Shown here: positions 1-64,000 of the stretch, piece after piece
How the letters are laid out: each line of letters opens with the position of its first letter
How positions within the stretch are numbered: the first letter of the stretch is position 1
NCBI GenBank assembly: GCA_943789035.1
Contig: CALSSO010000007.1
Coordinates: 109,319 to 173,318, forward strand
Direction: 5' to 3'
DNA from: an uncultured Flavobacteriaceae bacterium
Lineage (GTDB): Bacteria > Bacteroidota > Bacteroidia > Flavobacteriales > Flavobacteriaceae
Length of the DNA stretch: 64,000 nt
Program-made: the position numbers and the translations under genes
Notes under the pieces: generated by a model
The model's database searches: none
What the model saw: the letters and a program-made list of their open reading frames with translations, nothing else
Told to the model about the DNA's origin: nothing

Positions 1-1
1 T

Positions 2-1096
2 AAAATCAGTATTCTGACCATAGGACCTGGAACGTCCTTAAATGATGCTTTTGGACACACTGCAATTCGAATCAAAGACCCTATTTATAAATTTGATATT
101 GTGTTTGATTATGGACGGTATGATTTTGAAACCGAGAATTTTTATTTGAAATTTGCACAAGGAAAACTTAATTATGAAATCAATCAATCTGATTTCAATA
201 CCTTTTTTGGCTACTATCAGTACAATAATAGAAGCGTTAAAGAACAACTATTAAACCTAAGTACCGAACAAAAAACAGCCTTATATTATCAGTTAAAAGA
301 AGCCATAAAACCAGAGAATAAATCTTACCTCTATGATTTTTTCTATAACAACTGTGCTACGAAAATCAAGGACGACATTGAAAACATCCTTGACAACCAA
401 CTCGCCTATTATCCGAAATCAACATTTAAACAATTTTCATTCAGAAATTTAATTCGTTCCGATCTCAACCAAAATTCTTGGGGAAGTTTCGGTATTGATA
501 TTGCTTTGGGGTCAAAAATTGACCAAATTGCCAGTGTCGAAGAACATATGTTTTTGCCTAAATACTTGTATCAACTCCTAGAAAATGCACGTTTAAAAAC
601 CGACGATTCGAGACTCGTATCCACCTCAAAAACACTGAACCCTTCAGATGCAATCACAAAAACTAATTTTTTTAGCAGTCCACTTTTCATCCTAGGAATT
701 CTAGCACTCATCATGCTTTTTATCACCTATAACAATTACAAAAACAACAGCCGCAGCAAATGGCTCGACATTAGTTTATTTGCCTTTACAGGCGTTGTTG
801 GCGTTCTTTTATTGCTGCTCTGGTTTGCGACCGACCATCAGACCACAGCCTATAACTACAACCTTTTATGGGCCTTTGCTCTTAATGTTCTATTCATACC
901 TTCAATTTGTAAATCAAAACTCAACAATCGTGGACTGAGCTATCTAAAATTCCTTGTATTACTCATGTGTTTAATGGGATTGCATTGGATTACAGGCGTT
1001 CAATCCTTTGCCATTGGACTGATTCCTCTTCTCATTGCTATTCTTGTGCGGTATTTATTTTTAATTCATCATTTCAAAACCGCAATTCGTCTATAA
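2..1096 (+). CDS. DUF4105/Lnb-family lipoprotein N-acyltransferase-like membrane protein (5'-truncated by window)
   Basis: Frame is open from base 2 (KISILTIGPGTSLNDAFGHTAIRIKD...). Has FGH and YDFFYNNCATKI motifs (His/Cys dyad) and about 5 C-terminal TM helices. Confidence 0.8.
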   Translation, partial: KISILTIGPGTSLNDAFGHTAIRIKDPIYKFDIVFDYGRYDFETENFYLKFAQGKLNYEINQSDFNTFFGYYQYNNRSVKEQLLNLSTEQKTALYYQLKEAIKPENKSYLYDFFYNNCATKIKDDIENILDNQLAYYPKSTFKQFSFRNLIRSDLNQNSWGSFGIDIALGSKIDQIASVEEHMFLPKYLYQLLENARLKTDDSRLVSTSKTLNPSDAITKTNFFSSPLFILGILALIMLFITYNNYKNNSRSKWLDISLFAFTGVVGVLLLLLWFATDHQTTAYNYNLLWAFALNVLFIPSICKSKLNNRGLSYLKFLVLLMCLMGLHWITGVQSFAIGLIPLLIAILVRYLFLIHHFKTAIRL

Positions 1097-1123
1097 TTAT
1101 CCTTTCTTTGCAAAAACAAAATT

Positions 1124-2983
1124 TTGAATTACCTCAACGTAGAAAACATATCGAAGTCATACGGCGAACTTAATCTGTTCGAGAATCTTTCTTTCAGTAT
1201 TCATAAAGATCAAAAGATCGCTTTTGTGGCTAAAAACGGGACTGGTAAAACATCTATTTTAAATATCCTTTCAGGAAAAGACAGTCCAGATACGGGGCAA
1301 ATCATCTACCGAAAAGGACTGCGAACTACGTTTTTGTCACAAGAACCCGTTTTGGATCAAAACCTAACGATTGAGGAAACTATATTTAATTCAGACAACC
1401 CGATTTTAAAAGTCATAAATACCTACCACGCTGCACTCGAAAATCCAGACGATAGTAAACTCTATCAAACTGCATTTGATGATATGGAGCGCTATCAAGC
1501 TTGGGATTTTGAAACCCAGTACACACAAATACTTTTTAAGTTAAAACTTGAAAAATTAGACCAAAAAGTAAAGGAACTTTCTGGAGGTCAACAAAAACGT
1601 TTAGCCTTAGCCAACACACTGTTAAGTAAACCTGATTTACTTATTTTGGATGAGCCTACAAACCATTTGGATTTAGAAATGATTGAGTGGTTAGAATCGT
1701 TTTTTGCAAAGGAAAACATTACCTTATTTATGGTTACTCACGACCGGTATTTTTTGGAGCGTGTATGCTCAGAAATTATTGAGCTTGATGAAGGTTGTAT
1801 TTATAATTATAAAGGAAACTACTCCTACTACCTCGAGAAAAAAGAAGAGCGTATTGAGCGTGAAGCAATTGAAACCAATAAATCCAAACAGCTCTATAAA
1901 AAAGAACTCGGTTGGATGCGGCGACAGCCAAAAGCACGAACCACCAAATCGAAATCAAGAATTGATGATTTTTATGAAATAAAAGAGCGTGCCAGCAAAC
2001 GTCGAAATGATCATCAAGTTCAATTGGAAGTCAATATGGAGCGCTTGGGGACTAAGATTTTAGAACTCTATAAAGTTTCCAAAGCCTTTGAAGAAAAAGT
2101 CATTTTAGACCGGTTCGAATACGTGTTTCAACGGGGCGAACGCATTGGAATTATTGGAAAAAATGGCACTGGAAAATCGACGTTTCTAAACATGATTACG
2201 GGAGGACTAAAGCCCGATAGCGGTAAAATCATACAAGGAGAAACCATTAAATTTGGCTATTATACACAAGATGGTATCAAACCAAAACCAATGCAAAAGG
2301 TAATTGATGTGGTACGTGAATTTGGGGACTATATTCCTTTGATGAAAGGCAAGCAAATAAGTGCACAACAACTCCTTGAACGCTTTTTATTCAGCCGTAA
2401 AAAACAATACGATTTTGTAGAAAAACTCAGTGGTGGCGAAAGAAAACGCCTCTATTTGTGTACGGTTTTGATTCAAAACCCAAACTTTCTGATTCTCGAT
2501 GAACCAACCAATGATTTGGATATTGTCACTTTAAATGTTTTGGAAAACTTCTTACTTGATTTTCCAGGCTGTTTATTAGTCGTTTCACATGACCGTTATT
2601 TTATGGATAAAATTGTGGATCATTTATTTGTATTTCGTGGCGAAGGAGTTGTAGAAGATTTTCCGGGAAATTACTCCGATTTTAGAACTTATGAAGACAG
2701 TTCGCCAGTAGCGGCAGAACCAAAGAAAACAACACTCTCAAAGGCATCTAAAGACAGTCAATCCGAAGCGAAGTTAAATTTTAACGAACAAAAAGAGCTC
2801 AATAATTTGGAGAGTAAGTTGAAATCGCTTGAATTTGACAAAAAAGAAATGGAAGCAAAATTTTTTGTTCCAGAAATAGATATGGAAACTATAGAAATGC
2901 TTTCTGATCAATTAAAACGCTTAAACGAAGTGATTGAGGAAAAAGAAATGAGATGGCTAGAATTAAATGAAAAACTAAATTGA
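1124..2983 (+). CDS. ABC-F family ATP-binding protein (Uup-like)
   Basis: Two ABC domains (AKNGTGKT/GKNGTGKS, LSGG, LDEPTN), no TM segments, C-terminal coiled coil; TTG start. Confidence 0.92.
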   Translation: MNYLNVENISKSYGELNLFENLSFSIHKDQKIAFVAKNGTGKTSILNILSGKDSPDTGQIIYRKGLRTTFLSQEPVLDQNLTIEETIFNSDNPILKVINTYHAALENPDDSKLYQTAFDDMERYQAWDFETQYTQILFKLKLEKLDQKVKELSGGQQKRLALANTLLSKPDLLILDEPTNHLDLEMIEWLESFFAKENITLFMVTHDRYFLERVCSEIIELDEGCIYNYKGNYSYYLEKKEERIEREAIETNKSKQLYKKELGWMRRQPKARTTKSKSRIDDFYEIKERASKRRNDHQVQLEVNMERLGTKILELYKVSKAFEEKVILDRFEYVFQRGERIGIIGKNGTGKSTFLNMITGGLKPDSGKIIQGETIKFGYYTQDGIKPKPMQKVIDVVREFGDYIPLMKGKQISAQQLLERFLFSRKKQYDFVEKLSGGERKRLYLCTVLIQNPNFLILDEPTNDLDIVTLNVLENFLLDFPGCLLVVSHDRYFMDKIVDHLFVFRGEGVVEDFPGNYSDFRTYEDSSPVAAEPKKTTLSKASKDSQSEAKLNFNEQKELNNLESKLKSLEFDKKEMEAKFFVPEIDMETIEMLSDQLKRLNEVIEEKEMRWLELNEKLN

Positions 2984-3540
2984 ATCCACTAGTATCCTAT
3001 TTAAAATTTTGGTGGCACTCCAAAAACGAGCATGGCGTCCACTCCCCTTTTGTCTTTAATTTGATTACCAAGTGTTTTTATGACCGTTCAAATCACAGTG
3101 CCTACCAACAACTTTCTAAAAATAATTCAAACTCAAAATTTTTAGTTCGTTTAAGCGCTTATTTTAAATTTGACAACTGTTTTTTATCTGAAACCATTCA
3201 ACCAGAATTTGAACAAGCCTTCAATATAGAACAGCAAACAATTTCATTTAAAACAATTGAGGATCTAAAAAATCAAGAGTCTAAAATCTCAAAAACACCC
3301 AGTTTAATTTGTCTCGATTTAAACAAGGTTGAAGTACATTCTATCCCTAAAATACTTCAAATTTGTCACAAAGACTCCTTAATACTTATTCCTTCTATCA
3401 GAGGATCAAAAGACTCCTTTAATCATTGGAATCAATTAAAGTTGCGTTCAGAAGTCTCTGTGTCGATTGATACTTTTTATTGGGGATTGTTGTTTTTTAG
3501 AACCGAACAACCCAAAGAACATTTCACAATAAGGCTCTAA
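2980..3540 (+). CDS. Degenerate class I methyltransferase-like protein
   Basis: N-terminal HGVHSPFVF and C-terminal IDTFYWGLLFFRTEQPKEHF match a flavobacterial methyltransferase family as I recall it; no SAM-binding glycine motif visible. Confidence 0.6.
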   Translation: MNPLVSYLKFWWHSKNEHGVHSPFVFNLITKCFYDRSNHSAYQQLSKNNSNSKFLVRLSAYFKFDNCFLSETIQPEFEQAFNIEQQTISFKTIEDLKNQESKISKTPSLICLDLNKVEVHSIPKILQICHKDSLILIPSIRGSKDSFNHWNQLKLRSEVSVSIDTFYWGLLFFRTEQPKEHFTIRL

Positions 3541-3642
3541 TTTCTTGCGGATTGGAATATTACTACTAACTTTAGACCTCAAATTGACATAAGAAAACCT
3601 ATAATTAGCAATACCCCAGACGAAATAATTAAATAATTACAG

Positions 3643-4218
3643 ATGAAAATCTACACAAAAACAGGTGACAAAGGGACTACGGGGCTTGTAGGGGGCACAC
3701 GCCTACCAAAGCACAATCTGAGAATCGATTGTTACGGCACCATCGATGAATTGAACTCCTACCTCGGTTTGATCCGCGATCAGGAGATCTCAAAAGACCA
3801 TAAAACAACACTTCTAGAAATTCAAAACCAATTGTTTGTTATTGGGTCGCTTTTGGCAACAGATCCCGAGTTACTTAAGGATGAGACCAAAAGAAAACGC
3901 CTTGGAATCTCCTTTCTCAACCCGGAAGCAATTACATTTCTAGAAACAGAAATTGATGCGATGAATTGTGAGTTGCCTCCAATGACCCATTTCATTTTGC
4001 CGGGAGGCCATCCAACCGTGTCATTCTGTCATATTGCCCGTTGTATATGTCGTCGTGCTGAGAGAACAATCTCTAAACTAAGTGTCGAACAGCCCACGCA
4101 ACCCGAAGTATTAATCTATTTAAATCGCTTGTCGGACTTCATTTTTGTAATGGCACGAAAATTGTCTAAAGAGTTAAAGGTGGAGGAAATCAAATGGATT
4201 CCTAACAAACCTTCTTAA
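3643..4218 (+). CDS. pduO: Cob(I)alamin adenosyltransferase, PduO type
   Basis: KIYTKTGDKGTT, YGTIDELNS, FILPGG, RCICRRAER and YLNRLSD motifs. Confidence 0.93.
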   Translation: MKIYTKTGDKGTTGLVGGTRLPKHNLRIDCYGTIDELNSYLGLIRDQEISKDHKTTLLEIQNQLFVIGSLLATDPELLKDETKRKRLGISFLNPEAITFLETEIDAMNCELPPMTHFILPGGHPTVSFCHIARCICRRAERTISKLSVEQPTQPEVLIYLNRLSDFIFVMARKLSKELKVEEIKWIPNKPS

Positions 4219-4372
4219 AAAGGAGGTTATTAACACCTTTTCTGACCTAACTATTGTTTAGTTAATCAGATGCTATTGATACGTTCATAACTTTATTGAT
4301 GAAATAAATGCTTTTTTACTTGAATTTTTCAACTAAAAAATTATTTTTGCAAAAAATTAAACACTTCAACAA

Positions 4373-4594
4373 ATGTATTGGACATTAGAATTAGCCTCTT
4401 ACCTAAGTGACGCGCCTTGGCCAGCCACTAAAGATGAATTGATAGATTATTCTATAAGAACAGGAGCTCCTCTAGAAGTTGTGGAAAACCTTCAATCTAT
4501 TGAAGATGAAGGAGACTCCTATGACTCCATCCAAGAAATCTGGCCTGATTATCCATCAGATGAAGATTATCTTTGGAATGAAGATGAATATTAA
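4373..4594 (+). CDS. DUF2795 small acidic protein
   Basis: MYWTLELASYLSDAPWPATKDELIDY, conserved upstream of secA in Bacteroidota; TATTTTTG promoter at 4342-4349. Confidence 0.85.
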   Translation: MYWTLELASYLSDAPWPATKDELIDYSIRTGAPLEVVENLQSIEDEGDSYDSIQEIWPDYPSDEDYLWNEDEY

Positions 4595-4611
4595 AAACTC
4601 GAAAATTATTT

Positions 4612-4640
4612 AAAAAAGTCTCAAATGAGGCTTTTTTTTT
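4612..4640 (+). terminator. Intrinsic terminator
   Basis: AAAAAAGTCTCA-AA-TGAGGCTTTTTTTTT hairpin plus U-tract. Confidence 0.8.
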
Positions 4641-4673
4641 GCTTTATTTCACAAAGAAAATAACAACAAACTG

Positions 4674-4681
4674 TATCTTTG
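4674..4681 (+). promoter_or_regulatory. Bacteroidota -7 promoter element for secA
   Basis: TATCTTTG matches TAnnTTTG, about 40 nt before the ATG. Confidence 0.65.
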
Positions 4682-4722
4682 ACTGTCCATACATTTAAAG
4701 ATGATTAAAATAAAACCCTAAA

Positions 4723-7700
4723 ATGAGTTTACTGAATTCGGTACTAAAAGTATTTGTTGGAGATAAATCCAAACAAGACGTCAAGGCAATCATGCCGATC
4801 GTTGATAAGATAAAAACCTTTGAAGCCTCTACTTCTGCATTAAGTAATGATGCATTACGATCTAAAACACAAGAGTTTAAGTCTAGAATTTCGGAGGCTT
4901 GTGAAGCGCTTGAAAATTCAATTTCTGAATTATATACAGAAGCAGATACTACAGAAGACATCGACCGAAAAGAAGATATTTATCAAGAAATTGATGGCTT
5001 AAAAGATGACGTATATGCGAAAACACAAGAGGTTTTAGATGCCATTCTTCCAGAAGCTTTTTCGGTTATCAAAGAAACGGCCAGACGTTTTGTGGACAAC
5101 CCACAAATTGAAGTGACTGCAAGTCCTTATGATCGAGAACTCTCAGGCTCTAAAGACTATGTGACATTAAATGGCGAAAAAGCAATTTGGGCAAACTCTT
5201 GGGATGCCGCTGGAAAGCCAATTACTTGGGATATGGTGCATTACGACGTGCAGCTTATAGGAGGTGTGGCGATGCATCAAGGGAAAATAGCTGAAATGCA
5301 AACAGGAGAAGGAAAAACACTCGTAGCAACGCTCCCAGTCTATTTAAATGCGATTACAGGCAAAGGTGTTCACTTGGTTACCGTGAATGACTACTTAGCA
5401 AAACGTGACAGTGCTTGGATGGCACCTATTTTTCAGTTTCATGGATTGAGTATTGATTGTATTGATTACCACAAACCAAATTCTCAAGAACGAAAAAACG
5501 CCTACAATGCCGACATTACTTACGGAACCAATAATGAATTTGGATTTGATTACTTAAGAGATAATATGGCACATACGCCAGACGACCTTGTGCAACGTCC
5601 TCCCCATTATGCCATTGTAGATGAAATTGATTCTGTTTTAATTGATGACGCACGAACACCTTTGATTATTTCTGGTCCTATTCCTCAAGGCGATCGTCAT
5701 GAGTTTATGGAGTTGAAACCGAAAGTACAAGACATTGTTGGAGTGCAACGAAAATACCTTACAGGAGTTCTTGCAGAGGCTAAAAAATTGATTGCAGCTG
5801 GCGACACTAAAGAAGGTGGGTTTCAATTGTTGCGTGTTTTTAGAGGAATTCCAAAAAACAAAGCATTAATTAAATTTTTAAGTGAAGAAGGCATCAAACA
5901 ACTCCTTCAAAAAACGGAGAATTTTTATATGCAGGACAACAATAGAGAAATGCCCAAAGTGGATGAAGCCCTCTATTATGTAATTGATGAAAAAAATAAT
6001 CAGATTGAATTATCTGATAAAGGAGTTGATTATTTATCTGGAAAAGACAACCCTGACTTTTTTGTAATGCCCGAAATTGGCATGGAAATTTCAAAAATTG
6101 AAAACCAAAACCTCACACCTGAAAAAGAAGCCGAACTCAAAGAAGAACTATTTAGAGAGTTTGGAATCAAGTCGGAACGAATTCACACCCTCAATCAACT
6201 TTTAAAAGCCTATGCCCTCTTTGAAAAAGACATTCAATACGTGGTCATGGACAATAAAGTGATGATTGTTGATGAGCAAACTGGGCGTATTATGGACGGT
6301 CGTCGATACAGTGATGGACTGCATCAAGCGATTGAAGCCAAAGAAAATGTAAAAATTGAAGCCGCCACACAAACCTTTGCAACCGTTACCCTACAGAATT
6401 ACTTTAGAATGTACCGCAAGCTTTCTGGAATGACAGGAACAGCAGTGACCGAAGCAGGTGAATTTTGGGAAATCTATAAATTGGATGTCATCGAAATTCC
6501 AACCAACCGTCCCATTGCAAGAGATGACCGCGAAGATTTAGTATATAAAACCAAACGTGAAAAATACAATGCTGTTATTGAGGAAGTTACTAATTTATCC
6601 AAAGCAGGACGTCCTGTACTTATTGGAACTACCAATGTAGAAATTAGTGAGTTATTAGGGAAAATGTTGAGCATTCGTAAAATCCCTCACAACGTCTTAA
6701 ATGCGAAGTTGCATAAAAAAGAAGCCGATATTGTAGCGGAAGCTGGACAGCCCGGACAGGTGACCATTGCAACCAATATGGCGGGTCGTGGAACGGATAT
6801 CAAACTCTCCGAAGAAGTAAAAGCGGCAGGCGGATTGGCAATTGTAGGTACTGAGCGTCACGATTCTCGACGTGTGGACAGACAGTTACGTGGACGTGCG
6901 GGACGACAAGGAGATCCAGGAAGCTCACAATTTTATGTGTCTTTAGAAGACAACCTCATGCGGCTTTTTGGAAGCGAACGTATTGCCAAAATGATGGACC
7001 GTATGGGACTCGAAGAAGGAGAAGTAATTCAACACTCCATGATTTCAAAGTCCATTGAACGTGCACAGAAAAAAGTAGAAGAAAACCAGTTTGGAGTTCG
7101 TAAACGTCTTTTGGAATATGATGATGTGATGAATTCCCAGCGTGAAGTGGTTTACAAACGTCGCTACAATGCCTTATTTGGAGAACGTCTTCGTGTCGAT
7201 TTGGCAAATATGATTTATGACACCTCAGAAATTATTGTGGAAGACAACAAAGCCAATAATGATTATAAAAACTTTGAGTTTGAATTGATTCGTTATTTCT
7301 CAATGAGTTCACCTGTTACAGCAGATGAATTTGCAACAATGACAGCACAAGAGGTTTCTGGAACGGTTTACAAAACAGCCTTTCAACATTATATTTCCAA
7401 AATGGAACGCAATGCGGAATTGGCATTTCCAGTCATTCAAAATGTTTATGAAACTCAGCGTGATAAATTTAAGCGTATTGTGGTGCCTTTTACGGATGGT
7501 GTCAAATCACTACAAGTAGTAACCGATCTGGAAAAAGCCTATCAAACCAACGGAAAACAGTTGGTAACCGATTTTGAGAAAAATATTTCTTTAGCCATTA
7601 TTGACGATGCATGGAAGACGCATTTACGAAAAATGGACGAGTTGAAACAATCGGTGCAATTGGCAGTACACGAACAAAAAGATCCTCTATTGATTTATAA

Positions 7701-8076
7701 ATTTGAGTCGTTTGAACTGTTTAAGTCCATGATTGACCAAGTAAATAAAAACGTGATTTCTTTCTTATTTAAAGGCGAGATTCCACAAGAAACTGCCAAT
7801 GTCATTCAAGAGGCAAAAGCACGCCGCCGCGAAAAAACACAAACCTCAAAAGAAAACATCCAAAACCTAGACGAGCGTTCTGCAGAAGCTAGGGCAGCTG
7901 GGAACACCCAACGACAACCACAAGTGGTGGAAACGATAGTTAGAGACCAACCGAAAATTGGACGTAACGACCGTGTGACTATTAAGCATGTGATGAGTGG
8001 CGAAAAAAAGACTACAAAATTCAAGCAAGCGGAACCGCTCATTGCCAAAGGTGAATGGGTGCTGATTAATGAATAA
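4723..8076 (+). CDS. secA: Preprotein translocase ATPase SecA
   Basis: MQTGEGKT, VDEIDS, TNMAGRGTDI and QLRGRAGRQGDPG motifs. Confidence 0.99.
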   Translation: MSLLNSVLKVFVGDKSKQDVKAIMPIVDKIKTFEASTSALSNDALRSKTQEFKSRISEACEALENSISELYTEADTTEDIDRKEDIYQEIDGLKDDVYAKTQEVLDAILPEAFSVIKETARRFVDNPQIEVTASPYDRELSGSKDYVTLNGEKAIWANSWDAAGKPITWDMVHYDVQLIGGVAMHQGKIAEMQTGEGKTLVATLPVYLNAITGKGVHLVTVNDYLAKRDSAWMAPIFQFHGLSIDCIDYHKPNSQERKNAYNADITYGTNNEFGFDYLRDNMAHTPDDLVQRPPHYAIVDEIDSVLIDDARTPLIISGPIPQGDRHEFMELKPKVQDIVGVQRKYLTGVLAEAKKLIAAGDTKEGGFQLLRVFRGIPKNKALIKFLSEEGIKQLLQKTENFYMQDNNREMPKVDEALYYVIDEKNNQIELSDKGVDYLSGKDNPDFFVMPEIGMEISKIENQNLTPEKEAELKEELFREFGIKSERIHTLNQLLKAYALFEKDIQYVVMDNKVMIVDEQTGRIMDGRRYSDGLHQAIEAKENVKIEAATQTFATVTLQNYFRMYRKLSGMTGTAVTEAGEFWEIYKLDVIEIPTNRPIARDDREDLVYKTKREKYNAVIEEVTNLSKAGRPVLIGTTNVEISELLGKMLSIRKIPHNVLNAKLHKKEADIVAEAGQPGQVTIATNMAGRGTDIKLSEEVKAAGGLAIVGTERHDSRRVDRQLRGRAGRQGDPGSSQFYVSLEDNLMRLFGSERIAKMMDRMGLEEGEVIQHSMISKSIERAQKKVEENQFGVRKRLLEYDDVMNSQREVVYKRRYNALFGERLRVDLANMIYDTSEIIVEDNKANNDYKNFEFELIRYFSMSSPVTADEFATMTAQEVSGTVYKTAFQHYISKMERNAELAFPVIQNVYETQRDKFKRIVVPFTDGVKSLQVVTDLEKAYQTNGKQLVTDFEKNISLAIIDDAWKTHLRKMDELKQSVQLAVHEQKDPLLIYKFESFELFKSMIDQVNKNVISFLFKGEIPQETANVIQEAKARRREKTQTSKENIQNLDERSAEARAAGNTQRQPQVVETIVRDQPKIGRNDRVTIKHVMSGEKKTTKFKQAEPLIAKGEWVLINE

Positions 8077-8105
8077 AGAGCCTTTACTTGCAAAATTAAA
8101 CTGTT

Positions 8106-8143
8106 AAAATCACGTGTAGCTTTTGGATATACGTGATTTTTTT
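8106..8143 (+). terminator. Intrinsic terminator after secA
   Basis: AAAATCACGT...ACGTGATTTTTTT stem with U-tract. Confidence 0.7.
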
Positions 8144-8163
8144 ATAATTTTATATCAGATTTT

Positions 8164-8360
8164 GACCCCAAATCGAAGTCTTCAAAAAAAAACCAATTAT
8201 TCGAAAAGTAAGCTGTTAAGAAGCTTAAGGCGTCATTTCCTTGGATTTTTCTGTATTTATCCATGGGACTTGCGTAGCGGAGCTGTGGTTATGTGCTACA
8301 TCGTCCCGCTAAACCAAATTGCTTATGATTCGCAACTGACGGATATACTAAACCGTTACC
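8164..8360. repeat. Structured intergenic element (repeat-family remnant)
   Basis: GC-richer hairpin GGGAC..GTAGC...GCTAC..GTCCC (8265-8307); ends in GCAACT...ACCGTTACC; both ends resemble 63067-63291. Confidence 0.4.
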
Positions 8361-8475
8361 AAATTAACGACTGATATTCTTCACATCCCACAAAAAATAG
8401 AGCGTTGTATTTCAATTCCTTCTAACAACTAACCTCTATTCCCCCCCCCTTAACAACCTCCTAAAACTCAATTAA

Positions 8476-8538
8476 TACTATGCATGCATAACTTTTTTAC
8501 TTTTTACTATGCGTGCATAACATATTTACTTATCTTTG
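8476..8538 (+). promoter_or_regulatory. Tandem palindromic MarR operators plus -7 promoter
   Basis: TACTATGCATGCATAAC (8476-8492) and TACTATGCGTGCATAAC (8505-8521), then TATCTTTG (8531-8538). Confidence 0.75.
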
Positions 8539-8559
8539 GGTTAAGATATTAGAGAACTC

Positions 8560-8991
8560 ATGAAAGATAAAACAATAGACTATGTTTTGAGAACCACTTG
8601 GTTGGCAGTTCAAAAAATGTATAATGAAGAAGCTTCCGAATATGGAATAACAATGGCAACAGGATTCACACTCTTAAGTGTTGACCCACAAAATGGAACT
8701 CCTTCAACCTCGTTAGGTCCAAAAATGGGAATGGAAGCAACCAGTCTGTCAAGAATTTTAAAAACATTAGAAGACCTAAATTTAATAGAACGCCTACCAA
8801 ACCCAAATGATGGTCGTGGTGTGCTTATACACCTCACAAAATCGGGGATAAAAAATAGAGAAGAAGTAAAACAAAATGTTTTAAAATTTAACAATACTGT
8901 AAAATCAGAGGTTTCAGAAGAAAAACTAAACCACTTTTTTGAAGTTTCTGATTCTATCATGAACCTCATATCAAATAAAAAAATATTCTAA
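8560..8991 (+). CDS. MarR-family transcriptional regulator
   Basis: Winged HTH (TSLSRILKTLE...IERLPNPNDGR); heads the beta-oxidation operon. Confidence 0.92.
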   Translation: MKDKTIDYVLRTTWLAVQKMYNEEASEYGITMATGFTLLSVDPQNGTPSTSLGPKMGMEATSLSRILKTLEDLNLIERLPNPNDGRGVLIHLTKSGIKNREEVKQNVLKFNNTVKSEVSEEKLNHFFEVSDSIMNLISNKKIF

Positions 8992-9010
8992 CAACACTAT
9001 ATACACTTAG

Positions 9011-11419
9011 ATGAAAACAAGACGAATTAATAAGATTGCCATTATAGGATCTGGAATTATGGGAAGCGGAATAGCCTGCCATTTTGCAAATATTGGTGTC
9101 GAAGTATTGCTTTTAGATATTGTTCCAAAAAACCTTAACGACAAAGAAAAAGCAAAAGGCTTAACCATAAACGACAAAGCCGTTAGAAATCGATTGGTAA
9201 ACGACGCACTTATGGCCTCATTAAAATCGAAACCCTCCCCTATTTACAATCAAAAATTTGCAAGCCGAATTACAACTGGAAATTTAGAAGATGACATCGC
9301 AAAAGTAGCCAATGTCGATTGGATTATGGAAGTAGTCGTGGAGCGCTTGGACATCAAAAAAATGGTGTTTGAAAACTTAGAAAAATACCGAACCCCAGGG
9401 ACTCTAATCACCTCCAACACTTCAGGAATTCCCATAAAATTTATGAGCGAAGGCCGTAGTGAAGAATTTCAAAAACACTTTTGTGGGACACACTTTTTCA
9501 ATCCCGCGCGTTATCTAAAATTATTTGAAATTATTCCAGGTCCAAAAACAGATCCCTCAGTTTTAGAATTCTTAAATGGCTATGGCGAACAATTTCTTGG
9601 AAAAACATCAGTCATCGCCAAAGACACCCCTGCATTTATTGGAAATAGAGTTGGTATTTTTAGCATTCAAAGTCTATTTCACGCTGTTAAAGACTTAGGA
9701 CTTACAATTGAAGAAGTTGATAAATTATCTGGACCCGTCATTGGTCGTCCAAAATCGGCAACCTTTAGAACTGTAGATGTTGTGGGATTAGACACCTTAG
9801 TACATGTGGCTAATGGCATTCGAGAAAATTGCCCTAACGATGAACGTTTAGAGCTGTTTGAACTACCCGATTTCATCACAACGATGATGGAAAACAACTG
9901 GCTTGGAAGCAAAACAAAACAAGGGTTTTATAAAAAATCTGTTACTGCAGACGGCACAAAAGAAATTCTAAGCTTAGACTTAAATACTTTAGAATACCGA
10001 TCTGCAAAACGGGCAAAATTTGCCACTTTAGAATTAACCAAAATAATTGACAAAGTTGTCGATCGATTTAAAATTTTAGTCAGTGGAAAAGATAAAGCTG
10101 GCGAATTTTACCGCAAAAGTTTTACGGCACTGTTTGCCTATGTCTCCAACCGAATTCCAGAAATTACAGACGACCTCTATAAAATTGATGATGCCATGAA
10201 AGCCGGTTTTGGATGGGAACATGGACCATTTCAAATATGGGATGCTATAGGCGTAGAAAAGGGAATCGAACTCATGAAAGCTGAAGGTTTTGAACCCGCT
10301 GCATGGGTAACAGAAATGTTGGCAGCTGGAAACACTTCATTTTACACTGTAAAAGAAGGCGCATCTTATGCCTATGAGATTCCAACAAAAACACAAACAA
10401 AAATTCCAGGTCAAGACAGTTTCATCATCCTAGATAACATTAGAAAAACAAACGAAGTCTTTAAAAATTCTGGAGTCGTTATCGAAGATATTGGAGATGG
10501 CATTCTTAATTTAGAATTTCAATCTAAAATGAATACGATCGGTGGTGATGTCTTAGCAGGCCTCAATAAAGCAATTGACTTAGCCGAAAAAGATTTCTCA
10601 GGCTTGGTCGTTGGAAACCAAGGCGCTAATTTCTCAGTGGGTGCCAATATTGGAATGATCTTTATGATGGCTGTAGAACAGGAATATGACGAGCTTAATA
10701 TGGCAATCAAATACTTTCAAGACACAATGATGCGCATGCGTTATTCTTCGATTCCAACAGTCGCCGCACCACACGGAATGGCATTAGGGGGTGGTTGCGA
10801 ACTATCGCTTCATGCAGACAAGGTGGTCGCAGCAGCAGAAACCTATATGGGACTTGTAGAATTTGGTGTAGGGGTCATCCCTGGTGGAGGTGGCTCAAAA
10901 GAAATGGCTTTAAGAGCTCAAGATATGTTTCAAAAAGGCGATGTTCAATTAAATGTATTACAAGAACATTTCTTAACCATTGGTATGGCAAAAGTATCAA
11001 CATCTGCCTATGAAGCATTTGATTTAAACCTCTTACAAAAAGGAAAGGATGTCGTTGTAGTTAACAAAGACCGACAAATTGCAGTTGCAAAACAACATGT
11101 CAAATTAATGAGCGATTCTGGCTATACACAACCGATAAGAAGAACCGATATAAAAGTACTTGGAAAACAAGCCTTAGGAATGTTTTTAGTGGGTACGGAT
11201 TCCATGCAGGACAGCAACTACATTTCAGAACATGACATGAAAATCGCTAATAAACTTGCCTATGTGATGGCGGGAGGTGACTTATCGGAGCCCACCTTAG
11301 TATCCGAACAGTATTTATTGGATTTGGAACGCGAAGCCTTTTTAAGTTTATGTACCGAACGCAAAACTTTAGAACGCATACAACATATGTTAACAAAAGG
11401 GAAACCACTACGTAATTAG
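9011..11419 (+). CDS. fadN: 3-hydroxyacyl-CoA dehydrogenase/enoyl-CoA hydratase (FadN-type)
   Basis: GSGIMG, SNTSG, HFFNP; C-terminal crotonase motif ALGGGCE. Confidence 0.92.
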   Translation: MKTRRINKIAIIGSGIMGSGIACHFANIGVEVLLLDIVPKNLNDKEKAKGLTINDKAVRNRLVNDALMASLKSKPSPIYNQKFASRITTGNLEDDIAKVANVDWIMEVVVERLDIKKMVFENLEKYRTPGTLITSNTSGIPIKFMSEGRSEEFQKHFCGTHFFNPARYLKLFEIIPGPKTDPSVLEFLNGYGEQFLGKTSVIAKDTPAFIGNRVGIFSIQSLFHAVKDLGLTIEEVDKLSGPVIGRPKSATFRTVDVVGLDTLVHVANGIRENCPNDERLELFELPDFITTMMENNWLGSKTKQGFYKKSVTADGTKEILSLDLNTLEYRSAKRAKFATLELTKIIDKVVDRFKILVSGKDKAGEFYRKSFTALFAYVSNRIPEITDDLYKIDDAMKAGFGWEHGPFQIWDAIGVEKGIELMKAEGFEPAAWVTEMLAAGNTSFYTVKEGASYAYEIPTKTQTKIPGQDSFIILDNIRKTNEVFKNSGVVIEDIGDGILNLEFQSKMNTIGGDVLAGLNKAIDLAEKDFSGLVVGNQGANFSVGANIGMIFMMAVEQEYDELNMAIKYFQDTMMRMRYSSIPTVAAPHGMALGGGCELSLHADKVVAAAETYMGLVEFGVGVIPGGGGSKEMALRAQDMFQKGDVQLNVLQEHFLTIGMAKVSTSAYEAFDLNLLQKGKDVVVVNKDRQIAVAKQHVKLMSDSGYTQPIRRTDIKVLGKQALGMFLVGTDSMQDSNYISEHDMKIANKLAYVMAGGDLSEPTLVSEQYLLDLEREAFLSLCTERKTLERIQHMLTKGKPLRN

Positions 11420-11433
11420 AAATATTAAAGAAA

Positions 11434-12624
11434 ATGAAACAAGCATATATAGTTAAAGCATTCCGAACCGCCGTTGGTAAAGCACCAAAAGGCGTATTTC
11501 GTTTTAAAAGAACCGATGAATTAGCCGCAGAAACCATCAAACACATGATGAAAGAATTGCCGGATCTGGACCCAAAACGCATCGATGACGTTATTGTTGG
11601 AAATGCAATGCCCGAAGGATCTCAAGGTTTAAATATGGCACGATTGATTTCATTAATGGGATTAGATATTGTAGATGTTCCTGGAGTTACTGTCAACCGT
11701 TTTTGTTCGTCTGGAATCGAAACCATTGGAATGGCAACAGCAAAAATACAAGCAGGAATGGCCGACTGTATTATTGCAGGTGGTGCTGAAAGCATGAGCA
11801 GTGTTCCAATGACAGGATATAAACCAGAACTAAATTACAACCTCATAAAAGCAGGTCATGAAGACTATTATTGGGGCATGGGAAATACCGCTGAAGCAGT
11901 CGCCAATCAGTTTAAAATTTCTCGTGAAGATCAAGATGAATTCGCTTATAATTCCCATATGAAAGCCTTACGAGCCCAAGCAGAAAATCGTTTTCAAGAC
12001 CAAATTGTTCCTATTGAAGTGACACAGAATTATATTGATGCTGACGGAAAAAAAGCAACCAAATCCTATACCGTCACCAAAGACGAAGGGCCAAGAGCAG
12101 GAACAAGCAAAGAAGCCTTAGCAAAACTAAGAGCCGTCTTTGCGGCTGATGGAAGTGTAACTGCAGGAAATTCATCACAAATGAGTGATGGTGCTGCCTT
12201 TGTTATGGTAATGAGCGAAGACATGGTCAAAGAATTAAACCTAGAACCTATCGCACGATTGGTCAACTATGCAGCAGCAGGAGTCGAGCCAAGAATCATG
12301 GGGATTGGTCCTGTTAAAGCAATTCCAAAAGCCTTAAAACAAGCAGGATTAAAACAAGATGATTTGTCTTTAATTGAACTCAATGAAGCCTTTGCTTCAC
12401 AGTCTTTAGCAGTCATCCGTGAATTAGACCTCAATCCTGATATTATCAACCCAAATGGTGGAGCAATATCCTTAGGTCACCCCCTTGGATGTACAGGTGC
12501 AAAACTATCGGTTCAACTCTTTGATGAAATGCGTAAGCAAAACATGAATGGAAAATATGGCGCCGTCACAATGTGTGTCGGAACAGGGCAAGGTGCCTGT
12601 GGGATCTTTGAGTTCCTTAAGTAG
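11434..12624 (+). CDS. fadA: Acetyl-CoA C-acyltransferase (3-ketoacyl-CoA thiolase)
   Basis: NRFCSSG, NEAFA, GHPLG and CVGTGQG motifs. Confidence 0.95.
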   Translation: MKQAYIVKAFRTAVGKAPKGVFRFKRTDELAAETIKHMMKELPDLDPKRIDDVIVGNAMPEGSQGLNMARLISLMGLDIVDVPGVTVNRFCSSGIETIGMATAKIQAGMADCIIAGGAESMSSVPMTGYKPELNYNLIKAGHEDYYWGMGNTAEAVANQFKISREDQDEFAYNSHMKALRAQAENRFQDQIVPIEVTQNYIDADGKKATKSYTVTKDEGPRAGTSKEALAKLRAVFAADGSVTAGNSSQMSDGAAFVMVMSEDMVKELNLEPIARLVNYAAAGVEPRIMGIGPVKAIPKALKQAGLKQDDLSLIELNEAFASQSLAVIRELDLNPDIINPNGGAISLGHPLGCTGAKLSVQLFDEMRKQNMNGKYGAVTMCVGTGQGACGIFEFLK

Positions 12625-12650
12625 AGGAAAAAGAGTAGAGAGTAGAGTGA

Positions 12651-12788
12651 TCATCATTCGAGTTAGGAATACAATTATTAATAGCAAAACACAGAAATAA
12701 TATAAATAACGAAACTTTAAAAAAAATAGAAGAAAAAATAGAAGAATTCCAAAAAATGACAATGGGATTTCAAAACAGTCTCAATTAG
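12651..12788 (+). pseudogene. C-terminal relic of a four-helix-bundle (23S rRNA IVS-protein-like) gene
   Basis: Startless frame SSFELGIQLLIAKHRNNINNETLKKIEEKIEEFQKMTMGFQNSLN* matches the family C-terminus (GSxxELxTQLxIA...KM), flanked by heptamer arrays. Confidence 0.7.
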
Positions 12789-12833
12789 GGTCTATGCTCT
12801 ATTTTCAATCTTCTTTAATCTATATTAAATACC

Positions 12834-14642
12834 ATGGAAACAAACGATAAACAACTAATCAGAGGAGGGCAATTTTTAGTTAAAGAAACAAAATGTGAAA
12901 ACGTATTTACGCCCGAAGATTTTACAGAAGAGCAACAAATGATGAAAGATTCTGTAATGGAATTCAACGACCGTGAGATTATTCCTCACAAAGCGCGCTT
13001 TGAAGCCAAAGATTTTGCATTGACAGAAGAAGTGATGCGAAAAGCTGGAGACATGGGATTCTTAAGTGTTGCTGTTCCTGAAGCTTATGGCGGAATGGGA
13101 ATGGGCTTTGTTTCGACATGTTTAACCTGTGATTATATTTCAAGTGGAACGGGTTCTTTTAGCACTGCTTTTGGTGCACACACAGGAATAGGAACAATGC
13201 CAATCACCTTATATGGCACCGAAAAACAGAAACTAAAATATGTACCAAAATTAGCTTCTGGCGAATGGTTTGGAGCTTACTGCCTTACCGAACCCGGTGC
13301 AGGGTCGGATGCCAATTCTGGAAAAACAACTGCTGAATTATCTGCCGACGGAAAAACATACAAAATCAATGGGCAAAAAATGTGGATCTCAAATGCAGGA
13401 TTTTGTAGTGTGATGATCGTGTTTGCACGGATAGAAAAAGACAAAAATATTACAGGTTTTATTGTTGAATATGACAGTGAAAACCCAAACGGTATCGTTT
13501 TGGGAGAAGAAGAACATAAATTAGGAATTAGAGCGTCCTCAACACGTCAAGTATTTTTTAATGACACTGTGGTCCCTGTTGAGAATATGTTAGCAGGGCG
13601 TGGTGAAGGATTTAAAATTGCAATGAACTCACTAAACGTAGGACGTATCAAATTGGCGGCTGCTTGTATAGATTCGCAGAGACGTATTTTAAATATCGTA
13701 GTAAATTATGCTAAAGAGCGTAAACAATTTAAAACCTCTATTGCAGACTTTGGAGCCATCAAAGTAAAATTAGCAGAGATGGCAACCAATGCCTATGCTT
13801 GTGAATCCGCTACTTATAGAGCTGCAAAAGATATTGAAGACCGCATTGCAATTCGAGAAGCGAATGGAAACAGCCACCAAGAGGCAGAACTAAAAGGAGT
13901 TGAAGAATATGCTATTGAATGTTCAATTTTAAAAGTAGCGGTTTCTGAAGACGTCCAAAACTGTGCAGATGAAGGAATTCAAATCTTTGGTGGAATGGGA
14001 TTCTCTGAAGAAACCCCTATGGAATCCGCTTGGAGAGATGCTCGAATTACAAGAATTTACGAAGGAACCAACGAAATTAACCGAATGCTTTCTGTGGGTA
14101 TGCTTGTTAAAAAAGCAATGAAAGGGCATGTTGATTTATTAGGTCCAGCTTCAAAAGTTCAAGAAGAACTCATGGGGATTCCTTCTTTTGAAACTCCTGA
14201 TTATTCCGAGTTATTTTCTGAAGAAAAAGAAATGATTCAAAAACTTAAAAAGACTTTCTTAATGGTTGCTGGTGGGGCGGTTCAAAAATACGGACCTCAA
14301 CTCGAAGAGCATCAACAATTATTAATTGCCGCTGCAGATATCTTAATTGAAATATACATGGCAGAATCTACAATTTTAAGAACTGAAAAAAATGTAAAGC
14401 GTACGAGCGAAAAAGAGCAATCTGCACAAATAGCAATGGCTAAATTGTATTTGTACCACGCAGTAGATATTGTTGAAGAAAAAGGAAAAGAGAGTATCAT
14501 TTCGTTTGCCGAAGGTGATGAACAACGGATGCTATTGATGGGATTAAAACGTTTTACGAAATATGCAAACTACCCAGATATCGTAGATTTACGTATCGAA
14601 ATTGCTGAAAAAGTGAAAGAAGAAAATGGCTACTGTTTTTAG
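12834..14642 (+). CDS. Acyl-CoA dehydrogenase
   Basis: LTEPGAGSD, GQKMWISN, GIQIFGGMG and IYEGTNEI motifs. Confidence 0.95.
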   Translation: METNDKQLIRGGQFLVKETKCENVFTPEDFTEEQQMMKDSVMEFNDREIIPHKARFEAKDFALTEEVMRKAGDMGFLSVAVPEAYGGMGMGFVSTCLTCDYISSGTGSFSTAFGAHTGIGTMPITLYGTEKQKLKYVPKLASGEWFGAYCLTEPGAGSDANSGKTTAELSADGKTYKINGQKMWISNAGFCSVMIVFARIEKDKNITGFIVEYDSENPNGIVLGEEEHKLGIRASSTRQVFFNDTVVPVENMLAGRGEGFKIAMNSLNVGRIKLAAACIDSQRRILNIVVNYAKERKQFKTSIADFGAIKVKLAEMATNAYACESATYRAAKDIEDRIAIREANGNSHQEAELKGVEEYAIECSILKVAVSEDVQNCADEGIQIFGGMGFSEETPMESAWRDARITRIYEGTNEINRMLSVGMLVKKAMKGHVDLLGPASKVQEELMGIPSFETPDYSELFSEEKEMIQKLKKTFLMVAGGAVQKYGPQLEEHQQLLIAAADILIEIYMAESTILRTEKNVKRTSEKEQSAQIAMAKLYLYHAVDIVEEKGKESIISFAEGDEQRMLLMGLKRFTKYANYPDIVDLRIEIAEKVKEENGYCF

Positions 14643-14656
14643 TCACTTCAAATAGA

Positions 14657-14807
14657 AAAAAAGCTGTCTAAAAAGTCTTGTTTTTGTCAATCTGATCTCG
14701 TTTCAGATTCTAAAAACATTTTGAAAATCATTAAAGATTCTGAAATACCTGCCTGTTGCGGCAGGAATTCAGAATGGCAGATTTTCTACTTTTCAGACAG
14801 CTTTTTT
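14657..14807. repeat. Nested palindromic REP/MITE-like element, also a bidirectional terminator
   Basis: 20-bp outer inverted repeat with 1 mismatch, two inverted inner ~27-bp palindromic units, and an inserted CCTGCC-N6-GGCAGG hairpin. Confidence 0.75.
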
Positions 14808-14868
14808 ATGCAAAATTTACAGTCTTTATTCAAACCATTTAAAATTTGATTAACTTTAGAAAAAAAAT

Positions 14869-16515
14869 ATGAAAACCAAATCTCTATTATCAATTCCTAT
14901 TTTGCTTTTAAGCATGTTGATTAATGGACAAACTATAAAATCCGACTCAGAAACCTTTACCCATCAAGACTCCTTAAGAGGAAGTATTACACCCGAACGT
15001 GCCTGGTGGGATTTAAACTATTATCATTTAGACATCGCTGTAAACCCAAAAACAAAGTCCATCAAAGGAAAAAACACGATTCGCTATACGATTCTTGAAC
15101 CCAATCAAACACTTCAAATCGACTTACAAGCCCCTATGAAACTCACTAAAGCAGTTCAAGACGGAGAAGAATTAGTCGTTTTAAAAGATGGAAATGCACA
15201 TTTTATCAACTTAAAAAAACCACAAATTAAAATTAACGCACAAGAAGAAATTCAAATTTATTACGAAGGCAAACCACGAGTAGCCGTGAGAGCACCGTGG
15301 GATGGTGGAATTTCATGGAAAAAAGATAACAATGGTAATGATTTTATTGCCTCCTCATGTCAAGGATTGGGCGCTAGCGTATGGTGGCCTAATAAAGACC
15401 ATATGTATGATGAAGTTGACAGCATGAAAATTAGTGTAAATGTTCCAAAACATCTGATGAATATTTCTAATGGACGGCTTCAATCGACTGAAGAACAGAA
15501 CAATGGAACCACCACCTACAATTGGGTCGTTACAAATCCGATTAACAATTATGGAGTGAATATTAACATAGGAGATTATGTTCATTTTTCCGAAGTTTAT
15601 GAAGGCGAAAAAGGTCCTCTAGATATGGAATACTATGTTTTGAGAGATAACCTAGAAAAGGCCAAGAAACAATTTAAAGATGCTCCAAAAATGATGAAAG
15701 CTTTTGAATATTGGTTTGGCCCCTACCCTTTTTATGAAGACAGTTTCAAATTGGTGGAAGTCCACTATTTAGGAATGGAACACCAAAGTTCTGTTACCTA
15801 TGGGAATCAATATAAACAAGGCTATCTCGGAAGGGATTTATCGAGAACAGGTTGGGGATTAAAATTTGATTTTATTATTATCCACGAATCTGGTCATGAA
15901 TGGTTTGCAAACAATATTACTTATAAAGATGCTGCTGATATGTGGATTCACGAAGGGTTTACAGCCTATTCTGAAAATCTATTTTTAGATTACCACTACG
16001 GAAGCGAAGCTTCAGCAGACTATGTCATTGGAACTCGAGCAAACATCCAAAATGACAAACCAATTATTGGGACGTATAACGTAAACTCCGAAGGGTCTTC
16101 CGATATGTATTATAAAGGAGCCAATATGCTACACACACTCCGCCAACTGGTAAATGACGATGAAAAATGGAGACAACTATTGAGAGGGTTGAACAAAACA
16201 TTCTACCATCAAACCGTAACCACTCAAGAAATTGAAAATTATATAAGTGAATTTTTAGAGTTAAATTTAACTGCATTTTTTAATCAATACCTTCGTGATA
16301 TACGCATCCCAAATTTTGAATATTATATAGAAAATAATGAATTGAACTACCGTTGGAACAACGTGGTCAAAAATTTTGAAATGCCAATTGAAATAGAGAT
16401 CAATAATGACAACCTCTGGCTCTACCCTAATGCCGCTTGGCAAAAAACAAAAATCAAGACTTCAGAAATTAGTATTGATAGAGACTATTATATTACTCAC
16501 AAACAACTAAAGTAA
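14869..16515 (+). CDS. M1 family metallo-aminopeptidase (secreted)
   Basis: Signal peptide; GMEHQ, HESGHEW...WIHEG and YYKGA motifs. Confidence 0.92.
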   Translation: MKTKSLLSIPILLLSMLINGQTIKSDSETFTHQDSLRGSITPERAWWDLNYYHLDIAVNPKTKSIKGKNTIRYTILEPNQTLQIDLQAPMKLTKAVQDGEELVVLKDGNAHFINLKKPQIKINAQEEIQIYYEGKPRVAVRAPWDGGISWKKDNNGNDFIASSCQGLGASVWWPNKDHMYDEVDSMKISVNVPKHLMNISNGRLQSTEEQNNGTTTYNWVVTNPINNYGVNINIGDYVHFSEVYEGEKGPLDMEYYVLRDNLEKAKKQFKDAPKMMKAFEYWFGPYPFYEDSFKLVEVHYLGMEHQSSVTYGNQYKQGYLGRDLSRTGWGLKFDFIIIHESGHEWFANNITYKDAADMWIHEGFTAYSENLFLDYHYGSEASADYVIGTRANIQNDKPIIGTYNVNSEGSSDMYYKGANMLHTLRQLVNDDEKWRQLLRGLNKTFYHQTVTTQEIENYISEFLELNLTAFFNQYLRDIRIPNFEYYIENNELNYRWNNVVKNFEMPIEIEINNDNLWLYPNAAWQKTKIKTSEISIDRDYYITHKQLK

Positions 16516-16529
16516 AAAAACACATCACA

Positions 16530-19500
16530 ATGAAAAACATTCTAACAATCTTATTATTGGTAATTAGTTTTAATGGGTTTACACAAGAATTCTCCATGGA
16601 ACTTCTTAAAAATAAAACACCACGAAACATAGGTCCGGGTGGCATGTCGGGGCGGGTAACTTCAATTGATGTTGTACATTCCAATCCGGATATTATGTAT
16701 GCAGGAACCGCATCTGGTGGTCTGTGGAAATCAACTTCTGGAGGGATCAAATGGAACCCAATTTTTGATAATGAAGCAACAGCCTCCATTGGTGCCGTTG
16801 CCATTCAACAATCCAATCCAAGTGTTATTTGGGTAGGAACTGGCGAAGGCAATCCTCGCAACAGTCTGAATGGTGGTTATGGTCTCTATAAATCAATAGA
16901 CGGAGGAAAAAATTGGCAATTAATGGGATTAGAAAAAACGCGACACATTCATCGGGTTATTATTGATCCTACAAATCCAAATACAGTTTATGTTGCAGCA
17001 ATTGGATCGCCTTGGGGAGAACATCCAGAACGAGGCGTGTATAAAACCACTGATGGTGGTAAAACATGGGTAAAAATATTATACACCAATCCAAAAAGTG
17101 GTGCAGCTGATTTAGTGATGGATCCTCAAAACCCCAATAAATTAATCGCAGCCATGTGGGAACACAAACGCGACCCTTGGTTTTTTAATTCCGGAGGAGA
17201 AGGCTCTGGACTATACAGCACCTATGATGGTGGAGAAACTTGGAAAAAAATAAGTTCGGAAGATGGATTGCCAGAAGGAAATTTAGGCAGAATTGGCGTG
17301 GCCATCTCCCCTAGCAAACCCGATATTGTGTATGCCTTGATTGAAGCCAAAAAGAACGCCTTATACAAAAGTAGTGACGGTGGTCACCACTGGGAAATGG
17401 TCAGTGATAACATGGATGAAATCGGAAATCGACCCTTTTATTATGCCGATATTTATGTTGATTCTCAAAATGAAAATCGATTGTATTCAATTTTCACCTA
17501 CGTCAATGTAAGCGAAGATGGTGGGAAAAGTTTTAAACAACTCATGCCCGCTTATGGCGTCGATAACGGCATTCATCCCGATCATCATGCTTGGTGGATA
17601 CACCCTACAAACAGCGATTTTATGATTGATGGTAACGATGGTGGATTAAATATCACTAAAGATGGTGGTGATAGTTGGCGTTTTGTAGGCAATTTGCCCG
17701 TAGCACAATTTTACCATATCAATGTAGATAATGAATTTCCATACAATGTTTATGGAGGCATGCAAGACAATGGTTCCTGGAGAGGTCCTGCCTATGTATG
17801 GCGTGCTCAAGGTATTCGAAACTCGTATTGGCAGGAAATAAGTTTTGGAGACGGCTTTGATGTCATTCCAGATAAGGATGACAATCAATTTGGATGGACC
17901 ATGAGTCAAGAGGGTTATGTAAGTCGTTACGATTGGAAAACAGGAAACAATTATATTGTACGTCCAACGCATTCCGATGCAGATATGAACCTTCGTTTTA
18001 ATTGGAATGCCGCAATCAATATAGATCCAAACTCAAATAATACCTTGTATTTTGGCAGTCAGTTTGTGCATAAATCCACTGACAAAGGAGATACATGGGA
18101 AATTATCTCTCCCGATTTAACCACAAACGATCCCGATAAATTAAAACAGCACGAAAGTGGTGGACTAACCATGGATGCTACGGGAGCAGAAAACCATTGC
18201 ACAATCTTAGTCATCGAACCTTCTATGGTCGAAACAGACATGCTTTGGGTCGGTACAGACGATGGGCGTGTTCACTACACACAAGATGGAGGATCGCAAT
18301 GGATCGAGGTTACTAAAAACATCAAAGGCTTACCAAAAGGAAGTTGGATTCCACAAATCAAAGCGTCCAAAACAAACAAAGGCGAAGCTCTTTTAGTTGC
18401 TAATGATTACAGACGATTCAATTATACCCCTTACGTCTATCGTACTAAAAACTACGGAAAATCATGGGAACGAATTGTCGATGCAACGGATGTAACAAGT
18501 TTTGCCTTATCAATTGTTGAAGATTCTGAAGAACCCAATTTATTATTTTTAGGGACAGACGATGGACTTTACATTTCTATTGATAAAGGGGTAAAATGGA
18601 CGAAATGGACTGAAGGATTTCCAACCGTACCAGTAAAAGATTTAGTCATTCATCCACGTGAGCACGATTTAGTGATTGGGACTTTTGGACGAGCCGCATG
18701 GATATTAGACGATATTCGTCCGCTAAGGGCCCTCGCAAAAGAACAGAATTTACTTCAAAAAACTGTGCACTTGTTTGAGCCCCCTACGGCCTATCAAGCG
18801 GCGTATCAACAACCTACAGGAAGTCGGTTTGGTGGCGATGCCCTGTTTAATGGTGAAAACAGAAAAAGTGGCGCACGGTTTTCTTATTACTTAAACATTA
18901 AAGAAATAGATACAACAACGGTTAAAGATGAAGATAAACTCGAAACTTTAACAGAAATCAAATGGGATTCATTACAACTTCAACTGTTTGATGGGGAGCG
19001 TCTTATCCGTACCCTTAAACAAAAAGTACCTAAAGAAAGTGGGATTCATTCATGGAAATGGAATATGGATGAAAAAGGCGTTGAATGGCCTTCAAAAAAA
19101 ATACAAAAATCAACTCGAGAACCTTCTGGAGTTCAAGTGATTCCAGGAACCTATCGTGCTGTACTGAGTTACGGTGATCAAAGTTCGGAAACCCGTATTG
19201 AAGTTCAAAGCGATCCACGAATTCCCTATAATGCAAAAGCCGTCCAAGCGGTGTATGATAGCTCAAAAACATTTGAGCAACTTCAGCAGACAACAGCAGA
19301 AGCTGTTAAACAACTTGTTGAAAGTAATGAAATCGTTTCTGAGTTTTCTGATAAATTGAACGAAAAAGACAAGGAGTTGCATAAAGATGCTTTAAAAAAC
19401 TGCAAAGAAATCACAGAAAAAATAGATACTATTTTAGCCCTTTATTTTGGGAAAGAAGATAAACGTCAGGGAATTACAAGTGACCCAGTCATTTCTGTAA

Positions 19501-19719
19501 CAGAACGGATTGGAACAGCTTTGTATTACATTGGTACAAGACAGAATGGAATTACAGACACAGAACACAGTCCTTGTTGAACACGCCAAAACAGCTATTG
19601 ACAACGCTTTAAAAACCACAAACCGTTTTTTTGAAGAGGATTGGGTAGATTTTAAAACTGAGATGGAAACAAAAGACCTGTCCCCTTTCAAGAATATAAA
19701 AACATTTGAATTAAAATAA
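16530..19719 (+). CDS. VPS10/BNR-repeat beta-propeller protein; frameshift near 19566
   Basis: Many S/TxDGGxxW repeats. The ORF stops at 19580 but continues in the +1 frame (TVLVEHAK...TFELK*) to 19719. Confidence 0.8.
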
Positions 19720-19781
19720 CAAACACATTTTTATGCATTTGTAATTTTTTAACTAACTTTCGTCTAACTAAATTAAAAAAA

Positions 19782-20345
19782 ATGAAAAAAACAATTCTAA
19801 CTATACTACTTATTGTCAGCGTTTTGGCATGTAAAAAGAACGTCAAAAAAACAGAGACTTCCAAAACAACACAAGAAGTTATTGAAAAGACCCCCGCTTT
19901 AACAATTGTACTCAATCCTAAAAGTGAGAGTGCAGTAACAGGGACTGCTAAATTTGTAGAAATTGACGGAGTGGTTCAGATGACTGCGAAGATTAAAGGA
20001 CTTTCTGAGGGATCTCATGCGATTCATATCCATGACAAAGGAGATTGTTCATCATCAGATGGAAAATCGTCTGGAGGACATTGGAACCCAACAGCCCAAC
20101 CCCACGGAAAATGGGGTGCTGAAACAGGGTATCACAAAGGCGATATAGGAAATTTTGTTGTTGAAAGTTCTGAGGATGAAACCACCGTTGAGTTTAGCAC
20201 AAACGAATGGTGTATTGGTTGTGGAGATCCTACTAAAGATATTTTGGGTAAAGGGGTTATTGTGCACCAAGGCGTGGACGATTTTGTATCTCAACCTTCA
20301 GGTGCTGCTGGAAGCCGTGTGAGTTGTGGCGGAATTATCCAATAA
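19782..20345 (+). CDS. sodC: Cu/Zn superoxide dismutase, lipoprotein
   Basis: Lipobox VLAC; HAIHIH, GGHWNP, HKGD, VHQGVDD and RVSCG motifs. Confidence 0.92.
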   Translation: MKKTILTILLIVSVLACKKNVKKTETSKTTQEVIEKTPALTIVLNPKSESAVTGTAKFVEIDGVVQMTAKIKGLSEGSHAIHIHDKGDCSSSDGKSSGGHWNPTAQPHGKWGAETGYHKGDIGNFVVESSEDETTVEFSTNEWCIGCGDPTKDILGKGVIVHQGVDDFVSQPSGAAGSRVSCGGIIQ

Positions 20346-20368
20346 GTTAAGTTTAAACATACAGACAC

Positions 20369-20398
20369 AAAGCTACTCTTAGGGGTAGCTTTTTTTTT
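20369..20398 (+). terminator. Intrinsic terminator
   Basis: AAAGCTACTC-TTAG-GGGTAGCTTTTTTTTT. Confidence 0.8.
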
Positions 20399-20404
20399 AC
20401 CCCG

Positions 20405-20431
20405 ATAGCGCGGATTTGTAATCCGTGCTAT
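20405..20431. repeat. REP-like palindrome
   Basis: ATAGCGCGGAT-TTGTA-ATCCGTGCTAT hairpin directly after the terminator. Confidence 0.5.
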
Positions 20432-20488
20432 ACTTTTTTGATGAGGATAGAGCCACGAATTAACTCATAAAAATACTACCTTTGTGGC

Positions 20489-20752
20489 ATGGGATTAAAC
20501 AACAACGATATATTCAAAAAACTTAGAGTCGCTCATAAATTAAGAGATGACGATATTGTAAAAATTTGCAGCTTAAAAGATTTTAAAATCACCAAAAGTG
20601 AACTAAATGCGATTTTTAGAAACGAAACCCACCCAAAATACATGGAATGTGGCGATCAGTTTTTACGTAATTTTTTAGATGGACTCATCATTCACTTAAG
20701 AGGTCCCATGCCCCCAAAGGGCTCAAAACCCACCCCCGTTTCTAAAAAATAG
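20489..20752 (+). CDS. DUF1456 family protein
   Basis: NNDIFKKLRVA...CGDQFLRNFLDGLIIHLRG. Confidence 0.85.
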   Translation: MGLNNNDIFKKLRVAHKLRDDDIVKICSLKDFKITKSELNAIFRNETHPKYMECGDQFLRNFLDGLIIHLRGPMPPKGSKPTPVSKK

Positions 20753-20785
20753 TCCAGGTGAAACTAGAAAAATTTCTTGAGAAAA

Positions 20786-20810
20786 GTAACAAATCATTCA
20801 ATTGACCGAC
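20786..20810 (+). promoter_or_regulatory. Candidate ECF-sigma autoregulatory promoter
   Basis: GTAAC-N16-CGAC just upstream of the ECF gene. Confidence 0.55.
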
Positions 20811-20831
20811 TAACCTATAAAACCAACCAAT

Positions 20832-21320
20832 TTGACATCAGAAAGTAATTTTGTAGAACTGTTGCAAAAGCACCAAAATATTGTGCATAAAATTTGCAGG
20901 CTTTACACTAATGATCCTGATGCCCATAAAGATTTGTTTCAAGAAATCACCATTCAGTTATGGAAAGCGTACCCCAAATTTAGAGGCGATTCAAAATTTA
21001 GTACTTGGATGTATCGCGTGGGGCTAAATACCTCTATCACCTTGTACCGAAAATCCATGAGACGAGTCGAAAGTCAGCGTATTGAACCTGTAGCCTATAA
21101 ACTTTCTTATGAAGAATATGATGACACCAAGGACGAACAACTGAAAATGATTTATGCAGCTGTTCACAAACTAAACGACATAGAAAAAGCAATTGTTTTT
21201 CTGTATTTGGAAAACAAAAATTATAAAGAAATTAGTGAAACACTGGGAATTAGCGAAGTTAATGCACGTGTTCGAATGAACCGTATTAAAACAAAACTAA
21301 AAACTCAGTTAAACTCTTAG
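20832..21320 (+). CDS. ECF RNA polymerase sigma factor
   Basis: Region 2 (DLFQEITIQLWK, FSTWMYRV) and region 4 (YKEISETLGISEVNARVR); TTG start. Confidence 0.92.
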   Translation: MTSESNFVELLQKHQNIVHKICRLYTNDPDAHKDLFQEITIQLWKAYPKFRGDSKFSTWMYRVGLNTSITLYRKSMRRVESQRIEPVAYKLSYEEYDDTKDEQLKMIYAAVHKLNDIEKAIVFLYLENKNYKEISETLGISEVNARVRMNRIKTKLKTQLNS

Positions 21321-21322
21321 AT

Positions 21323-21976
21323 ATGGATGAATTAGAGCTATTAAAAAAAGACTGGGAAACGTCTTCTAAAAATTATAGAGAATTCAATAAAGAAGAACTT
21401 TATAAATTAATTTATAAACGTTCCTCATCAATTGTAAAGTGGATTTTTATAATCAGTCTTTTAGAATTTGGATTTTGGACACTTATTTCTTTAGGTTTTA
21501 ATGGCAGTGAAGACTTAAAGAAAATACAAAGTTATGATGTGAATTACATCCTCTACCCTCTTACAATATTAGGCTATGTTGTGTTGATTTATTTCTTTTA
21601 TGTATTTTATAAAAACTACAAAACTATTTCAGCGACAGACAACACAAAAATGTTAATGGAACGCATTTTAAAAACCCGTAGAACAGTAAGACACTACGTG
21701 ATTTTTAATCTTGTTTTTATGTGTATCTCTATCGTTATAGGGGTATATATAGAGTTGACAAACAATCCAGAAGTTCAAATTCTACTCAACAGAATTGAAT
21801 CGGAAGGCGATGGTAACATTACAGTATTCTATCTAATTGTTGTGGGATTAAGTATCGTAGCAATGGCTCTTGTTTCAGCGGTTTTAATTGGGTTCTACTA
21901 TTTAATTTATGGACTTTTATTGAAACGTTTAAAATCGAATTACAAAGATTTAAAAGAATTGGAAACAGAGTCTTAG
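21323..21976 (+). CDS. Four-TM membrane protein, putative anti-sigma factor
   Basis: MDELELLKKDW N-terminus, about 4 TM helices, 2 nt after the sigma gene. Confidence 0.65.
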   Translation: MDELELLKKDWETSSKNYREFNKEELYKLIYKRSSSIVKWIFIISLLEFGFWTLISLGFNGSEDLKKIQSYDVNYILYPLTILGYVVLIYFFYVFYKNYKTISATDNTKMLMERILKTRRTVRHYVIFNLVFMCISIVIGVYIELTNNPEVQILLNRIESEGDGNITVFYLIVVGLSIVAMALVSAVLIGFYYLIYGLLLKRLKSNYKDLKELETES

Positions 21977-21977
21977 T

Positions 21978-22775
21978 TTACCATTTCCGTTTCGTATTCA
22001 AAGCTTCGTTTTCTAACAATTCTTCCTGAGGGATTACTTTCATAAAAGAGGGGTGTTGCTCAATTGCGTACTCAATTTTTTCTACGATCTGATCAATCGT
22101 CTCCTTTTCATAATCAATTTCCAAAGGGGCTTTAATTTCCATCGTCTGAAGAATATTTTTTTTCTTCACACGGATGCCTTTTTTGTCAAAAGAGCGTCGA
22201 AAACCATCGATAACAATGGGTACAACAATCGGTTTATAATGTTTGATAATATGTGCTGTTCCTTTTCGGATGGGCTTAAAAGGAGTGGTTGTCCCTTGTG
22301 GAAATGTAATCACCCAACCGTCGTTAAGAGCCTTATTAATATTTGAAATATCGCTCATTTTAACCTGTCTATTTACATTCTCCCCAGAAGCACGCCAAGT
22401 TCTTTCAATACTAATTGAGCCGGCATAAGCAAATATTTTTGGAAGCAACCCAGATTTCATTGTTTCTTTAGCCGCTACAAAATAGACATTCAATTTTGGG
22501 TTCCATAAATAACCAACATTTTTAATAGTGTCATTGCGACCACTAAGGGCTGCATTAAATACATGAAACATCGCCATGACATCCGCAAAATAAGTTTGAT
22601 GGTTAGAAATAAACAATACCTTTTGTTCTGGTAAATTTCGTAGAATCTCAGAACCTTCTATTTGAAGTTCATTAAACCCTCTGTAACGTCGGTGGCTCAA
22701 TACACCTGCTATTCGAATGATCCATTTTTTTAAAATCAGAAATTGACCAAAAATATTTTTTTTGAAAAGACCCAT
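21978..22775 (-). CDS. Lysophospholipid acyltransferase (PlsC-like)
   Basis: NHQTYFAD (HX4D) and FPQGT motifs. Confidence 0.88.
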   Translation of the reverse strand: MGLFKKNIFGQFLILKKWIIRIAGVLSHRRYRGFNELQIEGSEILRNLPEQKVLFISNHQTYFADVMAMFHVFNAALSGRNDTIKNVGYLWNPKLNVYFVAAKETMKSGLLPKIFAYAGSISIERTWRASGENVNRQVKMSDISNINKALNDGWVITFPQGTTTPFKPIRKGTAHIIKHYKPIVVPIVIDGFRRSFDKKGIRVKKKNILQTMEIKAPLEIDYEKETIDQIVEKIEYAIEQHPSFMKVIPQEELLENEALNTKRKW

Positions 22776-22806
22776 CTATTGTTTTAAATTGGAATGCAAA
22801 CCTAAG

Positions 22807-23454
22807 CTATTTTTTTAAAACTTGATTTATCATTGTTTTAATTTCTATCAACATCATGGCGGTGGCTCCCCACACAATACGACCACTAAGTTTAAACGCT
22901 GGCACATTATAAATGCTTCCCTCAGCAGTCAATACTTCTGAAAAAACCTCCGATTTTTTGTTAAGAAACTCCGTTAAAGGCACTTCAAGAATGGTCTCAA
23001 CTTCTGATTCCTGAAGCGTAAACGTAAGTGGACTCTCTGCAATCCCTAAAAAAGGAGCTACCAAAAAATTACTTGGTGGAATATAAAGAGATGATAACTC
23101 TCGAAGAACTGTAATTTTATCTGAAGATACACCAATCTCTTCAAAAGTCTCTCGTAGAGCAGTAGCTTCCTTGGAACAATCTTCAGGTTCTGGTTTTCCT
23201 CCAGGAAATCCAACTTGAGCAGAATGCACGCCTTTATACGATTTTCGAACGATTAAAACCATCCGCGTCTCACCTTCAACACTAGGGTAAAATAATGCTA
23301 AAACAGCTGCAAGTTTTGCAGATTTACGTTCTTCTTTGTAACGTTCTAATAATTGTTCACGAAAAGGAGGTGCCATTTGTAACTGTATGTCCAATCCTGG
23401 CAAACTCAATTTATTTATTTCTTGAATCGTTTTTTCAAATGCCTTAAATCTCAT
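22807..23454 (-). CDS. NUDIX hydrolase, CoA pyrophosphatase type
   Basis: HSAQVGFPGG...ALRETFEEIG and VWGATA; ATG at 23454 preferred. Confidence 0.9.
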   Translation of the reverse strand: MRFKAFEKTIQEINKLSLPGLDIQLQMAPPFREQLLERYKEERKSAKLAAVLALFYPSVEGETRMVLIVRKSYKGVHSAQVGFPGGKPEPEDCSKEATALRETFEEIGVSSDKITVLRELSSLYIPPSNFLVAPFLGIAESPLTFTLQESEVETILEVPLTEFLNKKSEVFSEVLTAEGSIYNVPAFKLSGRIVWGATAMMLIEIKTMINQVLKK

Positions 23455-23484
23455 ATCTTTCAAATTAATAAATCTATACGACCC

Positions 23485-24174
23485 ATGCGATTTTTTTTAC
23501 TTTTATATTTAAGTTGTGTTTTGATGTGTTGTGAAGGTAAGAAAACAAATACAATCAAGATCAAAAAAAAGAATCCTCCTAGCATTTCAAAAGAATTGGC
23601 TGCTGAAAAAAAAGAACCAAATTTTCTTCTAAGCGATAAAAATGTTATGGAATTTTTCTTGGACTATGACAAAAAACACAAAGAAAATACGGTTCGAATT
23701 ACCACCGATTTTGGAACCATTGACATCAAATTGTTTGAACAGACTAAATTTCACCGATCCAATTTTATTTACCTTACAAAAAAACAATATTTCAATAATA
23801 CGCAATTTTACAGAGTGGTCAAAAATTTTGTAATTCAAGGAGGAAATAGTGATGACCGAGAAACATCAATAAAGCGACGGAACATTGGAAAATACTTACT
23901 TCCAAATGATTACGACAAAGGATTTAAACACCACCGTGGTATGGTGAGTATGCCGAGCAAAAACATAGAAAACCCATATAAGAAGGCCTCCCCTTTTGAG
24001 TTTTTTATCGTGCAACAACAAGGAGGTGCGCATCATTTAGATGGTGATTATACCATTTTTGGAAACGTAATTCGAGGCATGGAAGTCGTTGATAAAATTG
24101 CAGCCGTTCCGACCGACGCAGCCGATTGGCCGCTTCAAAATGTGTACATCAAAAAAGTTGAAATCTTAAAATAA
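23485..24174 (+). CDS. Cyclophilin-type peptidyl-prolyl isomerase (probable lipoprotein)
   Basis: FYRVVKNFVIQGG and HLDGDYTIFGNV; ATG at 23485 avoids overlap with the NUDIX gene. Confidence 0.88.
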   Translation: MRFFLLLYLSCVLMCCEGKKTNTIKIKKKNPPSISKELAAEKKEPNFLLSDKNVMEFFLDYDKKHKENTVRITTDFGTIDIKLFEQTKFHRSNFIYLTKKQYFNNTQFYRVVKNFVIQGGNSDDRETSIKRRNIGKYLLPNDYDKGFKHHRGMVSMPSKNIENPYKKASPFEFFIVQQQGGAHHLDGDYTIFGNVIRGMEVVDKIAAVPTDAADWPLQNVYIKKVEILK

Positions 24175-24251
24175 TTTTAAATTCACAAGTAAGAATACTA
24201 TTTTTTAATTAAATTGTCAGAATCTTAATCGAACCTTTAAAATCATAAACC

Positions 24252-26390
24252 ATGAATATTAATGTACCAAATTCTTACCTCAAAGTTTTTTGTTTAAGTC
24301 TTATAACCCTTATTGTAAGTTGTAAAAAAGACATGAAAACAACTCATGAAAATCCCTTATTACAAGAATGGAAAGGTCCCTATGGCGGTGTTCCTGCATT
24401 TGACACCATGGATGTTAATGACATTCAAGAAGCTGTCGAAGTGGGAATGAAACTCAATCTTGCTGAGATCGATGCAATTGCAAATTCTACGGAAGCCCCC
24501 ACCTTTGAAAATACCATTGCAGCCATGGAACGCTCCGGAGCAGAATTGGATCGTGTTTTTTCCTATTATGGAATTATGAGTTCCAACATGTCCTCTCCAG
24601 AGTTCAGAGAAATACAAGCAAAACTTGCACCAAAACTATCTGAATTTTCTTCAAAAATCAATCAGAATAAAGCACTTTTTGATCGAATTAAGTCCGTTTA
24701 TGAGGCGTCTTTAGTCACGCCCTTAGATGCCGACCAACAACGGGTTGTAGAACTCACTTATAATGGTTTTGCCATGCGTGGTGCAGAACTAAGTGCTGAT
24801 AAGAAAGCGCGTTACGCAGCCATTGATAAAGAATTATCGACCCTCTACAATACATTTTCAGATAACGTACTTCATGATGAAGAAAATTATGTAACCTATT
24901 TAAATGCCGATCAATTGGATGGACTTTCAGAAGGTTTTATCAAGTCTGCTGCGGCCATTGCCACCGAAAAAGGAAAGGATGGAAGCTATGCAATTACAAA
25001 CACTCGATCTTCAATGGATCCATTTCTAACCTATTCGACAAACAGGGATTTAAGAAAACAAGTATGGACCAATTATTATGCCCGTGGCGATAACGGGGAT
25101 GCGTACGACAACAACAGCATCATTGCTGAGATTTTAAAATTACGTCGTGAACGCGTCGAGCTATTGGGTCATAAAAATTATGCTGAATGGCGTTTACAAG
25201 ATCGCATGGCAAAAACACCCGAGAATGCATTGGCTTTGATGGAAGCCGTTTGGCCAGCATCTATTGCACGTGTTCATGAAGAAGTAGCAGATATGCAAGC
25301 AGTAGCCAATACAAATGGCGATAACATTACTATTGAACCTTGGGATTACCGCTACTATGCCGAAAAAGTGCGGGTGGCAAAATACGATTTAAACAGTGAT
25401 GAAGTAAAACAATACCTTCAACTCGACAAGTTAAGAGATGCGATGTTTTATGTTGCTGGACGTTTATTTAATTATGATTTCACAGCAGTTCCAGAAGGAA
25501 GCGTCCCTGTATTTCATCAAGATGTGAAAGTTTGGGAAGTGACGGATAAAGATACAGGAGACCATATTGGTCTTTGGTATTTAGATCCGTATGCACGTCA
25601 GGGAAAACGTTCTGGAGCATGGGCAACAACCTACAGGAGTCACACCACTTTTGATGGCAAAAAAACAGTTCTGGCTTCCAATAACTCTAACTTTGTAAAA
25701 CCTGCAGAAGGAGAAGCTCTATTAGTTTCTTGGGACGATGCAACCACCTTTTTTCATGAATTTGGACATGCGTTACATTTCTTTTCATCGAATGTAAAAT
25801 ACCCTACTTTGAACGGGGGTGTCAGAGATTATACAGAGTTTCAATCTCAATTGTTGGAACGTTGGTTATCGACTGACGAAGTAATCAATCAATTTTTAGT
25901 GCATTACAAAACAGGAGCTGTAATCCCACAAGAATTGGTTGCAAAAATTAAAAAAGCGGCTACATTTAACCAAGGTTTTGGAACTACCGAATATTTAGCT
26001 TCTGCATTGATGGATATGAAACTTCACCTTGCAGATCCAGAGAATATTGATATTGATGCGTTTGAAAGACAAACCTTAGCAGACCTAAAAATGCCTTCTG
26101 AACTTCCAATGCGTCACCGCACACCACACTTTGGACATGTATTTTCTGGAGAAGGATATGCCACAGCTTACTATGGCTATATGTGGGCAGATGTACTGAC
26201 AGCAGACGCTGCAGAAGCATTTCAAGAAGCACCAGGTGGATTTTATGACAAAGAAGTTGCAAAACGATTGGTGAAATACTTATTTGAACCCAGAAATTCT
26301 ATCGATCCTGCTGAAGCTTACAGACTGTTTAGAGGACGTGATGCTGAAAAAGAAGCCTTGATGCGCGACCGTGGTTTTCCTGTTAACTAA
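24252..26390 (+). CDS. dcp: M3 family peptidase (peptidyl-dipeptidase Dcp-like), lipoprotein
   Basis: KRSGAW, HEFGH and YYGYMWA motifs; lipobox IVSC. Confidence 0.88.
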   Translation: MNINVPNSYLKVFCLSLITLIVSCKKDMKTTHENPLLQEWKGPYGGVPAFDTMDVNDIQEAVEVGMKLNLAEIDAIANSTEAPTFENTIAAMERSGAELDRVFSYYGIMSSNMSSPEFREIQAKLAPKLSEFSSKINQNKALFDRIKSVYEASLVTPLDADQQRVVELTYNGFAMRGAELSADKKARYAAIDKELSTLYNTFSDNVLHDEENYVTYLNADQLDGLSEGFIKSAAAIATEKGKDGSYAITNTRSSMDPFLTYSTNRDLRKQVWTNYYARGDNGDAYDNNSIIAEILKLRRERVELLGHKNYAEWRLQDRMAKTPENALALMEAVWPASIARVHEEVADMQAVANTNGDNITIEPWDYRYYAEKVRVAKYDLNSDEVKQYLQLDKLRDAMFYVAGRLFNYDFTAVPEGSVPVFHQDVKVWEVTDKDTGDHIGLWYLDPYARQGKRSGAWATTYRSHTTFDGKKTVLASNNSNFVKPAEGEALLVSWDDATTFFHEFGHALHFFSSNVKYPTLNGGVRDYTEFQSQLLERWLSTDEVINQFLVHYKTGAVIPQELVAKIKKAATFNQGFGTTEYLASALMDMKLHLADPENIDIDAFERQTLADLKMPSELPMRHRTPHFGHVFSGEGYATAYYGYMWADVLTADAAEAFQEAPGGFYDKEVAKRLVKYLFEPRNSIDPAEAYRLFRGRDAEKEALMRDRGFPVN

Positions 26391-26408
26391 AAAGATAATT
26401 TATGAAAT

Positions 26409-26438
26409 AAAAGCTTATTCAATGGAATAGGCTTTTTT
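26409..26438 (+). terminator. Intrinsic terminator
   Basis: AAAAGCTTATTC-AATG-GAATAGGCTTTTTT. Confidence 0.75.
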
Positions 26439-26519
26439 CTTATACACAGTAAAAAACTATCAAAACAAACTAAGTTAATAGTTTTTATTTATAGCTTTGT
26501 AATCTCAATACCAACGATT

Positions 26520-27458
26520 ATGACCATCACCCAACTCAAATATGTTTTAGCAGTAGCTGAACATCAAAACTTCACAAAAGCAGCTGAAAAGTGTTTTGTT
26601 ACACAACCAACGTTGAGCATGCAAATTCAAAAACTTGAAGACCAATTAGCCATTCAAATTTTTGATCGCAGTAAAAAACCAATCGAATTGACCGAAGTTG
26701 GACGCAAAATTGTAAATCAAGCAAAAAATATTGTCAATGAAGCAGATCGTATTACCGATATTGTGGACCAACAAAAAGGGTTTATTGGAGGGGAGTTTAA
26801 ACTAGGAATCATTCCAACTGTAATGCCAACCCTTTTACCGATGTTTTTAAAATCCTTTATCAAACGTTATCCAAAAATAAAGCTCAAAATAGAGGAACTG
26901 AATACCGATGAAATTATTCAACGTATCAATGATGGACATTTAGACGCTGCCATAGCGGCTACGCCTTTGAAAAATGAACAGATCAAAGAACGTGTGTTAT
27001 TTTATGAACCTTTTGTTGGATACATTCCTAGCAATCATCGGTTGACTTCCAAAAAAACAATAGAGGTTTCGGACTTGGACATTAATGATATGTTGTTATT
27101 AGAGGATGGACATTGTTTTAGAGATGGAGTCCTTAATTTATGTAACGCCAAAAAGACCAAAGATCTTAATGAATTTCAATTGGAAAGTGGAAGTTTTGAA
27201 ATGTTGGTTAAATTAACGAATGAAGGCATGGGAATGACGCTTCTGCCCTATTTACATACCTTAGATTTAAAAGAAAAAGAACAAGAAAAATTACATTATT
27301 TTAGTGAGCCTTCACCCGCAAGAGAAGTCAGTTTGATATACCATAAAAGTGAGTTGAAAATTCAGATTATTGATGCACTTCATAAGATTGTTTCTGGAAT
27401 TATTCGGGGGGCAATTGCATTTCAAAATGTTCAAATTATTAGTCCCATTCCAAAATAA
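26520..27458 (+). CDS. oxyR: Hydrogen-peroxide-inducible LysR regulator OxyR
   Basis: LysR HTH; LLEDGHCFRDGVLNLC carries both redox cysteines; TAGCTTTG promoter at 26492-26499. Confidence 0.9.
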   Translation: MTITQLKYVLAVAEHQNFTKAAEKCFVTQPTLSMQIQKLEDQLAIQIFDRSKKPIELTEVGRKIVNQAKNIVNEADRITDIVDQQKGFIGGEFKLGIIPTVMPTLLPMFLKSFIKRYPKIKLKIEELNTDEIIQRINDGHLDAAIAATPLKNEQIKERVLFYEPFVGYIPSNHRLTSKKTIEVSDLDINDMLLLEDGHCFRDGVLNLCNAKKTKDLNEFQLESGSFEMLVKLTNEGMGMTLLPYLHTLDLKEKEQEKLHYFSEPSPAREVSLIYHKSELKIQIIDALHKIVSGIIRGAIAFQNVQIISPIPK

Positions 27459-27482
27459 AAAAAGTGGCTCCTCGGCCACTTT
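27457..27482. terminator. Terminator between convergent genes
   Basis: A7-GTGGC-TCCTCG-GCCACTTT. Confidence 0.7.
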
Positions 27483-27504
27483 ACAGATTAATTTTATAAA
27501 AAGA

Positions 27505-27699
27505 CTAATTCAAATAAACCATACATTGTTTCAAATCTGGATTGGATGTAACCAAATTTTGAATGAATAATTTTAATTCTTCTATTTCGTATGGCAATAA
27601 ACGTTGAAGTGCTTTTTGAACTTCTTTGCAAAAAAGGGTCGTATCAAAACTCACCTTATTCAGCACCGTTTTGGTGTACTCAAACATTGCTCTTGACAT
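27505..27699 (-). CDS. Small conserved hypothetical protein (64 aa)
   Basis: MSRAMFEYTKTVLNKVSFD...LFCKEVQKA...LLPYEIEELK, a family I recall from Bacteroidota; ATG at 27699. Confidence 0.75.
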   Translation of the reverse strand: MSRAMFEYTKTVLNKVSFDTTLFCKEVQKALQRLLPYEIEELKLFIQNLVTSNPDLKQCMVYLN

Positions 27700-27823
27700 T
27701 CTGTAAAAAATTAAAGTTAATAAAATGTAATGGTGTTGAATAGGCGTGTATTTAATGATAATTTGTCTAAAATTAGTAAAAACTAAAGACACCTCGTAAA
27801 CTTTAACACTATCTTTTGATTTT

Positions 27824-28279
27824 TTATTGTTTCAATTTCAGAGACCACTCGAAGTCAAAAGAAGAGACCTCATCACCAGATGAATCAATGCCATTAGCCG
27901 TTAAAATTAATGTTTGCCCCTCACCAGTAGCAATCGCATTTTGTAAGGCTTGATCTACCAGATTTCCTTGAGTACAAGAGAAAGTGATAACACCTTTTGC
28001 TTTTTTACTGAAAGTGGCATTGTTTTTAATGACCAACATTGATATATTTTTTTGTGCCGCTTGAATTTTCATCATAATCAAAGCCCCCGTAGATAATTCT
28101 GCAGCCATCCCTTGAACTGCCCAAAACATCGATTTAAAAGGATTCTGATTGATCCAACGGTGCTTCACAACCACTACACATTTTTGGGCATCAATTGATT
28201 TTGTCCGCACGCCAGTAAGAAAAGCAGAGGGCAATTTCAAGAGTAAAAAAAGATTGAGTTTTTTTGGTGTAAAGTTCAT
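27824..28279 (-). CDS. DUF4442 hotdog-fold thioesterase-like protein
   Basis: WINQNPFKSMFWAVQGMAAELSTG and FSKKAKG motifs. Confidence 0.8.
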   Translation of the reverse strand: MNFTPKKLNLFLLLKLPSAFLTGVRTKSIDAQKCVVVVKHRWINQNPFKSMFWAVQGMAAELSTGALIMMKIQAAQKNISMLVIKNNATFSKKAKGVITFSCTQGNLVDQALQNAIATGEGQTLILTANGIDSSGDEVSSFDFEWSLKLKQ

Positions 28280-28354
28280 AAGTGCTTCTATAATGATAGC
28301 TAAGATAGGTATTTTTTAAAGATCTAAAATTGTTAATTTTATGTTAAAATATAA

Positions 28355-28394
28355 TACTATGTTATACATAATACCTTTTTATGTATTAGGTTTG
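28355..28394 (+). promoter_or_regulatory. PadR-type operator plus -7 promoter
   Basis: Inverted repeat TACTATGT-TAT-ACATAATA (28355-28373), then TAGGTTTG (28387-28394). Confidence 0.6.
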
Positions 28395-28410
28395 TCACAA
28401 ATTAATCGTA

Positions 28411-28752
28411 ATGAAAATCGAAAACACAAAAGCACAGATGCGAAAAGGTGTTTTGGAATTTTGCATATTGTCCGTCTTAAAAAATAATGACGCCTATGTT
28501 GCCGAAATTCTAAAAACACTCAAAGAAGCAAAAATGCTAGTAGTTGAAGGGACCATTTATCCTCTTCTAACACGGCTGAAAAATTCTGGCTTGCTCAACT
28601 ATAGATGGGAAGAATCTACCACAGGACCTCCAAGAAAATATTATACACTCACTAAAAGTGGCGAACTATTTTTAATTGAATTGACAACCACATGGAATGA
28701 ACTTCACAACGCTGTAAATTTAGTAACCCTCCAAAAAAACACAAAAAAATGA
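28411..28752 (+). CDS. PadR-family transcriptional regulator
   Basis: QMRKGVLEFCIL, EGTIYPLLTRL and GPPRKYYTLT motifs. Confidence 0.93.
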   Translation: MKIENTKAQMRKGVLEFCILSVLKNNDAYVAEILKTLKEAKMLVVEGTIYPLLTRLKNSGLLNYRWEESTTGPPRKYYTLTKSGELFLIELTTTWNELHNAVNLVTLQKNTKK

Positions 28753-30350
28753 ACAAAACTGTAAGCATAAATCTAGCCGGTTGCTTCTTTCATATTGATG
28801 AGGATGCATATCAAAAACTTCAAAATTATTTTGAAGCCATTAAAGCATCACTACACAACACAGAGGAGGCCTCCGAAATTATTGCAGACATAGAAGGGCG
28901 TGTCTCAGAACTGTTTTCAGAACGTATTAGAACAAATCAACAGGTTATATCAAACAAAGAAGTCGATGAGATCATTTCTATTATGGGACAGCCTGAAGAT
29001 TATAAAATAGATGAAGAACCTTTTGAAGAAACTCCTAAAAATGAAAAATCCGACAGTCAAAAAAGACGTTTATTTAGAGATCGAGACAATTCATACATAG
29101 GAGGTGTATCTTCTGGTTTTGGGTATTATTTTGGAATAGACCCACTAATCATAAGACTTTTATGGGTGCTCTTAATTTTTGGAGCAGGAACAGGACTTTT
29201 ATTATATATTATTTTATGGATTTTAATTCCTGCTGCAAATACAACAGCCGAAAAATTATCAATGATGGGAAAGCCCATCAACATTACCAATATTGAAAAA
29301 AAAGTAAAAGAAGAGTTTGGTAATGTTAAAGAGAGCCTGGAGCGCGTTAAAGACAGTGTGAACTCAGGAACTCTCAATGATATGGGGAAAAACATCCAAT
29401 CTAAATCACGTTCATTTTTTGAAACGATTGGGGATCTTATTTTGCTCTTCTTTAAGTTAATTTTCAAGATAATTGGAGTCTTCTTTATAGTTCTAAGTAT
29501 TGTCATCTTAATTGGATTCTTTATCAGCTTATTAACCGTTGGTATTGCAGAGGCCGTACATTTTCCAGGAATGGATTTTGCAGACTTAATCAATTCCTCA
29601 GGCTTACCACTTTGGTTGGTTTCTATTTTAGCACTGTTGATTACTGGAATTCCAATGGTCTTTATTTTAATGTTGGGCTTGCACATGGTTTCCAAACGCA
29701 TGGGAGGATTCAATCGTTATACTAAATTTTCTCTATTTGGCGTTTGGTTCATCGCTTTGATTACACTCATTATATTTAGTTTTAAACAAGCCGCCGATTT
29801 TAGAGTAGATGCGAGTGTCACAGAACAAGCAGAACTGCCAATCACAAGCATGGATACTTTGTATTTAGAAATGAAAGGGAACCCTTTTTATTCAAAATCA
29901 TTTCATCGCAATTCTGAGCTTGAAATCATCTATGATGAAAAGGATAGAAAACGAATATATGGTTCGGATGTAAGACTGATCGTGCAGTCCACAAAAGATT
30001 CTACTGGGACTATTTCAATTGAAAAAAAAGCATCTGGAGTCGATTATTTAAAAGCTAAAGATCGTGCTAAAGCGTTGGATTATAAATATGAATTCAAAAA
30101 TAACACACTCTACTTAGATGGTTTTTTCCTTACAGATACAGAACAAAAATATAGAAGACAGAATATTGAAATTATTATACAACTGCCTATTGAGAGTGTG
30201 TTGTTCGCAGATGAAAACACCTATTCTTACCACAGAAATTCTTCGAGATATAACGATATTTTAGATAATGGAAACGAAGAGCATTATCTAAAAATAGCCC
30301 ATAAATCCATGCAATGCTTGGATTGTCCAAACCTAAATCAAAACCAATAA
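28749..30350 (+). CDS. PspC-domain membrane protein
   Basis: N-terminal helical domain (IIADIEGRVSELF), PspC motif RLFRD...IGGVSSG...YIILWILIP, several TMs and a periplasmic C-terminal domain. Confidence 0.88.
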   Translation: MNKTVSINLAGCFFHIDEDAYQKLQNYFEAIKASLHNTEEASEIIADIEGRVSELFSERIRTNQQVISNKEVDEIISIMGQPEDYKIDEEPFEETPKNEKSDSQKRRLFRDRDNSYIGGVSSGFGYYFGIDPLIIRLLWVLLIFGAGTGLLLYIILWILIPAANTTAEKLSMMGKPINITNIEKKVKEEFGNVKESLERVKDSVNSGTLNDMGKNIQSKSRSFFETIGDLILLFFKLIFKIIGVFFIVLSIVILIGFFISLLTVGIAEAVHFPGMDFADLINSSGLPLWLVSILALLITGIPMVFILMLGLHMVSKRMGGFNRYTKFSLFGVWFIALITLIIFSFKQAADFRVDASVTEQAELPITSMDTLYLEMKGNPFYSKSFHRNSELEIIYDEKDRKRIYGSDVRLIVQSTKDSTGTISIEKKASGVDYLKAKDRAKALDYKYEFKNNTLYLDGFFLTDTEQKYRRQNIEIIIQLPIESVLFADENTYSYHRNSSRYNDILDNGNEEHYLKIAHKSMQCLDCPNLNQNQ

Positions 30351-30367
30351 CCTAAACCTAAATTATC

Positions 30368-31105
30368 ATGATGACCCTTATCAAATTTATCAGTCTCGCC
30401 ATTGTAAGTCTTGCCTTAAACGCTTGCCAATTTAACTCCTTTCCATTCAATAAAGGGGTGCGTGGCAACGGCGTTGTAGTATCCGAACAACGCTCCTTTA
30501 ATGATGAATCCTTTAACAGTATCGAAGTAAGTAATGGAATCGATCTTTTCCTTACACAAAGTGAAAGTCCTAGTATTTTAGTTCAAGCAGATGAAAACAT
30601 TCAAGAGTTAATTATTACTAAAATTGAAAACGGAACTCTTAAAATTTATATGGATAAAAATTCCCACAATGTTGCCTCCAAAAAAGTAATTGTCAATTTT
30701 ATCACTATAAAAAAATTAAAAGCTTCAAGTGGTAGCGAAGTTTTTAGTACCAACACACTAAAAGTTCCCCGTCTTGATTTGAGCACTTCGAGTGGAAGCG
30801 AAATTGAACTCTCTATTGAAACCACATATATTACAAGCAGCAGTTCAAGCGGCAGTATTTTAAACTTAGAAGGAAAAACTAAAGAATTCGTGGGAAATGC
30901 TTCCAGTGGGAGTCAATTAAATGCTTCAAAATTAACAGCTCAATTCTGCGAAGTAAAAGCGTCGAGCGGTGCTGATTTATCCGTAAAATGCTCAGAAGAG
31001 TTTGATGCAAATGCTTCTAGCGGTGGAAACATTGAAAATCACGAAACTTCCCTAAAAACATCTGTTAAATCTTCATCTGGAGGACATATAAACACTAAAA
31101 ACTAA
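30368..31105 (+). CDS. DUF2807 (head GIN / Toastrack-like beta-solenoid) lipoprotein
   Basis: Lipobox LNAC; GVRGNG; repeated ASSGS units. Confidence 0.85.
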   Translation: MMTLIKFISLAIVSLALNACQFNSFPFNKGVRGNGVVVSEQRSFNDESFNSIEVSNGIDLFLTQSESPSILVQADENIQELIITKIENGTLKIYMDKNSHNVASKKVIVNFITIKKLKASSGSEVFSTNTLKVPRLDLSTSSGSEIELSIETTYITSSSSSGSILNLEGKTKEFVGNASSGSQLNASKLTAQFCEVKASSGADLSVKCSEEFDANASSGGNIENHETSLKTSVKSSSGGHINTKN

Positions 31106-31110
31106 AGCCT

Positions 31111-31338
31111 ATGGAATCACAGTATTCAAAAGTTTATTCTGGTAGCTTCATTGTAGTACAATTAATTACACAAAACCTAGAAAAAGAAGGCATCACACCC
31201 ATTGTTAAAGATGAAACAGAGTCTGCACGACTGGCTGGTTTTGGAACTCCAACTTATGGATTTCAAGAACTGTATGTACACGCAAGTGAAAAGAGTAAAG
31301 CAGAAGCCATCATTGCCACCACATTAGCAGAATTTTAA
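31111..31338 (+). CDS. DUF2007-like small protein
   Basis: LEKEGITPIVKDETESARLAGFG...ELYV. Confidence 0.7.
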   Translation: MESQYSKVYSGSFIVVQLITQNLEKEGITPIVKDETESARLAGFGTPTYGFQELYVHASEKSKAEAIIATTLAEF

Positions 31339-31400
31339 ATTAATAGTTTCATATTGTTCTAAAGATTGTATTTTAGTAAATCCAAATAAAATTACTTAAA

Positions 31401-32888
31401 ATGAAAAAACATCTTTTTTACATCAGCTTAGTTTCTCTATTTGTAGGCTCCAGTCAATCGATTGAAATTCCTGTAGATACAATTGTTACAACCACCCACT
31501 CCACTACTGTCAAAGGAATCAAATTTGATTATACTGCGGAAACTGGGATGCAACCTGTTTGGGATAAAGAGGGCCTACCGATCGCTAGTTTATTTTACAC
31601 CTATTACACGCGAAATAATATAAAAAACAGAGCTACACGCCCCTTAATCATTTCCTTTAATGGAGGGCCAGGGTCAGCCTCCGTTTGGATGCATGTTGCT
31701 TATACAGGTCCTCGTATTTTAAATGTAGATTCTGAAGGCTACCCAGTTCAACCCTATGGATTTAAAAACAATCCAAACTCGATTTTAGACGAAGCCGATA
31801 TTGTTTTTGTCAACCCTGTAAATACGGGATATTCCAGAATGCTCCCAAATAAAGAAGGAGAAATGCCCGATCGAGAACAGTTTTTTGGAATTAATGAAGA
31901 CATTAAATATTTAGCAGAATGGATCAACACATTTGTAAGTCGAAAAAACAGATGGGAATCTCCTAAATACATCATTGGTGAAAGTTATGGCGGCACCCGT
32001 GTGATGGGCTTGTCTTTGGAACTTCAACAAAATCAATGGATGTATCTAAATGGTGTGATTTTGGTGTCCCCGGCAGATTATAAAGTCTTACGTGTTGGAG
32101 GCCCCGTTTCATCCGCATTGAACCTCCCCTATTATACTGCAACTGCTTGGTATCACAACAAATTACCTGAAGCACTTCAGTCCAAAGATTTATTGGAGAT
32201 TCTTCCAGAGTCTGAAGCTTACGCCATTGACACACTCATTCCTGCATTGGCAAAAGGAGGATTTATTGATGCCGATGAAAAAATGGCAGTCAGTGAAAAA
32301 ATGGCCTATTATTCTGGCTTGAGTCAAAAGGTCATTTTACAACACAACTTAGATGTACCAAATTCATTTTTTTGGAAAGAATTACTTCGTGATGATACAG
32401 GACAAACTATTGGTCGATTAGACTCTCGCTATCTAGGAATAGACAAAAAAGAATCTGGAGACAGACCTGATTATAGTGCAGAACTTACCTCTTGGTTGCA
32501 CTCATTTACACCTGCCATCAATCACTATATTAAAAGTGAATTAAAATTTAAAACGGATTTAAAATACAATATGTTTGGATCTGTTCGTCCATGGAATAAC
32601 GATGATGACAATACGCGTGACAACCTTCGATTGGCAATGGCACAAAACCCGTATCTAAAAGTGTTAAATCAATCAGGATATTACGACGGAGCAACCACCT
32701 ATTTTAATGCAAAATACACCTTATCACAAATAGATCCGAGTGGAAAAATGAAAGATCGCTTTACGTTTAAAGGGTATCGCAGTGGACATATGATGTATTT
32801 GCGTGACCAAGATTTAATTCAGGCGAATGACGATTTAAGAGCCTTTCTTAAAGAATCGTCCGCAAATGGAAAGGTCGCAAAATACTAA
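31401..32888 (+). CDS. S10 family serine carboxypeptidase
   Basis: FNGGPGSAS, GESYGG and GHMMY motifs. Confidence 0.92.
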   Translation: MKKHLFYISLVSLFVGSSQSIEIPVDTIVTTTHSTTVKGIKFDYTAETGMQPVWDKEGLPIASLFYTYYTRNNIKNRATRPLIISFNGGPGSASVWMHVAYTGPRILNVDSEGYPVQPYGFKNNPNSILDEADIVFVNPVNTGYSRMLPNKEGEMPDREQFFGINEDIKYLAEWINTFVSRKNRWESPKYIIGESYGGTRVMGLSLELQQNQWMYLNGVILVSPADYKVLRVGGPVSSALNLPYYTATAWYHNKLPEALQSKDLLEILPESEAYAIDTLIPALAKGGFIDADEKMAVSEKMAYYSGLSQKVILQHNLDVPNSFFWKELLRDDTGQTIGRLDSRYLGIDKKESGDRPDYSAELTSWLHSFTPAINHYIKSELKFKTDLKYNMFGSVRPWNNDDDNTRDNLRLAMAQNPYLKVLNQSGYYDGATTYFNAKYTLSQIDPSGKMKDRFTFKGYRSGHMMYLRDQDLIQANDDLRAFLKESSANGKVAKY

Positions 32889-33895
32889 TGCAAACACCCC
32901 TTATAAGCATTCTGATTCCCTTTAAAAACACGGAACTCTATTTAGGCGATTGTATAGATTCTATTGTAAAACAAAGCTATTCAAATTGGGAACTGCTAAT
33001 TGTGGATGATGGTTCTACAGATACAAGTTATGAAGTCGTAAAAAAATACACCAACAATGAGAACAGAATCCACTTGTTTAAAAATGAGGGAGTTGGAATT
33101 ATTGAAGCATTAAGAACGGGCTATAAACACGCTAAAGGCACTTTTGTCACACGAATGGACAGTGACGACGTGATGGCTTCTAATAAACTTGAACAGATGC
33201 AACAATCGTTAGTAACGTATGGCGAAGGGCACTTAGCTCTGGGGCATGTTCGTTACTTTTCAGATGAAGGCATCGGAAATGGCTACAAACGCTACGAAAC
33301 TTGGCTTAATGGATTGACTTCCAAAGGTGCTAATTTTGATGAAATTTATAAAGAGTGTGTCATCCCTTCTCCCTGTTGGATGGTTTACAAAACAGACTTG
33401 GATCGCTGTGGAGGGTTCGTACCAAATACCTATCCAGAAGATTACGATTTAGCATTTCGATTTTATAAACAGGGACTAAAATGCATCGTTTCCAATGAGT
33501 TGTTGCACCATTGGCGCGATTATCCAATTAGAACCTCCAGGGTTGATGCGCATTATGCTGAAAATTCATTCTTAGAATTAAAAGTGAATTATTTTTTAGA
33601 GCTGTCGCATGACAAAGAAAAAACAATCGTGATTTGGGGTGCTGGTACCAAAGGAAAGAAAGTAGCCCAATTACTTATTGAAAAAAATACCCCCTTTGTT
33701 TGGGTTTGTGATAACCCTAAAAAAATAGGAAAGGACATTTATAATCAAACCCTAAAACCGTTTGAATACCTGAACAAACTCATAAGTTACCAAAGCATTA
33801 TTACCGTTGCAAATCAAGACGCACAAATAGAAATCAAGCATTATTTCAACATTCACAAAAAGACTGCGATGAAGGATTATTTCTTCTTCTGTTAA
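32888..33895 (+). CDS. GT2 glycosyltransferase with C-terminal Rossmann-like domain
   Basis: VDDGSTD, RMDSDD and EDYDL motifs; C-terminal IVIWGAGTKG. Confidence 0.88.
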   Translation: MQTPLISILIPFKNTELYLGDCIDSIVKQSYSNWELLIVDDGSTDTSYEVVKKYTNNENRIHLFKNEGVGIIEALRTGYKHAKGTFVTRMDSDDVMASNKLEQMQQSLVTYGEGHLALGHVRYFSDEGIGNGYKRYETWLNGLTSKGANFDEIYKECVIPSPCWMVYKTDLDRCGGFVPNTYPEDYDLAFRFYKQGLKCIVSNELLHHWRDYPIRTSRVDAHYAENSFLELKVNYFLELSHDKEKTIVIWGAGTKGKKVAQLLIEKNTPFVWVCDNPKKIGKDIYNQTLKPFEYLNKLISYQSIITVANQDAQIEIKHYFNIHKKTAMKDYFFFC

Positions 33896-33940
33896 TCAAA
33901 TCAAATTTTAGTTTTTATATTTGACAACACAATCCATAAG

Positions 33941-35866
33941 ATGCAGTTTTTACACCCAGAATTTTTTTACGCACTTCCAGCACTGCTCATTCCTATTTTA
34001 ATTCATTTATTTCAACTCAGACGTTTTAAAGTTCAAGCGTTTACAAATGTAGCCTTATTACAAAAAATACGCTTTCAAACCAGAAAGAGTTCGCAACTGA
34101 AAAAATGGCTCATCCTATTGATACGACTCTTATTAATTGCAAGTATTATTACAGCGTTTACTCAGCCCTTTCTATCCAATCAATCGGCTCAAAAAAACAC
34201 TTCTGAAACCGTTATTTATTTAGACAATTCCTTCAGCATGCAGGCAATTGGCTCTAAGGGTTCTCTATTAAATCGAGCCGTTCAAGATGTCATTACTGGG
34301 TTTGATGCGACTGAAAAAATTGGAGTTTTTACCAATTCTCAAAGTTACAAATCAACTTCTCTTAAAGATTTAAAAACAGAGTTACTATCTCTGAAATACA
34401 GTCAAAATCAGTTGGACTTAAATACGGTAATTCTAAAAGGAACTTCCTTGTTCTCAGATTCCAAAACAAGTTCAAAAACACTTATTATAGTCTCTGATTT
34501 TCAACAACAAGAAGACGAAACCCTATCGGTTGTGGACACTTCTATACGCGTCATTTTAGTGCCTTTAAAACCAATTAATACCGCAAACTCTTATATTGAA
34601 TCGGTAGCTTTAGAACCCTCTTTAAATGCTAATTATTCCTTGAATGTCAGTGGCAAAACAAACCGCACAACAGACGATCCCATCTCTGTAACTTTATACC
34701 AAGACCAGACAGTTATTGGAAAATCTATTTTAGAAAAATCCAAGGGTTACAAAACAACTTTTGTGCTTCCAAACACCTTAGAGTTTGCCGGTAAGCTTTC
34801 TATCGAAGACACTCAAATAACTTACGATGACACCTTTTATTTTAACATCCCAAAAGCCGAAAAAATAGGGGTTTTAGCAATTCACGAGAATAAAAATTCT
34901 ACGTATTTAAAGAAACTCTATGCAGGGGAAGAATTTATATTTCAAAGTCAAAATTATAAAACTCTTGATTACAGTCAAATTAAATCCCAAAATCTTATTG
35001 TCTTAAATGGATTAACTGAGATTTCATTGGTTTTAAAAAACAGCCTCGAAACGTTTATGGAAAATGGAGGTGTGGTTGTTATGATTCCTTCAAAAAATGG
35101 GGATTTAAAATCTTATAATCAATTTTTAGCATTACAAACAAAGTACAGACTTAAACCGCTGCAAACTCAAGAAAAACGCATCACTAACATTGCGTTCAAG
35201 CATCCTATTTTAAAAGATGTTTTTGAGGAACAAGTCACTAACTTTCAATATCCAAAGGTTCAATATTATTACCCACTCACAACCTCAACAAACAGTGTAT
35301 TATCGTTTGAAGACCAACAGCCTTTTTTAATTCAGTTTAAAGCATTATTTCTATTTACTGCGGCGGTAGAACCCGAAGCTTCTAACTTTGTAAATTCGCC
35401 ATTAATCGTTCCAACATTCTATAACATTGGAAAATCGAGTTTAAAAACACCTCCTCTAAACTATTGGATTGGGGCTGAAAATAAATTTGATATTAAAATA
35501 AATTTGCAAAAAGACCGTATTTTAAAATTAGCCAACAAAACCCGTCAATTTATTCCATTTCAAACAAACTTTAACAATAAAGTAAGCATCACAACAAAAG
35601 ACCATCCGAAGGAATCTGGTCACTTTTCAATCTTAAAAGATACAGATACCTTAACCCTTGTGAGCTATAACTATAATCGAAATGAAAGCCAGTTGAACTA
35701 TGCCAATCTTGCAAAAATTAAAGGGGTTTCGATTGAAAATTCTTTGGACACTACACTTAAAAATATAAAAATTGAGGCGAATGTGACTTGGTTGTGGAAA
35801 TGGTTTGTTATTTTTGCACTAATATTATTAGCTTTTGAAATGCTCATCTTAAAATATTTTAAATGA
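33941..35866 (+). CDS. BatA-domain / vWA-like membrane-anchored protein
   Basis: N-terminal LIPILIHL...FTNVALL; DNSFSM MIDAS-like motif; VSDFQ; C-terminal LWKWF...E TM. Confidence 0.85.
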   Translation: MQFLHPEFFYALPALLIPILIHLFQLRRFKVQAFTNVALLQKIRFQTRKSSQLKKWLILLIRLLLIASIITAFTQPFLSNQSAQKNTSETVIYLDNSFSMQAIGSKGSLLNRAVQDVITGFDATEKIGVFTNSQSYKSTSLKDLKTELLSLKYSQNQLDLNTVILKGTSLFSDSKTSSKTLIIVSDFQQQEDETLSVVDTSIRVILVPLKPINTANSYIESVALEPSLNANYSLNVSGKTNRTTDDPISVTLYQDQTVIGKSILEKSKGYKTTFVLPNTLEFAGKLSIEDTQITYDDTFYFNIPKAEKIGVLAIHENKNSTYLKKLYAGEEFIFQSQNYKTLDYSQIKSQNLIVLNGLTEISLVLKNSLETFMENGGVVVMIPSKNGDLKSYNQFLALQTKYRLKPLQTQEKRITNIAFKHPILKDVFEEQVTNFQYPKVQYYYPLTTSTNSVLSFEDQQPFLIQFKALFLFTAAVEPEASNFVNSPLIVPTFYNIGKSSLKTPPLNYWIGAENKFDIKINLQKDRILKLANKTRQFIPFQTNFNNKVSITTKDHPKESGHFSILKDTDTLTLVSYNYNRNESQLNYANLAKIKGVSIENSLDTTLKNIKIEANVTWLWKWFVIFALILLAFEMLILKYFK

Positions 35867-37119
35867 ACGTACTTATAAAATCAGCTACCATTCTTGATGA
35901 AAAAAGTGATTTCCACAATCAAACTCAAGACATATTAGTTGAAAACGGTTTCATTACTCAAATTGCTAAATCTCTCAAAAATCCAAACAAATATCCTGTA
36001 ATTTCTTTAGAAAACCTCCATGTCTCTAGTGGTTGGTTTGATAGCAGTGTCTCATTTGGAGAGCCCGGTTATGAAGAACGTGAAACAATTGCAAATGGAT
36101 TAGAAGTGGCTGCGGCATCAGGGTTTACAGATATTGCCCTTAACGCAAATACAAACCCCGTGATTGACTCTCACTCCGACATTTCATTTGTAAAATCAAA
36201 AGCAGCGCATTCTGCAACCAGCCTCCACCCTATTGGCGCCCTCACCAAGGGGAGTAAAGGTATAGACCTTGCTGAATTATTTGATATGAAATCTGCTGGA
36301 AGTATTGCATTTGGAGATTATAAAAAATCCATTGAAAATCCAAACCTGCTCAAAATTGCTTTGCAATATACTTCAAGTTTTGACGGCTTAGTTCACTCGT
36401 TTCCACACGAACACAGAGTAGCTAAAAATGGAGTGATGAATGAAAATATCACGAGTACACGAATGGGGCTCAAAGGATTGCCGCCACTGGCAGAAGAGCT
36501 ACAAATTGCACGTGATTTATTTCTCTTAGAATATAGCGAAGGAAAACTCCACATTCCAACAGTTTCGACTGCAAAATCAGTTGCTTTAATTCGCGAAGCA
36601 AAAGCAAAAAAATTAGACGTCAGTTGTAGTGTCGCGATCCACAATTTGATATTTACTGACGAGAGTTTAAATGACTTTGATACCAACTTTAAAGTCAACC
36701 CTCCTTTGCGAACACCAACCGATATACAAGCTCTTATTGCGGGACTTAAAGATGGGACGATAGACATGGTCACTTCCGATCATAACCCAATTGATATTGA
36801 GTACAAAAAAATTGAATTTGATTATGCCAAAAACGGCACTGTTGGACTGGAAAGTGCTTTTGGAGCATTAAATACCTTATTCACAACCAAAAAGGCCGTA
36901 CAATTACTTACAAAAGGAAAAGAACGCTTTGGTTTAAATTCACAGAGTGTCGCCATTGGAAACGCTGCACAGTTGAGTTTATTCAACCCTTCAAAAAAGT
37001 ATGTTTTTGAAGAAAAACACCTGCATTCAAAATCCAAAAACTCACTCTTTTTAGGTTCAAAATTAAAAGGAACGGTTTACGGCATTATTGCTAATAACAC
37101 CACTTCAATACCGCTTTAA
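35863..37119 (+). CDS. Dihydroorotase-like protein, probably catalytically inactive (PyrC'-like)
   Basis: Amidohydrolase-fold motifs EPG, KVNPPLR and SDHNP, but DxHxH is replaced by DSSVS. Confidence 0.82.
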   Translation: MNVLIKSATILDEKSDFHNQTQDILVENGFITQIAKSLKNPNKYPVISLENLHVSSGWFDSSVSFGEPGYEERETIANGLEVAAASGFTDIALNANTNPVIDSHSDISFVKSKAAHSATSLHPIGALTKGSKGIDLAELFDMKSAGSIAFGDYKKSIENPNLLKIALQYTSSFDGLVHSFPHEHRVAKNGVMNENITSTRMGLKGLPPLAEELQIARDLFLLEYSEGKLHIPTVSTAKSVALIREAKAKKLDVSCSVAIHNLIFTDESLNDFDTNFKVNPPLRTPTDIQALIAGLKDGTIDMVTSDHNPIDIEYKKIEFDYAKNGTVGLESAFGALNTLFTTKKAVQLLTKGKERFGLNSQSVAIGNAAQLSLFNPSKKYVFEEKHLHSKSKNSLFLGSKLKGTVYGIIANNTTSIPL

Positions 37120-37452
37120 ATGATCGATAATAACGATATTAAATCTGGAAAAGGTAGCGCAGTTATAAGTTATTTTTATCTCCTAGGAGTTTTGATTGCC
37201 TACTTCACTAATTCAGATAAAAAAAGTCAATTTGCTTATTTTCATATCCGTCAATCCTTAGGGTTATGGCTGTCTTTTATGGCACTAGGCTATCCTATAG
37301 GATACTTTGATAGTTGGCAAATTACGGGTTCATTTTGGATGGCATTTGGAATTCTATTTATCTATGGGTTTTCAACGGCATTATCGGGCAATATGATTCC
37401 TGTTCCCCTAGTTGGAAACCTCTATCAAACGGCTTTTAAAAACATTAAATAA
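37120..37452 (+). CDS. Small membrane protein (DUF4870-like)
   Basis: AVISY...FHIRQSLGL...PVPLVG pattern; 3 TMs. Confidence 0.7.
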   Translation: MIDNNDIKSGKGSAVISYFYLLGVLIAYFTNSDKKSQFAYFHIRQSLGLWLSFMALGYPIGYFDSWQITGSFWMAFGILFIYGFSTALSGNMIPVPLVGNLYQTAFKNIK

Positions 37453-37453
37453 A

Positions 37454-38107
37454 ATGAGTGCTCAGCTTCCGTTAATTCATGTAACCAGACCATCCACACT
37501 CAAAGAAAACGCCCCCTTATTGGTGATGCTTCATGGGTATGGCAGTGATGAAAATGATTTGTTTTCGTTTGCGACTGAACTTCCAGAAGAATTGTTCATC
37601 ATCTCCATTAGAGCTCCTTACCCACTCCAACCGAGTGGAAATGCTTGGTATGCGATTAATTTTGATGCAGAACAAAATAAATGGAATGACAACGATCAGG
37701 CAAAATCTTCAATGAAACTTTTGATGGATTGTATTGACAAAGCTTGTAAACACTATCCTGTCGATCAAAATAATGTGACGCTATTGGGCTTCAGTCAAGG
37801 AACCATTTTAGGAATGGCAACCGCTTTGAATCATCCCACTAAAATTAAAAACATTATTGGCTTAAGTGGTTATGTTAATCATGACATTCTCCCTGATAAT
37901 TTAGAGGAATTAGATTTTTCAAATTTAAATTTCTATTGTTCTCATGGCACTGTCGATCAGGTAATTCCAATCGACTGGGCACGACAAACACCGGTGTTTT
38001 TAAAGTCTTTAAACATCCAACACACCTACAGTGAATTTCCTGTGGGACATGGCGTTGCTCCGCAAAATTTCTATGAGTTAAGAGATTGGATTTCAACTAA
38101 AATTTAG
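37454..38107 (+). CDS. Alpha/beta hydrolase (phospholipase/carboxylesterase)
   Basis: LHGYGS, GFSQG, HGTVDQVI and GH motifs; ATG at 37454. Confidence 0.9.
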   Translation: MSAQLPLIHVTRPSTLKENAPLLVMLHGYGSDENDLFSFATELPEELFIISIRAPYPLQPSGNAWYAINFDAEQNKWNDNDQAKSSMKLLMDCIDKACKHYPVDQNNVTLLGFSQGTILGMATALNHPTKIKNIIGLSGYVNHDILPDNLEELDFSNLNFYCSHGTVDQVIPIDWARQTPVFLKSLNIQHTYSEFPVGHGVAPQNFYELRDWISTKI

Positions 38108-38124
38108 CACTCCTATAACACTGT

Positions 38125-38328
38125 TTATTCAGGAGATAATTCTGTTGCGGTTTCATCAGATTTCTCAAGGTAAATTTCTGATTTTGAAAGCTCTAACACT
38201 TCAATTTTAGATTTAAATTTTTTGATATCTTTTTCATATTTATCAATAATACTTTTAGAGTTCACATACTGGAACACATTGACTAGGATAGAAAACAGAA
38301 ATAAGTAAAGGTATATTTTTCCTTTCAT
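38125..38328 (-). CDS. Small membrane-anchored hypothetical protein (67 aa)
   Basis: MKGKIYLYLFLFSILVNVFQYVNSK; starts 1 nt after the MBL gene stop. Confidence 0.6.
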   Translation of the reverse strand: MKGKIYLYLFLFSILVNVFQYVNSKSIIDKYEKDIKKFKSKIEVLELSKSEIYLEKSDETATELSPE

Positions 38329-38329
38329 T

Positions 38330-39091
38330 TTAGAGAGATATTTGTAGTTGATCGTAAGCGAGATGAACATTTGCAGGCAAACTTTTTTCTAGGTCTTTAT
38401 GAAACCCTAAATGATGACTCAGATGCGTCAAAAAAGCTTTTTTTGGATTTACACGTTTGATAAACGCCAAGGCTTCATCAAGGTTAAAATGAGAGACATG
38501 AGGCTCAATTCGTAAGGCATTAATAACCAAAACGTCTAAGTTTTGTAGTTTTTCAACTTCAGGATCTGAAACTGTTTTTGCATCGGTTATATAGGCAAAG
38601 GCATCCATTCGAAATCCAAAAATAGGCAGTGAATTATGGAGCACATTAATAGGCTGAACTAACGTGGGTCCAACAGTAAAAGGAATATCCGTAATTGGAT
38701 GTGCATTTAAAGTCAGTACACCAGGGTATTTGTTTTCGGTTGCAAAAATATAATCAAAACGTTTATGAAGCGATTTTAAGACCCGTTCATGAGCATACAC
38801 ATCAAGTGCGCCCTGTCTATAAAAAAATGGTCTTAAGTCGTCCAACCCTGCGGTATGATCACTGTGTTCATGAGTAAAAAGAACAGCATCTATCTTAGTG
38901 CAATCGGTACGTAAAAGCTGCTGTCTAAAATCTGGACCACAATCAATTAGGATTGTAAAATCGTCCCACTGAACGAGTGCAGACACTCTAAGACGCTTGT
39001 CTTTAGGGTCTTCACTTAGACATACAGGGTGAGTACTTCCAATAATTGGAATCCCCTGCGAAGTTCCGGTGCCTAAAAATGTAATTCTCAA
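38330..39091 (-). CDS. MBL-fold metallo-hydrolase (PhnP-like)
   Basis: LGTGTSQGIP, THEHSDHTAG, YITD and THLSH motifs. Confidence 0.9.
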   Translation of the reverse strand: MRITFLGTGTSQGIPIIGSTHPVCLSEDPKDKRLRVSALVQWDDFTILIDCGPDFRQQLLRTDCTKIDAVLFTHEHSDHTAGLDDLRPFFYRQGALDVYAHERVLKSLHKRFDYIFATENKYPGVLTLNAHPITDIPFTVGPTLVQPINVLHNSLPIFGFRMDAFAYITDAKTVSDPEVEKLQNLDVLVINALRIEPHVSHFNLDEALAFIKRVNPKKAFLTHLSHHLGFHKDLEKSLPANVHLAYDQLQISL

Positions 39092-39181
39092 TGAATGATT
39101 AATTTCAACAAAAATAGGCTATTTTTTTTGTAAGCTATTCTAAAGTGATACCTTTGTGTGGTAACCCCGTTAATTTTAAAG

Positions 39182-40618
39182 ATGGAAATAACGCTTAAAG
39201 GGGATGCTGTAATTGAAAGCATTCCTTCACTAAAAGACAAAGCTTTAAGAATCAATTTAAATGAAAATATTTACGGAACTTTTGCGGAAATTGGTGCTGG
39301 ACAAGAAACTGTAAGACATTTTTTTAGAGCTGGAGGGGCTTCAGGAACCATTGCAAAAGCCATGTCTGCTTATGACAAATCTTTTAGCGATGCGATCTAT
39401 GGCACTGAACAAGAGAATCGATATGTAACAGAAGATCGATTGAAAAAAATGTTATCTCACGAAGTTAAACTCATTGAAAATCGTCTTTCTCGAGAAGAAT
39501 ATCCAAATAAAATGTTTTTTAGCTACGCGAATACCGTCGCTACTATTGATTTTGCGAAACGTTTTAAAGGACATGGATGGGTTGGAATACGCTATCAAGT
39601 TGATTCCAACCAAAAACAATACAATGAAATTACACTCCATATTCGATTTAAAGAAACAGATGCTCGCTTGCAACAAGAAACACTTGGAAAACTAGGAACC
39701 AACCTCATTTATGGAGCGTTTTACAAATACAATCAACCAAAAAAATTATTGCGTTATTTATACGATCACATTGATAAAGATCAGTTAGAAATTGATACTA
39801 TTAATTTTTCTGGACCTTCTTTTCAGGAGGTAGATAACCGATTGATGAGCTTACAGCTTTTAAAAAACGGAATGACGGATGCGGTTATGTTTGCTCCCGA
39901 TGGAAACAATGTTTTACCGGCACGTGTGTTGTACAAAAAAAATATATTAGCGTTTCGAGGAAGTTTTCGACCGGTGACGAAAGTAAATATGGATATGTAT
40001 GAACAATCCTATCAACTCTTTTTGAGCGAAAACAAAGTTAAAAAAGAAAATACTCAAGTTATATTTGAGATTACCTTATCCAACCTAAGAGCATCTGGAG
40101 GAGAAATTGACGAACAAGACTTTATGGACCGAGCACGCTTGTTGTGTTCTCTCGGACAAACGGTACTCATCTCTAATTTCCAAGAATATTATAAACTTGT
40201 TGAGTACTTTAATCTCTATACCAAAAACCGTATGGGCTTATCCATGGGAATCAATAACTTAATTGATATTTTTGATGAGAAATATTACCGCCACCTAAGT
40301 GGAGGAATTTTGGAAGCCTTTGGAAAACTCTTTAACAAAGATCTCAAAATCTATTTATACCCAATGTTAACGGAAAATAAAACCATGACCACTAGTGAAG
40401 ACTTGAAGGTGCATCCACGTATGAAGGAACTCTACAAATATTTTAAATACAATGGGAAACTCGTTGATATTAAAAATTATGATCCTGAAATTCTGAATAT
40501 TTTCTCAAGGAAAGTTTTAAAAATGATTTCAAATGCGGAACAGGGTTGGGAAGAAATGCTTCCAGAAGGAGTTTCTGATATCATCAAAAAACAAAAATTA
40601 TTTGGGTATGAAGGGTAA
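39182..40618 (+). CDS. Conserved protein with C-terminal nucleotidyltransferase (NadD-like) fold
   Basis: N-terminal FAEIGAGQE; C-terminal RGSFRPVT; ATG at 39182 follows TACCTTTG (39149-39156). Confidence 0.65.
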   Translation: MEITLKGDAVIESIPSLKDKALRINLNENIYGTFAEIGAGQETVRHFFRAGGASGTIAKAMSAYDKSFSDAIYGTEQENRYVTEDRLKKMLSHEVKLIENRLSREEYPNKMFFSYANTVATIDFAKRFKGHGWVGIRYQVDSNQKQYNEITLHIRFKETDARLQQETLGKLGTNLIYGAFYKYNQPKKLLRYLYDHIDKDQLEIDTINFSGPSFQEVDNRLMSLQLLKNGMTDAVMFAPDGNNVLPARVLYKKNILAFRGSFRPVTKVNMDMYEQSYQLFLSENKVKKENTQVIFEITLSNLRASGGEIDEQDFMDRARLLCSLGQTVLISNFQEYYKLVEYFNLYTKNRMGLSMGINNLIDIFDEKYYRHLSGGILEAFGKLFNKDLKIYLYPMLTENKTMTTSEDLKVHPRMKELYKYFKYNGKLVDIKNYDPEILNIFSRKVLKMISNAEQGWEEMLPEGVSDIIKKQKLFGYEG

Positions 40619-40637
40619 TTGTGTCCCATAAACTCAT

Positions 40638-40668
40638 AAAAAAAAGCGACCAACAGGTCGCTTTTTTT
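40638..40668. terminator. Bidirectional intrinsic terminator
   Basis: A8-GCGACC-AACA-GGTCGC-T7 between convergent genes. Confidence 0.88.
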
Positions 40669-41119
40669 ATTTCAAAATCTGATCCGTATGTTCTTTCGTT
40701 TTAACTTTTAGGATGATGTCTTCAATGACTCCCGCTTCATCAATCACAAATGTAGTACGATGAATGCCATCATATTCTTTGCCCATGAATTTCTTAGGAC
40801 CCCAAACACCAAAGGCATTAATGACTGTTTTATCTTCATCCGCGAGTAATGGATAAGGAAATCCGTATTTTTCTTTAAAATTAGACTGGCGTTTAGCACT
40901 GTCTGCACTTACCCCCAAAATATCATATCCTTGGGCTGTAAAACGACTGTAATTATCACTTAAATTACAGGCTTCAACGGTGCATCCAGGAGTACTGGCT
41001 TTTGGATAGAAAAATAACACCAGTTTTTTTCCTTTGTAATCGGCTAAAGAAACGGCGTTTCCGGCCTCGTCTAAAGATTGAAAATTTGGAGCGGCATCGC
41101 CTATTTGTAATGTAGTCAT
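40667..41119 (-). CDS. bcp: Thioredoxin-dependent thiol peroxidase (Bcp/PrxQ)
   Basis: FYPKASTPGCTVEAC and RTTFVID motifs. Confidence 0.93.
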   Translation of the reverse strand: MTTLQIGDAAPNFQSLDEAGNAVSLADYKGKKLVLFFYPKASTPGCTVEACNLSDNYSRFTAQGYDILGVSADSAKRQSNFKEKYGFPYPLLADEDKTVINAFGVWGPKKFMGKEYDGIHRTTFVIDEAGVIEDIILKVKTKEHTDQILK

Positions 41120-41125
41120 AATTAG

Positions 41126-41151
41126 TATCTTTGATTAATACAACAAAGATA
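41126..41151. promoter_or_regulatory. Symmetric bidirectional promoter (bcp / nth)
   Basis: TATCTTTG-N10-CAAAGATA gives one perfect -7 element per strand in a 37-bp intergenic gap. Confidence 0.7.
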
Positions 41152-41156
41152 AACGA

Positions 41157-41804
41157 ATGACAAAAACTGAGAAGGTAAATTTTGTTATAAAAACCTTAAA
41201 AGATTTTTATCCTGAGATCCCTATCCCCCTAGATCATAAGGATCCGTACACCCTTTTAATTGCTGTATTGTTATCGGCACAATGTACAGATGTGCGTGTG
41301 AATCAAATTACTCCTCTTCTGTTTGCCAAGGCTGATAACCCTTATGACATGGTAAAAATGTCTGTAGAAGAAATCAAAGCCATCATACGGCCTTGTGGGT
41401 TGTCACCCATGAAGAGTAAAGGGATTCATGGACTGTCACAGATTCTGATAGACTCCCACAACGGACAGGTACCACAAAGTTTTAGTGCTTTAGAAGCCCT
41501 ACCTGCCGTAGGACATAAAACCGCTAGTGTAGTTATGGCACAGGCGTTTGGTGTGCCTGCATTTCCTGTGGATACACACATTCATCGCCTTATGTACCGC
41601 TGGAACTTGTCGAATGGTAAAAATGTGACACAAACTGAAAAAGATGCCAAACGCTTGTTTCCAAAAGAATTATGGAACGATTTGCACTTGCAAATCATTT
41701 GGTATGGCCGGGAGTACTCCCCTGCCCGTGGCTGGAATTTAGACGCAGACATCATTACCAAAACCATTGGACGAAAGTCTGTTATTGACCAGTATTATAA
41801 ATAG
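41157..41804 (+). CDS. nth: Endonuclease III (HhH-GPD), lacking the Fe-S cluster motif
   Basis: LLSAQCTD, LPAVGHKTA and VDTHIHR motifs; no C-terminal Cys4. Confidence 0.9.
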   Translation: MTKTEKVNFVIKTLKDFYPEIPIPLDHKDPYTLLIAVLLSAQCTDVRVNQITPLLFAKADNPYDMVKMSVEEIKAIIRPCGLSPMKSKGIHGLSQILIDSHNGQVPQSFSALEALPAVGHKTASVVMAQAFGVPAFPVDTHIHRLMYRWNLSNGKNVTQTEKDAKRLFPKELWNDLHLQIIWYGREYSPARGWNLDADIITKTIGRKSVIDQYYK

Positions 41805-41854
41805 AACCGTTAGCACACGTTTGTAACTATTGTATAGGTTTATAAAGCCGTATT

Positions 41855-41998
41855 CTAATTAATCAGAGATTCAAATTTATGTCCTTTATACACAGAAACA
41901 TTCAAGGCTTTTGAGTAATTCAAAAGAAAATTGATGGTTTCAGTTTTAGGCTTTAAGGTGTTGGAATCCGATGGATTTTCAGTGTAAAGTTTTGCCAT
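41855..41998 (-). CDS. Small protein (47 aa) missed by the ORF track
   Basis: MAKLYTENPSDSNTLKPKTETINFLLNYSKALNVSVYKGHKFESLIN*, downstream of the ECF sigma gene. Confidence 0.7.
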   Translation of the reverse strand: MAKLYTENPSDSNTLKPKTETINFLLNYSKALNVSVYKGHKFESLIN

Positions 41999-42063
41999 TA
42001 GCCTGTCATTGTTAGTTAGTTACTACTACAACGACAAAACATCTAATTTATTTCATCTGGCCA

Positions 42064-42648
42064 TTAATTTGTCAAAACAATATTGTGTTTTTCAATTAAT
42101 TTACGAAGATTAATCAGGGCATACCGCATCCGTCCCAAAGCCGTATTGATACTCACCCCCGTATTTTCAGAAATTTCCTTGAAACTCATATCGTTATACA
42201 TACGCATCACGAGCACCGATTTTTGTTCTTCTGGTAACTCTTCTACCATCGCTCTAACATCATGAACAATTTGAGATTTCACCAATTCTCCTTCCGCATT
42301 CAGGGCACCATCACTCAGCACCGAAAAGATGTCAAAATCGCCGCTGTTATTAAATTTAGGCATGCGGTTATTTTTTCTGAAATGATCGATCACTAAGTTG
42401 TGAGCAATTCGCATCACCCAAGGTAAAAACTTACCTTCTTCATTGTAATTGCCACGTTTGAGGGTTCGTATGACTTTTATAAAGGTATCTTGAAATACAT
42501 CTTCAGTCACATCACGGTCATAAACCTTAGAATATATAAAACTATACAACCGTTGTTGATGGCGTTTTATGAGAATTGATAGTGAGGGTTCATCACCTTG
42601 AATGTATTGACTTACGAGAGTAGCATCGCTAATAGATTGAGAATTCAT
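42064..42648 (-). CDS. ECF RNA polymerase sigma factor
   Basis: EDVFQDTFIKV, FLPWVMRIAHN and SFKEISENTGVSINTALGRMRYA motifs. Confidence 0.93.
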   Translation of the reverse strand: MNSQSISDATLVSQYIQGDEPSLSILIKRHQQRLYSFIYSKVYDRDVTEDVFQDTFIKVIRTLKRGNYNEEGKFLPWVMRIAHNLVIDHFRKNNRMPKFNNSGDFDIFSVLSDGALNAEGELVKSQIVHDVRAMVEELPEEQKSVLVMRMYNDMSFKEISENTGVSINTALGRMRYALINLRKLIEKHNIVLTN

Positions 42649-42866
42649 AACATTACTTTTAGAAGTACATTTAAAATGTACTTGGTTAAAAAATATAAAA
42701 AGTAATATTATTCTATAAGCGTTTATTTATTAGTTTGAAAATCAAAATAACAACAATCTAAGTAATTTTACAAATTTATTTTAGTTTTTATCCTTAAGAA
42801 GACCCAAGACCGCTATAATGTTTTTTATATTAATGGTATCTTTGCAATCAAATTTTAACGTACTAA

Positions 42867-45657
42867 ATGCCACAAGACCTTTCAAAATTAAGTCCAAAAG
42901 AGCACATTCTAATTAAGGGTGCAAAATTGCACAATCTAAAGGATATAGATGTTGCAATTCCACGCCACAAATTGGTAGTGATTACTGGACTTTCTGGTTC
43001 TGGAAAATCGAGTTTGGCATTTGATACCTTGTATGCCGAAGGACAACGGCGGTATGTAGAAAGTTTGTCGAGTTATGCCCGACAATTTTTGGGGCGTCTC
43101 CACAAACCAAACGTCGATTATATAAAAGGCATTGCACCTGCCATTGCTATTGAACAAAAGGTCAATTCCACCAACCCGCGATCTACAGTTGGAACCACCA
43201 CCGAAATTTATGATTATTTAAAATTACTTTTTGCGCGTATCGGAAAAACCTACTCTCCAACTTCCAACAATGTCGTGCGAAAAGATACCACCAGCGATGT
43301 CATTAATTACATTAAAACACTCAAAACAGGCGATAAATTGCTCCTCCTTGCTCCCATCCATTTGGAAGAAGGTCGAACGATGGAAAATAAACTTCAAGCG
43401 CTTCAACACCAAGGATTCGCACGAATTAAGGTTGGAGATGCTGTGGAACGTATTGAACAAATTGAAAATTTTAAAAAACTGCCCACAACACTCCATCTGG
43501 TGGTTGATCGTATTATTCTTAAAGACGATGACGATTTTTATAACCGTTTGGCAGATGCAATTGAAATGGCGTTTTTTGAAGGAAAAGGACGCTGTATAAT
43601 TGAAAAATTAGAAAATTCTAAAACACGTGAATTTAGCAATTCATTTGAACTTGAGGGTCAAAAATTTTTAGAACCCAGTACGCATCTCTTCAGCTTTAAC
43701 AATCCATACGGTGCCTGTCCCAAATGCGAAGGCTATGGTGACATCATTGGTATCGATGCAAGTCTAGTCGTTCCAAACACCTCTCTTTCGATTTATGAGA
43801 ATGCCGTGTTTCCTTGGCGTGGTGAAAGCATGAAATATTACAGAGATCAACTCGTGAATAACAGTCATAAATTTGACTTTCCAATTCATAAACCTTACTT
43901 TGAATTGGAAGCCAAACACCAACAGTTATTATGGGATGGAAACTCTCATTTTACAGGACTCAATGCCTTTTTTGAAGAATTGGAATCCAAAGCCTATAAA
44001 GTTCAAAACCGTGTAATGCTATCGCGCTATCGCGGAAAGACAAAATGCGGAAGTTGTCAGGGGAAACGCTTGCGAGAAGAAGCTAATTTTGTGAAAGTTG
44101 GTGGCGCTTCAATTACGGATTTGGTTGAATTATCCCTCAAAGATTTAAGAGCATTTTTCAAATCCTTAAAACTGGATGCGAAAGAACTAGAAATTGCCAA
44201 ACGTCTTCTCAAAGAAATTAATAACCGCCTTGAATTTTTAGCCAATGTTGGATTGGACTATTTGACCTTAAATAGAAGGTCAAACACCCTGTCTGGGGGC
44301 GAAAGTCAACGCATCAACCTGGCAACCTCACTCGGAAGCAGCCTTGTGGGGTCTATGTATATTTTGGATGAACCAAGTATTGGACTCCATTCTAAAGATA
44401 CCGAACGCCTTATCAATGTATTGAATGCATTGCGAGATTTAGGAAATACGGTGATTGTAGTGGAACACGATGAAGGCATTATGGCTGCTGCCGATTATAT
44501 CATCGATATTGGTCCCGAAGCAGGAACTTTTGGTGGTGAAGTCATGGCGAGTGGGAGTTATAAAACACTTTTAAAAAGCAATACTTTGACGGCACAATAT
44601 CTCAATGGATCTCTAGAAATCGAAGTTCCCAAAAAACGGAGAACGTCAAAATATAGTGTAACCATCAAAGGAGCTCGAGAACATAATTTAAAAAATATCG
44701 ATGTCACAATTCCGTTAAACATGCTCACAGTTGTGACCGGTGTTTCTGGAAGTGGAAAAAGTACGCTTGTCAGACAAATTGTATTTCCAGCCTTGCTTAA
44801 ATCCATTGGAGGATATGGCGAAAAAGCAGGTGAATTCACAAGTATAGAAGGCAATTTTAGTACCGTTAAATTCATTGAATTTGTAGATCAAAACCCAATT
44901 GGACGTTCTTCACGTTCCAATCCTGTGACCTATATCAAAGCCTATGACGATATTCGGGCGTTGTTCGCCAAACAAAAGTTAAGCCTTTTAAGAAATTACC
45001 AACCCAAACATTTTTCATTTAATGTTGACGGAGGACGTTGTGAGACTTGTAAAGGAGAAGGAACAGTCACTATTGAAATGCAATTCATGGCAGACGTCCA
45101 ATTGCTTTGTGATGCTTGTGATGGAAAACGCTTTAAAAAACAAGTGTTAGAAATTAAGTTTCATAACAAAACAATTGATGACGTTTTAAATATGACTATT
45201 GATGATGCAATCGCTTTTTTTGAAACACATAAAGTGACTAAAATCAAAACAAAACTCCAACCACTTCAAGATGTTGGTCTGGGGTATGTGACACTTGGGC
45301 AAAGCTCTTCAACCCTTTCGGGTGGTGAAGCACAACGTATAAAGCTAGCCTCCTTTTTAGGGAAAGGATCGAAAGCAGAAACAGGTTTGTTTATTTTTGA
45401 TGAACCAACAACCGGACTGCATTTTCATGACATTAAAAAACTACTCAAATCCTTCAATGCACTGATAGACAAAGGGCATTCTGTATTGGTGGTCGAACAC
45501 AATTTAGACCTAATCAAATGTGCCGATCATGTGATTGATTTAGGTCCTGAAGGCGGTGCAAACGGAGGGAAATTATTAGCAGAAGGGACTCCTGAGTTTG
45601 TTGCCAAATCAAAAAAAATCTTCTACTGCTGAGTTTCTTAAAAGTAAATTGACTTAA
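42867..45657 (+). CDS. uvrA: Excinuclease ABC subunit A; probable homopolymer frameshift near the 3' end
   Basis: GLSGSGKS, LSGGESQR, zinc-finger cysteines and GVSGSGKS. The ORF stops at 45632, but removing one A from A8 (45611-45618) gives KSSTAEFLKSKLT* ending at 45657. Confidence 0.93.
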
Positions 45658-45710
45658 TTTTTAAGTTTAACTAGCTTACTTTCAATTAATTAAAAATCAG
45701 CTCCAATTCT

Positions 45711-45725
45711 TGGCATACTGTTTGG
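45711..45725 (+). promoter_or_regulatory. Candidate sigma54 (-24/-12) promoter
   Basis: TGGCAT-ACTGT-TTGG versus consensus TGGCAC-N5-TTGC, 37 nt before the ATG. Confidence 0.4.
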
Positions 45726-45762
45726 TAATACAGAGTTATATTAACTTTTAAAACGCTGTATT

Positions 45763-46674
45763 ATGAAAAAATTATTTTTAACACTCGTTACTTTAACCTT
45801 TTTTGGAACCCTAGCAGCCTCTACAGTTCCAAATCATTTGAGAACTAATAATTCTTTCGTATTTAATGAACAAGGAATTGAATTTGCCATTTTTCACGAT
45901 GGACAATTTGATTTTAATGTATTAAGACAGCGTCAAAATTTTGTTCAATTTTCAAATCATAATGGACTAAATATCAGCTTTAATACAGGCTATGATTACA
46001 GTGCTTACATTCAGTATGACAACTATGGGGCGGTAATTCAAATTGAAAACACCCCTATTTATTATGATTATTACGGACGAATCAGTCAAGCAGGAAGTGT
46101 ACGTATAAATTATGACCACAGAGGTCGTGTATCTTGGATTGGCAACATGCAAATTCACTACAATCGCTATAACAACTCACACTGTATTGGTTATGTGAAT
46201 CGCATCAACCGTTATTATACGCCTAGCGTTTGGTATTCTTATTACAGTGTTCCAAACATTCAGTATTCTGTAGTTTTCAATACTCCTTACAGAAGACATT
46301 ATACACCTGTAAGATATTATTACGAAAGACCGTACAGAAACAACCGCCGTCCAATTGTATATAGAAATCGACGGGGTCCAAATAGGGTAGCTAGCACCCG
46401 ATCGAACCATAGTGACCGCTATAGAACCAGAGGCGAAACAAGAAGAACAGTAAACAACACTTCACGCTCTGAGAACCGCCAAACATCACGATCGACTACG
46501 CGGTCAACAACAAACCGATCTAATAATAGAGTTGCAAGTTCTAACCAGAGAGTGCGAACAAATACGCCAAATGTGGTAAAAAGCAACAAAGTGGTAACAA
46601 AAAATTCAAGAGCAATTGCACAAAGAACACCAAGAACAAGTGCTAAGAAAACGTCTATACAACGAAGAAGATAA
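45763..46674 (+). CDS. Secreted hypothetical protein with Tyr-rich core and Arg/Asn/Ser-rich basic tail
   Basis: Signal peptide; GIEFAIFHDGQFDFN; YDxYG repeats; low-complexity C-terminus. Confidence 0.8.
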   Translation: MKKLFLTLVTLTFFGTLAASTVPNHLRTNNSFVFNEQGIEFAIFHDGQFDFNVLRQRQNFVQFSNHNGLNISFNTGYDYSAYIQYDNYGAVIQIENTPIYYDYYGRISQAGSVRINYDHRGRVSWIGNMQIHYNRYNNSHCIGYVNRINRYYTPSVWYSYYSVPNIQYSVVFNTPYRRHYTPVRYYYERPYRNNRRPIVYRNRRGPNRVASTRSNHSDRYRTRGETRRTVNNTSRSENRQTSRSTTRSTTNRSNNRVASSNQRVRTNTPNVVKSNKVVTKNSRAIAQRTPRTSAKKTSIQRRR

Positions 46675-46689
46675 TAGTTTAGTTAGTTG

Positions 46690-46732
46690 AAAACTCCGTA
46701 GCTGAATATCCCATATCATTACGGAGTTTTTT
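46690..46732. terminator. Bidirectional terminator
   Basis: AAAACTCCGTA...TACGGAGTTTTTT. Confidence 0.75.
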
Positions 46733-46736
46733 ATGT

Positions 46737-48017
46737 TTAATTCCGAAGTTTCTGAGCCAATTGTTGAGTCAACGATTTACGACTGTAAGCCTCTAATCCT
46801 TTTGAATCTACTTTTAATTGTTGAGTTTTATACGCTTCAAAATGCTGCAATAAAAGTGTGCGGAGTGCTGCTGCTTCGTCATATCTAAAATAAGTCCCAG
46901 ACCGTGTTTGATTTAAAATGGTCTCAATGTCAGAAGTCTTTGGCCCAATAGCGATTATAGGACGTTTAGAACCCATGTATTCAAATAATTTTCCGGGAAT
47001 AATGTATTCCGTTTCCTTAGAATCTTCTTCAATAAGCAATAACAGTTGCGTTTTTTTCTGATAGTCTAAAACAGCGTTGTGAGGAATATATCCAATGGTA
47101 AAAATATAGCTCTCCAACCCATAACTTTGAATCGTTTCTAATACCTCTGTACTAAGAGAACCAATAAGGTTTAGCTGAAACGCCGCCGCAAAATCTACGG
47201 ATTCTTTTATTAAGTCTGATAACACCTTCCATAAAACAAAAGGATTTCGTCCTTCGAGTAAGGATCCAATATGGGATAAGGTGAACTTAGAATCTAAGGA
47301 ACTGTCGTCTGTGATTTGAAAATCAAACCCATTCGTGAGAACCGTTATTGGTTGGGTTGTTAACTCTAAAAATAGTGTTTTTGTTTTTGGACTTGTTACC
47401 AGTAATTCATCTGCATTTTGAAGCACAACAGCTTCTAAGTTTTTATGTTTTTTTTGTGCAAAAGAACGAAGTTTTAATTTTTTATGATATCCTATATGAG
47501 TCCAAGGATCTCTAAAATCAGCCACCCATTTAAGAGCATGTTTTTGTTTTAACTGCAAACCGATCAAATGTAAACTATGGGGTGGTCCGGTGGTGACAAT
47601 GGTATCAATTTGCTGGGATTTAATGTATTCCGACAAAAAAGAAACCGAAGGGCGTACCCAGGAAATACGTGCATCTGGAATGAAAAAATTACCTCTGATA
47701 AAAAGGAGTGCTTTTTCTATAAAAGATTGTTTTTTGGGATTTGAAATGAGTCCTTTAGACAAATCCGATGTTTTGGACTTCGAAAAAAAATGTGCCCATT
47801 TATAAGGTTCGCTTATCGGAGTTTTTAAAACTGTTAAATCAGAACGCAGCTCCGATACCAATGAAGTATCTGTAAGGGGATAATTGGGTGCATCAGGACA
47901 ATACACAATGGGTTCTATGTCAAAATCGGGTAAGTATTTTACGAACTTCAACCAACGTTGAACACCCGGCCCACCAGCAGGCGGCCAATAATACGTAATG
48001 ATGAGTACCTTTTTCAC
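46737..48017 (-). CDS. GT4 glycosyltransferase
   Basis: YYWPPAGGPGVQR, DFRDPW and PGKLFEY motifs. Confidence 0.9.
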   Translation of the reverse strand: MKKVLIITYYWPPAGGPGVQRWLKFVKYLPDFDIEPIVYCPDAPNYPLTDTSLVSELRSDLTVLKTPISEPYKWAHFFSKSKTSDLSKGLISNPKKQSFIEKALLFIRGNFFIPDARISWVRPSVSFLSEYIKSQQIDTIVTTGPPHSLHLIGLQLKQKHALKWVADFRDPWTHIGYHKKLKLRSFAQKKHKNLEAVVLQNADELLVTSPKTKTLFLELTTQPITVLTNGFDFQITDDSSLDSKFTLSHIGSLLEGRNPFVLWKVLSDLIKESVDFAAAFQLNLIGSLSTEVLETIQSYGLESYIFTIGYIPHNAVLDYQKKTQLLLLIEEDSKETEYIIPGKLFEYMGSKRPIIAIGPKTSDIETILNQTRSGTYFRYDEAAALRTLLLQHFEAYKTQQLKVDSKGLEAYSRKSLTQQLAQKLRN

Positions 48018-50422
48018 GATGGTTTTCTATAAATTAGAATTCCTTGACCTAAAATTAGCAATACCAATAAAATACTACTAACTAAACTAATATTTGAACC
48101 TGTTGTCACAACGGAGGGGTTAAACTTAAATACTACGGTATGCGTCCCTTTAGGAATTTCTAAGCCACGAAGGATATAGTTTACGTTGTAATGTTTTACT
48201 TCTACACCATCAATAGTGGCGTTCCAACCATTCTTATAGTAAACCTCCGAAAATACTGCAAAGCCATCTTCAGTGGTCTTGGTTTCATAAACCAAATGAT
48301 TGAGTTTATAATCAACTAATTGAATTGAAGCCATGGAATCTTTCACAAAACGTTTGGATTTCAAATCTGAAGCATTGGCTATTGCTGTTGTTTTTGTATT
48401 TATTTTATCCAACGCTAAAATTTCTTCATCTGGCGTTTCAAATGATTCAATTGCATCTACAAACCAAGCATTTCCATTGGTATTTTCATTTTCAAAATAC
48501 AGGACTTCACCTTCTTTATTTTGATAAATAATATACTTGGTATTGAGCATATTCAGAACTTCAAAGTTAGTTTTGTCGATATGAAATTCTTGTACCGCTT
48601 TAAAACGACGCAATTTTGCAGCATGATATCCTTCTATTGAGTTGTGAAAATAAGACGATTTAGTAGAATTATCAGACCTATCAAGAACTCTAAAATTTGT
48701 GGTGTCTTTTAATAATTCTTTATCAATTGTACTTGCCTGATACGGACGATCTACTTTTAGTGCTGAAACAAAATTGTCATTATTCACATAACGACGGTCC
48801 ACCCCTACCAGATCCAAAATAAGAAGGAGTCCCAAAATAACGATTGTAGTGTTTTGAGTAATTTTTTGTTTGAGATAGATAAAAATCAATCCTCCAACTG
48901 CTAAGACCAATAACAAAGTTCGCAATGCATCTTCTGTAAAAATAGCACTGCGATCTAACCTTAAAGCTTCTACAAAAGAAGCTCCATAATATTCTTTAAA
49001 TTGTCCATCACTGCTTCCAACAAAATCAAATAAGCTGTTTTTGAAAATTAAAAATACTACTGTTAATCCTGCAACAATTCCCAATGACTTTTTTAAGGCC
49101 TCTAATTTCGTTTTTGAGCTTCGATCTTTATGAAATAATTGCGCCAATCCTAAGGCAGCTAACAAAGGGATACACAGTTCTAAAAGGACTTGAATGGAAC
49201 TCACTGCTCTAAACTTATTATAGAGTGGTACATAGTCAATAAAAAAATCAGTGAGAAACGATAGGTTTTTTCCATAGGATAATAACAAAGACATCAAAAC
49301 ACCAGCAATTAACCACCATTTGAAACGGCCTTGGTATAGAAACAATGCCAACACAAAAAGAAAAATCACAACGGCTCCAATGTAAGCGGGTGCTTCCACA
49401 ATAGGTTGATCGCCCCAATACATGGGTGCTTGTTTAGATTCCTGAAGTGCTTGTATAGGCGTTGCTCCCAAAGCTCTGAAAGCCTTGTAGGTCTCCGAAT
49501 CTTTTCCAATATCTTCTCTATTTCCTCCGCCCATAAATCGAGGAATGAACAGATTAAATGTTTCTAATTTACCATAACTAAATTGCGTGATATAGTCCTT
49601 ATCCAATCCTGTTGTTTGCTCTTTAGGACTGCCATCGGGGTTGATTGTCAATTCACTCTTTCCGCGGGTGCTTTCTTTGGCGTATTCGCTAGTGGCCATC
49701 AAATTAGTGGCATTCATAGAAAACGCAAAAACAGCGGCTATAAACAGAACAGCAGTAGCTTTAAAAAATGCGGGAAGTTCTTTTGATTTGATTGCATGTA
49801 CTAAATATGTAATCCCTAAAATTATAATTAAAAACCCTAAATAGTAAGTCATTTGTGGGTGGTTGGTCACAAGTTCTAAACCAGACGCTAGTGCCGTGAT
49901 TATAAACCCTAAATAATAGCGTTTTTGGAAGGTCAAAATAATTCCAGATAATACTAGCGGCATATAGGCAATTGCATGGGCTTTGGCATTATGTCCTACT
50001 CCTAGAATGATAATCAAATAGGTAGAAAACCCGAACGAGAGGGCTCCCAAAATAGCAATTTTATAATCGATTTTTAAAACTAGTAATAAGATGTAGAATC
50101 CTAAAAAGTATAAGAAGAGATAATCGGCTGGACGGGGTAAAAAACGAAGTGCTAAGTCCAGTTTCTTAATATAATTGTGAGGGTATTTAGCACCGAGTTG
50201 ATAGGTTGGCATGCCCCCAAAGGCACTGTTGGTCCAATAGGATTCGGCGTCATAAGCGTTTCGAAAGTCGATGTGCTGTTTGGCCATTCCTGTGTATTGG
50301 ACAATATCACTTTGATAGATTTTTTTTCCTTTTAGAACGGGATTGAAATATAAAACAGCCACAAGAGCAAACCCTAAAATCACTAAAAAATGGGTGCCAA
50401 TTTGTTTTAAACTCAGGTTCAT
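48014..50422 (-). CDS. YfhO-family polytopic membrane protein (GT-C-like)
   Basis: QSDIVQ, WTNSAFGGMP, many TMs, C-terminal SEVYY.NGW...G.H domain. Confidence 0.85.
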   Translation of the reverse strand: MNLSLKQIGTHFLVILGFALVAVLYFNPVLKGKKIYQSDIVQYTGMAKQHIDFRNAYDAESYWTNSAFGGMPTYQLGAKYPHNYIKKLDLALRFLPRPADYLFLYFLGFYILLLVLKIDYKIAILGALSFGFSTYLIIILGVGHNAKAHAIAYMPLVLSGIILTFQKRYYLGFIITALASGLELVTNHPQMTYYLGFLIIILGITYLVHAIKSKELPAFFKATAVLFIAAVFAFSMNATNLMATSEYAKESTRGKSELTINPDGSPKEQTTGLDKDYITQFSYGKLETFNLFIPRFMGGGNREDIGKDSETYKAFRALGATPIQALQESKQAPMYWGDQPIVEAPAYIGAVVIFLFVLALFLYQGRFKWWLIAGVLMSLLLSYGKNLSFLTDFFIDYVPLYNKFRAVSSIQVLLELCIPLLAALGLAQLFHKDRSSKTKLEALKKSLGIVAGLTVVFLIFKNSLFDFVGSSDGQFKEYYGASFVEALRLDRSAIFTEDALRTLLLVLAVGGLIFIYLKQKITQNTTIVILGLLLILDLVGVDRRYVNNDNFVSALKVDRPYQASTIDKELLKDTTNFRVLDRSDNSTKSSYFHNSIEGYHAAKLRRFKAVQEFHIDKTNFEVLNMLNTKYIIYQNKEGEVLYFENENTNGNAWFVDAIESFETPDEEILALDKINTKTTAIANASDLKSKRFVKDSMASIQLVDYKLNHLVYETKTTEDGFAVFSEVYYKNGWNATIDGVEVKHYNVNYILRGLEIPKGTHTVVFKFNPSVVTTGSNISLVSSILLVLLILGQGILIYRKPS

Positions 50423-50434
50423 ATGGACTGTTAT

Positions 50435-50701
50435 TTATTCAATTTCTTCATAATCGACATATTCTCCAACATTGTTATTTGAAGATTTAGAATTTGGCAT
50501 TTTATCAATACTAATCTCTCCTTCCTTTTGGGTTGGTGGTTTTGGAGCCGATTGATTTCTAAAATGGGATTCTGCTTTTTTTGCAATCGACTTCACTATA
50601 AATGGTGCCAATAGGCGCATCAGATATTTGAAAATGGTATAAACCAAAACAAAAATGAGGAGTGTTTTTAGCAATCCAATAAAAGACGCAGTTTGTAACA
50701 T
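50435..50701 (-). CDS. DUF4834 small membrane protein
   Basis: Single TM; C-terminal GEYVDYEEIE. Confidence 0.8.
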   Translation of the reverse strand: MLQTASFIGLLKTLLIFVLVYTIFKYLMRLLAPFIVKSIAKKAESHFRNQSAPKPPTQKEGEISIDKMPNSKSSNNNVGEYVDYEEIE

Positions 50702-50841
50702 CGGTAGATTATTTTTTCAAAAATACAATTCTTATTTATATTATATAAATTATTATATAAAATGATTACACACAAGAAAAAAGAGTACAATTAATTAAAA
50801 GTATAAAAAAAAATATGTAGGTTTGGTAAAAGTCTATTTAA

Positions 50842-51831
50842 ATGAAAATTCTATCTAAACTTATTACTTTTATAGCTCTGTGTTGTGTATGCAGCACTGC
50901 TCAAGCACAATATACCGATGTTATAAACTCGAATCGACCAGGCGCCTCCCAAAGTGCGTTTTCTGTGGGAACCAAAGTATTACAGTTTGAAGTCGGTCCG
51001 TATATGATTAAAGAAAAACGAGAACTTTATCCAAAGTACGAAGTTTCTGGATATGGGGTTGATTTTGCAGCCCATTATGGTTTTTGGAAAGAAGCTCTAG
51101 AATTAAATATCCAAGGGACGTTTCAAAAAGATACACAAACCTATCCCTCCTCGATTGTGGATGTAGAGTATGGTCGTGCAAACTTTAAAAACCTCAATAT
51201 TGGAGCAAAATATTTGGTGTATGACCCTCATAAAAACAAAGACAATAAACCAAACTTGTATAGCTACCATGCTAATAGAGGTTTTAAATGGAGTAGTTTG
51301 ATTCCCGCCGTATCTGTAATTGCTGGTGTGAATTATGACACTAAAGACAATCCATATACAGCTCCAACTGTTGAAGGACTTAGTTATCGTGGAGGTTTAA
51401 TTACACAAAACAATTTTAATGGAGGTTGGGTCTTTATTACAAATTTTATAATGGACCGCATTGGAAGTGACCAAACAGATTTTCATTACATTCTTACACT
51501 GACACACTCCTTCAATCCAAAATGGGTAGTTTTTGGAGAAACACAAGGCATAAAAAGTGAGTTTTACGCAGATAATTTGCTTCGATTTGGAGGCGGTTAT
51601 TTACTGAATAAGAATTTACAATTTGATACGGCTTTGACATTTAATACCAAAAACACACCATCCGTTTTAAGTTTAAGTTTTGGTGCATCGTACCGATTAG
51701 ATCGCCATAAGGATAAAAACAACGTTGATAACGGGACTTCTGCAAAAGACCAAGAGAAACGAAAATCGCGCTTCAAAAATGAAGATAAAAGAAAAAAGAA
51801 GAAGAGAAGTACTAATTTTGAAGAGGACTAG
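50842..51831 (+). CDS. Putative outer-membrane beta-barrel ('transporter', MetA-pathway-like)
   Basis: Signal peptide; INSNRPG...VG...LQFE; alternating beta-strands ending SFGASYR. Confidence 0.7.
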   Translation: MKILSKLITFIALCCVCSTAQAQYTDVINSNRPGASQSAFSVGTKVLQFEVGPYMIKEKRELYPKYEVSGYGVDFAAHYGFWKEALELNIQGTFQKDTQTYPSSIVDVEYGRANFKNLNIGAKYLVYDPHKNKDNKPNLYSYHANRGFKWSSLIPAVSVIAGVNYDTKDNPYTAPTVEGLSYRGGLITQNNFNGGWVFITNFIMDRIGSDQTDFHYILTLTHSFNPKWVVFGETQGIKSEFYADNLLRFGGGYLLNKNLQFDTALTFNTKNTPSVLSLSFGASYRLDRHKDKNNVDNGTSAKDQEKRKSRFKNEDKRKKKKRSTNFEED

Positions 51832-51837
51832 AACAGC

Positions 51838-52953
51838 ATGATTACCATTAAAGAAGCGGTTTCCAAAAAGGAGATAAAACAATTTGTGACATTCCCTTTT
51901 TCACTCTATAAAGACTCCAAGTATTGGGTTCCCCCAATCATTAGCGAAGAGATTAAAATATTTAATAAAAACACCAACCCTGTACTCCAAAATGCGGATG
52001 CTCAATTGTTTCTAGCTTATAAAAACAATACGATTGTAGGGCGTGTTGCCGCCATTATTAATTGGACAGAAATTGGACCTAAAGGCAGTAATAAAGTTCG
52101 ATTTGGGTGGATGGATATGATTGATGACATAGAAGTCACAAAAGCTTTATTGGACACTGTAGAGTCCATTGGAAAAGCGAATAACTTAAACTATATGGAA
52201 GGGCCAATTGGGTTTTCTAACTTAGATAAGGTAGGTGTTCTTACCTATGGCTATGACGAGATTGGTACCATGGTTTCTTGGCACAACCATCCCTACTATG
52301 TGGAGCACTTAAATCAATTAAATTTCAAAGTTGAAAAAGAATACCTAGAACACAAACATCAGTTTAGTGATATTGAAATTGAAAATTCTAATCTACTTGA
52401 AAAGGTTATTAAAGAGCGTTACAACTTAAAGGCTTTAAATTTTACGAGCACAAAAGATCTGATGCCGTATGCAGATAAAATGTTTGATTTATTTAATGAA
52501 AGTTATGCATCCTTGTCGTCATTTGTGGCAATTACAGACATTCAAAAAGCATTTTTAAAGAAGAAGTTTTTAAACTTCATAAACCCAGAATACATTAAGT
52601 TTGTGGTAAATGAGGCCGATGAATTAATTGCTTTTGGGGTTGTAATGCCTTCTTTTGCAGAAGCCTTACAAAAAACAAAAGGTAAGTTATTTCCTTTTGG
52701 GTTTTTGCATATTTTAAAAGCTAAGAACTCAAAAAAAATAAATTTTTATTTAATTGGCATCCATCCTGAATATCAAAAAAAGGGCGTCCATTCCATCCTA
52801 TTTAGTGCATTTCATAAAACTTTTAAAGAGAAAGGAATTCTAGAATGTCGAAGAACTCCAGAATTGGCAAATAACTTAGCAGTTCAAAAATTATGGCGCA
52901 ATTTTAATCCTGTATTGATTAAAAAACGATGTACGTATCGAAAAGATTTGTAG
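51838..52953 (+). CDS. Tandem-GNAT N-acyltransferase, bacterial ceramide-synthase-like
   Basis: FPFSLYK...WVPP, VGRVAA, RFGW, GPIGF, HNHPYY and IGIHPEYQKKG (GNAT motif A). Confidence 0.7.
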   Translation: MITIKEAVSKKEIKQFVTFPFSLYKDSKYWVPPIISEEIKIFNKNTNPVLQNADAQLFLAYKNNTIVGRVAAIINWTEIGPKGSNKVRFGWMDMIDDIEVTKALLDTVESIGKANNLNYMEGPIGFSNLDKVGVLTYGYDEIGTMVSWHNHPYYVEHLNQLNFKVEKEYLEHKHQFSDIEIENSNLLEKVIKERYNLKALNFTSTKDLMPYADKMFDLFNESYASLSSFVAITDIQKAFLKKKFLNFINPEYIKFVVNEADELIAFGVVMPSFAEALQKTKGKLFPFGFLHILKAKNSKKINFYLIGIHPEYQKKGVHSILFSAFHKTFKEKGILECRRTPELANNLAVQKLWRNFNPVLIKKRCTYRKDL

Positions 52954-52955
52954 AA

Positions 52956-54218
52956 CTACTCACCCATTGCAGCTGCAACAGAAGCCGAAAGACGCTTATA
53001 AACTCCTTTTCCTAAGCGTTCTCTAATCACTGAAAATGCTTTTAACGTTTCGTCCACATCTTCTAACGTATGCATAGAGGTTGGTATTAACCTCAGCAAT
53101 ATTAAGCCCTTAGGAATAACAGGATACACTACTATTGAACAGAAAATTCCATAATTTTCACGAAGGTCTTTTACCAAGGCCATCGCTTCAGGAATACTTC
53201 CTTTTAAGTACACAGGAGTTACACAACTTTGGGTGGATCCTAGGTCGAATCCTCTCTCGCGTAATCCCGATTGCAATGCATTTACAATCTTCCAAAGGTT
53301 TTCTTTAAGTTCAGGCATGGTACGAATCATATCCAAACGTTTAAGAGCGCCTTTTACCAACTGCATTTGCAAGGATTTTGCAAACATTTGTGAGCGTAAG
53401 TTATATTTTAAATAATCAATAATTTCTTGATCAGCAGCAATAAAAGCACCTGTACTTGCCATTGATTTGGCAAAGGTTGCAAAATACACATCAATCTCAT
53501 CTTGAACGCCTTGTTCCTGTCCTGCACCTGCTCCCGTTTTTCCAAGCGTTCCAAAACCATGTGCATCATCAACTAAAAATCTAAAATTAAATTTGTCCTT
53601 TAATGCTGCAATTTCTTTTAGCTTCCCTTGTTCGCCTCGCATTCCAAAAACACCTTCTGAAATCACTAAAATACCTCCACCAGTATGTTCGGCCATTTTA
53701 GTCGCACGTTCTAGGTTTTTTTCTAAGCTTTCAATATCGTTGTGTTTGTAAGTAAAACGTTTTCCCATGTGTAGCCGAACCCCATCAATAATACAAGCAT
53801 GCGAATCCACATCATAAACAATAATATCATCCTTTCCAACCAACGCATCAATTGTGGACATGATTCCTTGATAACCAAAATTTAAGAGATAAGTCGCTTC
53901 TTTACTTACAAATTCTGCTAATTCGTTTTGTAATTGTTCATGTAGTGAGGTATGACCAGACATCATTCGAGCGCCCATTGGATAGGCAGCCCCGTAATCA
54001 TTGGCAGCTTCGGCATCGACTTTTCTAACTTCAGGATGATTTGCAAGTCCTAAATAGTCATTTATACTCCATGTGATGACGTCCTTACCTTGAAATTTCA
54101 TGCGGTTGGAAATCTGACCTTCCAGTTTTGGAAACACAAAATAACCTTCTGCTTGGCTTGCCCATTTACCTAAAGGGCCTTTGTCTTTATATATTTTTTC
54201 AAATAAATCTCTCATCAT
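52956..54218 (-). CDS. PLP alpha-oxoamine synthase; probable cysteate-fatty acyltransferase (SulA/CapB)
   Basis: NDYLGL, DDAH, TFAK251S and MFAK281S; downstream of a cysteine-synthase-like gene. Confidence 0.8.
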   Translation of the reverse strand: MMRDLFEKIYKDKGPLGKWASQAEGYFVFPKLEGQISNRMKFQGKDVITWSINDYLGLANHPEVRKVDAEAANDYGAAYPMGARMMSGHTSLHEQLQNELAEFVSKEATYLLNFGYQGIMSTIDALVGKDDIIVYDVDSHACIIDGVRLHMGKRFTYKHNDIESLEKNLERATKMAEHTGGGILVISEGVFGMRGEQGKLKEIAALKDKFNFRFLVDDAHGFGTLGKTGAGAGQEQGVQDEIDVYFATFAKSMASTGAFIAADQEIIDYLKYNLRSQMFAKSLQMQLVKGALKRLDMIRTMPELKENLWKIVNALQSGLRERGFDLGSTQSCVTPVYLKGSIPEAMALVKDLRENYGIFCSIVVYPVIPKGLILLRLIPTSMHTLEDVDETLKAFSVIRERLGKGVYKRLSASVAAAMGE

Positions 54219-54339
54219 AATTCCTAGTTAGTTTGCGATACAAAACTATATAATAATATTCTTAATACATAATAATTTAAGCAATTAATCAGAAACGAAT
54301 ATTGTGTTGATGATTTGGTATTAGAAATTTGAGAGTGAT

Positions 54340-55388
54340 TTACTTAATAAATTCAATGCCTTGTGGCAGCGACTTCATTTCTTTTATCAAAAAAACCTTG
54401 GTCTTCCATCCATTGGTCATTAAATACTTTACTCATGTAGCGTGATCCGTGATCTGGGAAAATTAAAACAACAACATCCGTAGGTTTAAAAGCACCTTGT
54501 TGCTTGAAGTTGTTTTACGGCCTGAACAACCGCTCCGGATGTATAACCTGCAAACAAACCTTCTGTTTGCGCCAGCTCTCGAGCAGTATGCGCGCTTTCT
54601 TCGTCCGTTACCTTGATAAATTCGTCGATTGAATCAAAATCGGTAGCTGTAGGAATTAAATTTTTCCCAAGTCCTTCAATACGGTAGGGATATATTTCAT
54701 TGGGATCAAACTCTCGTGGTTTCGTGGTATTTTTTCAGAACCGAACCATAAGCATCTACTCCTATGATTTTAATATCTGGATTTTGTTCTTTTAAATATT
54801 TTGCAGCCCCTGAGATGGTTCCTCCAGTTCCGCTACATGCAACCAAATGCGTGATCTTACCTTGCGGTCTGCTGCCATAACTCTGGCCCTGTAGTTTTGT
54901 AATGTGCCTCTGTATTTAAACTATTAAAGTATTGGTTTATATATACTGAGCCTTTAATTTCTTTGTGCAAACGTTTGGCGACTTCGTAATAGGAACGGGG
55001 GTCATCTGCATTTACATGTGCCGGGCATACATATACTTTTGCTCCCATACTCTTGAGCATGTCAATTTTATCTAAAGATGATTTTGAACTGACCGCTAAT
55101 ACACATTTGTACCCTTTAATGATGCTGACCATTGCAATACTAAAACCCGTGTTACCAGAAGTTGTTTCAATAATCGTATCTCCTGGTTTTAGAATGCCTT
55201 TCTTTTCAGCCTCTTCAATAATATGAAGCGCAATACGGTCTTTAGAGGATTGTCCTGGATTGAAAGCATTCTAACTTGGCTATGAACGTCCCCGGAGAAC
55301 CCGACAAGATGGTACTTAACTTCACTAGAGGCGTGTTCCCAACGAGCTCCAATACATTATCAAATATCAATTTATCTTTATTTACCAA
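54340..55388 (-). pseudogene. PLP cysteine-synthase-family gene (probable cysteate synthase, CapA-like) broken by single-base insertions
   Basis: Reassembles as [46 protein letters not shown] (~347 aa) after removing bases near 55268, 54862, 54717, 54506 and probably 54382. Likely sequencing errors. Confidence 0.8.
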
Positions 55389-55432
55389 ATTTGTGATTTT
55401 TGTGTGACAAATTTACACTATTTTTTTCAAAC

Positions 55433-57565
55433 CTATTTTATAATGGATTCTAGATCCAATAAAAAAGCATACTCCGCAGCCACTTCTTTCAAGGCTTCAA
55501 AACGTCCAGAAGCACCGCCATGACCTGCCTCCATATTGGTTTTAAGATAGAGTTGAGATGTGTTTTTGTTTTGAGATCGTAAGCGTGCAACCCATTTGGC
55601 TGGCTCCCAATATTGAACTTGGGAATCGTGAAGTCCCGTAGTTACTAACATATTTGGGTAGAGCTTATTGGTGACATTGTCATAGGGCGAATACGATTTC
55701 ATGTACTCATAATAGTCTTTTTCATTTGGGTTCCCCCATTCATCATATTCTCCTGTAGTAAGCGGAATACTATCGTCCAACATAGTTGTTACCACATCCA
55801 CAAAAGGAACCTGAGCAACCACTCCATTGTATAATTCAGGAGCTAAATTTACAACTGCTCCCATTAATAAACCACCTGCACTGCCACCCATAGCATACTG
55901 ATGCTTGGCAGTAGTGTACTTATTTTCAATCAAATATTTTGAACAATCTACAAAATCTGAAAAGGTATTTTTCTTGTTAAATAATTTTCCATCTTCATAC
56001 CATTGACGGCCCAAATATTCGCCCCCTCTAATATGAGCAATTGCAAAAATAAAACCACGATCTAATAGACTCAGTCGAACCGTTGAAAAATAAGGATCTA
56101 TTGTGTTTCCGTACGAACCATACGCATACAATAACAATGGAGTTTCGGACGATTTTTCAGTATCCACATGGCGTATCAATGAAATAGGGATTTGAGTTCC
56201 ATCCGCAGCCGTTGCCCATAAGCGTTCTGAAGTGTAGTTTTCTTTTTTAAATTTACCTCCTAATACTTCTTGTTCTTTTTTGATGGTTTTTGTCTTAGTA
56301 ACCATATCGAAGTCAATTATAGATGATGGAGTTGTTAAAGACTGATAGCCATATCTTAAAACGCTGGTATCAAAATCAATATTAGTGGTGGTATAAGCCG
56401 TATAGGTTTCACTCTCAAAAGGAAGGTAATAACTGCCTGATCCATCCCAACGTTTTATGTGGATTTGATTCAGGCCATTTTCACGTTCCGAAACCACCAA
56501 AAAGTCTTTAAATATTTCGATGTCTTCAAGTAATACATTTTCTCGGTGTGGAATTACATCGTTCCAGTATTTTTTTTGAGTTTGAGTTTCAGAAGTTTTA
56601 GAGAGTTTAAAATTTTGAGCCCTATCGGCATTAGAAACGATATAAAATGAATCTTCGTAATGTGAAATACTATACTCTAAACCGCGTGTTCTGGGTTGAA
56701 ATACTTTAAAATCACCATCGGGAGTGTTGGCATTTAAAATTTGATATTCAGTCGTTAAGGTGCTGTAACTCACAATAACTAGATATTTTTTAGACTTGGT
56801 TTTATAAACGCTCACTCCAAAAGTATCATCAGTTTCTTCATAAATTAATTCATCTGATTTTTGATCGGTATTCAGTCGGTGTTTGTAAATTGCTTCCGAT
56901 CGTAAGGTTGTTTCATCTTTCTTTGTATAAAACAGAGTTTTATTGTCATTTGCCCACGTACTCCCCCCTGTCGTATTTGAAATCTCATCCTTTAAAACTG
57001 TATTGGTTTTAAGGTCTTTAATATGCAATGTGTATTGACGTCTGCCTGTGGTGTCTATGCCATAAGAAACCAAATCATTATTGAGGTTTATGTTCAACCC
57101 TACCAATCTAAAATATGAATGATCTTTAGCCATTTCATTACAATCAAACAAAAGTTCTTCCTCTGCTTCTAAGGTTTCCTTTTTTCGAGTGTAGATGGGA
57201 TAATCTTTCCCTTTTTCATATTTGGTGATGTACCAATACCCATTGTACTTATAAGGAACAGAACTGTCATCTTCTTTGATTCTTGACTTCATTTCTTCAA
57301 ATAAAGATATCTGAAACTCCTTTGTGTGCGTCGTATGGGCATTATAATAATCATTTTCTTTGTTGAGATAATCAATCACTTCCGGATTTTCTCTATCGTT
57401 TAACCAATAAAATTCATCAACACGTACATCGTCATGAATTGTTAAATTTTTAGGAATTTGTTTTGCTAATGGAGCGTTTGGTAATTCAGACATTGAGTTT
57501 TGAGTCTTAGTATCACAAGAAAAAAGTGAACTTATTAAAATGAGAGATAAGAATTGGCGTTTCAT
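55433..57565 (-). CDS. ptrB: Oligopeptidase B (S9A), lipoprotein
   Basis: YGSYG, GGSAGG, HDSQV and AGHGG motifs; lipobox LFSC. Confidence 0.92.
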   Translation of the reverse strand: MKRQFLSLILISSLFSCDTKTQNSMSELPNAPLAKQIPKNLTIHDDVRVDEFYWLNDRENPEVIDYLNKENDYYNAHTTHTKEFQISLFEEMKSRIKEDDSSVPYKYNGYWYITKYEKGKDYPIYTRKKETLEAEEELLFDCNEMAKDHSYFRLVGLNINLNNDLVSYGIDTTGRRQYTLHIKDLKTNTVLKDEISNTTGGSTWANDNKTLFYTKKDETTLRSEAIYKHRLNTDQKSDELIYEETDDTFGVSVYKTKSKKYLVIVSYSTLTTEYQILNANTPDGDFKVFQPRTRGLEYSISHYEDSFYIVSNADRAQNFKLSKTSETQTQKKYWNDVIPHRENVLLEDIEIFKDFLVVSERENGLNQIHIKRWDGSGSYYLPFESETYTAYTTTNIDFDTSVLRYGYQSLTTPSSIIDFDMVTKTKTIKKEQEVLGGKFKKENYTSERLWATAADGTQIPISLIRHVDTEKSSETPLLLYAYGSYGNTIDPYFSTVRLSLLDRGFIFAIAHIRGGEYLGRQWYEDGKLFNKKNTFSDFVDCSKYLIENKYTTAKHQYAMGGSAGGLLMGAVVNLAPELYNGVVAQVPFVDVVTTMLDDSIPLTTGEYDEWGNPNEKDYYEYMKSYSPYDNVTNKLYPNMLVTTGLHDSQVQYWEPAKWVARLRSQNKNTSQLYLKTNMEAGHGGASGRFEALKEVAAEYAFLLDLESIIK

Positions 57566-57614
57566 AACGGAGTAAATTAGGGGTTTTGAGGTTCTAAACT
57601 TACAAAAAAAATTA

Positions 57615-58631
57615 TTATTTGCTTAAGATTTCTAAAAGATTAGTGTGCATTTCATCGGTATAATCTAAATGCGTCACCATTCTCAACTTACCACTTCCCA
57701 TATCACTTACAAGTATATCATGTGCTTTTAAATTATCTAAGAACAAGGTTTCAGGAAAGTTTGGGTTTAATTTAAAAATGACAATGTTTGTTTCTACGGG
57801 TTCAACACTTGCAACAGCTTCCAATTGCTGCAAAACTGCGGCAATTTCTTTCGCTTTTTGGTGGTCTTCTTTAAGGCGATCGTAGTGGTGGTCTAATGCA
57901 TAGGAAGCTGCTGCTGCGAGCGATCCTATTTGACGCATGCCACCGCCCAACATTTTTCGAATGCGTAAGGCGTTGTTCATCAATGCTTCATCTCCAACCA
58001 ACATAGAACCCACAGGGGCACCCAATCCTTTGCTAAAACATACAGAAATCGTATCAAATACAGCCCCATACTGAAGTGCTGTTTCAGATTTTGCAATGAG
58101 AGCATTCCACAAACGAGCACCGTCTAAATGAAACCCTAAATCATGGGCATCACAAACCGTACGAATGTTTTTAATTTCATCAAAATCCCAGCAAGCGCCT
58201 CCTCCTTTATTAGTGGTATTTTCCAAGGTCACTAAAGAAGTTAATGGGCTGTGATAAAAATCGGGCGGATTAATGGCGGTTTCTACTTGTGTTGCAGTCA
58301 TCATACCACGATGTCCATCTACAAGCTGACAGGACACGCCACTATTGAAAGAGACGCCTCCACCTTCATAATTGTAAACATGGGCATACTTATCACATAT
58401 CAATTGCTCCCCAGGTTGTGTATGAAGCTTAATAGCCGTTTGATTTGCCATGGTTCCAGAAGGAAAAAACAAGGCTTTTGGTTTTCCAAAAAGGGTTGCA
58501 ACTCGGTCTTCTAAGGCATTCATCGTCGGATCTTCAGCGTAAACATCATCGCCTAGCTTGGCCGTCATCATGGCGTCCAACATCCCTTTAGATGGTCTTG
58601 TAACGGTATCGCTTCTTAAATCTATTTGCAT
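57615..58631 (-). CDS. ltaE: Low-specificity L-threonine aldolase
   Basis: DLRSDTVT, SGTMAN, HLDGAR and SKGLGAP motifs. Confidence 0.92.
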   Translation of the reverse strand: MQIDLRSDTVTRPSKGMLDAMMTAKLGDDVYAEDPTMNALEDRVATLFGKPKALFFPSGTMANQTAIKLHTQPGEQLICDKYAHVYNYEGGGVSFNSGVSCQLVDGHRGMMTATQVETAINPPDFYHSPLTSLVTLENTTNKGGGACWDFDEIKNIRTVCDAHDLGFHLDGARLWNALIAKSETALQYGAVFDTISVCFSKGLGAPVGSMLVGDEALMNNALRIRKMLGGGMRQIGSLAAAASYALDHHYDRLKEDHQKAKEIAAVLQQLEAVASVEPVETNIVIFKLNPNFPETLFLDNLKAHDILVSDMGSGKLRMVTHLDYTDEMHTNLLEILSK

Positions 58632-58711
58632 GCAATTTATTTTGGATATAAAACTACATATTATTTTAATTCTATGCTATAAATTCTATTTTTGTATTTC
58701 GAATTAAAATT

Positions 58712-59819
58712 ATGATAACACACGATCACATTAAAGATCTTTTTGAGCGCCTTGGAGCGTTAAGGAGGTATCTTTGACTTAGATGCCAAACGCATCGAAA
58801 TTCAAAATGAAGAAGAAAAAACCTTTTCGCCTGATTTTTGGAACGATTCGAAGGCCGCTGAATTACTCATGAAATCGTTACGAGTCAATAAGAAATGGGT
58901 AATCGATTTCGAAAAAGCACAAACCTACAACGAAGATTTAGAAATTTTATTTGATTTTTATAAAGAGGGCGAAACAACAGCTGAAGAAGTTGAAACACAA
59001 TTTGAGCTTGCTTCCAATTTTTTAGAAGATCTTGAATTCAGAAATATGCTTTCTGAGGACGGGGATGGACTCAGTGCTGTATTACAAATTACTGCGGGTG
59101 CTGGAGGTACCGAAAGTTGTGATTGGGCGAGTATGCTCATGCGGATGTACATCATGTATGCCGAGAAAAATAATTTTAAAATCAAAGAGCTCAACCTTCA
59201 AGATGGCGATGTGGCAGGAATCAAAACCGTGACACTTCAAATTGAGGGAGATTTTGCTTTTGGATGGCTTAAAGGAGAAAACGGCGTACATCGTTTGGTG
59301 CGAATCTCTCCTTTTGATAGCAATGCCAAGCGGCATACAAGTTTTGCGTCTGTTTATGTCTATCCGCTTGTGGACGATACCATTGAAATCGATATCAACC
59401 CAGCGGATATTGAAATTACTACGGCACGTTCGAGCGGCGCTGGGGGACAAAACGTGAATAAGGTTGAAACAAAAGTACAATTAACTCACAAACCTTCTGG
59501 GATTCAAATTTCATGTTCTGAAACACGCTCACAACATGACAACCGATCAAGAGCAATGCAAATGCTAAAATCGCAATTGTATGAAATTGAACTCAAAAAA
59601 CAATTGGCACAGCGCGAAGATATTGAAGCAGGTAAAATGAAAATTGAATGGGGAAGTCAAATCCGGAATTATGTTATGCATCCCTACAAACTTGTAAAAG
59701 ATGTACGAACGGCAGAAGAAACTGGCAATGTTGATAATGTAATGAATGGAGAAATTACTCCTTTCCTAAAAGCCTATCTAATGCTTATGGGGCAAAAAGA
59801 AAAACAAGAGACCTTATGA
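58712..59819 (+). CDS. prfB: Peptide chain release factor 2 with programmed +1 frameshift
   Basis: [21 protein letters not shown], then AGGAGG-TAT-CTT-TGA-C (58763-58778). The +1 frame joins the ORF carrying SPF and GGQ motifs. Confidence 0.97.
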
Positions 59820-60157
59820 TAATAATTTACCACAACAACCGCTGTCGCAAATCACGTGAAGGACTTCAAACCGTTCAAGCGTCTGAATTACCCTATGAAG
59901 TTATTGACTATATTTCCAACCCTCTGAATGAAAAAGAACTCGAGCAAATCATTACAATCTTGGGAATCGCACCCATTGATCTTGTGCGAAAAAATGAAGC
60001 GATTTGGAAGTCAGATTTCAAAGGTAGGGAATTGTCAGACAGAGAATTAATTAAGGCCATGGCAACCCATCCAAAACTCATAGAACGCCCTATTGTGATC
60101 CATAAAAATAAAGGCGTTATTGGACGCCCTAAAGAAAGAATTCTTGATATTCTTTGA
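59816..60157 (+). CDS. arsC: ArsC/Spx-family arsenate reductase-like protein
   Basis: [17 protein letters not shown] and GRP motifs. Confidence 0.82.
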
Positions 60158-60241
60158 CATTCGCTGCCCTCTTTTTATTTAACACAATATTAACCAAAAC
60201 AAACCATTTTGCAAGTTACTTTTGGGCACAAGTTTTAACCA

Positions 60242-62692
60242 ATGATTAACAAAAGTCTCTTATTTTTATTCGCTTTAATTTTATCTAATAGTTCTTTGAT
60301 GGCTCAAAGTGGATTAGATTCTTTTGTGGTTTCTGGAACCATTCTAGAAAGAGAAAGCCAGTCCCCACTCGAATATGCGACCATCGCTTTTTATAGTTCT
60401 ATTGAAAATAGGATTGTTGGAGGAGGTGTTACAGACAATAAAGGAAATTATAGCATTGTAATCCCCAAAGGAATTTATGATATTTCTTTTGAGTACTTCT
60501 CACTTATGACACGCATCAAATCCAATTATAACATTACTCAAGATGTTAATTTTGGGATCACTGAACTGGAAGCAGAACTGCAATCATTAGAAGTTGTTGA
60601 CATTATTGCTGAAAAAACAACGGTTGAAATTAAGTTGGATAAAAAAATATACAACGTTGGAAAAGACCTTACTGTAAGAGGCGGAAGCGTGAGTGATGTT
60701 TTAGACAATGTTCCTTCTGTTTCTGTAGATATTGAAGGGAATGTAGCGTTAAGAGGGAATCAAAATGTACGGATTTTAATAAACGGAAAACCTTCTGGGT
60801 TGGTAGGATTGAATTCAACGGATGCATTGCGACAATTACCAGCGGATGCGATCGAAAAAGTAGAAATTATCACCTCCCCCTCTGCACGCTATGATGCCGA
60901 AGGGACTGCCGGAATTCTGAATATTATTTTGAGACGAAGCAAACTCCTTGGATTAAATGGTGCTGTCATTTTAAATGCAGGACATCCCGATCAATTAGGG
61001 GCTTCTGGAAATATTAATTACCGAACAGGAAATATAAACATCTTTAACACTTCAGGTTATTCTTACAGAAATAGCCCAGGCAATTCTACTACAAAAACCG
61101 AATTTTTCAACACTGAATACGACGCTGATGGACTGCTCATTCAAGATGAGCCAAATACATTTCGGAATGAATACCGAACTTTTGAGCGGATTCGAAAAGG
61201 ATTTAACAGCAATACAGGGATCGAATGGTACATCAACCCAACCACTTCTTTGACCTCTGCTTTTTTGGTTCGTAAAAGTGATAATAGTAATGAAACCTTT
61301 AACAGAGCAGAAACGTTTGATGCCTCAAACAACCTCATCAATCAGTCCTTGCGGTATGATCCCGAATTTGAAACCGATGAAACCACTCAATTTTCTATTA
61401 ATTTTGATAAACAATTTCATGGTAACAGTGACCACCGTTTGACTTTAGATTTCCAAGTTGAAAACAATGCGGAAGACGAAAATTCCATTATTTACAACAA
61501 TTCGGTCGCTGCCGAGCGTGTCCAAACCATCGAAGATCAAGAACGTGTGTTGCTCCAAACCGATTTTACCCTTCCCATTGGAGAACACAGTCGATTTGAA
61601 GCAGGTTATAACGGACGTTTTAGTAAAAACACCACTGACTATACATTAGAATTTGCCAACAATGACGTCTTTGTATTAAATACCAATGTGAGCAATACCT
61701 TAGTATATAAAGAGGATGTCAATGCGTTTTATTCTCAATATGGAAGCAAACTAAAAGATAAATTTTCATTTTTACTCGGTTTGCGATTGGAATCGACACG
61801 GATCACTATCCAACAGCTCAGCAGCAATGAATATAACAACAATAATTATGTAGGACTCTTTCCTACAATTAATTTAGGGTATGAGTTTTCTGAAACCCAA
61901 AGTTTGACATTGGGTTACAACCGTCGCATTAGCAGACCACGCTCTCGATTTTTAAATCCATTTCCTTCAAGAAGTAGTGCAACAAATTTATTTCAAGGGA
62001 ATCCAAATATCAACCCCAGTTATTCGAATGGGTTTGACATCGGCTACCTTAACAGTTTTGATGTTTTAACACTCAACACTTCACTGTATTTTAACCACGC
62101 CACCGACGTTTTTACTTATGTTAGTGAAGATACAGGAGAAGAAGTTATAATAGACGGTCAGAGTGTCCCTGTCATTCGACGTGGGCCTATCAATTTAGCA
62201 GAAAATGACCGCTATGGGTTTGAGTTTACATTGACTTATAGACCTTCTAAGAAGTGGAACATGAATGCAAATTTCAACCTCTATCAATCAATCATTAGAG
62301 GGAGTTATAAAGGCCTGAGTTATGATTCTGAAAACTTAGCTTGGTTTGTTCGTTTGAATAACAAATACACCTTACCTGGAATGGTAGAGTGGCAAACACG
62401 TTTGAGTTATGATGGACCACGAATAGACGCTGTCAACAAGCGAGAAGGGCGGTTTTCGACCAATATGGCATTTAGTAAAGACCTGTTTAATGAAAAAGCA
62501 TCACTTTCATTTAATATTAATGATTTGTTTAACACACAACGTCGCAATTTAGAATCGACAACGCCTACATTTTACAGTGACAGTTATTTCCGATGGCGTG
62601 TTCGCTCCTACAACCTCTCATTCACCTATCGTTTTAACCAGAAGAAAAAACAGTCGCAACGCGGTGGTTTTGGAAATGATTTTGAAGGATAA
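60242..62692 (+). CDS. TonB-dependent outer-membrane beta-barrel protein
   Basis: N-terminal CarboxypepD-like domain, plug (VLDNVPSV, EIITSPSARYDAEG), barrel ending SFTYRFN. Confidence 0.88.
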   Translation: MINKSLLFLFALILSNSSLMAQSGLDSFVVSGTILERESQSPLEYATIAFYSSIENRIVGGGVTDNKGNYSIVIPKGIYDISFEYFSLMTRIKSNYNITQDVNFGITELEAELQSLEVVDIIAEKTTVEIKLDKKIYNVGKDLTVRGGSVSDVLDNVPSVSVDIEGNVALRGNQNVRILINGKPSGLVGLNSTDALRQLPADAIEKVEIITSPSARYDAEGTAGILNIILRRSKLLGLNGAVILNAGHPDQLGASGNINYRTGNINIFNTSGYSYRNSPGNSTTKTEFFNTEYDADGLLIQDEPNTFRNEYRTFERIRKGFNSNTGIEWYINPTTSLTSAFLVRKSDNSNETFNRAETFDASNNLINQSLRYDPEFETDETTQFSINFDKQFHGNSDHRLTLDFQVENNAEDENSIIYNNSVAAERVQTIEDQERVLLQTDFTLPIGEHSRFEAGYNGRFSKNTTDYTLEFANNDVFVLNTNVSNTLVYKEDVNAFYSQYGSKLKDKFSFLLGLRLESTRITIQQLSSNEYNNNNYVGLFPTINLGYEFSETQSLTLGYNRRISRPRSRFLNPFPSRSSATNLFQGNPNINPSYSNGFDIGYLNSFDVLTLNTSLYFNHATDVFTYVSEDTGEEVIIDGQSVPVIRRGPINLAENDRYGFEFTLTYRPSKKWNMNANFNLYQSIIRGSYKGLSYDSENLAWFVRLNNKYTLPGMVEWQTRLSYDGPRIDAVNKREGRFSTNMAFSKDLFNEKASLSFNINDLFNTQRRNLESTTPTFYSDSYFRWRVRSYNLSFTYRFNQKKKQSQRGGFGNDFEG

Positions 62693-62697
62693 CCAAC

Positions 62698-62730
62698 AAA
62701 AAAAATCCAAAACATACGGTTTTGGATTTT
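62698..62730. terminator. Bidirectional terminator
   Basis: AAAATCCAAAAC-ATACG-GTTTTGGATTTT. Confidence 0.8.
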
Positions 62731-62753
62731 GATTTCATTTAGAGGAAATAAAC

Positions 62754-62930
62754 TTAAGCAGCTTCTGCTTTTGCTTTTTTAGCAGCTCTTTTTTCTTTAA
62801 AGTGTTCCAAAGCAGAGCCTACCACCCAATATGGGATGGCAAAGGTCAATAAGAAAATCATCAACCAAAACCCTAAGGTTAGTATTGATAAAAATGCTAA
62901 AAATCCTAAATACTGATCAAAATCAAACAT
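62754..62930 (-). CDS. Small membrane protein (58 aa) missed by the ORF track
   Basis: MFDFDQYLGFLAFLSILTLGFWLMIFLLTFAIPYWVVGSALEHFKEKRAAKKAKAEAA*; TATATTTG on the minus strand at 62955-62962; terminator downstream. Confidence 0.8.
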   Translation of the reverse strand: MFDFDQYLGFLAFLSILTLGFWLMIFLLTFAIPYWVVGSALEHFKEKRAAKKAKAEAA

Positions 62931-62978
62931 GGTGTTTACTTTAGTTTTACGCTACAAATATACTATAAGAAAAATCGT

Positions 62979-63005
62979 TTTACAACATAAAATTTTAGAT
63001 TTATC
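62979..63005 (+). repeat. Left 27-bp direct repeat
   Basis: TTTACAACATAAAATTTTAGATTTATC, identical to 63887-63913. Confidence 0.9.
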
Positions 63006-63130
63006 TATAAAATTTGAGTTGCTTTTTTTGATAGTTCAGAAATTAGTATAAATTTGATTGATGATAGACCCCAAGTCTAAATCTTCATAAGCAATTTATC
63101 CGAAGTTTTAGATTCTATTTTTTTGAATGC

Positions 63131-63292
63131 CGTATTGGAAAAGTTCCGATAGGAGGCTTAATGAACCCCCGTTTGTGCGCGAAATCGAAGATTCAACGAT
63201 GTTAATCTTTCGCGTTCCAAGTAAATTTGTATGCCACACGATAGGAATCGTGCGGCAGCAAGGGTAACTACACATAGCCGAGACCGTTACCC
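63131..63292. other. Multi-hairpin structured non-coding element
   Basis: Five consecutive stem-loops in a GC-rich patch. Confidence 0.55.
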
Positions 63293-63337
63293 GCTCCACA
63301 AAATCTCTGACTTTGCGGAACATAAAAATAAGACTCA

Positions 63338-63745
63338 TTAGTTGTTTTCTAAATGTTCTTCAATATCAGCAATATGATATTGCAACGCCTGAGCAGAGAT
63401 CTGTATTTCCTTGATCAATAATGCCAAAGAAATGATTAATAAAATCAAAGCGAACCCAAAAATCCAAACGGCCATATTATGTTTATGAACATAGATTAAA
63501 AACATGGTCAACACACAGAAAAGTAAGCTTGAAATTCCAAAAATCTGCATCCATCGGGTTAAATTTAGACGTAGTTTTAAATTCTTAATCTGTCTTATTA
63601 AAGATTCTTCTTTGCGTTCTAAATAAATATCGTGCAAATTTCTAATTACGGCAGCATAGGCTAAAAAACGGTTGGTATATGCCAACATAATTAGAGAAAT
63701 TGCAGAAAATAAAAGTGCAGGTGTTGATAATGTTAATTCTTCCAT
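63338..63745 (-). CDS. DUF2721 membrane protein
   Basis: TPALLFSAISLIMLAYTNRF...LRLNL...EIQIS. Confidence 0.82.
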   Translation of the reverse strand: MEELTLSTPALLFSAISLIMLAYTNRFLAYAAVIRNLHDIYLERKEESLIRQIKNLKLRLNLTRWMQIFGISSLLFCVLTMFLIYVHKHNMAVWIFGFALILLIISLALLIKEIQISAQALQYHIADIEEHLENN

Positions 63746-63886
63746 ATAGTTGTCAAAATTAAGTAATAATTATCATCAAAAAAAAGAAATAGTTTATGAA
63801 AATCCCCCCCCTCAATTTTCCCCTAGCGTGGTAGCAGCAGTCTATAAGTTTATCATATGTTAAAAATAGCCTATAGGAAAACTAGA

Positions 63887-63913
63887 TTTACAACATAAAA
63901 TTTTAGATTTATC
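63887..63913 (+). repeat. Right 27-bp direct repeat
   Basis: TTTACAACATAAAATTTTAGATTTATC, identical to 62979-63005. Confidence 0.9.
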
Positions 63914-63979
63914 AACAGCCTTAAAACAGTACGCATTTGAATTTAAAAAATTGTAAATTTGTAGTCAAACCAGAATGTT

Positions 63980-64000
63980 ATGAAGTTTAGAGTTGAAAAA
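63980..64000 (+). CDS. Start of a gene running off the window, possibly class II fumarase
   Basis: MKFRVEK resembles the FumC N-terminus (RxEKDxMG); TAAATTTG promoter at 63954-63961. Only 7 codons are visible. Confidence 0.45.

Follow-up and report, generated by a model that had tools for sequence, protein, structure and literature searches.

The locus described here lies in the window, by which we mean the whole 64,000-nt stretch of DNA that was analysed, taken from the genome of an uncultured Flavobacteriaceae bacterium with a completeness of 83.8%. A gene for an outer-membrane beta-barrel protein is followed on the same strand by a gene for an acyltransferase of the GNAT type, and capB and a remnant of capA are located on the opposite strand. 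The features of the locus are as follows.

50842–51831, plus strand: barrel gene, encoding a 329-aa COG4313/PF13557 outer-membrane 12-stranded beta-barrel (predicted)
51838–52953, plus strand: GNAT gene, encoding a 371-aa tandem-GNAT acyltransferase of the bCerS/YghO family, from a Flavobacteriaceae-specific clade
52956–54218, minus strand: capB, encoding a 420-aa cysteate-C-fatty acyltransferase (CFAT), convergent with the GNAT gene
54340–55388, minus strand: capA pseudogene (cysteate synthase type, PALP family), with five single-base insertions relative to conspecific contigs
50818–50825, plus strand: TAGGTTTG, a Bacteroidota-type -7 promoter box (script pattern TANNTTTG; consensus match only)
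55428–55459, minus strand: TTG-N21-TAGGTTTG, a promoter-like site upstream of the capA remnant and capB (script pattern search; consensus match only)

The open reading frames and spacings reported in an earlier note on this DNA proved exact: the gene for the 371-aa GNAT protein starts 6 nt after the barrel gene and ends 2 nt from the stop codon of capB. The GNAT and capB genes are convergent and not co-transcribed. Co-transcription of the barrel and GNAT genes is plausible and appears likely, since the gap between them is short, as are the corresponding gaps in relatives, no conserved promoter box is found within these gaps, and the TAGGTTTG box lies 16 nt 5' of the barrel start codon (script pattern search). 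A TANNTTTG box at position 51813, 18 nt 5' of the GNAT start codon, was considered as a separate promoter of the GNAT gene; it is present at this place in only 2 of 20 relatives and for that reason was not counted against co-transcription. Scans of the locus for sigma-70 promoters and terminators gave background levels only, and no RNA families were found with Rfam between positions 50000 and 56000. At least a dozen marine metagenome studies contain near-identical copies of this stretch of the locus.

The 420-aa protein yielded bit scores of 709 against the crystallised cysteate-C-fatty acyltransferase of C. ochracea (PDB 28eh), 562 against SulA of Alistipes (7u7h) and 242 against Spt. It also keeps all ten residues around the PLP-cysteate adduct (N53, F114, G115, Y116, H140, C142, H220, T248, K251 and K281). 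The gene had been called capB-like in the earlier note, and these scores, together with the complete cysteate pocket, strengthen that label: judged by its sequence, the product is a genuine cysteate fatty acyltransferase (CapB/CFAT). It is the sole match to long-chain-base synthases in its genome at E<1e-40.

The capA gene had likewise been counted as part of the system, a view that has to be revised, as the gene is broken in this genome. Single-base insertions are present at positions 54365, 54507, 54716, 54865 and 55266, and tblastn detects five pieces, in frames -2, -3, -1, -2 and -3. An intact 347-aa PALP gene occupies the same place, between capB and an oligopeptidase gene, in five independent assemblies of the same population (346–347 aa when relatives are included). 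When 6.6 kb was compared with contigs of the same species, the 1.2-kb capA region held every one of the five single-base indels and 27 of the 68 mismatches, and this clustering points to a decaying pseudogene rather than to scattered sequencing error. A capA paralogue of 55% identity is carried on another contig. Despite the broken capA, the barrel, GNAT and capB genes of this strain are intact.

The description of the 371-aa protein as a double GNAT agrees with its AlphaFold2 model (pLDDT 94.8), whose best PDB fold matches in Foldseek were the tandem-GNAT proteins 2wpw, 5kf1, 7q3a and MshD. Pfam identified just a weak C-terminal GNAT domain (Acetyltransf_1, residues 250–354), phmmer against PDB sequences returned weak single-GNAT matches only, and no NCBIfam model matching this GNAT family was found. 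An acyl-CoA motif is located at IHPEYQKKGVHS (about residues 308–319), in the C-terminal lobe; together with the tandem GNAT fold, this is the combination expected of a bCerS/YghO family member. Relatives of the protein do carry the name 'GTP cyclohydrolase' at NCBI, a mislabel that the earlier note had pointed out; this identity was rejected, as there is no such Pfam or NCBIfam match and the fold is that of a tandem GNAT.

The link to bCerS of Caulobacter runs through YghO of E. coli. A profile built from 70 homologues (A1) matched YghO over 364 columns with a probability of 100% and an E-value of 4.3e-50 (hhalign), and the GNAT protein itself shares 26% identity with YghO (BLASTP, E 2e-34). 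The yghO gene has been listed as the counterpart of Caulobacter CC_1154, a ceramide N-acyltransferase (PMC9386255), and its neighbours in a non-K-12 E. coli are an annotated spt and the genes for an ACP, a reductase of the epimerase/dehydratase family and an acyl-AMP ligase. CerS of B. fragilis was identified by homology to the Caulobacter enzyme, and its deletion causes accumulation of 3-ketosphinganine (bioRxiv 10.1101/2023.05.23.541633). The homology to bCerS that the earlier note had proposed is thus borne out by the YghO profile match and by the spt-GNAT-cerR operons of relatives, whose GNATs are 28–36% identical to the protein studied here. Its membership in the bCerS/YghO/CC_1154 family is established by sequence and fold.

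The distribution of these genes was analyzed in two samples, one of 301 Bacteroidia genomes (the tallies include two unpublished genomes, G148 and G226) and one of 61 Flavobacteriaceae genomes, one per genus. Spt was found in 28 of the 301 genomes, and each of these 28 also carries a GNAT homologue. In 17 of them spt and the homologue are directly adjacent and share a strand, mostly as spt-GNAT-reductase, the gene order seen for the bacterial ceramide pathway (Spt, bCerS, CerR). Among 20 neighbourhoods of ortholog-grade homologues outside Flavobacteriaceae, four contained a same-strand operon with Spt (607–684 bits against NCBIfam NF047600, cutoff 640) and a reductase of the NAD epimerase/dehydratase family (321–336 aa). 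Two other candidates from gene neighbourhoods were discarded: a 379-aa gene between spt and capB in one genome, considered as a shared GNAT, encodes a pirin, and the recurrent 620-aa and 160-aa neighbours of GNATs in other families, considered as a functional signal, are GyrB/ParE-like and CoaD-like housekeeping proteins.

Only one of the 61 Flavobacteriaceae genomes, most of which are 99–100% complete, encodes Spt. In this genome (G005) one GNAT, 60% identical to that of the window, adjoins the barrel gene, and a second (34% identity) lies 44 nt after spt and is followed by a CerR-like gene. Because Spt is absent from the other 60 sampled genomes, CapB is the only long-chain-base synthase in those of the 60 that have it. 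The GNAT protein is therefore a bCerS family member by sequence but not an orthologue from the ceramide pathway, since neither its own genome nor 60 of the 61 family genomes contain spt, and its neighbour is capB.

The barrel-linked Flavobacteriaceae GNATs are monophyletic (SH-aLRT 100) and nested beside the Spt-linked enzymes in a midpoint-rooted tree computed for 79 homologues by a quick IQ-TREE search. A second non-Spt clade, D1, comes from CapB-positive genomes, seven of eight of which have no Spt; the eighth (G322) has both synthases as well as a separate Spt-linked GNAT. In another D1 genome, G202, the GNAT gene lies two genes away from capB. Two further clades of the bCerS/YghO family, B and C, are large and show no lipid context. 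Residue 128 (conserved GPxGF(S/T)-x-LD motif) is Asp in 7/7 and Thr in 10/10 Spt-linked enzymes, and Asn in 22/22 barrel-linked and 8/8 D1 enzymes. The barrel-linked clade also has Glu121, Lys131 in all 22 sequences and Lys86 in 21, with Arg in the remaining one. With Asn in place of Asp128, and with Lys131 and Lys86 gained next to GPxGF, the barrel-linked enzymes would suit an anionic sulfonate head group.

When compared with characterised bCerS and CerS proteins and their counterpart (Caulobacter CC_1154 = CCNA_01212, B. fragilis BF9343_4218, E. coli YghO), the GNAT protein is alike in family, length and tandem-GNAT fold, and the chemistry expected of it is the same, namely N-acylation of a long-chain base derived from an alpha-oxoamine synthase. 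However, its genome has no spt or cerR partner and the cysteate-using CapB is its neighbour; it belongs to a clade of its own, marked by N128/K131/K86/E121 in place of D128, has an outer-membrane barrel as its partner, and its predicted substrate bears a sulfonate rather than a hydroxymethyl group. GlsB, OlsB and OlsF of Bacteroidota also N-acylate an amino group in building a non-phospholipid membrane lipid, but they are of another family, the GNAT protein having no Pfam or NCBIfam match to their models.

In Flavobacteriaceae, 55 genomes were GNAT-positive. The barrel gene adjoins the GNAT gene in 52 of these, with the barrel first, and in 38 a convergent capB is no more than 1 kb away, so the barrel-GNAT-capB arrangement is more than chance. 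All 55 also have CapB, and neither of the two CapB-negative genomes has the GNAT; this nesting of GNAT presence within CapB presence, observed in related genomes that are not independent of one another, lends weak support to a link between the two. In Gillisia sp., Salegentibacter agarivorans and Cerina litoralis the GNAT gene has been cleanly lost and the barrel gene lies directly beside capB. The GNAT gene was detected in all six sampled species of Flavobacterium, a genus known for N-acyl sulfonolipids.

A different picture emerged across the class. CapB-type synthases (E<=1e-110) are encoded in 272 of the 301 Bacteroidia genomes, ortholog-grade GNATs in about 41 and any GNAT homologue in 214. 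In one family (f25), all ten genomes have CapB and none has a GNAT homologue, a result that profile searches of five of them repeated. Outside Flavobacteriaceae, GNAT and CapB are not neighbours, G202 being one near-exception, and two genomes that lack both CapB and Spt (G087 and G166) carry ortholog-grade GNATs. Thus, the co-occurrence with CapB-type synthases expected in the earlier note was found inside Flavobacteriaceae and fails across the class, where CapB is near-universal and many genomes have no homologue. Since CapB is present in 272 of 301 genomes, yet whole families are devoid of any homologue, the GNAT cannot be the universal sulfonolipid N-acyltransferase of all Bacteroidota. The CapB lineages without it either use a different enzyme for N-acylation or stop at free capnine.

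The product of the upstream gene had been described as a beta-barrel, which the data uphold. Its match to Pfam PF13557 covers the entire profile (5e-27, 95.8 bits, cutoff 22), and it has a signal peptide and a conserved mature N-terminus, QYTDVINSNRPG. Its AlphaFold2 model, of moderate confidence (pLDDT 77.7), has 12 strands, and the fold matches found with Foldseek were FapF and the COG4313 channel 4rl8 (TM about 0.6). The C-terminal tail (about residues 290–329) is rich in Lys, Arg and Glu, and a charged tail of 35–55 residues past the last strand is conserved in character in 20 relatives. At E<=1e-8, homologues were found in Flavobacteriaceae only (60/61 and 9/9 genomes), with one borderline match elsewhere.

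The COG4313 family has been implicated in the passage of hydrophobic molecules, and one of its members, SphA, is the channel through which P. aeruginosa takes up sphingosine (PMC4493636). The barrel resembles the COG4313/PF13557 channels (Pput2725, TcpY, SphA) in the full Pfam profile, the 12 strands and the 4rl8 fold match, and its model likewise has an N-terminal segment before strand 1. It differs from them in that it has no detectable sequence match to the solved members, bears, beyond the last strand, the conserved, highly charged C-terminal tail of 35–55 residues, and is confined to Flavobacteriaceae at the sensitivity used. Within the family, transport of hydrophobic substrates is known for TcpY and SphA only. 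Since SphA, a member of the family, handles sphingosine, which is a long-chain base, a long-chain base or a sulfonolipid is a plausible substrate of the barrel. The barrel could serve to place lipid in the outer membrane or to import long-chain bases; its kinship with SphA equally supports the uptake and acylation of exogenous bases.

Sulfonolipids are major outer-membrane lipids of Bacteroidota and have been linked to gliding motility, to rosette induction in choanoflagellates and to TLR4 signalling in the gut. Three steps of their biosynthesis were identified between 2021 and 2024. The literature up to 2026 describes CapA/Cys, CapB/CFAT/SulA and CapC/KCR, and the route to sulfobacin B is a four-step one (PMC11211663). 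No paper assigning the N-acylation step was found in the literature searched (up to 2026). The GNAT protein is not among the three characterised enzymes of the CapA, CapB (CFAT, SulA) and CapC (KCR) pathway; its gene is an immediate neighbour of capB and the remnant of capA, and it would supply the fourth step.

We consider it fairly probable that the GNAT protein N-acylates capnine or 3-ketocapnine, a substrate suggested by its gene context and family. For Flavobacteriaceae this is the most parsimonious assignment, because CapB is present in them and Spt is absent; of the earlier proposal of a capnine or ketocapnine N-acyltransferase, the homology to bCerS has stood, and the co-occurrence with CapB-type synthases has stood inside Flavobacteriaceae but not across the class. 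The protein would be a cytoplasmic tandem-GNAT N-acyltransferase of the bCerS/YghO/CC_1154 family, from a Flavobacteriaceae clade that lost the link to Spt. With acyl-CoA or acyl-ACP as the donor, it would attach a fatty acyl chain to 3-ketocapnine or capnine at the amino group, and may act either before or after the reductase. Outer-membrane N-acyl sulfonolipids of the sulfobacin/flavocristamide type are the predicted products. The upstream barrel, probably co-transcribed, would be a COG4313-type channel for hydrophobic molecules, through which a long-chain base or the completed lipid may pass into or out of the outer membrane. A more ambitious version, which we regard as doubtful, is that the barrel-GNAT operon forms a dedicated two-part sulfonolipid system, in which an enzyme derived from bCerS would finish the lipid and the lysine-tailed COG4313 barrel would move capnine or sulfonolipid into or out of the outer membrane, as the first component specific to that task in the outer membrane of gliding Bacteroidota.

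Another reading is salvage or detoxification, independent of de novo synthesis by CapB: the COG4313 barrel would import sphingoid bases or capnine of outside origin (algae or other bacteria), which the GNAT would N-acylate in the cytoplasm. The relationship of the barrel to the sphingosine uptake channel SphA of P. aeruginosa (PMC4493636) is consistent with this, as is the pairing of the GNAT with the barrel, which is tighter than that with CapB (52/55 versus 38/55). The intact barrel, GNAT and capB genes beside a capA pseudogene, and the genomes in which the GNAT was lost and CapB remained, point in the same direction. However, loss of the GNAT leaves a barrel gene directly beside capB, and the barrel therefore does not depend on the GNAT; moreover, GNAT presence is nested within CapB presence in Flavobacteriaceae, and the unit contains no gene for an inner-membrane transporter. 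We judge this reading improbable.

A similarly low probability is assigned to the acylation of an unrelated amine (an amino-acid lipid precursor, a polyamine or another metabolite), with the adjacency to capB being inherited synteny of no functional meaning. The family does include members from genomes with neither Spt nor CapB (G087, G166 and, for YghO, E. coli K-12), as well as the large clades B and C with no lipid context, and the GNAT and capB genes are convergent, their adjacency being limited to one family and one near case. Nevertheless, the nearest relatives in the tree are enzymes of Spt operons, two genomes with two synthases (G005 and G322) also have two GNATs, and the N128 signature is common to two separate clades found in a CapB context. 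That the protein is an ordinary ceramide synthase serving an Spt missed in a genome only 84% complete, as its bCerS family membership might suggest, is very improbable, given that no Spt was found in 60 of 61 sampled genera, most of them represented by genomes 99–100% complete, and that the sole Spt-containing genome of the family has a separate Spt-linked GNAT.

Under the preferred assignment, N-acylation of capnine or 3-ketocapnine, the GNAT protein is a concrete candidate for the step that creates the bioactive sulfonolipid species, and a genetically tractable one, because Flavobacterium carries the gene. The residues that set its clade apart provide a residue-level hypothesis, in which the scaffold of a ceramide synthase would have been retuned from a neutral to a sulfonated base. 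If the assignment is true, CapB lineages without this GNAT would use a second, unrelated N-acyltransferase or stop at capnine. The kinship of the barrel with the SphA family would be an initial clue to the passage of such lipids or their bases across the outer membrane.

Comparison with conspecific contigs showed that the gene of the cysteate synthase type, capA, is a pseudogene in the genome under study. Relative to these contigs, in which capA is intact and encodes a protein of 347 aa, the gene carries five single-base insertions, and its mismatch rate is approximately three times the local rate. Despite the broken capA, the cysteate fatty acyltransferase gene capB, the tandem-GNAT gene (candidate sulfonolipid N-acyltransferase) and the outer-membrane barrel gene are all intact. 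A paralogue of the PALP family was identified on another contig of the same genome.

54340-55388 of the window, minus strand: capA pseudogene (cysteate synthase type)
G000:C8:38803-39777, another contig of the same genome: PALP paralogue, 55% identity to the intact CapA-type (PALP) protein of a relative

This paralogue could substitute for the broken capA, or its role could be that of an ordinary enzyme of the cysteine/cystathionine type. Within the matched region, one TAA was reported.

The locus in the conspecific contigs is flanked by the same GT4-type glycosyltransferase, YfhO-like and DUF4834 genes as in the window, where the first two, located upstream of the barrel gene, overlap by 4 nt.

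46737-50422, minus strand: GT4-type glycosyltransferase and 802-aa YfhO-like membrane protein genes, then a DUF4834 gene
51709-51828, residues about 290-329 of the barrel protein: low-complexity C-terminal tail rich in Lys/Arg/Glu/Asp
58869-59819, plus strand: prfB (release factor 2) ORF, matching TIGR00020

Every barrel homologue (loci L109-L128) has such a low-complexity, Lys/Arg/Glu/Asp-rich end of 35-55 residues, which begins past the last beta-strand (...SYRFDFH) and frequently terminates in (I/V)DF(D/N). A charged tail of this kind is unusual among outer-membrane barrels.

The listed prfB ORF begins at position 48 of the TIGR00020 model. A programmed +1 frameshift near the start is usual in prfB, and the late ORF start probably reflects it.

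Ceramide operons with the order spt-reductase-GNAT were observed at L009 (G247) and L011 (G273). Downstream of GNAT, both encode an enoyl reductase resembling FabL, a dehydratase resembling FabA and a ketoacyl synthase, which suggests that the sphingolipid is served by a dedicated fatty-acid branch. At L060 (G193:C3:207855-211755), the serine palmitoyltransferase and CapB genes are convergent, with a single pirin-family gene between them, placing two long-chain-base synthases at one site. Finally, the second GNAT copy of G246 (L042, contig C1) belongs to clade C and is flanked on the same strand by MFS transporter and PAP2-family phosphatase genes; this locus may represent a different lipid-modifying module using the same enzyme family.

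Follow-up and report, generated by a model that had tools for sequence, protein, structure and literature searches.

A capA-capB gene pair predicted to form the core of capnine (sulfonolipid) biosynthesis in an uncultured marine flavobacterium, with capA most probably broken by assembly errors

The locus raises the question of whether two neighbouring minus-strand genes of an uncultured marine Formosa-like flavobacterium encode the core of capnine (sulfonolipid) biosynthesis, and how the interrupted state of one of them is to be read. The genes, capA and capB, lie at positions 52956-55388 (minus strand) of the 64,000-nucleotide stretch of DNA that was analysed (the window), and they probably constitute the two-gene core of the pathway, the breaks in capA being assembly errors. 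The initial annotation had proposed a sulfonolipid locus at 51838-55388, a reading that is borne out in that both genes are orthologues of characterised capnine enzymes (CapB with 709 bits; CapA through NCBIfam NF053679). The span does contain capA and capB, but position 51838 belongs to a third, plus-strand gene, which starts there and had been omitted. Likewise, the description of the genes as hidden under generic annotations fits the acyltransferase, which scores below every NCBIfam equivalog cut-off, but not CapA, for which an equivalog model (NF053679) exists.

The capB gene (52956..54218, minus strand) is an intact ORF of 420 aa belonging to the cysteate-C-fatty acyltransferase (CFAT)/SulA family, and its product is the sole alpha-oxoamine synthase in the assembly at E <= 1e-10. 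It matched the crystallised CapB/CFAT of Capnocytophaga ochracea (PDB 28EH) over the full length with 709 bits and Alistipes SulA (7U7H) with 562 bits, far above the other alpha-oxoamine synthases, i.e. serine palmitoyltransferase (SPT; 242 bits), KBL (196 bits) and BioF (147 bits), so that the comparison with SulA and CapB proposed at the outset came out clearly on their side. The catalytic PLP lysine is K251 in the motif TFAKSMA (K250 in the C. ochracea enzyme), and a HMMER alignment placed RSVMFSAS of the Sphingobacterium SPT opposite RSQMFAKS of the capB product, with K281 aligning to the A of FSAS; both features had been reported from the sequence before and were seen again here. K281 closes the stretch M278-F279-A280-K281 and corresponds to the trans-subunit lysine, which is K280 in C. 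ochracea CFAT and K281 in SulA. Furthermore, all 18 residues around the PLP-cysteate adduct, as listed in the 2026 structure paper (PMC13692747), are kept in the capB product, including N53, F114-G115-Y116, H140, K251 and K281. That is, N52, G81, A82, F113-G114-Y115, H139, C141, E187, D216, H219, F245, T247 and A249 of C. ochracea are identical in capB at an offset of +1. In the CFAT crystal it is N52, H139 and K250 that contact the sulfonate; K280 forms a hydrogen bond to the phosphate of PLP and is required for activity, the K280A variant having <10% activity (PMC13692747). The lysine singled out by the initial annotation is conserved, but the sulfonate recognition attributed to it stems from an earlier SulA docking model, whereas the crystal has it on the PLP phosphate. 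Altogether, the assignment of the capB product as a CapB orthologue is supported, and its predicted cysteate-C-fatty acyltransferase activity is that of the characterised orthologues.

The second gene, capA (54340..55388, minus strand; TTG start at 55388, stop at 54340-54342), belongs to the cysteate synthase family NF053679 and is split by five insertions of 1 bp each, located at window positions 55266, 54865, 54716, 54508 and about 54364-54366. The insertions, which were placed by comparison with four congeners and eight same-species contigs, result in five frame segments and lie outside long homopolymers. NF053679 is the best family match of the fragments (272.4, 94.1, 123.1, 50 and 27.9 bits), and, with the frame interrupted as given, no single protein of the window passes the cut-off of 600 bits. 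The PLP-lysine motif S-x-K-D-R of the cysteine-synthase fold is present in the second segment, as NPGQSSKDR. A cysteine-synthase-family gene directly upstream of the synthase had indeed been recorded, correctly as to strand and to the start at 55388, but its five insertions and the lack of an open frame had gone unmentioned. An exact look-up of the 91-aa capA fragment ORF returned no match, which is uninformative.

Deletion of the five bases leaves capA open over 347 codons without a stop, and comparison of the corrected gene with congeners gave dN/dS values of 0.03-0.04, as between intact orthologues. Ten independent metagenome contigs of the same species, with an identity of 99.0-99.5% over 8.2 kb, encode an intact capA of 347 aa, and the five capA insertions are the only indel differences between the window and these contigs. 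The intact conspecific CapA scored 629.8 bits against NF053679 (cut-off 600), and among 18 congeneric species 15 carry an unbroken capA above the cut-off, with scores of 626-635 bits. The assignment of the upstream gene as a CapA orthologue is thus supported, with cysteate synthase activity predicted from the characterised orthologues.

Most probably, the five insertions are assembly errors and capA is intact in the organism itself. This reading is favoured because the ten conspecific contigs are intact, the frame opens on correction, dN/dS is low, all five changes are +1, and a patch of errors occurs elsewhere in the assembly. In that other region, about 4.5 kb on contig C5 (119900-124400), 43 insertions particular to this assembly were found against 1 deletion, and purH, mreB and a TonB receptor gene are broken, all three being intact in six contigs with 99.7% identity. 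The remainder of the 64-kb window showed no other gap >650 bp and no other broken long ORF, which indicates that the errors would be local or patchy rather than uniform; on this ground, and with an ORF coverage of about 91% genome-wide, evenly distributed sequencing error was rejected as an origin of the capA breaks. Programmed +1 frameshifting at the five sites was set aside, the conspecific genes having no such sites, and an old pseudogene was rejected on account of the dN/dS values and the absence of a stop once the frame is corrected. False pseudogenes are created by such patches of single-base insertions, and other findings from the same genome need to be checked for them.

Apart from the insertions, the window differs from eight conspecific contigs by unique substitutions: capA has 22 of them and capB none, and the final 110 codons of the neighbouring oligopeptidase B gene have 6. 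Among the 21 capA codons in a window-unique state, 17 changes are synonymous and 4 nonsynonymous, and all six at the 3′ end of the oligopeptidase B gene are synonymous. Since the substitutions are almost all synonymous, the tract that is dense in them (54289..55754) looks like a diverged allele or a recombination import. Two exact-pattern scans did not find the diverged capA allele in metagenome contigs, a result that is uninformative, and no unbroken copy of precisely this allele came to light.

The opposing explanation is that capA is a genuine, very recent and strain-specific pseudogene, CapB having been kept with cysteate coming from the surroundings or another route, or sulfonolipids being in the process of loss. 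It could appeal to the fact that capA as given, with its five frameshifts, cannot be translated, and to insertions that avoid long homopolymers. Moreover, the allele is distinct, its 22 unique substitutions being absent from the eight conspecific contigs and from both metagenome scans, and would not simply be the population sequence with errors added; loss can occur in the genus, one congener (G008, 92% complete) lacking a capB orthologue as well as any capA above the cut-off. However, the capA indels are all insertions, the corrected frame has no premature stop and dN/dS is 0.03-0.04, and neutral decay giving five indels should have left many nonsynonymous changes and some deletions, whereas 17 of the 21 window-unique codons are synonymous. 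The same insertion-only pattern (43 to 1) affects the essential genes purH and mreB in the same assembly, and the adjoining capB, with no unique substitution, shows no relaxation. We consider a genuine pseudogene unlikely, and it is a shade more doubtful that the insertions are real and that a bloom-associated strain has just lost its cysteate synthase with CapB perfectly conserved. If this were true, sulfonolipid synthesis would depend on cysteate or related sulfonates from algae or neighbours, which would make this one strain auxotrophic for a head group of its membrane lipids.

The preferred reading, an intact capnine gene pair, could also fail on the side of the synthase, were the enzyme at 52956-54218 an SPT, a KBL or a BioF and the product of the locus a sphingolipid or another compound. 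The best named NCBIfam match of the capB product is in fact the CFB-type SPT model NF047600 (294 bits), and NCBIfam has no competing CapB model. This score is nevertheless far under the SPT cut-off of 640, the crystallised CFATs match much better than SPT (709 and 562 versus 242 bits), the CFAT-specific pocket residues are all kept, and the six CFAT homologues assayed in PMC13692747 all preferred cysteate. In addition, capA adjoins the synthase gene in 79 of 80 loci. An enzyme of another specificity is thus hardly credible, and the synthase would be better named cysteate-C-fatty acyltransferase than a generic aminotransferase or BioF.

capA lies directly upstream of capB in 79 of the 80 Flavobacteriaceae loci, i.e. 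the pair is near-universal there, and oligopeptidase B (S9 peptidase; 55433..57565, minus strand), a conserved neighbour outside the pathway, is found upstream of capA in 76 of the 80. Of 151 Bacteroidota genomes sampled, 53 had a capB orthologue. The two genes are separated by a spacer of 121 bp (54219..54339, minus strand), which contains TAGTTTTG (54248-54241, minus strand), a putative -7 motif that precedes the capB ATG by about 23 nt. A further putative motif of this type, TAAATTTG (55408..55415, minus strand), is located some 20 nt ahead of the start of capA. The Bacteroidota -7 promoter consensus is TAnnTTTG, which TAGTTTTG fits, and the two motifs may represent promoter elements of capB and capA, respectively.

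The third gene, a GNAT-like ORF of 371 aa (51838..52953, plus strand), is convergent with capB and gave weak Pfam GNAT matches only, with no NCBIfam match and no PDB relative. In 53 of the 80 Flavobacteriaceae loci, a GNAT-like gene is located no more than 6 kb from capB. Among 150 Bacteroidota genomes, homologues at E <= 1e-10 were found in 46 of 52 capB-positive and 90 of 98 capB-negative genomes, and close homologues (E < 1e-68) in 16 of 52 and 18 of 98, respectively. The ORF was rejected as the missing capnine N-acyltransferase, given this presence across Bacteroidota without specific association with capB.

In the proposed pathway, CapA, a PLP enzyme, would convert O-phospho-L-serine and sulfite into L-cysteate, which CapB, a PLP-dependent alpha-oxoamine synthase, would join to a fatty acyl thioester in a decarboxylating condensation, yielding 3-dehydrocapnine. 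Reduction of 3-dehydrocapnine to capnine would be carried out by a short-chain dehydrogenase (SDR) encoded at an unlinked locus, and an as yet unnamed N-acyltransferase would form N-acyl-capnines. The best reductase (CapC) candidate is a KDSR-like SDR of 267 aa on another contig (C3:281176-281979), which matched NF049977, the model for bacterial 3-ketodihydrosphingosine reductase (KDSR), end to end with 270.5 bits (cut-off 400). That CapC is not in the window, as had been stated initially, agrees with the published 3-ketocapnine reductases (KCRs) being unclustered SDRs (PMC11211663). A paralogue on contig C8 (38815-39786) was rejected as a second cysteate synthase, with 461 bits for CapA (cut-off 600), 424 for CBS and 349 for cysteine synthase A. 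It is taken to be a different, CBS-like enzyme because it is below the CapA cut-off and its type co-occurs with true capA in congeners, and nothing observed points to its standing in for CapA.

CapA, CapB/SulA and the capnine pathway are already characterised biochemically and structurally, so that the locus is an ordinary capnine gene pair and there is little new in it; its presence predicts that an abundant uncultured marine lineage carries sulfonolipids. The closest counterpart is the pair of C. ochracea, characterised by Liu et al. 2022 (as cited in PMC12927429 and PMC10191378). The gene order, capA then capB, is identical, the CapB proteins align without gaps over 419 residues (709 bits; about 77% identity, estimated by eye) and share the catalytic lysine, the trans-subunit lysine and the sulfonate-contacting residues, and the CapA proteins fall into one NCBIfam equivalog family. 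C. ochracea is an oral commensal, whereas the window comes from an uncultured small-genome marine flavobacterium whose capA, unlike that of C. ochracea, is frameshifted in the assembly. SulA of Alistipes finegoldii (7U7H) and Fjoh_2419 of Flavobacterium johnsoniae share family and reaction with the window CapB, the number K281 being common to it and SulA. Cysteate in Alistipes, however, is derived from an archaeal-type cysteate synthase and not from a CapA homologue (PMC10191378), whereas the window organism has the CapA-type enzyme typical of environmental Bacteroidota. The SPT of Sphingobacterium multivorum (3A2B/8GUH) has the fold-type I alpha-oxoamine synthase scaffold and the PLP chemistry in common with the window CapB, but it matches with 242 bits only and has MFSAS in place of MFAKS, the pocket of the window enzyme being remodelled for cysteate. 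As for the reductases, the enzymes to set beside the SDR of the window organism are KdsR BT_0972, CapC of Ornithobacterium rhinotracheale (QAR30703.1) and the KCRs of C. gleum and A. finegoldii; the SDR matches the KDSR model below the KdsR cut-off, and, like the published KCRs, the candidate on contig C3 is unlinked to capAB.

The interval 54219-55432 (1.2 kb, minus strand), upstream of the 420-aa capB ORF (52956-54218, minus strand), is the sole place in the 64-kb window without a long ORF. Three-frame translation revealed there a single cysteine-synthase-like protein with five frame jumps, whereas capB itself is intact and convergent with a 371-aa GNAT-like ORF on the plus strand (51838-52953). 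The initial annotation had placed two features of a sulfonolipid locus at 51838-55388; the synthase and the cysteine-synthase-like gene are both there, but the interval holds three features. TAnnTTTG-type motifs, putative -7 promoter elements, precede both capA and capB.

CapB aligned gap-free (residues 2-420 to 1-419) with the C. ochracea 'cysteate-C-fatty acyltransferase' (CFAT; 28EH) at 709 bits, compared to 562 bits for Alistipes SulA (7U7H) and 242 bits for serine palmitoyltransferases (SPTs). NCBIfam has no CapB model, and the best named match there was the CFB-type SPT, at 294 bits versus the 640 required. [quoted passage not shown] Thus, K251, K281 and the RSQMFAKS motif had been read correctly, the corresponding site in SPTs being MFSAS. 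The accompanying idea that the lysine of this motif recognises the sulfonate originated in an older docking model: in the C. ochracea CFAT crystal it is N52, H139 and K250 that bond the sulfonate, whereas the equivalent lysine, K280, makes a backbone bond to the PLP phosphate and is needed for activity (PMC13692747). No alpha-oxoamine synthase besides CapB was found in the assembly. On all sequence criteria CapB is a predicted member of the CFAT family.

The neighbouring GNAT-like ORF is one member of a large, functionally uncharacterised family, named 'GTP cyclohydrolase' in some NCBI records, which looks like a mis-annotation. It gave only weak GNAT matches in Pfam, and no solved structural relative was found. 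It often neighbours capB in Flavobacteriaceae, and its distribution across Bacteroidota revealed no phyletic link with that of capB. The comparison thus lends no support to the ORF as a specific enzyme of capnine N-acylation. In 80 Flavobacteriaceae loci, this ORF and a MetA-pathway-type outer-membrane barrel (50842-51831 in the window) were each found 53 times, and together in 51.

The best NCBIfam match of the frame segments of capA (54340-55388, minus strand) was NF053679, 'cysteate synthase CapA' (272, 94 and 123 bits); adding two smaller pieces extends the coverage to model positions 2-329. Fifteen of the 18 other congeneric species carry an intact capA of 346-347 aa scoring above the 600-bit cut-off, located between oligopeptidase B and capB. 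Alignment with four congeners showed that the window gene differs by exactly five 1-bp insertions, which comparison with same-species contigs likewise placed at 55266, 54865, 54716, 54508 and ~54364-54366 on the minus strand. None of the five sites has a long homopolymer. The exact CapB protein sequence occurs on at least 24 metagenome contigs; ten of these, from the same species, were compared and share 99.0-99.5% identity with the window across 8.2 kb, with identical gene order, and all ten encode an intact 347-aa CapA (629.8 bits to NF053679). The conspecific gene qualifies as CapA, while the window sequence formally falls outside the family because of its frameshifts.

The five insertions are the sole window-specific indels in the 8.2 kb compared. 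When the five bases were removed for analysis only, capA read as 347 codons without a stop, and its dN/dS against congeners was 0.03-0.04, the value found between intact orthologues; judged by its coding sequence, the window capA shows no decay. Genome-wide ORF coverage is normal (~91%), and there are 43 gaps of at least 600 bp without long ORFs, several resembling multi-frameshift genes. One such region outside the window was inspected in detail (G000:C5:119500-126000 of the source assembly, locus L029) and there the genes for a TonB-dependent receptor, PurH and MreB are all fragmented. In six metagenome contigs of 99.7% identity purH (510 aa) and mreB (342 aa) are intact, relative to which the ~4.5-kb C5 patch has 43 1-bp insertions of its own versus one deletion; mreC and mreD, directly downstream, show no such errors, and the patch has the look of unpolished long-read sequence. 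It is unlikely that a free-living flavobacterium would lose mreB and purH by dozens of insertions without accompanying substitutions, and the assembly therefore contains insertion-error patches. The changes in capA, five insertions and no deletion, match this signature, and an assembly artefact is the strongly favoured explanation of the breaks. We regard a real, very recent inactivation of capA specific to this strain as improbable. Further gaps lie at C2:125295-126697, C6:100865-104212, C6:176806-177796 and C3:186641-188592, with same-strand open segments of 45-160 aa in alternating frames, and probably represent additional patches of insertion errors or else pseudogenes.

The capA region also carries a probable diverged allele. 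Window-unique substitutions cluster in 54289-55754 (~1.5 kb, capA and the 3′ end of oligopeptidase B), where 29 substitutions, nearly all synonymous, are absent from all eight conspecific contigs compared; the flanks, capB included, have 0-1. Twenty-two fall in capA (21 codons, 17 synonymous and four nonsynonymous changes), six in the oligopeptidase B end, all synonymous, and none in capB. This pattern marks the capA tract as a probable diverged allele shaped by purifying selection, rather than by decay or random error, and the tract looks like a recombination import or another strain haplotype stitched into the assembly. The allele was not found elsewhere in two exact-pattern scans of metagenome contigs or by exact look-up of a 91-aa fragment ORF, and the allele itself has therefore not been seen in intact form.

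As the initial annotation had stated, the reductase lies outside the window. Published 3-ketocapnine reductases are unclustered short-chain dehydrogenases (SDRs; PMC11211663). The source genome has seven SDRs, one of which (C3:281176-281979, locus L123, 267 aa) matched the NCBIfam model of bacterial 3-ketodihydrosphingosine reductase (KdsR) end to end, scoring 270 bits where the cut-off is 400. Because no SPT was found in the assembly, this SDR would be the best candidate for CapC, the 3-dehydrocapnine reductase. The assembly also encodes an intact CBS-like paralogue with the cysteine-synthase fold (C8:38815-39786, locus L001), with scores of 461 (CapA), 424 (CBS) and 349 bits (CysK-A), each under its cut-off. 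It accompanies the true capA in most congeners, and in one of them (G001) is itself interrupted by four stop codons. Separately, a 2723-codon open frame at C4:119697-127865 runs off the contig end; its opposite-strand ORFs are regularly spaced at ~615 nt, suggesting internal repeats, and it is therefore probably a giant repetitive surface protein.

Among the best 80 Flavobacteriaceae loci, capA is directly upstream of capB in 79 and preceded by oligopeptidase B in 76. Of 151 Bacteroidota genomes sampled, 53 have a capB orthologue (E <= 1e-100); one congener, 92% complete, has neither capA nor capB. The nearest named record is an uncultured Formosa sp. MAG (97% CapB identity). The two genes are not contiguous in every relative: some have an additional 1.5-2 kb between them (L018:2536-3984 in G011; L040:3925-6000). 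The insert in G011, a complete 2.7-Mb congener, carries small ORFs; read by eye, a 131-aa ORF may be a PIN/VapC-type toxin, with an adjoining 81-aa partner. As by-products, the analysis gives the acyltransferase gene a better name, cysteate-C-fatty acyltransferase, and warns of false pseudogenes in this assembly. The locus is of a kind already known from the literature, the CapA/CapB pair described in Capnocytophaga and Flavobacterium, here in a new host.
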